Program-made: the position numbers and the translations under genes
Part shown: in pieces, positions 1-29,131 of the stretch
How positions within the stretch are numbered: the first letter of the stretch is position 1
Layout of the letters: the number at the start of each line of letters is the position of its first letter
The notes under the pieces: model-generated
The model's input: the letters and a program-made list of their open reading frames with translations, nothing else
Told to the model about the DNA's origin: nothing
Database searches by the model: none
IMG/VR virus record: IMGVR_UViG_3300011339_000662
Location: 1 to 29,131 of that record
Strand: one strand, 5' to 3'
Length of the DNA: 29,131 nucleotides
DNA from: a virus
Lineage: Duplodnaviria > Caudoviricetes

Positions 1-43
1 TCTTTAGCGCCGGGTTCTGCTCTGCAGGTTTGCGTTTCGCCAT
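1..43 (-). CDS. 5' end of a leftward ORF running off the window (MAKRKPAEQNPALK...)
   Basis: ATG at 43-41, open to the window edge, basic N-terminus; TACCCT -10-like hexamer 8 nt upstream. Only 14 codons visible. Confidence 0.4.
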   Translation of the reverse strand, partial: MAKRKPAEQNPALK

Positions 44-106
44 CTGCTGTAAGGGTACTGGAAGCCGCCTGATTTCGCAAACTGAAGACGTACCAAAAGA
101 TCATGG

Positions 107-139
107 TTGCAAGTAAATCATTAGCTATGTTATTCTAGA
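107..139 (+). promoter_or_regulatory. Rightward early promoter with operator-like box
   Basis: TTGCAA (107-112), 18-nt spacer, extended -10 TGtTATTCT (128-136); 112-139 matches the reverse complement of 11623-11650 at 24/28 positions; AGGAGG at 187-192 precedes ATG 203. Confidence 0.7.
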
Positions 140-202
140 GATGTCAGGCAGGACCGGCGACCACCGGGCCAGCCGGGCAAGGCTATAGGAGGCCTAAACG
201 CA

Positions 203-442
203 ATGCAAAACGAAATTAACCCGATCGAAGCTGGCGCACGGATCAACTGGCTGCGCAATAAGAGCCACGCCGACGCTACGGACGCACTTGAAGCCGCCCG
301 CGTCACGACCATGCGCCGCGTCGGTATTAATCTGGACCCTGTCACGCTCCCGACGGTACCCGCTGATGTGCTGGCCGCCGTTCGTGCGAAATACGGGAGT
401 GCGAACACAGCAGGTCAAGCAGCAACACAGCAGGTAGCGTAA
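203..442 (+). CDS. Hypothetical early protein (79 aa)
   Basis: AGGAGG Shine-Dalgarno upstream; stop overlaps next start (TAATG). Confidence 0.75.
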   Translation: MQNEINPIEAGARINWLRNKSHADATDALEAARVTTMRRVGINLDPVTLPTVPADVLAAVRAKYGSANTAGQAATQQVA

Positions 443-684
443 TGAACATGGCGAAGCTGAAGCGAGATTTCGCTGCGAAGATGGCAAAGTCTGCCGTAAT
501 CTCAGTCGGGTATCGTGGCCACGTTATCAGCGGGGTTGCTGGTCGGAACTGGTTTGTCAGTGAAGCCGGACGCGACTGGGTGACGTTGTACACATCGATG
601 GTTAAGGCCCAAGCTGCAGTTGATCGCTGCTGGGCTGTTCGCGCCATTATGGCTGCTGAATGTAGCAAGGCGGTATCAGCATGA
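442..684 (+). CDS. Hypothetical early protein (80 aa)
   Basis: Translationally coupled at both ends (TAATG, ATGA). Confidence 0.7.
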   Translation: MNMAKLKRDFAAKMAKSAVISVGYRGHVISGVAGRNWFVSEAGRDWVTLYTSMVKAQAAVDRCWAVRAIMAAECSKAVSA

Positions 685-896
685 TCTGGCAACAGGATAA
701 ATCAAAACGTCAGCCGTCGTGGTGGAAACCGCAGCCGTCGTGGAACTCAAGCGACGGATTTATGATCCAGATGCTGCGGAACGGTGACTACGAATGCTGG
801 CAGGGAACTACATGGCTTGGCATTTCTGGCCTGCTGGGTGGCGCTAAAAATCTGTGCGAAATGCACGCCGGTCAGCGTGATGGCGGTTGCGTATGA
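681..896 (+). CDS. Hypothetical Trp-rich early protein (71 aa)
   Basis: ATGA overlaps at both ends; AAGG upstream. Confidence 0.7.
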   Translation: MIWQQDKSKRQPSWWKPQPSWNSSDGFMIQMLRNGDYECWQGTTWLGISGLLGGAKNLCEMHAGQRDGGCV

Positions 897-1180
897 TGCC
901 CGCCGCACATATGGCCGCATGGTCAGATCCTAAAGCCGGTACCGGTCACGAGCTGGACCGCAACATCGGCAGGCCTTCTCTGTGTTCACAATGCGGGATA
1001 GCGCATCACGCCGAGCTACCGGTCTTTGACTTGCAGTCAGGCCGCGTTGTTCCGGTAGTCACCGGCCATGAGGTTTCCGGCTATGCCCCGTTCGATTTCC
1101 CGCCTCTAGTCCGTGGCAAAAATGGCAAGCTGGCACGGGCTGCACAGTTTGACCTGTTCGTGCTTGGAGTGTCCGCATGA
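893..1180 (+). CDS. Hypothetical protein with CxxC-x3-HH motif (95 aa)
   Basis: ATG 893 overlaps the previous TGA; stop overlaps the helicase ATG; CSQCGIAHH possible metal site. Confidence 0.65.
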   Translation: MMPAAHMAAWSDPKAGTGHELDRNIGRPSLCSQCGIAHHAELPVFDLQSGRVVPVVTGHEVSGYAPFDFPPLVRGKNGKLARAAQFDLFVLGVSA

Positions 1181-3207
1181 CGTTCCCAGTTCACCGCGAC
1201 GGTATCCGCTGGATAGTCACAATCCCGTACCAGCATCGGGACCAAGCAAAGTCTGCCGGGTTTCGCTGGTGTCCGCTACAGAAGCACTGGTGGACCAGCC
1301 GCGAGGACGTTGCCAAGCTGCTCATGGACCCCGCCGCCCAGGCTGCAAAGAAGTCGGAGTTTGAGCGCATCGGTAAAGAGCGTGCCGCCCTGGTGGACGA
1401 ATCCCGCGCCGCATCCGCCGATGTTGAGCTTCCGGCCCCTGCTGGCCTAGACTATCTGCCGTTCCAAAAAGCCGGGATTGCCAGCGCACTGAAACGTAAT
1501 AACGTCCTGTTTGGCGATGACATGGGACTTGGCAAAACCATTCAGGTCATCGGCATGATAAACGCCCGCCCCGATATTAAACGGGTTCTGATCGTTTGCC
1601 CCGCCACTCTAAAGCAAAACTGGATGCGCGAGCTCAACAAATGGCTGGTGCGAAAGTTTCGCATTGGTATCGCTACCGGCCAGAGCTGGCCCGGTGGTTA
1701 CGCGGATATCGTCATCATGAACTTCGATATTGCGACGAAACACGCGGCGAAGATTCAGGCTGAACTTTGGGACCTGGTAGCGATTGATGAAGCGCACTAC
1801 CTCAAGAATCGGGAATCGAAGCGGACGCTGGCGATATTTGGCATGGACCCATACACCGCCAAACGTCAGAAGGTGGAGCCGTCGCCCGGTGTGCGTGGTC
1901 GCTTGCAGGTTGGTATGACTGGCACCCCGATTCCGAATCGCCCCAGCGAGGGTTTCGGCCTGTTCCACTGGCTGGCCCCGGATCATGAGACCTTCCGTAG
2001 TTTCTATTTGTACGCAAAAAAATTCACCGGGTCGTTTCAGTTTCCCGGTTCCGGGTACGATCCGAACGGAGCCACGAACCTAGACGAACTCCAGCGTGAG
2101 CTTCGCGGGTCGATCATGATCCGTCGCACAAAGACGCAGGTATTGACCGAGTTGCCGGCGAAACGGCGTGTGGTGATCGAGCTTGAGGCGGATTCAGCGT
2201 CTGACGCGATTGCAGAGGAGTCGGAGGCAGCAGAGTCCCACGAAGAAGAACTGGAGCGCCTACGGGCTGCCGTGGAGCTTGCGAAGGCCGAATCAGAGGA
2301 AGCGTATACCGCCGCCGTCGCAGCCCTGAAGAAAGGCGCATCGTTTGCGTTTACTGAAATGGCTCGGTTGCGGCACGAAACGGCGATGGCGACGTTACCG
2401 CACGCGGTTGAGCACGTTCTGACCGCGCTGAAGGCTGACGAGGCGCACAAGGTCGTTGTATTTTGCCACCACGGCGACGTTGCAGCCGGTATGCTTTCCG
2501 CGCTGGCAGACGAACAGATCGGCACCGCTTCGATTACGCAGAAGACGCCGATCATGCAACGTCAGGCCGAGTCGGATCGGTTCCAGAACGATCCGGACTG
2601 CCGCGTATTTGTGGGCGGGATTCAATCTGCTGGTGTCGGTATTACCCTCACCGCCGCGTGGCATGTTGTGTTCGTAGAACTTGATTGGGTGCCCGGTAAC
2701 ATGTCGCAGGCTGAGGACCGTTGCAACCGCATCGGCCAGCGTAACTCGGTGCTCTGTGAACATCTAGTGATTCAGGGATCTATCGCCGCCACGATGGCGA
2801 AACGGCTGGTATCGAAGCAGAACGTGATTGATTCAGCTCTGGATCGTGAACACCCGGAGCGGCTGACACCGGAGCAGGTTGAGCTCATGGACGCGCCGAT
2901 AGGTCCCGGACGGTCGGAAGCCGCAACGCAGGACACGCCCCGACCCAAGTACGCCAAGATCGCCGAGACGCTGACGGCCCCGCAGATCGCTGCGATTCAC
3001 CAGGCCTTGCGGATGATTGCAGACCTCGACGGTGACCACGCCAAAGTGCTCAACGGTATCGGGTTCAGCCGGCTGGACGGCATGATCGGTCACAGCCTAG
3101 CAAATTGCGAACGCCTCACGCCGAAACAGGCTGCTCTGGCTCAGACGCTGGTCCGGAAGTATCGCCGGCAGGTTCCAGACGCGCTGCTGACTGAATGCGG
3201 TCTATAG
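1177..3207 (+). CDS. SNF2-family (SMARCAL1/HARP-like) DNA-dependent ATPase/helicase, 676 aa
   Basis: Motif I DDMGLGKT, II DEAH, III TGTP, VI QAEDRCNRIGQ; N-terminal DUF5710-like segment (AKSAGFRW...KHWW); extra C-terminal helical domain; GGAG upstream. Confidence 0.92.
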   Translation: MTFPVHRDGIRWIVTIPYQHRDQAKSAGFRWCPLQKHWWTSREDVAKLLMDPAAQAAKKSEFERIGKERAALVDESRAASADVELPAPAGLDYLPFQKAGIASALKRNNVLFGDDMGLGKTIQVIGMINARPDIKRVLIVCPATLKQNWMRELNKWLVRKFRIGIATGQSWPGGYADIVIMNFDIATKHAAKIQAELWDLVAIDEAHYLKNRESKRTLAIFGMDPYTAKRQKVEPSPGVRGRLQVGMTGTPIPNRPSEGFGLFHWLAPDHETFRSFYLYAKKFTGSFQFPGSGYDPNGATNLDELQRELRGSIMIRRTKTQVLTELPAKRRVVIELEADSASDAIAEESEAAESHEEELERLRAAVELAKAESEEAYTAAVAALKKGASFAFTEMARLRHETAMATLPHAVEHVLTALKADEAHKVVVFCHHGDVAAGMLSALADEQIGTASITQKTPIMQRQAESDRFQNDPDCRVFVGGIQSAGVGITLTAAWHVVFVELDWVPGNMSQAEDRCNRIGQRNSVLCEHLVIQGSIAATMAKRLVSKQNVIDSALDREHPERLTPEQVELMDAPIGPGRSEAATQDTPRPKYAKIAETLTAPQIAAIHQALRMIADLDGDHAKVLNGIGFSRLDGMIGHSLANCERLTPKQAALAQTLVRKYRRQVPDALLTECGL

Positions 3208-3388
3208 CCGCGTCAGCTTCCTTTTGCGACGGATGGTCAGATACCCACTCTGAGCATCCGTCGCTTTCCAGTTTGTACAGCCCCCAGAACTGCGCCTGAT
3301 CTGGTTTGCACGGATCTGCACACACTACACCGCTATCGGTGCGTATTTCGCGCATCGGCAGGATGTAGTACGTGGTTTCAATTAGCAT
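3116..3388 (-). CDS. Hypothetical protein (90 aa), last gene of the leftward early operon
   Basis: Start overlaps the upstream gene end; FWGLY...WVSD motif typical of small phage proteins; 3' end overlaps the helicase by 92 nt. Confidence 0.6.
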   Translation of the reverse strand: MLIETTYYILPMREIRTDSGVVCADPCKPDQAQFWGLYKLESDGCSEWVSDHPSQKEADAAIDRIQSAARLEPAGDTSGPASEPEQPVSA

Positions 3389-3572
3389 CGGCCTTCCGCT
3401 TTCCGCGCTTCCACGCCCGGTCTGTAATTCGAGCCTGCGCCCGTCGGCAGCCGTCGCCCCCGCAGGTTATCTGGTTCTTGTTTGCCAGCGTAAATGACTT
3501 CTGGCAGTGCGGACACGTCCCGTTTCCGAAGTCGCGCCGCATCGCCATTCCCGGTGCATAATGCCAGTTCAT
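3378..3572 (-). CDS. Small Zn-finger-like basic protein (64 aa)
   Basis: ATGA overlap at 3569-3572; CPHC...CGGDGC followed by a basic helix. Confidence 0.7.
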   Translation of the reverse strand: MNWHYAPGMAMRRDFGNGTCPHCQKSFTLANKNQITCGGDGCRRAQARITDRAWKRGKRKADAN

Positions 3573-3868
3573 ACCTGAGCTCGCCATTCCCGCCGCCGAG
3601 ATTGCGGATGCCCTACATTGCTGAGCATAGTGATTATCGTCGCGTGAGTCCGAGACAACGCCCGCCCGATTGCGGGATACGAAAACCCATCAGCCCGCAG
3701 TCTCAACGCAATTTCGCGCCGCGCTGCCATGAGGTCAGGGTATCGCCATGCCCCCCGGACCTGCGCTGGCGTCAGCCCGTGGCGTGCAGCCACTTCCGCC
3801 ACAACGTGTCGAGGGTTTACGGCTTCCCGCGAGTCGCCGGGTAGTGAAGCGCATCGGTTCACTATCAT
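3569..3868 (-). CDS. Stand-alone DnaA C-terminal (domain IV) helix-turn-helix protein (99 aa)
   Basis: VAEVAARHGLT...ARREIALRLR...SYPAIGRALSRTHATII matches the Bac_DnaA_C pattern (ARQIAMY...SLxxIGxxFGRDHTTV); start chosen at the ATGA overlap. Confidence 0.85.
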   Translation of the reverse strand: MIVNRCASLPGDSREAVNPRHVVAEVAARHGLTPAQVRGAWRYPDLMAARREIALRLRADGFSYPAIGRALSRTHATIITMLSNVGHPQSRRREWRAQV

Positions 3869-4212
3869 GACTTTTCGCATCCGGCGCATCTCAAGATACC
3901 TTGGTACAGCGTCACCAGTTCGGTCCGGTTGATGCCGTGGTGGCCCCAGAAGTTCTTCCCCATGACGTGCTGGGAATCCGGCCCTGTTCGGTGGTGGTAG
4001 CCGCATAACGGGATAGTTTCCTCATCCCTGCATTTCTGCCCGAGGCCTCTATCTCCAACGTGCGCTGCCTCGACGAGCCCCACGCAATCGCCGGTGGCCA
4101 TCAGCACGCATCCCCAGCGCCGAATAAAGTCAAGATACTCCGGATTCTGTACGGTGCCGCCAGCGCGGCGTATCGGTTTACTGCTTTTGCGTTTTAATGG
4201 TGTTCGCTTCAT
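3865..4212 (-). CDS. DUF968/Ref-like HNH-type putative nuclease (115 aa)
   Basis: MKRTPLKRK start; YLDFIRRWGC...EAAHV...GLGQK...IPLCGYHH; GGAGAGGT Shine-Dalgarno. Confidence 0.8.
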   Translation of the reverse strand: MKRTPLKRKSSKPIRRAGGTVQNPEYLDFIRRWGCVLMATGDCVGLVEAAHVGDRGLGQKCRDEETIPLCGYHHRTGPDSQHVMGKNFWGHHGINRTELVTLYQGILRCAGCEKS

Positions 4213-4471
4213 GTATCACCTCTCCACAGGTGTCGAATGCCCGGGCGGTGCCTGTAGGAGAGACGCCACCCGGATCATTCGAAGCAAGGATTCGAAGCCC
4301 CTGCCTATTCGTAGTTTGCAGCGTTACGGGCTGCTCCGTCAATAGCAAAATCTCTTCGGCCATCCAGTCTGCCAGTCCCATGCGCAGACCGTGTTGCTCC
4401 GGGTGCCCTGCCAGTAGCAGCGTAGCCGCGTCCTTCTGCTCGTCACGGCATCGCTGGAGGTCTGCGGTCAT
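4178..4471 (-). CDS. Hypothetical protein (97 aa); C-terminal half may be run-on through the RNA element
   Basis: ATGA overlap with the PAPS-reductase stop; first ~45 aa look helical and protein-like. Confidence 0.55.
   Translation of the reverse strand: MTADLQRCRDEQKDAATLLLAGHPEQHGLRMGLADWMAEEILLLTEQPVTLQTTNRQGLRILASNDPGGVSPTGTARAFDTCGEVIHEANTIKTQKQ
4213..4304 (-). ncRNA. Candidate cis-regulatory structured leader (anti-SD switch) upstream of the nuclease gene
   Basis: Small hairpin 4284-4304; long hairpin 4241-4273 with G-U pairs on the - strand; its apex CUCUCC(U)ACAGG is complementary to CCUGUGGAGAG over the RBS (4220-4230). Confidence 0.5.
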
Positions 4472-5322
4472 TCGCACAACCCATACTTGCTTTCGCACCC
4501 TTCCCGCTCATGCAGGATCGGGAACATCTGCTGACGGCCTCCGCGTGAGGTCCGCGCCCACTCCAGAACTTCATCAATCGTGTTGGTGTACTTTCCGGGG
4601 ACGCATGGTGCAAAAAACGTGCGGCCCGTTCGTGATTCCAGCCCGCGAATCTTCTCGATCATTTCCGGCCTGCGAATGTCCCAGTTCAACATGTCTTCTT
4701 TGCCGCTATTGATGCAGGGAGCGCACCCGACGCGGTTGAACCCCAGCGCGTATAGTGGATTGACTTGTTCGCCGTGCGCCTGAACGTAGTCGAAGCACAT
4801 CTGCTTTGTCCAGTCCGCGATGGGCGAGTGAAGGTCGCAGTCGAACCAGTCATCCCACGATTCGATTGGCGCGGCCTTCCGTGCTTCTGATTCGTCGCGA
4901 CGCACTCCAGTATATCGACAATATGCCACGCCTTCATGTACGCCACCGGGGCCGAACGTTGCATCGAGCCATCGTCGTTGCGGTTGCAGTTTCAGCTTCT
5001 CGGTGCAGAACTGCGCTTTGCGGGACGGCGGTCGGCCCTTGATGCGGACCATATCCTCGAACGTCAGGACTGCGCTGCCGTCCAATCCCTTCGTTTCCGC
5101 GAATCCCGGCGTCTTCCACATGTCCGCGACGATGGCGTTGGTTTTCACGACGGGGTGAACGTGTTCGCTGTACCAGTCGATAAACCCGGTAGTTAGCAGG
5201 TCTTCCCACCCGCCAGCATCCGAGTTCGTCAGGATCACATCTTCTGCCGGGTAGCGGTTCAGCACCCAGCGAGCGCACGCTTGCGAGTCGATCCCGCCCG
5301 AAAATCCCACTATATGTTTCAC
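4468..5322 (-). CDS. Phosphoadenosine phosphosulfate (PAPS) reductase-family PP-loop protein (284 aa)
   Basis: HIVGFSGGIDS PP-loop, FCTEKLK, GVRRDESEAR, PIADWT, NPLYALGFNRVGCAPC; GTG start overlapping the upstream TGA. Confidence 0.92.
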   Translation of the reverse strand: MKHIVGFSGGIDSQACARWVLNRYPAEDVILTNSDAGGWEDLLTTGFIDWYSEHVHPVVKTNAIVADMWKTPGFAETKGLDGSAVLTFEDMVRIKGRPPSRKAQFCTEKLKLQPQRRWLDATFGPGGVHEGVAYCRYTGVRRDESEARKAAPIESWDDWFDCDLHSPIADWTKQMCFDYVQAHGEQVNPLYALGFNRVGCAPCINSGKEDMLNWDIRRPEMIEKIRGLESRTGRTFFAPCVPGKYTNTIDEVLEWARTSRGGRQQMFPILHEREGCESKYGLCE

Positions 5323-5765
5323 GCGAACACCGATGCCCGCGCCAGTCGCCGCGCTTCCGCTTCCACCGCTTCCAGCCGATAGTGCGCCGCTAGGGCTGGC
5401 ACGATTACTGGCCCGACGTTTGACGGTGCGGATCCATCGTGCCGGCACTTCCACGCTGCTGAGGTATCAAACTCCCCGTAGACAATGATGTAGCCGGAGC
5501 CTCCACACCAGTTGCATTCCCGCGCCACGCTGGTAATGATCTCGTCATCCGGCGTCTGCTGGCACATCTCGTAAATTGCTTGGACGCTGGGATAAAACTT
5601 TTCTTGTTCTCGCAAGGCCTTTACCACCCGCGCCGCGTGGCCGATGCTTCTGGCGTTCTGCCGCAGTGAGTCTGTTCGAGCCTTCAGGGCTTCTTTGGAG
5701 TCTGGAATCCCCGGCATACCAGAGAACCCCTGCATGGTTTCACGTGCTGCTTTGAGGTCGATCAT
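5319..5765 (-). CDS. Putative replication accessory (helicase loader/inhibitor-like) protein with C-terminal Zn ribbon (148 aa)
   Basis: FYPSVQAIYEMC resembles the FxPsIAEI motif of G39P-like proteins; CNWCGGSG...C Zn ribbon; ATGA overlap at 5762-5765. Confidence 0.6.
   Translation of the reverse strand: MIDLKAARETMQGFSGMPGIPDSKEALKARTDSLRQNARSIGHAARVVKALREQEKFYPSVQAIYEMCQQTPDDEIITSVARECNWCGGSGYIIVYGEFDTSAAWKCRHDGSAPSNVGPVIVPALAAHYRLEAVEAEARRLARASVFA
5743..5765. repeat. 23-bp imperfect direct repeat, copy 1 (copy 2 at 6669-6691)
   Basis: cgtgctgctttGaggtcGatcat vs cgtgctgctttCaggtcAatcat, 21/23 identical; both begin the MIDLKAARE reading on the - strand. Confidence 0.9.
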
Positions 5766-6691
5766 GCAGAGACTCCATGCCTTGATGCGTGGATGATTGC
5801 CGGTCGTGCCCATTGCCGTTGAAATTGCCTCCACTCTGGAGACGGTCGCCATTTCTCAGCCGCCGGTGTCTCGGGTTGCCAGAGCATCGCGTGAGGCGTA
5901 AATCCAATCGAAATCATCTGGTTCAGTCGTTTAGTGGCCTCTGCAAATGTATCCTTCGGGTATCCGATCAGCACGTAAGCCCGAAGCCTGTGTGAGCACG
6001 CCGTGAACCCGGCTGCGATCATGCGCGATGCGGCACTTTCTAAAGTCTCAAATGGATCGCCCGGATCGTAGGCAAAAAAGCAACTTGGACGCGGTCGCAT
6101 GTCGGCCAGCAGCCCTACCTGGTAATCCTGCAAAGCCAGAGCCTCCAGGCCTCCGGTGAATTCTATCTGCCGCCCTTGCCGCGCCAGCATTGCGAAGACG
6201 GCCCGCACGTGCGGTTCAGGACACGCGAGAAGATTGTCGTCGAGGATGTTCCACCCGTCCGTGATTGGGATCGGTGTAGCCACGCCGTAGCGCTTCCATA
6301 CCGAGCAGAACCAGCAACGACGGGGGCATCCTCTCGACGTGAACGTATACCCAGGCTTGATGTATCTGCCCGGGATAAACTCTAGACTCGAATCTCCGAA
6401 CGCCACCCCGCCAACTTTGACCGGAGCAACGTGCTTCCATGCTTCAGCGAGCATCTCCGCTTTTGGCTTGTCGGCTGTGAATGTTACGTCGATATGCACC
6501 TCGTCTGCCTCATCGAACATGCCGGGAAATGGGAGTAGCTTGTCTTTCGGCGATCGCGCCATATCGTCCAGCGGCGTCGCTTTGGTTCGACGCGGAAAGA
6601 CACGTATTAAGCGCTTCGGCTCAGCACGGGTCAGGTCATGGCTGGTGATCTGGATCATGCCGCCCTCTCGTGCTGCTTTCAGGTCAATCAT
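5762..6691 (-). CDS. Radical SAM protein (309 aa; alternative start at 6658)
   Basis: TSRGCPRRCWFC CxxxCxxC motif, ILDDNLLA, YVLIGYP; N-terminal DEVHIDVTFT...VKVGG segment resembles a reduced B12-binding-like domain. Confidence 0.92.
   Translation of the reverse strand: MIDLKAAREGGMIQITSHDLTRAEPKRLIRVFPRRTKATPLDDMARSPKDKLLPFPGMFDEADEVHIDVTFTADKPKAEMLAEAWKHVAPVKVGGVAFGDSSLEFIPGRYIKPGYTFTSRGCPRRCWFCSVWKRYGVATPIPITDGWNILDDNLLACPEPHVRAVFAMLARQGRQIEFTGGLEALALQDYQVGLLADMRPRPSCFFAYDPGDPFETLESAASRMIAAGFTACSHRLRAYVLIGYPKDTFAEATKRLNQMISIGFTPHAMLWQPETPAAEKWRPSPEWRQFQRQWARPAIIHASRHGVSA
6669..6691. repeat. 23-bp imperfect direct repeat, copy 2
   Basis: See 5743-5765. Confidence 0.9.
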
Positions 6692-7215
6692 CGGCCCGCC
6701 TCACGCATCGCCCGTTCGATATCCGCTGCTGTGATCCGGTTTGCATCGGTCACGTTCACCAGTGGAATACTTGGCACCCGTACCGGCCTGCTCCGTTGCA
6801 TGTCCTTTGCCCGCGCCATCGCCTCGATTACCGGCCTGATACTAACCGCAGCCGTCAGGTCATCCGGCGTGATTCGCGGCCCTGCAATGTGCCGCACGGT
6901 CGCGCCGCTAAGTTGCAACGGTTCGGCTGCCTTCTCACTTGGGATTCCGTCGTTGAACCGTTGAAGTTGCGAATACGCTTCAATCCCATCTACCGGTTGA
7001 TATCTCGAACAAAACACCGCCCGCATCTCTCGCGGCCCTTCCCACTCGTTCCACAGCTGAATGCACCGTTTGGCTAGCCATGCCACCTGTTCGTTCGTCT
7101 GCGCCATCTCGCACGCCATCAGCACGATCTCAGCCCGTGCCGTCTGATCTGCCGGGAAAAACTTGAGCACGGAAAGCCGCGCCATGTCTGCCGTTGCCTC
7201 TTTCGTGTCGATCAT
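6688..7215 (-). CDS. Putative replication accessory (helicase loader-like) protein (175 aa)
   Basis: Immediately downstream of and coupled to the initiator (lambda P slot); N-terminus parallels that of 5319-5765. Confidence 0.6.
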   Translation of the reverse strand: MIDTKEATADMARLSVLKFFPADQTARAEIVLMACEMAQTNEQVAWLAKRCIQLWNEWEGPREMRAVFCSRYQPVDGIEAYSQLQRFNDGIPSEKAAEPLQLSGATVRHIAGPRITPDDLTAAVSIRPVIEAMARAKDMQRSRPVRVPSIPLVNVTDANRITAADIERAMREAGR

Positions 7216-8054
7216 AACCGCCCCTCATCGTACCGCTTCTGGAATTCCCGCTCAACCGATTCCACAAACCCGACCTTTCCGTTACCGTTCTCGCCAGATC
7301 GTGGCATTGAAATAAACGGCAGCGCCGGTTCATCTTCCCACCTCCGCCCGCTAATCCACGTCGCCGGGTGAGGTCGTTTGTCTGGAGGTCTGCTGGTCAG
7401 GTCCGGAAGCTGCAACGTCAGCGCCCGGAGAGCCGCCGCCCGAAGCTCTGGAGTTTTCAGCACGGTTCGCGCTGCTTTCAGGGCTGCGACCTTCGCCTCT
7501 CGCCGCGGAAAGATTGGCCAGAACTCCTGAGAAAACCAACCTTCCACCGGATCGATCACAGACACGGCGGCGCTTTTTGCCGCTGGTGGTGTGTGTGTTT
7601 TTGCTTTTGTATTTACTGGAAATGGAGACGGAGAAGAAGAGTTGCCATTTGGTTCATGTAAATCGTCAACCAAAAGTGAACCACCCTTCGTTTTTGGTTC
7701 GTGGTTTGCTTCACGTCTGGTTGCACCTGAACGCTTACCACCTGCGCTGCTTTTCTCACGCCAAACCTCTTGTTTGCTACGTTCTGCGAGAAGTCTGTCG
7801 TTGTATATGCGCCCGTCTTTTTGTCGAAACTTCGCCCTGATGGTGGCTTCGCTTTTTGACCATGCTGAGCCAAGTCTAGACAAAGTCTGAAGCGCTCTGG
7901 AGTCGGCTGGAAGGCCGCAATCTGGAGAAAGCCAAGCATGGCACAAGAGGCGAATATATGCACCCTCTTCGGCTGATGTCATAAGGGTAATGTCCATCGA
8001 AGAGAGCCAAGAATCCGGGTAGAATTGAAACGCTGGAGACTTGTACGCCTTCAT
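7212..8054 (-). CDS. DUF1376/YdaU-family phage replication initiator (280 aa)
   Basis: PAFQFYPDSWL...EEGAYIRLLCHAW N-terminal winged helix; C-terminal FWPIFPRREAK...PHPATWISGRRWEDE motif of phage replisome organisers. Confidence 0.88.
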   Translation of the reverse strand: MKAYKSPAFQFYPDSWLSSMDITLMTSAEEGAYIRLLCHAWLSPDCGLPADSRALQTLSRLGSAWSKSEATIRAKFRQKDGRIYNDRLLAERSKQEVWREKSSAGGKRSGATRREANHEPKTKGGSLLVDDLHEPNGNSSSPSPFPVNTKAKTHTPPAAKSAAVSVIDPVEGWFSQEFWPIFPRREAKVAALKAARTVLKTPELRAAALRALTLQLPDLTSRPPDKRPHPATWISGRRWEDEPALPFISMPRSGENGNGKVGFVESVEREFQKRYDEGRL

Positions 8055-8257
8055 CGCCGCAGACCTTGCAGCATGTAGCTGGTGACTTCATGCGCCGCCT
8101 CACGGATCACGACGCGCAGCAGCCGCATCAGGTCGTTGATGAATAATTCCACATCTTCCGGGCTCTGTTGTGGCGCGTGCTTCTCCACGAACGCCCGCAC
8201 AGCGCGTATAGATGCGTGTTCTGTTTTTGGCGCAGGTTGCGCCGTCTCGTTTGTCAT
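8051..8257 (-). CDS. Hypothetical protein (68 aa) coupled to the initiator
   Basis: ATG at 8257 after AGAAGGG; TGA overlaps the initiator ATG. Confidence 0.65.
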   Translation of the reverse strand: MTNETAQPAPKTEHASIRAVRAFVEKHAPQQSPEDVELFINDLMRLLRVVIREAAHEVTSYMLQGLRR

Positions 8258-8361
8258 TGTTCTGCCCTTCTGCCCAAGTTTTAGAAGGATGGCAGGGAGC
8301 CTTCCGGGCAGATGGAAGACTCCCTTGTGTGCCAAAATCCGTGTCGGGGATCAATCCGACA
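8258..8361 (-). ncRNA. Candidate structured 5' leader (hairpins plus possible pseudoknot) of the replication operon
   Basis: Hairpin 8342-8361; 12-bp stem 8294-8325 with loop AUCUGCCC complementary to two GGGCAGA copies (8269-8275, 8261-8267) next to the start codon. Confidence 0.6.
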
Positions 8362-8366
8362 AACCC

Positions 8367-8396
8367 ATTATACTCCGTTTTGCTTCAGCGTAGTAA
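8367..8396 (-). promoter_or_regulatory. Internal promoter for the replication genes
   Basis: TTACTA (8396-8391), 18-nt spacer, perfect TATAAT (8372-8367); predicted start coincides with the first leader hairpin. Confidence 0.55.
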
Positions 8397-8802
8397 CGTC
8401 CCACTCTTCGAACACCAGATAAGGGTACCGCTGCCGAAATAGCTTCGCCTTGAGCTTGTACGCTTCCGTCCGCATTCCTTTGAAATCCACCACAACGATT
8501 CGGTTATCGCGGATGAACCGGAAGTCGGGCACGTACTCCATAGCGCGTACCTTGCGCCCCGTGGCGTCAACGTAGCCGTCCATGAGGGTGTAGCGTGGTT
8601 GCCGCTCCAGGCTCTGGATTGCCCCGACCTTATGCCACAGATTCAGCAGCGCGAACGCCCTCGCCTCACCGGCAGAGTCAAACGTTACGCCGTCGACCGT
8701 CTTCTTCACCGCGTTGTACTTGTGCGCCTTCCTTTGCCCCGAGCCGGCCAGCGGTGATATACCGGCCCGGGTGCAAAGTTCTTCGTATTGCTTCTCAGTC
8801 AT
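8368..8802 (-). CDS. DUF1064-family PD-(D/E)xK endonuclease (144 aa)
   Basis: KYNAVKKTVDGVTFDSAGEA...LERQPRY...YVPDF...VVDFKGMRTEAYKLKAKLF is the typical DUF1064 signature. Confidence 0.9.
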   Translation of the reverse strand: MTEKQYEELCTRAGISPLAGSGQRKAHKYNAVKKTVDGVTFDSAGEARAFALLNLWHKVGAIQSLERQPRYTLMDGYVDATGRKVRAMEYVPDFRFIRDNRIVVVDFKGMRTEAYKLKAKLFRQRYPYLVFEEWDVTTLKQNGV

Positions 8803-9349
8803 CCTGCGCGATTTCTTCAGCGTCCACGCCGTCCGTCTGGTCAACATCGGCACCCGGCAACGGAGGCTGCTCTTCGTCTGTTGATGTTGCCGGCAACTCT
8901 TCCTGTATCGGCGTTGGGTCGTAGCTAACCACCACGTTCGAGCTTGGCACAGCCCTCATGTAGTTCGTGAGCAGCCCGGCGCCGTTTTCGTCCATAAACG
9001 CCACTGTGCAGGTAATATCCGTGCGTTTGATTCCGGCCTTCTTTGAGTCTTTGCCCGTGGCCGCCTTTCGCACGACGGTGAAGTTTTCCATGTAGCCGTG
9101 GCATTCGAGCTGAAAGCCGCGCCCCGTCTGCGTCTCGTCGGTTGGTTTAAACTCAATCGTCCGAACCTCCACGCGGTTGTGCGGAACATCTGGTGACCAT
9201 GTGCCGGTCATTTCCGGGAGTTCCTGAGCCCAGCCAAGCGCTTCCGCAATTCGATGGGAAAACGGGAATTTCAGCTTGAGCATCTGATCTCCCGGCGTGA
9301 TGGTGACGCTTTTTAGTGTTACCTGTTTTATCTTCAGTTTCTTAGGCAC
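8795..9349 (-). CDS. Hypothetical protein with acidic C-terminus (184 aa)
   Basis: GTG start with AAGGAG; beta-rich body and acidic tail; overlaps the next gene start. Confidence 0.75.
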   Translation of the reverse strand: MPKKLKIKQVTLKSVTITPGDQMLKLKFPFSHRIAEALGWAQELPEMTGTWSPDVPHNRVEVRTIEFKPTDETQTGRGFQLECHGYMENFTVVRKAATGKDSKKAGIKRTDITCTVAFMDENGAGLLTNYMRAVPSSNVVVSYDPTPIQEELPATSTDEEQPPLPGADVDQTDGVDAEEIAQDD

Positions 9350-9385
9350 TTCGTCTCCTTTGTCGTTTCCGCACCCGGGCGGGGA

Positions 9386-10030
9386 TTACTTGACCCTTAC
9401 ATGAGATCCCAAAGGCGCAAGAACGGCCCCAGGGACGCCATCCATCCCAGACTCTAGCGCGTTGTAAATCAGCGTCAGGTTGGGGTCTTTTTTGCACTCC
9501 TGCATCCCTGCGAGATCCGGCAACGCTGCGCAGACTTTCCGCCAAAGTTCGGCGTTCATCTTCACGGTGACCGTTCGGTACTCATCCGGTATCAAAGACT
9601 CGTCGGTGATAACGACAGGTCGCCGGCCGCCATTCCCTACCAAAGAGATACTTCCCGTTTTGCCCTCCAGCTTGCGAGGCTTCCCGGCCCGCCACGCCAT
9701 CTCTTCCAGCGTCACCAGAAGAGCGGATTTAAGGACAGTCAGTTTCCGGTCAAAGGCCTGAGCCCGGTCCTGCATCATGCGAGCCTCATTTTTCGCCGCG
9801 TCCCGCATCATTTCCAAGTACTTCCACCAGCCGCGAACGCCGTCAACCTTTGCCGTTTCGGCCTTGATGTACTCCGCTATCGCAAGATTAATGTACTCTG
9901 CTATCGCAAGGTCTACCTGCTGCAGTTCAACGAATGATTCGATACCGGACGCTTCCGGCACCGTCAGTTCTTCGCGCCGCTCAAACAGGTCTGCAAGTCC
10001 CTGTTCTAAATTCCATAGAGTCATGCTCAT
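9386..10030 (-). CDS. Siphovirus Gp157-like protein (214 aa)
   Basis: Coiled-coil N-terminus, KVDG, VVITDESLIPDEY, VPGAVL...HVRVK C-terminus; GGAGG upstream. Confidence 0.82.
   Translation of the reverse strand: MSMTLWNLEQGLADLFERREELTVPEASGIESFVELQQVDLAIAEYINLAIAEYIKAETAKVDGVRGWWKYLEMMRDAAKNEARMMQDRAQAFDRKLTVLKSALLVTLEEMAWRAGKPRKLEGKTGSISLVGNGGRRPVVITDESLIPDEYRTVTVKMNAELWRKVCAALPDLAGMQECKKDPNLTLIYNALESGMDGVPGAVLAPLGSHVRVK
9867..9910. repeat. 24-bp-period in-frame tandem duplication (LAIAEYI twice)
   Basis: atgtactcCgctatcgcaag (9867-9886) and atgtactcTgctatcgcaag (9891-9910), 19/20 identical. Confidence 0.9.
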
Positions 10031-10218
10031 GCTGCTAATTCCTCCGTAGTCAGCGGAAGTTGTGCAGGCTCCGCACCCGCACCCTTCCGCCCTTCCCTGC
10101 GCTTCGCTTGCCGATGCAGGAGTTCACATGTATCAATCAGGGTCTCTTGTGTTTCGGTGTCCCAGTCCGCGAACTGGTCAAGCCATTCGTCTTTAGTTGA
10201 TTTCCGAGGTCTAGCCAT
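10027..10218 (-). CDS. Hypothetical protein (63 aa, MARPRK start)
   Basis: AGGAG upstream of ATG 10218; ATGA overlap downstream. Confidence 0.7.
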   Translation of the reverse strand: MARPRKSTKDEWLDQFADWDTETQETLIDTCELLHRQAKRREGRKGAGAEPAQLPLTTEELAA

Positions 10219-10228
10219 CGTTATTCTC

Positions 10229-10870
10229 CTACTTCTCAAACCGCTTCAGTGCCGCGTGCAGATCGCAAACGCACGCCTTATAATCTTCCAGTTCCACGCG
10301 CTTCTTTTGGCCAAACGCTTCTGCAATTCGGTCATACTCACGTACTGCCGTAGATCCGCATTCAGTCAGGCGTTCGAGCAGAATCTCGCAAATGGCGGGG
10401 AACTTGTTGGTGTCGCGGTCGAGCCGATCCAGCCACCCGGCAAGCTCGTTACCTCCAGCCTGTGGCATCGTGGCCGCCGGTTGCGCCCTCTGGGGTTCGT
10501 CTGCGTATTCTTGGCCCGCTGCTGAGTTTGAGTCGTACTTCGACCAACCGCCGTTCGGCAGGTTCTTGCCGTCTTCCCGCCGCTTCGGAAACAGGTTTTT
10601 GAGGTCCATGCTTTGCCCAAACGAAAACCGAGCATTGCACGCCATGCAGACCAGTTCGTAATAGTCGTAGCTCTTGCCAGCATTTTTCCCGGCCTTCGCT
10701 ACCGACGTTCGAACCCGATAATGCAGGTCGTCGGCCTGACAGCAGCCGCATCGATTTTCCGCGTCAAACACCTCCTGAATCCCGGCCAGTTCGCTAAAAA
10801 GATCCTTCGGTGTCGCGCCCTCGACGGCAAATTTAAGCCGCCCGTTACTGCTTGTATACTCCGCTTTCAT
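10229..10870 (-). CDS. Zn-binding hypothetical protein (213 aa)
   Basis: CGCC...YYELVCMAC, FSFGQ, LFPKR, GGWSKY; GAGGGAG upstream; ATGA overlap. Confidence 0.8.
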   Translation of the reverse strand: MKAEYTSSNGRLKFAVEGATPKDLFSELAGIQEVFDAENRCGCCQADDLHYRVRTSVAKAGKNAGKSYDYYELVCMACNARFSFGQSMDLKNLFPKRREDGKNLPNGGWSKYDSNSAAGQEYADEPQRAQPAATMPQAGGNELAGWLDRLDRDTNKFPAICEILLERLTECGSTAVREYDRIAEAFGQKKRVELEDYKACVCDLHAALKRFEK

Positions 10871-11133
10871 CGCTGCTCCCTCGCGGCCTTTGCCGCCTGT
10901 TTCCGTTGAACGTCTTTTACTGCATCCATTACCTGGTCGTAGCACCAATCGTAAAGATCGGCGCTAACTTGGTCCACCTCATCCGCCGGACACTGAGCCT
11001 TCTGAGAGCAAAAGAAATCCATGCTCTGATAGTTTCCGAGGTTCAGCTTGAACGCTACCGACCGGACAACCTCCACCAGCCGCGTGTCCGGTACCGCGCC
11101 AGTTATTGTGCGCCCGTCTGGGCTTAAAATCAT
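10867..11133 (-). CDS. Hypothetical phage protein with KLNLGNYQS motif (88 aa)
   Basis: Coupled at both ends; NLGNY(E/Q)S is a recurrent small phage protein motif. Confidence 0.75.
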   Translation of the reverse strand: MILSPDGRTITGAVPDTRLVEVVRSVAFKLNLGNYQSMDFFCSQKAQCPADEVDQVSADLYDWCYDQVMDAVKDVQRKQAAKAAREQR

Positions 11134-11342
11134 TTAGACAACCTGCTGGCCAACGCGACCTTGATCAACAGCCAGTCCTCCGCACAATCCAGCATCTGCG
11201 CGATATCGCACATAGCGTCGTAGGCCTCGTCCAGTTCTTTCGCGTTGGCCTTGCTGCGTTCCATCCAAATGGTTCGGGATGCCTGCGCGTCCAGCAGCCT
11301 GGATTGCAATTGTTCCATCAATGCTGCCATCAATGCTTCCAT
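11130..11342 (-). CDS. Hypothetical coiled-coil protein (70 aa)
   Basis: TAATG overlap; purine-rich GAAGGGGG upstream; 12-bp tandem repeat encodes MEAL-MAAL-MEQL. Confidence 0.65.
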   Translation of the reverse strand: MEALMAALMEQLQSRLLDAQASRTIWMERSKANAKELDEAYDAMCDIAQMLDCAEDWLLIKVALASRLSK

Positions 11343-11596
11343 TACCGGCCCCCTTCTTCGTAGTCCAGGATGCACTTAAAGCAAAGTTTCCCGGCTGTGG
11401 TCGCTACCAACCGGTCGGTGTAGCACTCCCGCACGCAGTGAGCGCAGCGTTCTTCCGTGTGATCGGTGCGTTCGGTGTGCCATTCTTCCGGCCCAAACTC
11501 GTTGGCGTCAACGTCTTTAGATACTGGCGCAACCGGCGTTACTGCCGCGATCCAGCCCGCGACGATTGGTGCAAAAACAGGGTGAAGGTTATTCAT
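11342..11596 (-). CDS. Small CxxC...CxxC protein (84 aa), first gene of the leftward early operon
   Basis: AGGAGG upstream; CAHC...CFKC. Confidence 0.75.
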   Translation of the reverse strand: MNNLHPVFAPIVAGWIAAVTPVAPVSKDVDANEFGPEEWHTERTDHTEERCAHCVRECYTDRLVATTAGKLCFKCILDYEEGGR

Positions 11597-11622
11597 TTGG
11601 TAGCCCTCCTACAAGCTACAAA

Positions 11623-11650
11623 TCTAGTATAGCATAACTAATGTTTTACT
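11623..11650 (-). promoter_or_regulatory. Leftward early promoter with operator-like box
   Basis: CATTAGTTATG overlapping extended -10 TGcTATACT; 24/28 identical to 112-139. Confidence 0.75.
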
Positions 11651-11654
11651 GCGG

Positions 11655-12020
11655 TTAGCGAAATCGCTGAACCAGTAGCCATGCAACCGCAGGCGCAATG
11701 CCAAGCGGTTTCCGCGTGCCGTTTTTGTCGAGCTCTCGCCGCTTTACCTCTGCCAAGCCCCTGTCCCGCGTCACGGTTGAACAGTAGACCGGTAGGCGTA
11801 CCCAGCTATTGTCGCCGCGTGGTGGTGTCAGCGTGTCGAGTAGCGCCGGTGCCGATTTCCCGACGCCAAACGCATCCTCCATGACGTCGCGGATAATACT
11901 GCTGATGCTCGTAGACGCTGTCCCGGTTGCCCGCAGCGCTGCCGCCGTCGCCGGCGGAATCTTCACGATCAGTGAGCAGGTGCCGTCCGGTAAACCAGAT
12001 GCCTTACTTTTTTTTGCCAT
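11655..12020 (-). CDS. Putative tandem ribbon-helix-helix transcriptional regulator (121 aa)
   Basis: Two strand-helix-helix-like units (SLIVKIPPATAAAL...SISSIIRDVM; VRLPVYCSTVTRDR...IAPAVAWLL); flanked by two copies of the promoter/operator box. Confidence 0.6.
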   Translation of the reverse strand: MAKKSKASGLPDGTCSLIVKIPPATAAALRATGTASTSISSIIRDVMEDAFGVGKSAPALLDTLTPPRGDNSWVRLPVYCSTVTRDRGLAEVKRRELDKNGTRKPLGIAPAVAWLLVQRFR

Positions 12021-12062
12021 ACTCCAACTATAGCATTACTAATGTAAACCTTACTGGAGTAT
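12019..12062 (-). promoter_or_regulatory. Promoter for a probably leaderless regulator mRNA, with perfect operator palindrome and flanking 8-bp inverted repeat
   Basis: CATTA-G-TAATG (12044-12034) overlapping TGcTATAGT; -10 ends 6 nt before the ATG; atactcca (12019-12026) and tggagtat (12055-12062). Confidence 0.7.
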
Positions 12063-12079
12063 CAACGCCGCCGTCTAGA

Positions 12080-12439
12080 CTAGGTCAGCAATGCTGAAAC
12101 CAGTTCCATATCGGACGCCGAGATCGTCGCCCCGGCCAGCAGATCCACCGGCAACGGTTCGCAGTCCAACGTGACAATCTGAGCAAATACCGGATCAGCC
12201 TCAAACGCTGCCGCAAACTCCGGTCGCACCATCCGCGCTGCGCCGTCGTTGACCGGAATGCTGTTCGCGTCTGTCATCAGCGCCACACGTGCCGCCGCTG
12301 CCGCCCCGTATTCGGCCTCTAGCAGCCGCAGGATGCGTCGCAGCTTCCACGCTCCCATCGCTGGTATAGGCTGTCCCGCCAGACGCTTCAGCGCCCCGGA
12401 ATCGACTGCTAACAGAATTTCTTTGACTGTGATTGTCAT
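12080..12439 (-). CDS. Hypothetical tail-associated protein (119 aa)
   Basis: ATGA-coupled to the tail-tip gene; LKRLAGQPIP...AWKLRR pattern resembles DUF1617-like proteins that follow tail fibres. Confidence 0.7.
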   Translation of the reverse strand: MTITVKEILLAVDSGALKRLAGQPIPAMGAWKLRRILRLLEAEYGAAAAARVALMTDANSIPVNDGAARMVRPEFAAAFEADPVFAQIVTLDCEPLPVDLLAGATISASDMELVSALLT

Positions 12440-15400
12440 GATGCGTATTGAAACACTCCATTCGTAAATACCAGTAATGTTTTGGTTGCCGGGTCAAAAC
12501 TGTCACTGCCGCCAACCGCTTGCTGTGCCATTGAGTCCAATCCCAGATTAGCGCGGGCCGCTCCCGCATTCGGAACGTCGCTCAGATTGTTTGCAACCGT
12601 CAGATACGTTGCGCTGATATTCGGGATATCGGCTGCTACCAAAGCTCGAAAAGTTGCGCCAGAAGATGCGCCTGACGCAGGGCCAGCATAGATCGTGTTG
12701 GCAAAGCTGCTTGCTTGTGAGAGCGTGATACTGCCGGCTGATGTGACCGGAGAGCCGGAAACCGTAAACAACGCGGACAGGCCGCTGAGCGTAATTCCCA
12801 CGCTGGTAACAAACGAAAAACCAATATCTGCCGCAACTAACGAGCGAAAGGTCGGAACTGCCGCCACGCCTGCTGCTGGACCCGCCAGCACGGTGTTTGC
12901 CGTTTGCGTGTTCCAGGCAATAGCAAGCGTTCCTGCGGTAGTCACGGGAGAACCTGTCACCGCAAACTGAGTCGGAGCCGTAAGAGCCACGCTGGTCACT
13001 GTAGCCGTTGCCACACCTGCTGGTGACGCGCCCGCTACCACGGCCCCCGACGAACTGCCGCCAGATCCTCCGCCCATGCCTGCCCAAAAGTCCAGATACG
13101 ACCCGATGACGCCAACGTTTATCACGGTCACCGTGTAGAGGTAGTGGCCGGCGTTTGCCCCTGTTGGCATTCCTGCTTGGTCCAGATAAATGTCAACTTC
13201 GATCAGCTTGCCCTGGACTTCCTGAATAACGTAATCGCCATTGACCAGCGCCGCAATTCCAACTGGCTTGTCGCTCATGTTGATCGTGAGGTATTGCCCA
13301 GGTGTCAGGCCCGGAAAGTAGGTATCGAAGCTGAACGATACCGGAAGTGTGGAATAGGCTTCCAAGGCCTGTTGCGCCGCCAGCAGCCCGGTCGGTGCGC
13401 TTGTGTTGTTTGTGTCGCTGATCTTCTGCTGGTACTTGCCGGTGCCGTCCTCAATTGCCGCCCGAGCCTGCACCAGCGCGGTATCTTCTACCACGATGCA
13501 GTCGCCGCCCAGCCGGTTGTATTCGACCTGAAGGGACCACGGAGCCGTGATCGGCAGTGATGGCCCTCCGGGCACGCTGGCAAGTTCCACAGATGCGCTA
13601 CCCGGCGTGTAATACAGGTTTGCCGTGTTACTGGTGCCTTCGACGGCAACCTGAAGCGTCTCGGTGCCGATGACGGTTGAGCCGCCCGACGTCAGCGCTG
13701 CGGACCATACGAAGTTGGTAGCCGCTTCCGCCAAAGCCGCAATGTAACCGGCCCCGGCACTTTTGTTCCGCACGGTAAACACACCAGCCGCTGGAGTATC
13801 CGCATTTAACAGCGGATTTTCCCACGTTGGCATCGAATACGTCAGCCCGCGCTGTGCCTCGGTCGCATTCAGTGCGTAAACGAGATTCGTCGCACACGCC
13901 GCCGCCGTCGCTCCGATAAGCACTTCGCCCCACTCCCGATTATCCAGATCCGTCACAAACGTGTAAACCGTATCTGCAAAGTCGCCGCCGCCGCTGATAC
14001 CTTGATCGGTCCAGATGACCGTTCCGTCTACGGTGGTGCTGCCGGTTGCGTTCCACGTCGGCTGAGCGCCGCCCGAGGTTCCCGCTGTGGTGACCCTTTG
14101 CACGTGCCCCGCGGGGTCAATGATGATCTGGCCCACCGTGTACGGTGCCAGCGCCGCCCAGTTGTACGTTGAGCCGCCCGCAGGGTAGGAAATCGTCACT
14201 GTGTCGCCGGCAGCCGGAAGTCCAGAGAACGTGCCTACCGCCGTGTTTTGCGTGTTCTTCGTGACCCACGCCGCGACGATCTGATTCGGCAGCTCTCGCA
14301 GGGTAAACGTGTCGGTAGTGTTCGGTGCAAACAGTTCGGAGGAGTTGGCAAACGCATTTGCCGATAACTGGATAATCTGCCGATTGCGGAAGTCTTGCCT
14401 ATTCTGCTCCCACTTCATGGAGTCCCAGTTGATATCCTCCGTGACCAGCGAGAACGGCGAACTGGTCAGACTTGGAACGTGGAACTCAAGCTGCTGTGTA
14501 GCTGGGTCAACGTACCAGACGAACTGCGACGACGTGGCCAAATTGCTGATGATTTCGGAGAGCGGAGTGTAATCCGAAATCACCAGCGACGGGATAGTGG
14601 ATCCTCCCGAGATCGTGCCAAGCGTGATCGGTGAGCCCGTCATCAGCGCGTTGAACAGGCTCGTCACAATGGATCCCGCCGTCACGTTGATGAAGGCCTG
14701 AGGCGGTACCAGGATTGCATCCAGGCATTGCTCCAAGCTGACCACCGAGCAGACATACTTGCGGTACCCCGCAACGCCGTCCCATGATTCTTCAATCCGG
14801 TCAATCGTGCCGACGAATACCAGCGTGGTTGCCGTCGGCCCCACGTCGTAGATGAACAACTGAGAACCCATCGTCGGTGAGTAAGGATCGCCGGCCGCCA
14901 CGCGCATCGGAACCGTTGCTGTGCCCCTTTGGCGCATCATGAGCTGAAAGTCTGAGCCAGTTCCGCTAAAGTCAAGTCGTGTCGTCTGGTCGGTCAGGCC
15001 GCCAATAGGCTCATTGATGACCAGCCATGCCGTACCCGGAACCGGAGGAACCGAAACAGACGCCAGCGTGACGAACCCGATGACGGTGCCGTTCGCGTCG
15101 TTCGTGGTCCAGTTGACCGAGAGTGCCCCAGAGCCCGGGAACGATGGCACGCCGACCGCCGTAATCGTCTGCGTGTCGTTGTTCGCAATCTGAAGGTAGT
15201 CTGAACTGTACGAATGCGCGTTTGAAGTTCCGGCGCCGTTCTCGTCCTGCACCGCCGTTGATACTGAGGACGTCGCCGTATCACGTGCTGCAATCGACGC
15301 CCTGAGACCGCCAGTGCCGCCGCCGCTGGTCTTTGAGGTGGTTGCATACAAAGCAAGCCCAGGATTGAATGCCAGCCCGCTTTTTACCGTCTGCGTAACC

Positions 15401-16275
15401 GGAGCCGCTGCCGTACTCTTTGTGAACGATCCTACCCACGCATCCGGCACCTGAAGACATAAGCTGACGGCTTGGAATGCGCCGCTAGGACTTGTCGGAA
15501 AGTTCAGCGTAAAGCCGCCGCCGTCGAAACTTTTGAACGTGCCCCGCAGCGTGTCCGCGCCGATGCCAGAAAGCCCGAGAACGCAGCCCTTCGAAGCTGA
15601 CGCACCGCTTGGACTGGAAAACTTTGAAAACGCTGCCGCCGTGCCCACGTTGTCAGATGAGAACAGCGATTGGAACCATTGCCCGGGTTCGGTTGCTCCT
15701 ACGCTGTCCGTGGCGTTTGGACCCATGCACCCAAACCCAAACGCCGCGCCGGTAGCGCCTGCCGGTAGCGCTGCTGTGACGGCCCCCGCGTGAAGGTGAA
15801 ACACGAGGTTCGGTTCCCACGTCAGCCCGGTCACTACCGCATCACCAGACGTCGGCATGTTCCAGTTTATCGTCTGCGATAGTGGCGCCTCCGTAGCCGT
15901 AAACGCGATGTAGTTCACCACGTAGCCGGTGGCCGCTGTGTTGGTAGTCCAGTCTACGGTGAACCCGTCAGCGTCAATTGTCAGGTGCCCCAGCGATTCC
16001 ACGGCCCCCGAGTTAGTGACAAAGTTCAGCGCCTCGTCTGCAAAGTACCGAGCCGTGTTGCTGGTGCCAGCCGCGTCCTGAATCGCCGCGCATACCGAGT
16101 ACCCTCCGCCAAACGGTGACCACACCCCGGCCATCTGTTTGACGCCAGCCTCCCACGTTGCCGAGGATGTGTTGCCGGCGCTGAAAAAGATTATGCACGA
16201 CGCCTGAAACCCCAGCCCGGTGATGGCCTGAGTTGTGACCGTGCTTGATTTGGTAAACGATCCTGAGTAAGCCAT
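12436..16275 (-). CDS. Large multidomain tail tip/hub-fibre protein (1279 aa)
   Basis: Directly downstream of the tape measure; hub-like core (LVFVGTI..., WYVDP...LEFH, FRNRQII); N-terminal beta repeats; C-terminal VTSV...GSPVT...PTFRSLVAADI repeats. Start placed at ATG 16275. Confidence 0.85.
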   Translation of the reverse strand: MAYSGSFTKSSTVTTQAITGLGFQASCIIFFSAGNTSSATWEAGVKQMAGVWSPFGGGYSVCAAIQDAAGTSNTARYFADEALNFVTNSGAVESLGHLTIDADGFTVDWTTNTAATGYVVNYIAFTATEAPLSQTINWNMPTSGDAVVTGLTWEPNLVFHLHAGAVTAALPAGATGAAFGFGCMGPNATDSVGATEPGQWFQSLFSSDNVGTAAAFSKFSSPSGASASKGCVLGLSGIGADTLRGTFKSFDGGGFTLNFPTSPSGAFQAVSLCLQVPDAWVGSFTKSTAAAPVTQTVKSGLAFNPGLALYATTSKTSGGGTGGLRASIAARDTATSSVSTAVQDENGAGTSNAHSYSSDYLQIANNDTQTITAVGVPSFPGSGALSVNWTTNDANGTVIGFVTLASVSVPPVPGTAWLVINEPIGGLTDQTTRLDFSGTGSDFQLMMRQRGTATVPMRVAAGDPYSPTMGSQLFIYDVGPTATTLVFVGTIDRIEESWDGVAGYRKYVCSVVSLEQCLDAILVPPQAFINVTAGSIVTSLFNALMTGSPITLGTISGGSTIPSLVISDYTPLSEIISNLATSSQFVWYVDPATQQLEFHVPSLTSSPFSLVTEDINWDSMKWEQNRQDFRNRQIIQLSANAFANSSELFAPNTTDTFTLRELPNQIVAAWVTKNTQNTAVGTFSGLPAAGDTVTISYPAGGSTYNWAALAPYTVGQIIIDPAGHVQRVTTAGTSGGAQPTWNATGSTTVDGTVIWTDQGISGGGDFADTVYTFVTDLDNREWGEVLIGATAAACATNLVYALNATEAQRGLTYSMPTWENPLLNADTPAAGVFTVRNKSAGAGYIAALAEAATNFVWSAALTSGGSTVIGTETLQVAVEGTSNTANLYYTPGSASVELASVPGGPSLPITAPWSLQVEYNRLGGDCIVVEDTALVQARAAIEDGTGKYQQKISDTNNTSAPTGLLAAQQALEAYSTLPVSFSFDTYFPGLTPGQYLTINMSDKPVGIAALVNGDYVIQEVQGKLIEVDIYLDQAGMPTGANAGHYLYTVTVINVGVIGSYLDFWAGMGGGSGGSSSGAVVAGASPAGVATATVTSVALTAPTQFAVTGSPVTTAGTLAIAWNTQTANTVLAGPAAGVAAVPTFRSLVAADIGFSFVTSVGITLSGLSALFTVSGSPVTSAGSITLSQASSFANTIYAGPASGASSGATFRALVAADIPNISATYLTVANNLSDVPNAGAARANLGLDSMAQQAVGGSDSFDPATKTLLVFTNGVFQYAS

Positions 16276-16279
16276 AGGG

Positions 16280-18343
16280 TTAGCTGGAAGCCGGTGAGTA
16301 CTTCGGGTTTGTGCTCTTGAGATACGCAGGAAGCTGCCGCGCCACTTCCCGCACGAACTCACGCGGGTTGGTCATGCCGTGAGCGTGGAAGTTCATGGAG
16401 CCTACCGAGTTGGAAGCAATCGCCGCCATCATCGGCAGCATCAGTCCCGCGCCGCCCGCCAGTTGATGATTCGGCACAATTTTACCGGCCTGGTCCGGAA
16501 TGAACATTTCAGGCCCGCGTTCGCCGACAATAGACGGAACCCCGAGCGGAGGCCTGCCACCATCCGCAAACGGAATAATAGCGTCCACCACCGTCGCAGC
16601 CGTGAGCGCCAAAACCGCGCCGGTGAGTGCTGCGTTCGAAGCAACCAGTATCCCGTTAGAAACCGTTAGGACACCCTGCCCGACCGTGTTAGCTACTACC
16701 GCCGCCGTGTTGGCAATCTGTGTTGCCGCTGCTGTACCAAACACAAACTTGAGCAGCGTGTTTGCCAGCGTGTTGATCCCGAGACTAACCACCATGCGCT
16801 GAATCGCGGCCTGAAACACCGTGCCTAGAATCTGGTGGCCGATGCCCTGCAATGCCCCCCGGATCTCCTGCCCAATGCCTTTACCGGGATTGCCTCCCAT
16901 AATTCCACCAGCCAGAGCACCGCCAAGTTGACCGGGAATCTGGCCGCCGATGCCACGCAGGTCGTGCAGCATCGGCGCGATACCAGCCGCCTTCTGGTGC
17001 ATCCGGTCCATCTGAGCCTGAAGCGCATCCAGAGCCTGAAGCTCTGCCGATACGCTCTGACCCTGCGCCGCCTTTAGGTCAATCTGTTGCTGAAGAATCT
17101 GTTCACGCATCCGCAGTTGCGTGCCGAGCGGAACGTTCATCTGCTCTGACATGTTCAGCAGCCGCTGGTCTTCAGCGATCTGCGCTTGTCGCATCTGTGC
17201 GGTCTGGATACCCGCGTCTTTGAGTTCCAGCGCCCCCGCCAGTGGCCCCGCTATCCGGCTGGTAACCGGAACATCAATCTTTGACTGCGTAACACGCTGG
17301 TCTTTCGCGTCGATGTTGATTTTCTTCCAGCGCTGCTGCTGTTCAGCCATTGCGTCGTTAAAGTGTTTTTTGGCCGCAATCTCCTTGTCGCCAGCCGCTT
17401 CAGCCGCTTTTAATTGGCTTTCATACTCACGCTGCCGTTGCTCTCGAATAGCAAAATCTGATTCGGCACGCCGCTCGGCTTTAGATTGCTCTTTATCTCT
17501 GGCGGTATCAATCTTGTCAGACTGCGCCTGCAACGATGCAACCGAAAGATCTGATTGTTGTTCCTCGACCTGCCGCAGTTGGTTCTGAAATTCCACCAGC
17601 TTTTGCGTTTGGGTCGTTACATCAATCTTTGCGCCTTTTGTAAACCTTTTTCCCAAGGTATCCATCCCCGGAATAAAGTTGCCTGCCACAGCCATGGTTC
17701 CAGCGCCAGCAGCACCGGCAGCAGCCGTGCGAGCTATTTCGTCTTTAGTAGATTGTATCTGCGACTGGAGAAGCCTCTTTTGTGATTCCAGTTGCGCTGC
17801 TTCGTCAGCCTGCCCTCCAGCCTTTCCCACAGCGCCCGCAAAACGAACGTTGGCCATCTTCGCAAGTTCTTCACGAATTTTGACTATCGTTTTTCCAAAC
17901 TCTTCCGCCCCCTCCTTTGCCCGTTTTTCCGCTGAGATTACCGGGTCCCATTCGTTAGCGATATCGCGAACGCCTTCGGCAACCCTGCCTAGCCCTGCTG
18001 CAAACGCCACAGCCCCAAACACAGGAAACGCCGCTATCATCGCTTGGCCAAGGCCTGGGATAAGTCCAATAAACCGTTCCGCCGCAACGCCCATGCCGGG
18101 AATTGCGCCTACAAACGACTGAACTTTCTTTCCTGCCTTTTCAGCAGCTTCCCCGGTTTGAGTAATACCAGACGCAACCTGTTTAATTGTTGCAGTCGTA
18201 TTGTTCATGCTGCCAGCAGATTTATTAAACGTCTGCGCAATCTTGCCGCCAGCGTTTGCCGCCGCCACTTCCGCCGCTTTCAGGTCGGCCTGAAGTTTAG
18301 TTGAGTCGCCTTCAATCTTTACGCGGACGCTTCCGAGATCCAT
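16280..18343 (-). CDS. Tail tape measure protein (687 aa)
   Basis: DLGSVRVKIEGDSTKL N-terminus, Ala/Gln-rich helices, C-terminal FADGG...IVGERGPEMFIP...GKIVPNHQL; follows the tail chaperones. Confidence 0.92.
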   Translation of the reverse strand: MDLGSVRVKIEGDSTKLQADLKAAEVAAANAGGKIAQTFNKSAGSMNNTTATIKQVASGITQTGEAAEKAGKKVQSFVGAIPGMGVAAERFIGLIPGLGQAMIAAFPVFGAVAFAAGLGRVAEGVRDIANEWDPVISAEKRAKEGAEEFGKTIVKIREELAKMANVRFAGAVGKAGGQADEAAQLESQKRLLQSQIQSTKDEIARTAAAGAAGAGTMAVAGNFIPGMDTLGKRFTKGAKIDVTTQTQKLVEFQNQLRQVEEQQSDLSVASLQAQSDKIDTARDKEQSKAERRAESDFAIREQRQREYESQLKAAEAAGDKEIAAKKHFNDAMAEQQQRWKKINIDAKDQRVTQSKIDVPVTSRIAGPLAGALELKDAGIQTAQMRQAQIAEDQRLLNMSEQMNVPLGTQLRMREQILQQQIDLKAAQGQSVSAELQALDALQAQMDRMHQKAAGIAPMLHDLRGIGGQIPGQLGGALAGGIMGGNPGKGIGQEIRGALQGIGHQILGTVFQAAIQRMVVSLGINTLANTLLKFVFGTAAATQIANTAAVVANTVGQGVLTVSNGILVASNAALTGAVLALTAATVVDAIIPFADGGRPPLGVPSIVGERGPEMFIPDQAGKIVPNHQLAGGAGLMLPMMAAIASNSVGSMNFHAHGMTNPREFVREVARQLPAYLKSTNPKYSPASS

Positions 18344-18777
18344 TAGTTCACCACCGCATTCTTTCGAGTCGCCCAGTCGGGCAGGTCTTCAACTTCGCCG
18401 GCCATCTGCTTGTCCGGCCTGAGAGCCATCCACTTATCCGCCAGAGCCTTTGATTTGCGTTCGGCCCGATTGCCCTTGCCGAGCAGATCTTCTGGTGTCC
18501 AAGGTGTCCCGTCGCTGTCAAAGTGCGCGTTGTACAGGGTCGCTTGGATCGAAGCGTGCAGGTAGTTCTGGCGTTCGATCTGATCCAACCATACCTGCCG
18601 CAATGCGGAAAACTCCCGAGGCGTCAGGCTCCACAGAGTCGCCTCTGTCAAACCTAAACCGTCTCGGGAGATCCCGAACGCCCACACTGTCAGCCAGTCT
18701 TCTTCGTTTAGGCCAGCGCGGTCGCTTCCGCCGGAATCGCCTGCACTGAGATTTCCGCGTCCGGCACTGCTTTTTTT
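18343..18777 (-). CDS. Tail assembly chaperone frameshift extension (gpGT-like T segment)
   Basis: -1 frame is open from the slippery site to TAA at 18343; LGLTEATLWSLTPREF motif typical of T segments; no good independent RBS. Confidence 0.75.
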   Translation of the reverse strand, partial: KKSSAGRGNLSAGDSGGSDRAGLNEEDWLTVWAFGISRDGLGLTEATLWSLTPREFSALRQVWLDQIERQNYLHASIQATLYNAHFDSDGTPWTPEDLLGKGNRAERKSKALADKWMALRPDKQMAGEVEDLPDWATRKNAVVN

Positions 18778-19061
18778 ACTGCTTCGATAAGCGCTTCAGT
18801 AACCAGAGGCTCGTCCGATGGCTCCATGATGTCTGCAAAGTCCAGAGCACGCTGGAAACCTTCGGAGCGCCACTTGCCCGTGATCGGGTCGAAGCTGCCG
18901 GCCGCCGCTGCTGCAAGTTCCAGCACTGACGCTGTGGCCACGTTCTTGCCCCATTGCGCCAGTTGGACGTGTGCACTCTAGGAGAGCCGACACGTAAGCA
19001 TCTGACCGCCAGCCAGCGTGACTGACGGCCATTTGATCGGTTGAACCGTTTGCAGTGTCAT
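18708..19061 (-). CDS. Tail assembly chaperone (gpG-like) interrupted by an in-frame TAG at codon 28
   Basis: ATG 19061 lies 6 nt after the tail tube stop and reads MTLQTVQPIKWPSVTLAGGQMLTCRLS*SAHVQLAQWGKNVATASVLEL..., in frame with the listed 18708..18941 ORF; TAG at 18980-18978. Confidence 0.75.
18771..18777 (-). other. Programmed -1 ribosomal frameshift site A AAA AAA
   Basis: GTA AAA AAA GCA in the G frame; a -1 shift reads KKSSAGRGNLSAGDSGGSDRAGLNEEDWLTVWAFG with no stop. Confidence 0.75.
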
Positions 19062-19067
19062 GGCAGA

Positions 19068-19538
19068 TTACTGGAGAGTCGGTGCGCCGTTGTTGCTCAG
19101 TTCGATATCGGCGGTAAACACGTCGCCCACTTTACCCGTCTCGTTGAATCCGGTCACGTAAGCCGCAAAGTAATCGGTGGACGCGACGGCCTGATCGGGA
19201 TAGATGGCCTTGAAGTTGACCAGCGTCTGATTGATCATCAGCAGCCGCAAGCCGCGAATCACGCCGGATGTAGAGTTTTGGTGGGTTGCTTCCTTCGGCA
19301 TGTAGAAGATCTTGAACTTAATCGTTCCCATGTCAAGCAGCGTGGAAATGCGCCGCCGCCAAAGGTCGCCCGCGTTGGTAACGTCAGCGGTTTCGGCCTT
19401 CAGTGGCATCGTAAAATCGGACACGTTGCAAATTGTCGTGAAGGTTTCCGGGCTGGAGCCGTTGCCGGCTTGAAGCTGAAACCCTGTAAATGAAAGACCG
19501 GCCCCGACGCCGGATGTCTGTGAAGCTGGTGCAGGCAT
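19068..19538 (-). CDS. Major tail (tube) protein (156 aa)
   Basis: GNGSSPETFTTI...ETADVTN...ISTLLDMGTIKF...FAAYVTGF...GAPTL pattern of siphovirus tube proteins; AGGAG upstream. Confidence 0.9.
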   Translation of the reverse strand: MPAPASQTSGVGAGLSFTGFQLQAGNGSSPETFTTICNVSDFTMPLKAETADVTNAGDLWRRRISTLLDMGTIKFKIFYMPKEATHQNSTSGVIRGLRLLMINQTLVNFKAIYPDQAVASTDYFAAYVTGFNETGKVGDVFTADIELSNNGAPTLQ

Positions 19539-19550
19539 GTTCGTTTTCTC

Positions 19551-19973
19551 CTATGCGTCCGCGTTGATGTAAAGCCTCACGTCCACGAGACGCATAAACG
19601 TGAGAGGGTCTGTTTGAGCGATTCCCATATCCATGTCGTTAGATATGAGGTTCGGATAGGTTGCAAGGCCTGGAATACCCGGCCCGTCGAAAGTGTTGAG
19701 GAATGCTGTCAGAGCTCTGGCCACGGTGTTTGCATTCTCCGAGTCGTTGCCGCTGCCGTAGATTCGGAACTGGCACCGAACCCAGCCGGTAGGCATCTTT
19801 CCGGACGCCACGTAATCGCCCGGGTCTGCAATCATTTCCACCACTACAGCCGGGAATGTCCGGCCCTGAGGTAGCCGCTGGTCAAACCATCGGAACGGTG
19901 ACGAACCGAGCAACGCCACCAGCCCCGCGTCAACGCTGGCTGCACTGTACAAACGTGCTTTCAGGCTGCTCAT
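19551..19973 (-). CDS. Tail terminator / tail completion protein (DUF3168-like, 140 aa)
   Basis: LVALLG...RLPQGRTFPAVV...CQFRIYG; position just upstream of the tail tube gene. Confidence 0.8.
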   Translation of the reverse strand: MSSLKARLYSAASVDAGLVALLGSSPFRWFDQRLPQGRTFPAVVVEMIADPGDYVASGKMPTGWVRCQFRIYGSGNDSENANTVARALTAFLNTFDGPGIPGLATYPNLISNDMDMGIAQTDPLTFMRLVDVRLYINADA

Positions 19974-20140
19974 GGTAGAACGTTTCTCCACAACCAGACC
20001 ACCAGATCATTCCATCGCCCGATCAATCCCGCGCCCCGTGGCAGGCTCCAGTGAACCCATCCAGATTGCCGAATAGACAGCATCGGCGTTATGTCTGTTG
20101 AGATCAATCCTGCTCTTGAAACTTTGATTCGATTTATCAT
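19970..20140 (-). CDS. Small Trp-rich ORF (56 aa) absent from the ORF track
   Basis: MINRIKVSRAGLISTDITPMLSIRQSGWVHWSLPRGAGLIGRWNDLVVWLWRNVLP; ATGA overlaps at both ends fill the gap exactly. Confidence 0.55.
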   Translation of the reverse strand: MINRIKVSRAGLISTDITPMLSIRQSGWVHWSLPRGAGLIGRWNDLVVWLWRNVLP

Positions 20141-20544
20141 GGAGTGGCCACCGTGACCCGCTGGAGCTTCAGTCGCGTCTGTGTATGCTGGCTGTCAGAT
20201 TCCGCGCCCAGCAGGTCGTAGCGCGTGCCGTCAACGTCTACCTGCCAGCCCAGCCCGGCCGCCGCGTTACTTGCCAATGGATACCAGCCGGTCAGCAGCA
20301 CATGCCGAAAGCGTTCCGCCAGCACATCCGGTACAGACTTCCGCTCCGTCGCACTGAACCCGTCTGGTGCGTCCATACAGGCGATGTTGACCATGCCGGA
20401 CACCGCGGCAAACGTGCCGATGAAGTTGCCCGTTACGCCCTGCGTTTGCACCGGAGCATAGAAGGTCGCCAGCGAGATAAACAGGCCCGTCTGAATTGCC
20501 AGCGGCATGATTGCGGAAAGCGCGTAACTGAAGCCTTGCTGCAT
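20137..20544 (-). CDS. Head closure / stopper protein (135 aa)
   Basis: TAATG overlap; C-terminal VDVDGTRYDLLGAESDSQHTQTRLKL typical of head-closure proteins; synteny. Confidence 0.75.
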   Translation of the reverse strand: MQQGFSYALSAIMPLAIQTGLFISLATFYAPVQTQGVTGNFIGTFAAVSGMVNIACMDAPDGFSATERKSVPDVLAERFRHVLLTGWYPLASNAAAGLGWQVDVDGTRYDLLGAESDSQHTQTRLKLQRVTVATP

Positions 20545-20990
20545 TACAGATACGCCTGCCTCTGCGCTTGATTCCACCAGCGCTGCCGGTACGCGAACGA
20601 GGTGGAGCACTGCTCGATAATCATGAACGCCCCGGACTCGTCGTCTGTTGTCCGGTACTGCGCCGCTTGCTCCCGCAGCATCTTTGCGCCTTCCGCGGGT
20701 TTCATTTCGACGTCAAGGATACGGGTAAACATGGCAAGTTTGGACGAGTTTGCCGCCATCGCATCCAGCAGAAGAGCCGCGACGCGCAGGTATGACACTG
20801 CAGACGCCGGCACGTTTGCGCCCGCCGGTGGCGAGTAGAACTGAGCGCTCTGGAACGTTCCGCCCTGAATCGTAAACGCCGCGCTGACTTCAGCATCCGC
20901 GAACACAAAGTTCTGGCTGTCAGTGTCGGAGATCAACAGTCGCACGTAACTGATAGCGGGTTCGGTGTCGAAGTCGTAGGTGAAAGCCAT
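20544..20990 (-). CDS. Head-to-tail adaptor protein (148 aa)
   Basis: MAFTYD...VRLLISDTD...FADAEV motif of adaptor proteins; synteny. Confidence 0.8.
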   Translation of the reverse strand: MAFTYDFDTEPAISYVRLLISDTDSQNFVFADAEVSAAFTIQGGTFQSAQFYSPPAGANVPASAVSYLRVAALLLDAMAANSSKLAMFTRILDVEMKPAEGAKMLREQAAQYRTTDDESGAFMIIEQCSTSFAYRQRWWNQAQRQAYL

Positions 20991-20992
20991 AA

Positions 20993-21277
20993 CTATTTCG
21001 TCACTTTGACCACAACAGTACCGGCTGCCGATTCTGCCGCCGCGAGGTTAGCCGATACCCTTGCTGCCTCTGCCTCTGCCACCGCAGCTGAGTAACGTTG
21101 CACCAACGGCGTTGCCAGAGAGTCGCGGAAATGCTTGATCAGCAGTTCATGGATGCTTGCATACCGTGGCTTTCCGTCGTCATTCTGTTCTGCCATGAAA
21201 CTTTTCATTGCCGCAACGGCGTCATCAGATACGGTGGCTTCTACGGTCGTGTTGTCAGCTTCGATGGTGATTTTCAT
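20993..21277 (-). CDS. Hypothetical protein downstream of the fibre (94 aa)
   Basis: Fills the gap between the fibre and adaptor genes with short spacers. Confidence 0.7.
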   Translation of the reverse strand: MKITIEADNTTVEATVSDDAVAAMKSFMAEQNDDGKPRYASIHELLIKHFRDSLATPLVQRYSAAVAEAEAARVSANLAAAESAAGTVVVKVTK

Positions 21278-21289
21278 AATGTCTTTGTC

Positions 21290-24175
21290 TTATTTCCATA
21301 CTGGAATGTAGCCAGTAGAACCGTCCGAAGTCAGCACCTTGAACCACGTATACGGTGCCGTGTTAGTCACAGCCGGGGAATTTGTACCCAGCAGCGCAGT
21401 CCCGGCTCCGGTAGAATTGAGGCCGCTAAACTTCATAAGCCCGCCGATTTCAAACACCTGTGTAGAGCTTGTGTCCGCCGCGCCAAGGGAAATGACAACA
21501 CGGGTCGCTCCGGTCGTTGCCGTCTGATCGTAAAACCGTGCTGTGCCACTGGCACCTGATTTTGCTACATCTAGCAGGTACACTGGTGCTGTCGTACCGA
21601 TGCCGACGTTGCCGCTGGAAAGAATTGTCGCTCTAATTCCGCCCGGAGTTCCTAACTGCAAAGCGGAACCGCTGGAACCAGCAGATAAGAAAGTGGCATA
21701 GGCCAACGTACCCGTCAGGGTGGAACCCGGCGTGCTTCCCTCGACCCCCGCATATCCAAGTCCGGTAGATGCAGAAGAGTTGAATTGAAAGTATGCAGCA
21801 CTAGTGTCATTTGCTCCAGTGATCCTAATCGCGGCACCACTTCCAAAAACTGTTAGCTTATTTCCAGGAGTTCCCACCCCGATGCCGACGTTGCCGGTAT
21901 CAAAGGTAAACCTCGACGCCTGGAATGAGAGCGGAGTTAGCGCAATGCCTAAATTGATGGATTTTATGGAGTGCTGGGTGCCATCCCAATTGCCCAACGC
22001 CAGCGTATTTGTTGCGTCATTCCTCATCCTGATCTCGCCTGCGGCTGCAATGATATCCAGTGTTACCCCCGGCGTTGCCGTCCCGATCCCCAGCCGGTTG
22101 TTTGTCGCGTCCCAGAAGAACTGGCCAGCGTCTTGATTGAGAATTCCAGAGGCCGACACATACGGCACCGCGCCGACCGTCGTCAGGTTGCCCACGCCGC
22201 CGATTAAGTCGGTGCCCGCTACGGCGATTGATGGCACTCCGGTTGCCGTCGTGTTTTTGAGTAGGCCAGTTGCCAGCCCAGACAATGGGGTCCCGTTGAT
22301 TTTACTGACGGTCGTTGCTACCGTGCCGACCGTGGTTGTCACGTCTCCGGTCCGCGCTGGCATTCTAGCCGCTGGAAGTGTCCCGCTGCTGAGATCCGTT
22401 GCGCTGCCGGATGTCGCCACCGTTGCAAGTGTAAGCGCCGTGCTGAACCCGCCAGCCGCATTGCTGGTGAGAACCTGCCCGAGCGTTCCGTTCGTGGCTA
22501 CTGCGTAGTCCGTTCCCGCAGCCGCCGCCGAAACGACGCCCGCGCCATTCGCCTTGAGAATCCCGGATAGCGTGCCCGCGCCGCCCCGTGCCGCTGCCAA
22601 TGTTCCCGCTGTAAGGTCAGAAGCACTGCCAGATGTTGCTACCGTGGCCAAGGTAAGAGCCGTCGAAAATCCGCCGGTACCGTTGCTCGTCAGAGCCTGC
22701 CCTATTGTCCCGTTTGTGGCTACTGCGTAATCTGTTCCGGCTGTTGCCGCTGACACAACGCCAGCACCGTTTGCCTTCAGAATGCCAGTCAGCGTTCCAG
22801 CGCCGCCCCGTGCTGCTGCTAATGTTCCCGCTGTGAGGTCAGACGCGCTACCCGATGTTGCCACGGTGGCCAGCGTCACCGCTGTGCCAAATCCGCCGGT
22901 ACCGTTGCTTGTCAGCGCCTGGCCATTCGTTCCGTTTGTAGCTACTGAGTAGTCTGTTCCAGCCACTGCAATAGAAGGAACGCCGGTCGTTGTCGTGTTT
23001 TTGAGCAAGCCGGTTGCAAGCCCCGACAGCGCAATTCCGTTGATCTTCACCACGGTCGTCGCCGCCGATCCCACGGAGCTTGTTGCATCACCTGTCAAAG
23101 CTGGCAGCCGAGCCGCTGACAGCGTTCCAGATCCTAAGTCTGAAGCTGAACCCGATGTTGCCACCGTTGCAAGAGTCAGCGCAGTACTAAATCCGCCTGT
23201 GCCGTTGCTCGTTAAAGCTTGCCCGATTGTCCCGTTGGTCGCAACCGAGTAATCAGTACCTGCTACCGCGATGGAAGGAACGCCGGTCGCCGTCGTGTTT
23301 TTGAGAATGCCTGTAGCAAGCCCCGACAGCGTCGTTCCGTTAATCTTTACTACGGTCGTCGCTACGCTGCCAGCCGAGCTTGTCACGTCGCCTGTGAGGC
23401 CTGGCATTGCTGCAGCCGGTAGTCCGGTGGCATTCGTTAAAACTAATACAGACGGCGTTCCAAGGTCAGGAGTTGTTAGCGTCGGTGACGTTGCCAACAC
23501 AACGGAACCAGAACCGGTTGAGCTGACAGCCGTGCCAAAACCTCCAGCGCCATTGCTCGTCAGAAATTGTGCGTTAGTGCCGTTTGTCGCTACCGCATAA
23601 TCTGTGCCTGCTACCGCAGCCGAAACAACTCCTGCACCGTTGGCTTTCAGCAACCCGCTGAGCGTACCCGCGCCGCCCCGTGCTGCCGCTACCGTACCAG
23701 ATGCAAGGTCTGACGCTGAGCCAGATATCGCAATCAGTGCCAGATTGCCCGTGCTTAACAATCCAACTGAGTCTGTGGCAACGTAAGGCCGCGCCGCTGC
23801 ATTTATCAGCGAGGTCATCGTTACAGTGGACATCGCAATAAATGGCCCGGTCACCGTCAACGAACCAGTTACAGGTCCGACGCCTTCGAGATCCGCGATA
23901 GTGTACGGCCCGCCGGTCGGTGGCACCGTCCACTGAGAAGTGACTGGTAACCGCTGGCCGCTCTGGTTGTAGACGACTGTGTACAGCCCAGGAGCCAAAC
24001 AAATATCAATCCCGTCTGAGACGTTGATAACCTGCCGCGCTTCGACCAGTGTTGCGCCAGCAACCGTCGTGGCGTACTGCAACGTGTAGGTAATCGAGCC
24101 GGTCCACACGGTACTATCCGGGTTCAGGAACGGATCGACAATGTTGATGAAGCCGGTATCGCAGACTATGCTCAT
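21290..24175 (-). CDS. Long repetitive fibre protein (961 aa), probable head or neck fibre
   Basis: Gly/Ala/Thr-rich internal repeats; WDATNNRLGIGT and GNVGIG fibre repeats; lies between the capsid and adaptor genes. Confidence 0.85.
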   Translation of the reverse strand: MSIVCDTGFINIVDPFLNPDSTVWTGSITYTLQYATTVAGATLVEARQVINVSDGIDICLAPGLYTVVYNQSGQRLPVTSQWTVPPTGGPYTIADLEGVGPVTGSLTVTGPFIAMSTVTMTSLINAAARPYVATDSVGLLSTGNLALIAISGSASDLASGTVAAARGGAGTLSGLLKANGAGVVSAAVAGTDYAVATNGTNAQFLTSNGAGGFGTAVSSTGSGSVVLATSPTLTTPDLGTPSVLVLTNATGLPAAAMPGLTGDVTSSAGSVATTVVKINGTTLSGLATGILKNTTATGVPSIAVAGTDYSVATNGTIGQALTSNGTGGFSTALTLATVATSGSASDLGSGTLSAARLPALTGDATSSVGSAATTVVKINGIALSGLATGLLKNTTTTGVPSIAVAGTDYSVATNGTNGQALTSNGTGGFGTAVTLATVATSGSASDLTAGTLAAARGGAGTLTGILKANGAGVVSAATAGTDYAVATNGTIGQALTSNGTGGFSTALTLATVATSGSASDLTAGTLAAARGGAGTLSGILKANGAGVVSAAAAGTDYAVATNGTLGQVLTSNAAGGFSTALTLATVATSGSATDLSSGTLPAARMPARTGDVTTTVGTVATTVSKINGTPLSGLATGLLKNTTATGVPSIAVAGTDLIGGVGNLTTVGAVPYVSASGILNQDAGQFFWDATNNRLGIGTATPGVTLDIIAAAGEIRMRNDATNTLALGNWDGTQHSIKSINLGIALTPLSFQASRFTFDTGNVGIGVGTPGNKLTVFGSGAAIRITGANDTSAAYFQFNSSASTGLGYAGVEGSTPGSTLTGTLAYATFLSAGSSGSALQLGTPGGIRATILSSGNVGIGTTAPVYLLDVAKSGASGTARFYDQTATTGATRVVISLGAADTSSTQVFEIGGLMKFSGLNSTGAGTALLGTNSPAVTNTAPYTWFKVLTSDGSTGYIPVWK
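22210..23740. repeat. Coding modular repeats of the fibre (order A-B-B-A-A-B; boundaries approximate)
   Basis: Module A (AAARGGAGTLSGILKANGAGVVSA) three times; module B (TGDVT...KING..LSGLATGLLKNTTATGVPSIAV) three times; AGTD six times. Confidence 0.85.
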
Positions 24176-24189
24176 TTTACCCTTTGCTC

Positions 24190-24238
24190 AAAACAGAAAC
24201 GCCGCGTTGACCCCTCACCCGAGTTGTCAGCGCGGCGT
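24190..24238 (-). terminator. Probable intrinsic terminator after the major capsid gene
   Basis: 13-bp stem (24199-24211 / 24226-24238, one mismatch) followed by TTCTGTTTT on the - strand. Confidence 0.65.
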
Positions 24239-24262
24239 CACCTTATAGCCGATTGCTGCGCC

Positions 24263-25546
24263 TTAAACGCCCTGCCCGGTGGAAGACACGGCCGAACGTC
24301 CGTCTAACTGAACGCCGCCAAACGCCATCACCGCCTTGAACTCGCTTGCCATTGTCCGGAAGTCGCCGAGGGTTTGGTCGACAACGCCTGAGAGTGACAT
24401 GGTGTTCGGAACCTTGCGGTACAGCTGAGGTGTCTCGTAGCCGCGCAGGTCGCCAATTTCGAGAGCCGGTCGGCCTTGCGAAGCCGGGTCAGCAAAGATG
24501 TACCATTGCGTGTACTTGACGCCCGCGCTCGTCGTCACGATTGGCAGGTACGGGTCCATGATAACGGTGAGGTTGCCAATGATCCAGTTGTCTACCCTGA
24601 CGCGCTGTGCACTTGACAAAGTAGTTGTTGCGCCCGAGCCAGAGCTGGTGTTAGTACCGCCATTGACGTTGACGTCAACGCTTAGCTGGTGCATGATGTT
24701 CTGAGCCGTCACGTAAAGAGAAGGCCCAACTACCAAGAACATGCGCCCGGGGATTTCGATAGGATCGCCGCCGGTGTCTACCTGATTCATGAAGACGGTC
24801 ATGCCGTCGGAAAGCCCCTGAACGCTGAGCGCCGGATTATTGGATGCCGCCCCGTTTGCCGTGATGATTTGATTGGCAAACGTGGTAGAGAACAGCGTAG
24901 AGTTCGGCCCGGTAGTGCCCGAATACAGGTTCGTGATGAACTTGCTCTTCGTGCGTCTTGCGCCACGTGCCAGCCGCTGGGACAGATCACGAAAGATTCC
25001 AAGATCATCGTTAATGACCGCTTCCCAGCTGACCTTTGCGCCCTTCTCGTATTTCAAAGGTGCGTAGGTGATCGGGGTGCGCTGCGTCATGTCGCCAAGC
25101 GGCAGATCCTGCATTTCGGCAACAGCATTGAACGGTGTTTCGAGTCCGTCCATGATAAAGATCTTCTTGTTGCGGAAGTCGCCCAGCGTTGTTTTCTTTA
25201 CGAGAGGAAGAACCGGAATCGGCACCTCGCTGTAATCGCCAAGCAGTTCGCGGTCGAGAACGTCAACCGTCAACGCTGAGAAATCACTGCTGGTCATGGT
25301 TTCGCGGAACACCAGAGGGTAGCGTGCACAGAGAGTGCGAAACGCCCCGGCTTCAGTCAGGTTAAAGGCCTGCCGCATGTAGAACGGGTCCAGACGGCCT
25401 TCTTTGAAGTCGGCCCAGATCTCAGCCGCGCCTATGACACGACGACGCCTTGCAGCGTTTTCGGCCATTGTGACAGCAGAGAATCCGGGCACGTCTACGG
25501 TCCCGCCGGTCAGCGCAGACCCTGTGTACAGATCGCGTTCGCTCAT
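24263..25546 (-). CDS. Major capsid protein (Mu gpT-like, HK97 fold; 427 aa)
   Basis: TSSDF...L.DFR...KY...VSWEAVINDDLGIF...LARGARRT, FLVVGPSL, WYIFADP. Confidence 0.92.
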   Translation of the reverse strand: MSERDLYTGSALTGGTVDVPGFSAVTMAENAARRRRVIGAAEIWADFKEGRLDPFYMRQAFNLTEAGAFRTLCARYPLVFRETMTSSDFSALTVDVLDRELLGDYSEVPIPVLPLVKKTTLGDFRNKKIFIMDGLETPFNAVAEMQDLPLGDMTQRTPITYAPLKYEKGAKVSWEAVINDDLGIFRDLSQRLARGARRTKSKFITNLYSGTTGPNSTLFSTTFANQIITANGAASNNPALSVQGLSDGMTVFMNQVDTGGDPIEIPGRMFLVVGPSLYVTAQNIMHQLSVDVNVNGGTNTSSGSGATTTLSSAQRVRVDNWIIGNLTVIMDPYLPIVTTSAGVKYTQWYIFADPASQGRPALEIGDLRGYETPQLYRKVPNTMSLSGVVDQTLGDFRTMASEFKAVMAFGGVQLDGRSAVSSTGQGV

Positions 25547-25972
25547 TTAATTGCCCTCCAGACGGCCCGTGCAGGTAGTGCTTGTGGTGCCAGACGAAAC
25601 CGCAGTCAGTGCGTTACCGAACGCTGTGCCGCTTGGGTTTTTGTCGAGGTTGAATGCGTACCGAATGTTGGTGGTTGCATCGTAGGTGCCCGCGTCAGCA
25701 TAAAGCTGGTCGCCGGGTTTGATGGCCGAATTGACAAGAGGAGAGTTTGCAGACCGTGCAACCACGGTGAGGAAATAACAGTCCTCGCCAGTGTCGATAG
25801 TTGCCGTTGTCGGACTTGTCGGAGTCGGCAGCGGCTGCAGCGCCAGAATGATGCCGGGGATACATCCCGGAGTTCCAATCTGACCCAGCATGACTGCCTG
25901 TCCAACCGTCACCGCAGACGGTACCGGCACGTTAATGTTCCAGCGTCCGTTGATAGCCTGATTTGTTGCCAT
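25547..25972 (-). CDS. Capsid decoration/cement protein (DUF2190-like, 141 aa)
   Basis: VTVGQAVMLG...AIKPGDQLY...FGNALTAVSSG; lies between the protease and capsid genes. Confidence 0.75.
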   Translation of the reverse strand: MATNQAINGRWNINVPVPSAVTVGQAVMLGQIGTPGCIPGIILALQPLPTPTSPTTATIDTGEDCYFLTVVARSANSPLVNSAIKPGDQLYADAGTYDATTNIRYAFNLDKNPSGTAFGNALTAVSSGTTSTTCTGRLEGN

Positions 25973-26421
25973 TACTGAACCCTCCCGGCCACAGCGGCCT
26001 TTGAACCAGCTTCGGAAAGACCAAGCCGCGTGAAGATTGCAACTTCGCGTTCGTGGTCATCCTGCGCCGTCTGTTTCGCTTCCGCCACCTTGACGGGATC
26101 TCGAACAACTTCGGTGCCGATGTTGAGCACGCGTCCGCCGTTGCCGATTGCCTGCCCAAATCGCCGAGCCTCTGCCGTCACGATAGCGATGAAGCCGTCC
26201 GCGTCAACAGAGCCGTCTTTCATCGGGATCGATTCCCGAAGAACTGTGTCGATCACGAAAGCCTTTTGAGCTTCGGTGAATCCAATGGTTGCCAGAGCCT
26301 GATTGGCGATGACAATTGCATCACCGCGCCGGGCTCGTTCCTGAAGCGGTGCGGTCGCCTGAGCTACCGCCGTTTTGACCGCCGCTTCTACGATCTTTTG
26401 CACTTCGGCTGTATCCATCAT
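25972..26421 (-). CDS. Probable nested in-frame scaffold protein (149 aa)
   Basis: AAGGAGG (26438-26432) 10 nt upstream of in-frame ATG ATG, just after the protease domain. Confidence 0.6.
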   Translation of the reverse strand: MMDTAEVQKIVEAAVKTAVAQATAPLQERARRGDAIVIANQALATIGFTEAQKAFVIDTVLRESIPMKDGSVDADGFIAIVTAEARRFGQAIGNGGRVLNIGTEVVRDPVKVAEAKQTAQDDHEREVAIFTRLGLSEAGSKAAVAGRVQ

Positions 26422-27396
26422 GTCGGACTCGCCTCCTTCTAAAATTCCTGCATCTCGTGCCGCTTCGGCCAGCGCCAAACCGCCGCGCCCCGCCTTCGTC
26501 ACGTAGTCCACAGATTCCACATAATCGATTGATGCCAACTCTGGTTTCCCGTCTACCAGACGGCCTGTGCCCTTGCCACCGGCCCTGATACTCAGTCCGA
26601 TGTGTGGCGCACGCTCTTCGACCTTCTGCGCGTAATCCGCCATCACCTTTGCCTCTGCGTACAGCCCCGGACCTTTTACGCCGTTTGCTTCGTACCTTGC
26701 AGGGCTGGTGATGATTGCCGCCAGTTGATCGAGATTGCCTTCAGGCCGCGCCGCTTCTTCAGCTTGGGTCGGGTGATTCCAGAACATCAGCGTGCCCGGA
26801 CCAAACTTGCCAGCTGCCGCTTCAAGAACGGATGCCGGATAGTGTGCCGTGCTGCCGGTCCCCGGTGAGATCAGCTTGATTGGATAGGACGTCCGCATCG
26901 CCTCAGTCAGCTGGATGCTCGTCAGGAACTCCGCGCCGGTTGACTCCACCAGCTTGAGGTCTGCCGATGCTGTGATTGCCGCTTCCTTCATGCCGCAGGA
27001 CGCACCGAGCTTCATTGACGCATCGTGTATCGCTTGGAGCTGAGACATATCCCGCCGCGAGTTGCGCGCCCCGGCTTCGGTCGCTTCGATCTCACCCATG
27101 TGCATTTCGTAGGTCGTTATCGGCATGACTTCGACAGCGTTGGCAGTGTCGATGGTTGCGCCCGATACGGTGCAAGTGTAGGCCGCTTTCTTGAGATCGT
27201 CGCCGCATGAATAAACCACTTCACCAGACTTGTCGTCTCCGAAAATTGCCACGACGTAGCAGTAATAAAGCGCCTTGCCTTCGTAGGATTCTTCTACGGC
27301 CTTACGTAGCCGGATCTCAAGATCCTGCGTGGACATTGCTGCCGCCGCTTCCTGCAACTTCTGCGCTACGACCGTGAATCCTGCCCGGAGTGCCAT
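25972..27396 (-). CDS. Capsid maturation protease / scaffold fusion (474 aa)
   Basis: LISPGTGS..HYP..VL, MFWNHPT, IGLSIRA, SVDYVTKAGRGG protease motifs, then a helical scaffold-like C-terminus. Confidence 0.88.
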   Translation of the reverse strand: MALRAGFTVVAQKLQEAAAAMSTQDLEIRLRKAVEESYEGKALYYCYVVAIFGDDKSGEVVYSCGDDLKKAAYTCTVSGATIDTANAVEVMPITTYEMHMGEIEATEAGARNSRRDMSQLQAIHDASMKLGASCGMKEAAITASADLKLVESTGAEFLTSIQLTEAMRTSYPIKLISPGTGSTAHYPASVLEAAAGKFGPGTLMFWNHPTQAEEAARPEGNLDQLAAIITSPARYEANGVKGPGLYAEAKVMADYAQKVEERAPHIGLSIRAGGKGTGRLVDGKPELASIDYVESVDYVTKAGRGGLALAEAARDAGILEGGESDMMDTAEVQKIVEAAVKTAVAQATAPLQERARRGDAIVIANQALATIGFTEAQKAFVIDTVLRESIPMKDGSVDADGFIAIVTAEARRFGQAIGNGGRVLNIGTEVVRDPVKVAEAKQTAQDDHEREVAIFTRLGLSEAGSKAAVAGRVQ

Positions 27397-27469
27397 CTGG
27401 TGCGATAGTACAGTTCACGCCACGGTCACCACAAGAAACCGTGAGAATGTTTTAGTAACATTAAGAGCG
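27397..27469. promoter_or_regulatory. Divergent promoter region with two inverted repeats
   Basis: TACTAT 8 nt before ATG 27396 (-); TAACAT 8 nt before ATG 27470 (+); CACGGT-N11-ACCGTG (27421-27443); AATGTT-N5-AACATT (27446-27462). Confidence 0.55.
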
Positions 27470-27769
27470 ATGGCAAACGAGAGAACGTGCTCCAAGGAAG
27501 GTTGTGACCGGCCCGCCGCCCGAGGTAAAGACGCATGGTGTCTTGAGTGTCGAGCAGCTTACCAGCGCGAATACACCGAAACAAAGCTCGTGCAGGCTCG
27601 TGGAGCAGGGTTTGGTGATGGCTGCGAAGCCATGCGCGAGGCTCTAATGGCAACGTTTGACGCAATGGGACGCGCCCAGATCTCAGCCGGTGAAGCCGTT
27701 GGCGTCGTTCGTCAGGCTATGCGCCCAACATTGGTCCGCCCAAAGCACGTTGATTTCGTCGTAACCTGA
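27470..27769 (+). CDS. Cys-rich hypothetical protein (99 aa)
   Basis: CSKEGC...WCLEC Zn-finger-like N-terminus; ATG 27470 avoids overlap with the protease gene. Confidence 0.7.
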   Translation: MANERTCSKEGCDRPAARGKDAWCLECRAAYQREYTETKLVQARGAGFGDGCEAMREALMATFDAMGRAQISAGEAVGVVRQAMRPTLVRPKHVDFVVT

Positions 27770-27774
27770 AAACA

Positions 27775-28218
27775 GTGAATCCTCGCGCCAGTTCCGGTTT
27801 TAAGCCTGGCAACCTTGCTGCTATTGAGCAGGAAATTATAAACCGAGTCGAAGTTGCCGTCACTGAATCCAGCGTTGCGGTCATGGACGCTGCCAAGATC
27901 CTCGTGCCGGTAGACACAGGAGAATTGCGAAGTTCGATTGCGATGCAGGTCGAGCTCAAAGGCAAGATTGTCGTCGGCACGATCTACGCAGGCGCAAACC
28001 ATGCCGCGTTTGTCGAGTATGGGACTGGCCTGATTGGTGCTGCCGCGCCACACCCGCCGCTACCCACTGAAGGCGTGCCGATTACCGGCAGTTGGATCTA
28101 CGACTACAAGGGACAAGGCTGGATCGGTATGGCCGCCCGCCCGTTCCTGCGCCCTGCGTATGACGCATCGAAGAACTTCATTCTGGCAGCGTTCCGGCGT
28201 CAAGGATTTAAAGTATAA
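27775..28218 (+). CDS. HK97 gp10-like tail completion / neck protein (147 aa)
   Basis: AKILVPVDTGELRSSI, HAAFVEYGTG, GMAARPFLRPA signature motifs. Confidence 0.9.
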   Translation: MNPRASSGFKPGNLAAIEQEIINRVEVAVTESSVAVMDAAKILVPVDTGELRSSIAMQVELKGKIVVGTIYAGANHAAFVEYGTGLIGAAAPHPPLPTEGVPITGSWIYDYKGQGWIGMAARPFLRPAYDASKNFILAAFRRQGFKV

Positions 28219-28969
28219 TTTTCCGGAAGTCTAGCGAGCAAAAACAGCGAGGATGCGCCGTCGGCCTTTGATCGCCAGACAGGAACGTCTGATCAATTCC
28301 GATGTACCCTTCGGCCTCGTTTGAGATGCAGATCGCGCACGGATTGCCGGATTCCGTAACCCACCGCTTTTGCGTAAACCCGGCAGACCGCGCCAGTTCC
28401 GTTCGTCCAAAGTTGTAGGCGTTGTTGACTTCCGTCTGTGCAATCAGTTTGGATCTAACACTACTGAATTCCTTCACCGTTGCTTTGACTGCCTGAACGA
28501 TGTCGTCATTTGTGCCGCCGCTTCGCACTGCCAGCGTGATGGCGTCGCGCAGCTTCTGCTTGGTCGTCTCCGCCAGCGTCCCGGTAAGCTTTGAAAGTGA
28601 ATTGGTTTTGAGATACTGGCTCATCTTTGTCTCGGGTATGAGCGCCATACTATCAAGTTGCGCGGATAGCTGAGTCTCAGCCTTTATGATTGCCAGTTCA
28701 ATCAGCGCTTCGTATCGGATTGAATCATTTGCCGCAATCGACAACGCCAGCGGTGACACGGAACTCATCCACCCGTCTACGACGTCAGCTTCGGCTTCTT
28801 TCATCGTTACTGCTGACACCATCAGCCGCCCTTGGCGACGAAAGTAACGCGCCATCAGACGCGTGACCTTGCGGACAATCGGCTCAAGTGCCCGTGCGTG
28901 CTCTGGTGCCCGCAGGCCTTTCACTTCGGCTTCAATCAATTCCGCCAGCGCGTAGATTTCAGCTATCAC
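28208..28969 (-). CDS. MuF / SPP1 gp7-like minor head protein (253 aa)
   Basis: RSKLIAQTEVNNAYNFG, KRWVT...CAIC..N, PTAHPRCFC; GTG start overlapping the upstream TGA. Confidence 0.88.
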   Translation of the reverse strand: MIAEIYALAELIEAEVKGLRAPEHARALEPIVRKVTRLMARYFRRQGRLMVSAVTMKEAEADVVDGWMSSVSPLALSIAANDSIRYEALIELAIIKAETQLSAQLDSMALIPETKMSQYLKTNSLSKLTGTLAETTKQKLRDAITLAVRSGGTNDDIVQAVKATVKEFSSVRSKLIAQTEVNNAYNFGRTELARSAGFTQKRWVTESGNPCAICISNEAEGYIGIDQTFLSGDQRPTAHPRCFCSLDFRKIIL

Positions 28970-29131
28970 CCGCGCACCCGGATAATCTCTGCCGTAACCA
29001 CCGGCGTCCACGTTCTTGCCGCATCGGCAACTTCAGCCGCCCGCCATTCGCAGCCGCATTTTGGACACGTCCACGCATCAGTGTTTACCAGATCGGCCTT
29101 GCACGCCCGCGAGAAATGCTTAGAGCAGCAG
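28966..29131 (-). CDS. 3' part of a Cys-rich ORF entering from the right edge
   Basis: ...CCSKHFSRACKADLVNTDAWTCPKCGCEWRAAEVADAARTWTPVVTAEIIRVRG*; stop overlaps the MuF GTG. Confidence 0.6.
   Translation of the reverse strand, partial: CCSKHFSRACKADLVNTDAWTCPKCGCEWRAAEVADAARTWTPVVTAEIIRVRG

Follow-up and report, generated by a model that had tools for sequence, protein, structure and literature searches.

A conserved leader preceding the replication genes of an uncultured phage family, a likely on/off switch for the initiator

Two leaders and the genes around them

The window, the whole 29,131-nucleotide stretch of viral DNA analysed here (Duplodnaviria; Caudoviricetes; IMG/VR record IMGVR_UViG_3300011339_000662), contains two leaders on its minus strand, site A (8255–8396) and site B (4210–4342). 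Site A is a cassette of about 120 nt, and its features and adjoining genes are as follows.

8368..8802, minus strand: upstream gene, DUF1064 (Holliday-junction-resolvase-like), which stops 7 nt short of H1
8367..8396, minus strand: promoter-like element A, with a weak −35 at 8396–8391, an 18-nt spacer and TATAAT at 8372–8367
8343..8360, minus strand: 5′ hairpin H1, 5 bp with an 8-nt loop
8287..8340, minus strand: long hairpin H2, from predicted folds and covariation
8306..8313, minus strand: loop AUCUGCCC, the specificity word, complementary to GGGCAGA
8269..8275, minus strand: target copy 1, GGGCAGA, proposed decoy, 18 nt past the stem and 11 nt ahead of the AUG
8261..8267, minus strand: target copy 2, GGGCAGA, in the Shine-Dalgarno position 3 nt ahead of the AUG
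8051..8257, minus strand: 68-aa ORF of no assigned family directly after site A, its stop overlapping the initiator start (AUGA)
7212..8054, minus strand: DUF1376/primosomal/replication-initiation protein (Pfam PF07120, E 6e-8; phrog_9327, phrog_270)

The 68-aa ORF gave no PHROG or Atlas match. The TATAAT of element A overlaps the stop codon of the DUF1064 gene, and the predicted transcription start lies close to H1. A consensus promoter scan of the window listed neither this element nor its counterpart at site B, and both promoter assignments are based on conservation in relatives instead. For element A, TATA(A/G)T is kept in 10/10 cassettes, and the best −35 has 3–5 of six matches at a spacing of 16–18 nt in the nine cassettes with upstream sequence.

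H2 consists of basal pairs (8340–8337/8290–8287 and 8333–8331/8293–8291) and a 12-bp core stem (8325–8314/8305–8294). In a covariation alignment that was fitted to the model and includes one non-member row (L073), two-sided change is seen in 23 of the 30 site A pairs, a count equalled in 0/500 shuffles; it is seen in all 12 core pairs and in two of the five pairs of H1, whose stem is 100% paired. The fold of site A has z = −2.83 (1/200 shuffles as good) and that of the opposite strand z = −2.05, while G–U pairs favour the coding strand. The H1 loop is of at least three unrelated types among the A cassettes, and H1 is likely to be a stabiliser of the 5′ end. The initial annotation of this DNA had suggested a common factor recognising a GAUCC or GAAUCC hairpin at both sites; this is not supported, as GAUCC is absent from the H1 loop in 6/14 cassettes and the 5′ hairpin of site B is replaced by an unrelated hairpin in a complete relative (G002). 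A reading of the 5′ hairpins as T-loops or tRNA mimics was ruled out because the loops vary.

Site B has the following features.

4313..4342, minus strand: promoter-like element B (TTGACG, 18 nt, CAAACT)
4283..4305, minus strand: 5′ hairpin with loop CUUCGAA, a predicted fold
4233..4282, minus strand: long hairpin with loop CUCCUAC at 4260–4254
4217..4232, minus strand: RBS hairpin of 5 bp, whose loop and 3′ arm contain the Shine-Dalgarno sequence
4178..4471, minus strand: upstream ORF (MTADLQ...), which spans promoter B and all of the leader
3865..4212, minus strand: 115-aa DUF968/HNH-like ORF after site B, a weak assignment

Site B sits within a conserved upstream reading frame, which meets a stop codon (UGA or UAA) within the long hairpin's 5′ basal strand in 6/9 rows and reads through the site in the three rows that have the window's allele. 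The pattern TTGAC-18-CANNNT is kept across varied spacers in 6/7 B sequences, the six being those that extend far enough. Two-sided change occurs in 8/27 pairs, which was reached in 1/500 shuffles, and the fold has z = −4.46 (0/200 shuffles as good; opposite strand, z = −1.99). The RBS hairpin is predicted in 7/7 B alleles despite differing sequence, and it abuts the long hairpin directly, in place of the 10–30-nt spacer that had been described. The common layout originally claimed for both sites stands for the 5′ hairpin, the pyrimidine-looped long hairpin and the downstream complement of its loop, but its promoters fail the consensus scan. Nor is gating of a nuclease supported for site B: the 115-aa ORF is only weakly HNH/DUF968-like (PF06147, E 1e-3, below the cut-off; phrog_1588, E 7e-10; HNH PHROGs, E ~1e-3), and in relatives a helicase-methylase or a small ORF takes its place.

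Loop words and target copies in related phages

The loop of H2 (8313–8306) complements two tandem GGGCAGA copies, a duplication absent from the initial annotation. Two loop-matching copies are present in 13/14 cassettes of related phages, the single-target exception being L067. The match between loop and target is 6–9 nt long, and nine different words occur among the 14 cassettes. It had been claimed that apex and target differ between the two sites yet stay complementary within each, and at site A this is borne out by nine covarying words: over the nine loop classes, the match to the own target averages 7.6 nt as against 3.8 nt for foreign targets, each class matching its own downstream region over 6–9 nt and the others over 3–6 nt, and only one of 362,880 permutations of the loop/target pairing, the true pairing itself, attains the observed match. 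At site B it is not borne out, since the CUCCUAC loop is invariant (8/8 rows) and allele-specific loop–target covariation was not found (226/720 permutations).

When the minus strand of the window was dinucleotide-shuffled 40 times, a loop scanner requiring a match of at least 7 nt returned 0 hits; on the real window it returned site A, with two copies, and one single-copy match within a gene (8738–8771). Site B is invisible to this scanner because its stem is interrupted. For the window's own B allele, pairing between apex and RBS hairpin comes to −18.9 kcal/mol (0/3000 shuffles), whereas the apex–RBS match in the five other B alleles tested is no better than shuffled (P 0.11–0.47).

The placement of the two target copies is regular. 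In 13/13 two-copy cassettes, copy 1 starts 15–19 nt after the stem and ends 10–15 nt before the start codon; copy 2 ends 1–4 nt before it and pairs at least as strongly as copy 1 in 11/13. The repeat period varies from 7 to 10 nt, and several alleles are exact 8-nt tandem repeats. In L064, L128 and L053 the copies are non-identical and each is still complementary to the loop, which speaks for both pairings being under selection. As a Shine-Dalgarno sequence, the window's word is poor (−3.6 kcal/mol). An out-of-sample scan anchored solely on the 5′ hairpin added three new loci with four cassettes, in all of which the loop is matched twice, and two new words; 67 of its 78 loci were chance pattern matches, and so were L032, L036 and L073.

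In 10/14 cases the cassette is followed by one ORF and then, with a stop/start overlap (AUGA or UGAUG), by an initiator-like gene; such a gene follows immediately in 1/14 and past a short gap in 1/14. The initiators found downstream of A cassettes belong to unrelated families. The earlier proposal that the element gates the initiator is supported in that the cassette stays beside an initiator gene, with the correction that the 68-aa ORF and its stop/start overlap intervene. In wider searches, blastn of both leaders against GenBank phages gave nothing meaningful, and model R2 had 0 matches in 151 Acidobacteriota genomes in a run without a positive control. The capsid protein had two distant matches in 401 Acidobacteriota genomes, and a search of genome contigs gave a single match, 39% identical.

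Sites A and B had been put forward as a single class, an assignment that the models do not support: those of A find no match to site B, and that of B scores site A of one relative at 12 bits (E 2.5 and 0.57), no more than chance matches reach. An RBS-sequestering hairpin is present at B and in L067, where an A-type promoter and 5′ hairpin are joined to a B-like RBS hairpin. Since L067 mixes features of A and B, kinship is possible, and the two may be related by descent. Site B is likely to be a looser look-alike, a simpler single-target cousin of A. A and B are both real, conserved and structured leaders, though not shown to be one class.

A possible two-register switch and its alternatives

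Site A is a conserved, covarying leader preceding replication genes in an uncultured phage family and is likely an on/off switch for the initiator. The mechanism we prefer, and in which we place about half our confidence, is that its loop pairs with either of two tandem complements: pairing upstream would leave the RBS free, while pairing downstream would block it, which would probably ration the small ORF and the initiator, the latter being predicted to be translationally coupled to the 68-aa ORF. Transcription would begin at the adjacent element A. An RNA sequencing run (X20, share 0.12) yielded short contigs, and among the pieces listed none covers site A, a result that weighs neither for nor against. 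The pairing, mostly flush with the 3′ end of the loop, would create an H-type pseudoknot in which, for most alleles, a linker of 16–19 nt spans a stem of 11–13 bp. Copy 1, transcribed 7–10 nt earlier, would catch the loop first and turn translation on; the loop would then shift to the equal-or-stronger copy 2 and turn it off, giving a short translation window per transcript. A loop–RBS pseudoknot controlling a Rep protein is a described precedent (PMC4705826). Against the two-register model, copy 1 lies so near the AUG that a pseudoknot there may hinder the ribosome, and a purely cis switch does not account for the diversification of the words. Activation of the RepZ type, by melting a third hairpin, is inconsistent across cassettes: with copy 1 occupied, opening the RBS is computed to cost less in 8/14 and more in 6/14, so that A lacks a conserved third hairpin that could be melted. 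At site B, translation of promoter-B transcripts would be damped by the RBS hairpin together with the anti-SD loop, which is invariant, and on read-through transcripts the leader would be melted by ribosomes translating the upstream ORF.

The cassette might instead act on its own kind as a small RNA, like CI, c4 or IsrK, a rather doubtful reading that can coexist with cis pairing. A short H1–H2 fragment, cut in the A/U-rich linker, would rise with genome copy number and bind in trans to the unoccupied target copy of newly made transcripts, providing feedback on initiator dosage and allele-specific exclusion of co-infecting kin. In favour of such a role, cassettes are 64% alike where the phage flanks are 92–94% alike, and 96% alike where the flanks are 86–92% alike. 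Judged from sequence, the cassette is swapped between phages with flanks 92–94% alike. Near-identical stems carry three different words (L049, L053, L089a), L089 stacks two cassettes of different words, the words are largely orthogonal, and an integrase was not found in a complete relative; there is a precedent for the small RNA (PMC4825925) and for the specificity in c4 (PMC5320573). Nevertheless, a consensus scan shows no terminator-like site at A or B, hence none after H2, no processed RNA was seen, no upstream or remote allele-matched target copy was found in four genomes, and the fixed spacing from stem to target suggests a cis geometry. A bolder proposal, rather unlikely in our estimation, treats site A as an RNA self-recognition code for phage replication: the loop of each transcript would occupy one copy, and the other would be taken in trans by a second loop, on a short leader RNA with the same word, which shuts off the initiator. 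If this were true, phages lacking an integrase would count their own copies and exclude same-word kin, and this would be what drives the emergence of new words, the swapping of cassettes and their stacking, as in L089.

The duplication could also have arisen from slippage and homogenisation, the loop merely covering the RBS so that the initiator is kept low and the alleles being neutral old variants shuffled by recombination. Exact 8-nt tandem copies in several alleles, the equal or stronger copy 2 and the existence of single-target leaders (L067 and site B) agree with this, but it is made unlikely by the varying repeat period, the fixed position of copy 1 and the complementarity that non-identical copies retain. 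Control of the Inc type, in which antisense RNA made from the opposite strand would bear a loop with the same word as the targets and vie for the H2 loop, as Inc does in ColIb-P9, would be in keeping with the Rep context and variable hairpin, which are like those of I-complex plasmids, and with the folding of the opposite strand of A. It is quite improbable, however, given that the consensus scan finds no antisense promoter candidate in 8/10 cassettes, the two weak ones not being shared, and that A has no conserved RBS-sequestering hairpin. That the element is no RNA switch and works instead as DNA, as a hairpin or operator serving repression or the start of replication, would fit its position beside the initiator gene and the H1 palindrome at the predicted transcription start; the bias of G–U pairs towards the coding strand, the tie of copy 2 to the start codon and the lack of a common sequence among the stems make it very improbable indeed. 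The nine natural, mostly orthogonal words render the cis-timer and trans-immunity models separable by reporter swaps, and the allele set could provide orthogonal translation switches. The matter bears on the means by which small phages in which neither a repressor nor an integrase is recognisable limit their initiator or keep relatives out.

Comparison with known systems

Supplements of PMC5737381 and PMC2864571 (e.g. c4-a1b1) aside, we found no account in the literature of the site A element or of a two-register pseudoknot of decoy versus RBS; the table of PMC2864571 lists c4-a1b1 with no Rfam number. The comparison with Rfam that the initial annotation had recommended left both leaders without a relevant match: its covariance models, including c4, c4-2 and P4 CI, gave no match at E ≤ 5 in the window, at E ≤ 2 in eight loci or at E ≤ 5 in five loci. 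Blastn of site A against plasmids gave no match at E ≤ 1.

The repZ leader of ColIb-P9 (IncI-alpha) with its Inc RNA, IncB pMU720 and IncL/M resemble site A in the pairing of a hairpin loop with a word beside the initiator RBS and in having a small ORF upstream to which Rep is coupled (PMC4705826). As described there, the word of this group is 4 nt long, single and about 100 nt away, whereas that of site A is 6–9 nt long, duplicated and 15–19 nt from the stem, and varies widely. The plasmid word is exposed by leader-peptide translation and its regulator is antisense; site A has no conserved antisense promoter and would control the small ORF's own RBS. The P1/P7 c4 antisense RNA (RF01695), c4-2 and P4 CI RNA are, like site A, phage leader RNAs with one or more loops complementary to an RBS region, and variable loops of the c4 type are described as conferring phage-specific immunity (PMC5320573; PMC4825925). 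Unlike this group, site A has a single recognition loop on a long hairpin instead of a three-stem junction with two recognition loops, and both of its targets lie downstream and none upstream; its downstream gene is an initiator, that of the c4 group an antirepressor, although P4 CI controls replication genes. IsrK of Gifsy-1 likewise combines a leader RNA with a short ORF that overlaps the regulated gene by AUGA, and the same sequence pairs in cis and in trans; it differs in a pairing of about 30 nt, a terminator and an activating effect, as against a 7–8-nt pairing and no terminator seen at site A. By analogy, site A would work like the ColIb-P9 rep pseudoknot and like c4, CI and IsrK, while being a member of none of these groups.

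Two structured leaders and their phage family

Related phage contigs and genomes are designated by L and G numbers. Both leaders lie on the minus strand and read, in order:

Site A, 8255-8396 (-): leader before a 68-aa ORF and the initiator
8372-8367 (-): TATAAT
next: 5-bp hairpin (the 5' hairpin)
next: 12-bp stem (hairpin 2) with loop AUCUGCCC, then 18 nt
next: targets GGGCAGA (copy 1), A, GGGCAGA (copy 2), then 3 nt
next: AUG of the 68-aa ORF; the stop of this ORF and the DUF1376 initiator start overlap
Site B, 4210-4342 (-): leader beginning with TTGACG-18-CAAACT
next: hairpin
next: 20-bp interrupted hairpin, loop CUCCUAC
next: abutting 5-bp hairpin containing the SD
downstream: weakly HNH-like ORF

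As the initial annotation proposed, both leaders are structured: they fold better than their shuffles (z of -2.83 for site A and -4.46 for site B), and the long hairpin of each ranks among the top 23 local folds on the minus strand. A stem-loop-target scanner found no loop-target match of at least 7 nt in 40 shuffled strands; in the window, G001, G002 and G003, the scanner found duplicated targets at site A only. Neither leader matched an Rfam family, c4-type motifs included. An 11-bp hairpin at 8738-8771 (-), inside the DUF1064 gene, keeps its stem in G001, G003 and L050 but not its downstream loop match. Strong long hairpins also occur in the structural region at 18606-18675 and 24185-24249 (-), one of them at the junction of tail chaperone and tape measure, a usual place for a frameshift signal, and the other after the capsid gene.

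The window's record is linear, 29 kb long and an estimated 64% complete. It contains head, tail and early replication genes, most of them on the minus strand, and the habitat-labelled runs containing it are riverine, freshwater, wetland or soil metagenomes. The relative G002 is complete (44,370 bp with terminal repeats); a tyrosine integrase is absent from it (0/5 records; control detected 14/14), and a Pfam scan of 49 of its 112 listed non-structural frames gave no recombinase, ParA or cI-type domain. Its terminase-portal interval carries a glycosyltransferase, cupin and RmlD/methyltransferase gene cluster (L056 17409-19747, L057 2-2318). In the window, the PAPS-reductase and radical-SAM genes (4468-6691) are inserts missing in close relatives, and a 26-nt repeat (5740-5765 and 6666-6691) borders the radical-SAM insert. 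A 17-nt near-palindromic repeat (11628-11644 and 12029-12045, +) stands either side of a 121-aa ORF (11655-12020), and a stretch near 112-145 resembles it. Atlas look-alikes of this ORF include ParG/RHH clusters in which 22-28% of members carry the family, a lead only. The ORF might encode an autoregulated repressor, the repeats serving as its operators.

Site A cassettes in related phages

Protein and motif scans located the site A leader, or cassette, on 16 further distinct contigs; 14 cassettes were analysed in detail, four contigs with the same or nearly the same cassette being omitted. Two loop-complementary runs are found in 13 of these and one in L067. Copy 1 starts 15-19 nt past the stem and ends 10-15 nt short of the start codon, and copy 2 ends 1-4 nt ahead of it. 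Among the 14 cassettes there are nine distinct loop/target words. With one representative per word, the match to a loop's own target averages 7.6 nt, whereas matches to other targets average 3.8 nt and reach 6 nt at most; the observed match sum is reached by the true assignment alone among 362,880, by length or by energy. The pairing is therefore more than a plain purine-rich SD facing a pyrimidine-rich loop, an explanation ruled out by this permutation test. When the downstream 45 nt were shuffled, two copies of at least 6 nt arose in at most 0.08% of 20,000 trials for each of eight alleles. Two-sided changes occur at 23 of 30 pairs (0/500 shuffles), counted on a model-fitted alignment that is partly out of register and includes one non-member row. 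In an out-of-sample test, a pattern of the 5' hairpin and flank alone gave 78 loci; the site A model matched 11 of them (12 cassettes), three being new, and the loop was matched twice in all four new cassettes.

TATA(A/G)T precedes the 5' hairpin in 10/10 cassettes, and the upstream genes vary, ending 7-35 nt before that hairpin in 9/9 checked. One ORF follows in 10 of the 14 cassettes, and next comes an initiator-like gene whose start overlaps the ORF's stop. L067 lies directly before such a gene, in L139 it comes beyond a short gap, L089a precedes a second cassette, and L052 precedes an ORF without an assigned family on a 1.6-kb contig. The initiator N-terminal families vary (DUF1376, phrog_270, phrog_3729, phrog_3926/10469); the DUF1376 match in L064 is below cut-off, and the L139 initiator is 49% identical to that of G002. 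In L053 (~4996-5004), an AUG within copy 2 starts an ORF of three codons that overlaps the small-ORF start with its stop, and in L064 (3115) and L066 the post-cassette ORF is apparently CUG-initiated, with a good SD ahead.

Between the window and L027, identity is 92% upstream, 100% over the promoter and 5' hairpin, 64% from hairpin 2 to the start codon and 94% downstream; for L027 and L028 the same segments give 92, 84, 96 and 86%, against a shuffled-pair mean of 49%. These departures from the flanks (64% versus 92-94%; 96% versus 86-92%) argue that the cassette moves between phages as one block. L049, L053 and L089a hold three different words on near-identical stems; conversely, the stems differ between the window and L050 but the word is the same. 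L089 carries a tandem pair with different words (oriented 843-966 and 1188-1310), each with its own promoter-like box and each before an ORF; the N-termini of both ORFs are similar, and the initiator follows. Soil-run contigs have joints omitting exactly the site A region (8261-8387, 8263-8336), which agrees with additional alleles.

Possible mechanisms at site A

We give roughly even chances to a cis-acting pseudoknot with two registers, in which the loop would pair with decoy copy 1 and leave translation on, or with RBS copy 2 and turn it off, translation of the small ORF being coupled to the initiator. The fixed spacing, the covariation of the loop with both copies, the non-identity of copies that each still fit the loop, and copy 2 pairing that is equal or stronger in 11/13 all favour this arrangement, and an H-type pseudoknot geometry would suit it. 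Against it, copy-1 capture eases RBS opening in only 8/14 cassettes, the SD is weak in the window's allele, and a cis element offers no reason for word turnover, which we count against it. Turnover, cassette swapping and stacking would be accounted for if a leader-derived RNA acted in trans on the target copies; however, neither a terminator nor, across four genomes, an allele-matched remote target was found, and we consider this unlikely. Control by an Inc-type antisense RNA seems more doubtful still, with no conserved antisense promoter and no candidate in 8/10 cassettes.

Site B and comparison with known systems

In an alignment of the window with seven distinct relatives' sequences, the site B stems covary moderately (8/27 pairs; 1/500 shuffles), and all seven folded sequences are predicted to form the RBS hairpin. 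The apex-RBS complementarity annotated for both leaders is allele-specific at site A but not at site B, where the loop CUCCUAC is invariant and own-target pairing is not special (226/720 permutations of six alleles, near-duplicates L053 and L004 omitted); the window allele alone outscored its shuffles. Nor is site B consistently followed by a nuclease gene: an HNH-like gene comes next in the window and L002-L007, but L040 and G002 have a helicase-methylase in this position and L053 has a small ORF. An upstream frame traverses the promoter and first hairpin, ending (UGA or UAA) within the basal strand of the long hairpin in 6/9 rows; in the window's allele it continues through the whole leader. 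GUAGGAG or UAGGAG, the exact complement of the site B loop, is the SD of genes at 11611, 10231 and 19553 (-) and is kept in G001 and G003; this is probably just strong SD use, with trans targeting by the loop a possibility. Site B is real, and more ordinary than site A.

The proposal of one RNA class for both leaders was not borne out: site A models give no match at site B, and the best site B model score on site A (12 bits, in G002) is the top non-member but is equalled by chance hits with filters off. A common trans factor on the 5' hairpin is likewise unsupported, since GAUCC is missing from 6/14 site A hairpins and the site B hairpin is replaced in G002. L067 combines a site A-type promoter and 5' hairpin with a B-like target hairpin. 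We count the two as analogous designs that may be related.

We infer that translation of the upstream frame would trigger site B, similarly to the ColIb-P9 leader peptide. Site A was compared with the ColIb-P9 rep pseudoknot (PMC4705826), c4 (PMC5320573) and CI (PMC4825925) through the descriptions in these papers. Literature searches, with these three papers, PMC8383071, PMC2864571, PMC5737381 and bioRxiv 10.64898/2026.09.22.753630 among the sources consulted, gave no description of the element; subscription papers and the supplements of PMC2864571 and PMC5737381 could hold a description. Site A is placed as a variation on the rep-leader pseudoknot or c4 theme that belongs to neither family: the leader is real and uncatalogued, its covariation is unusually strong, and its duplicated, fast-changing target distinguishes it.
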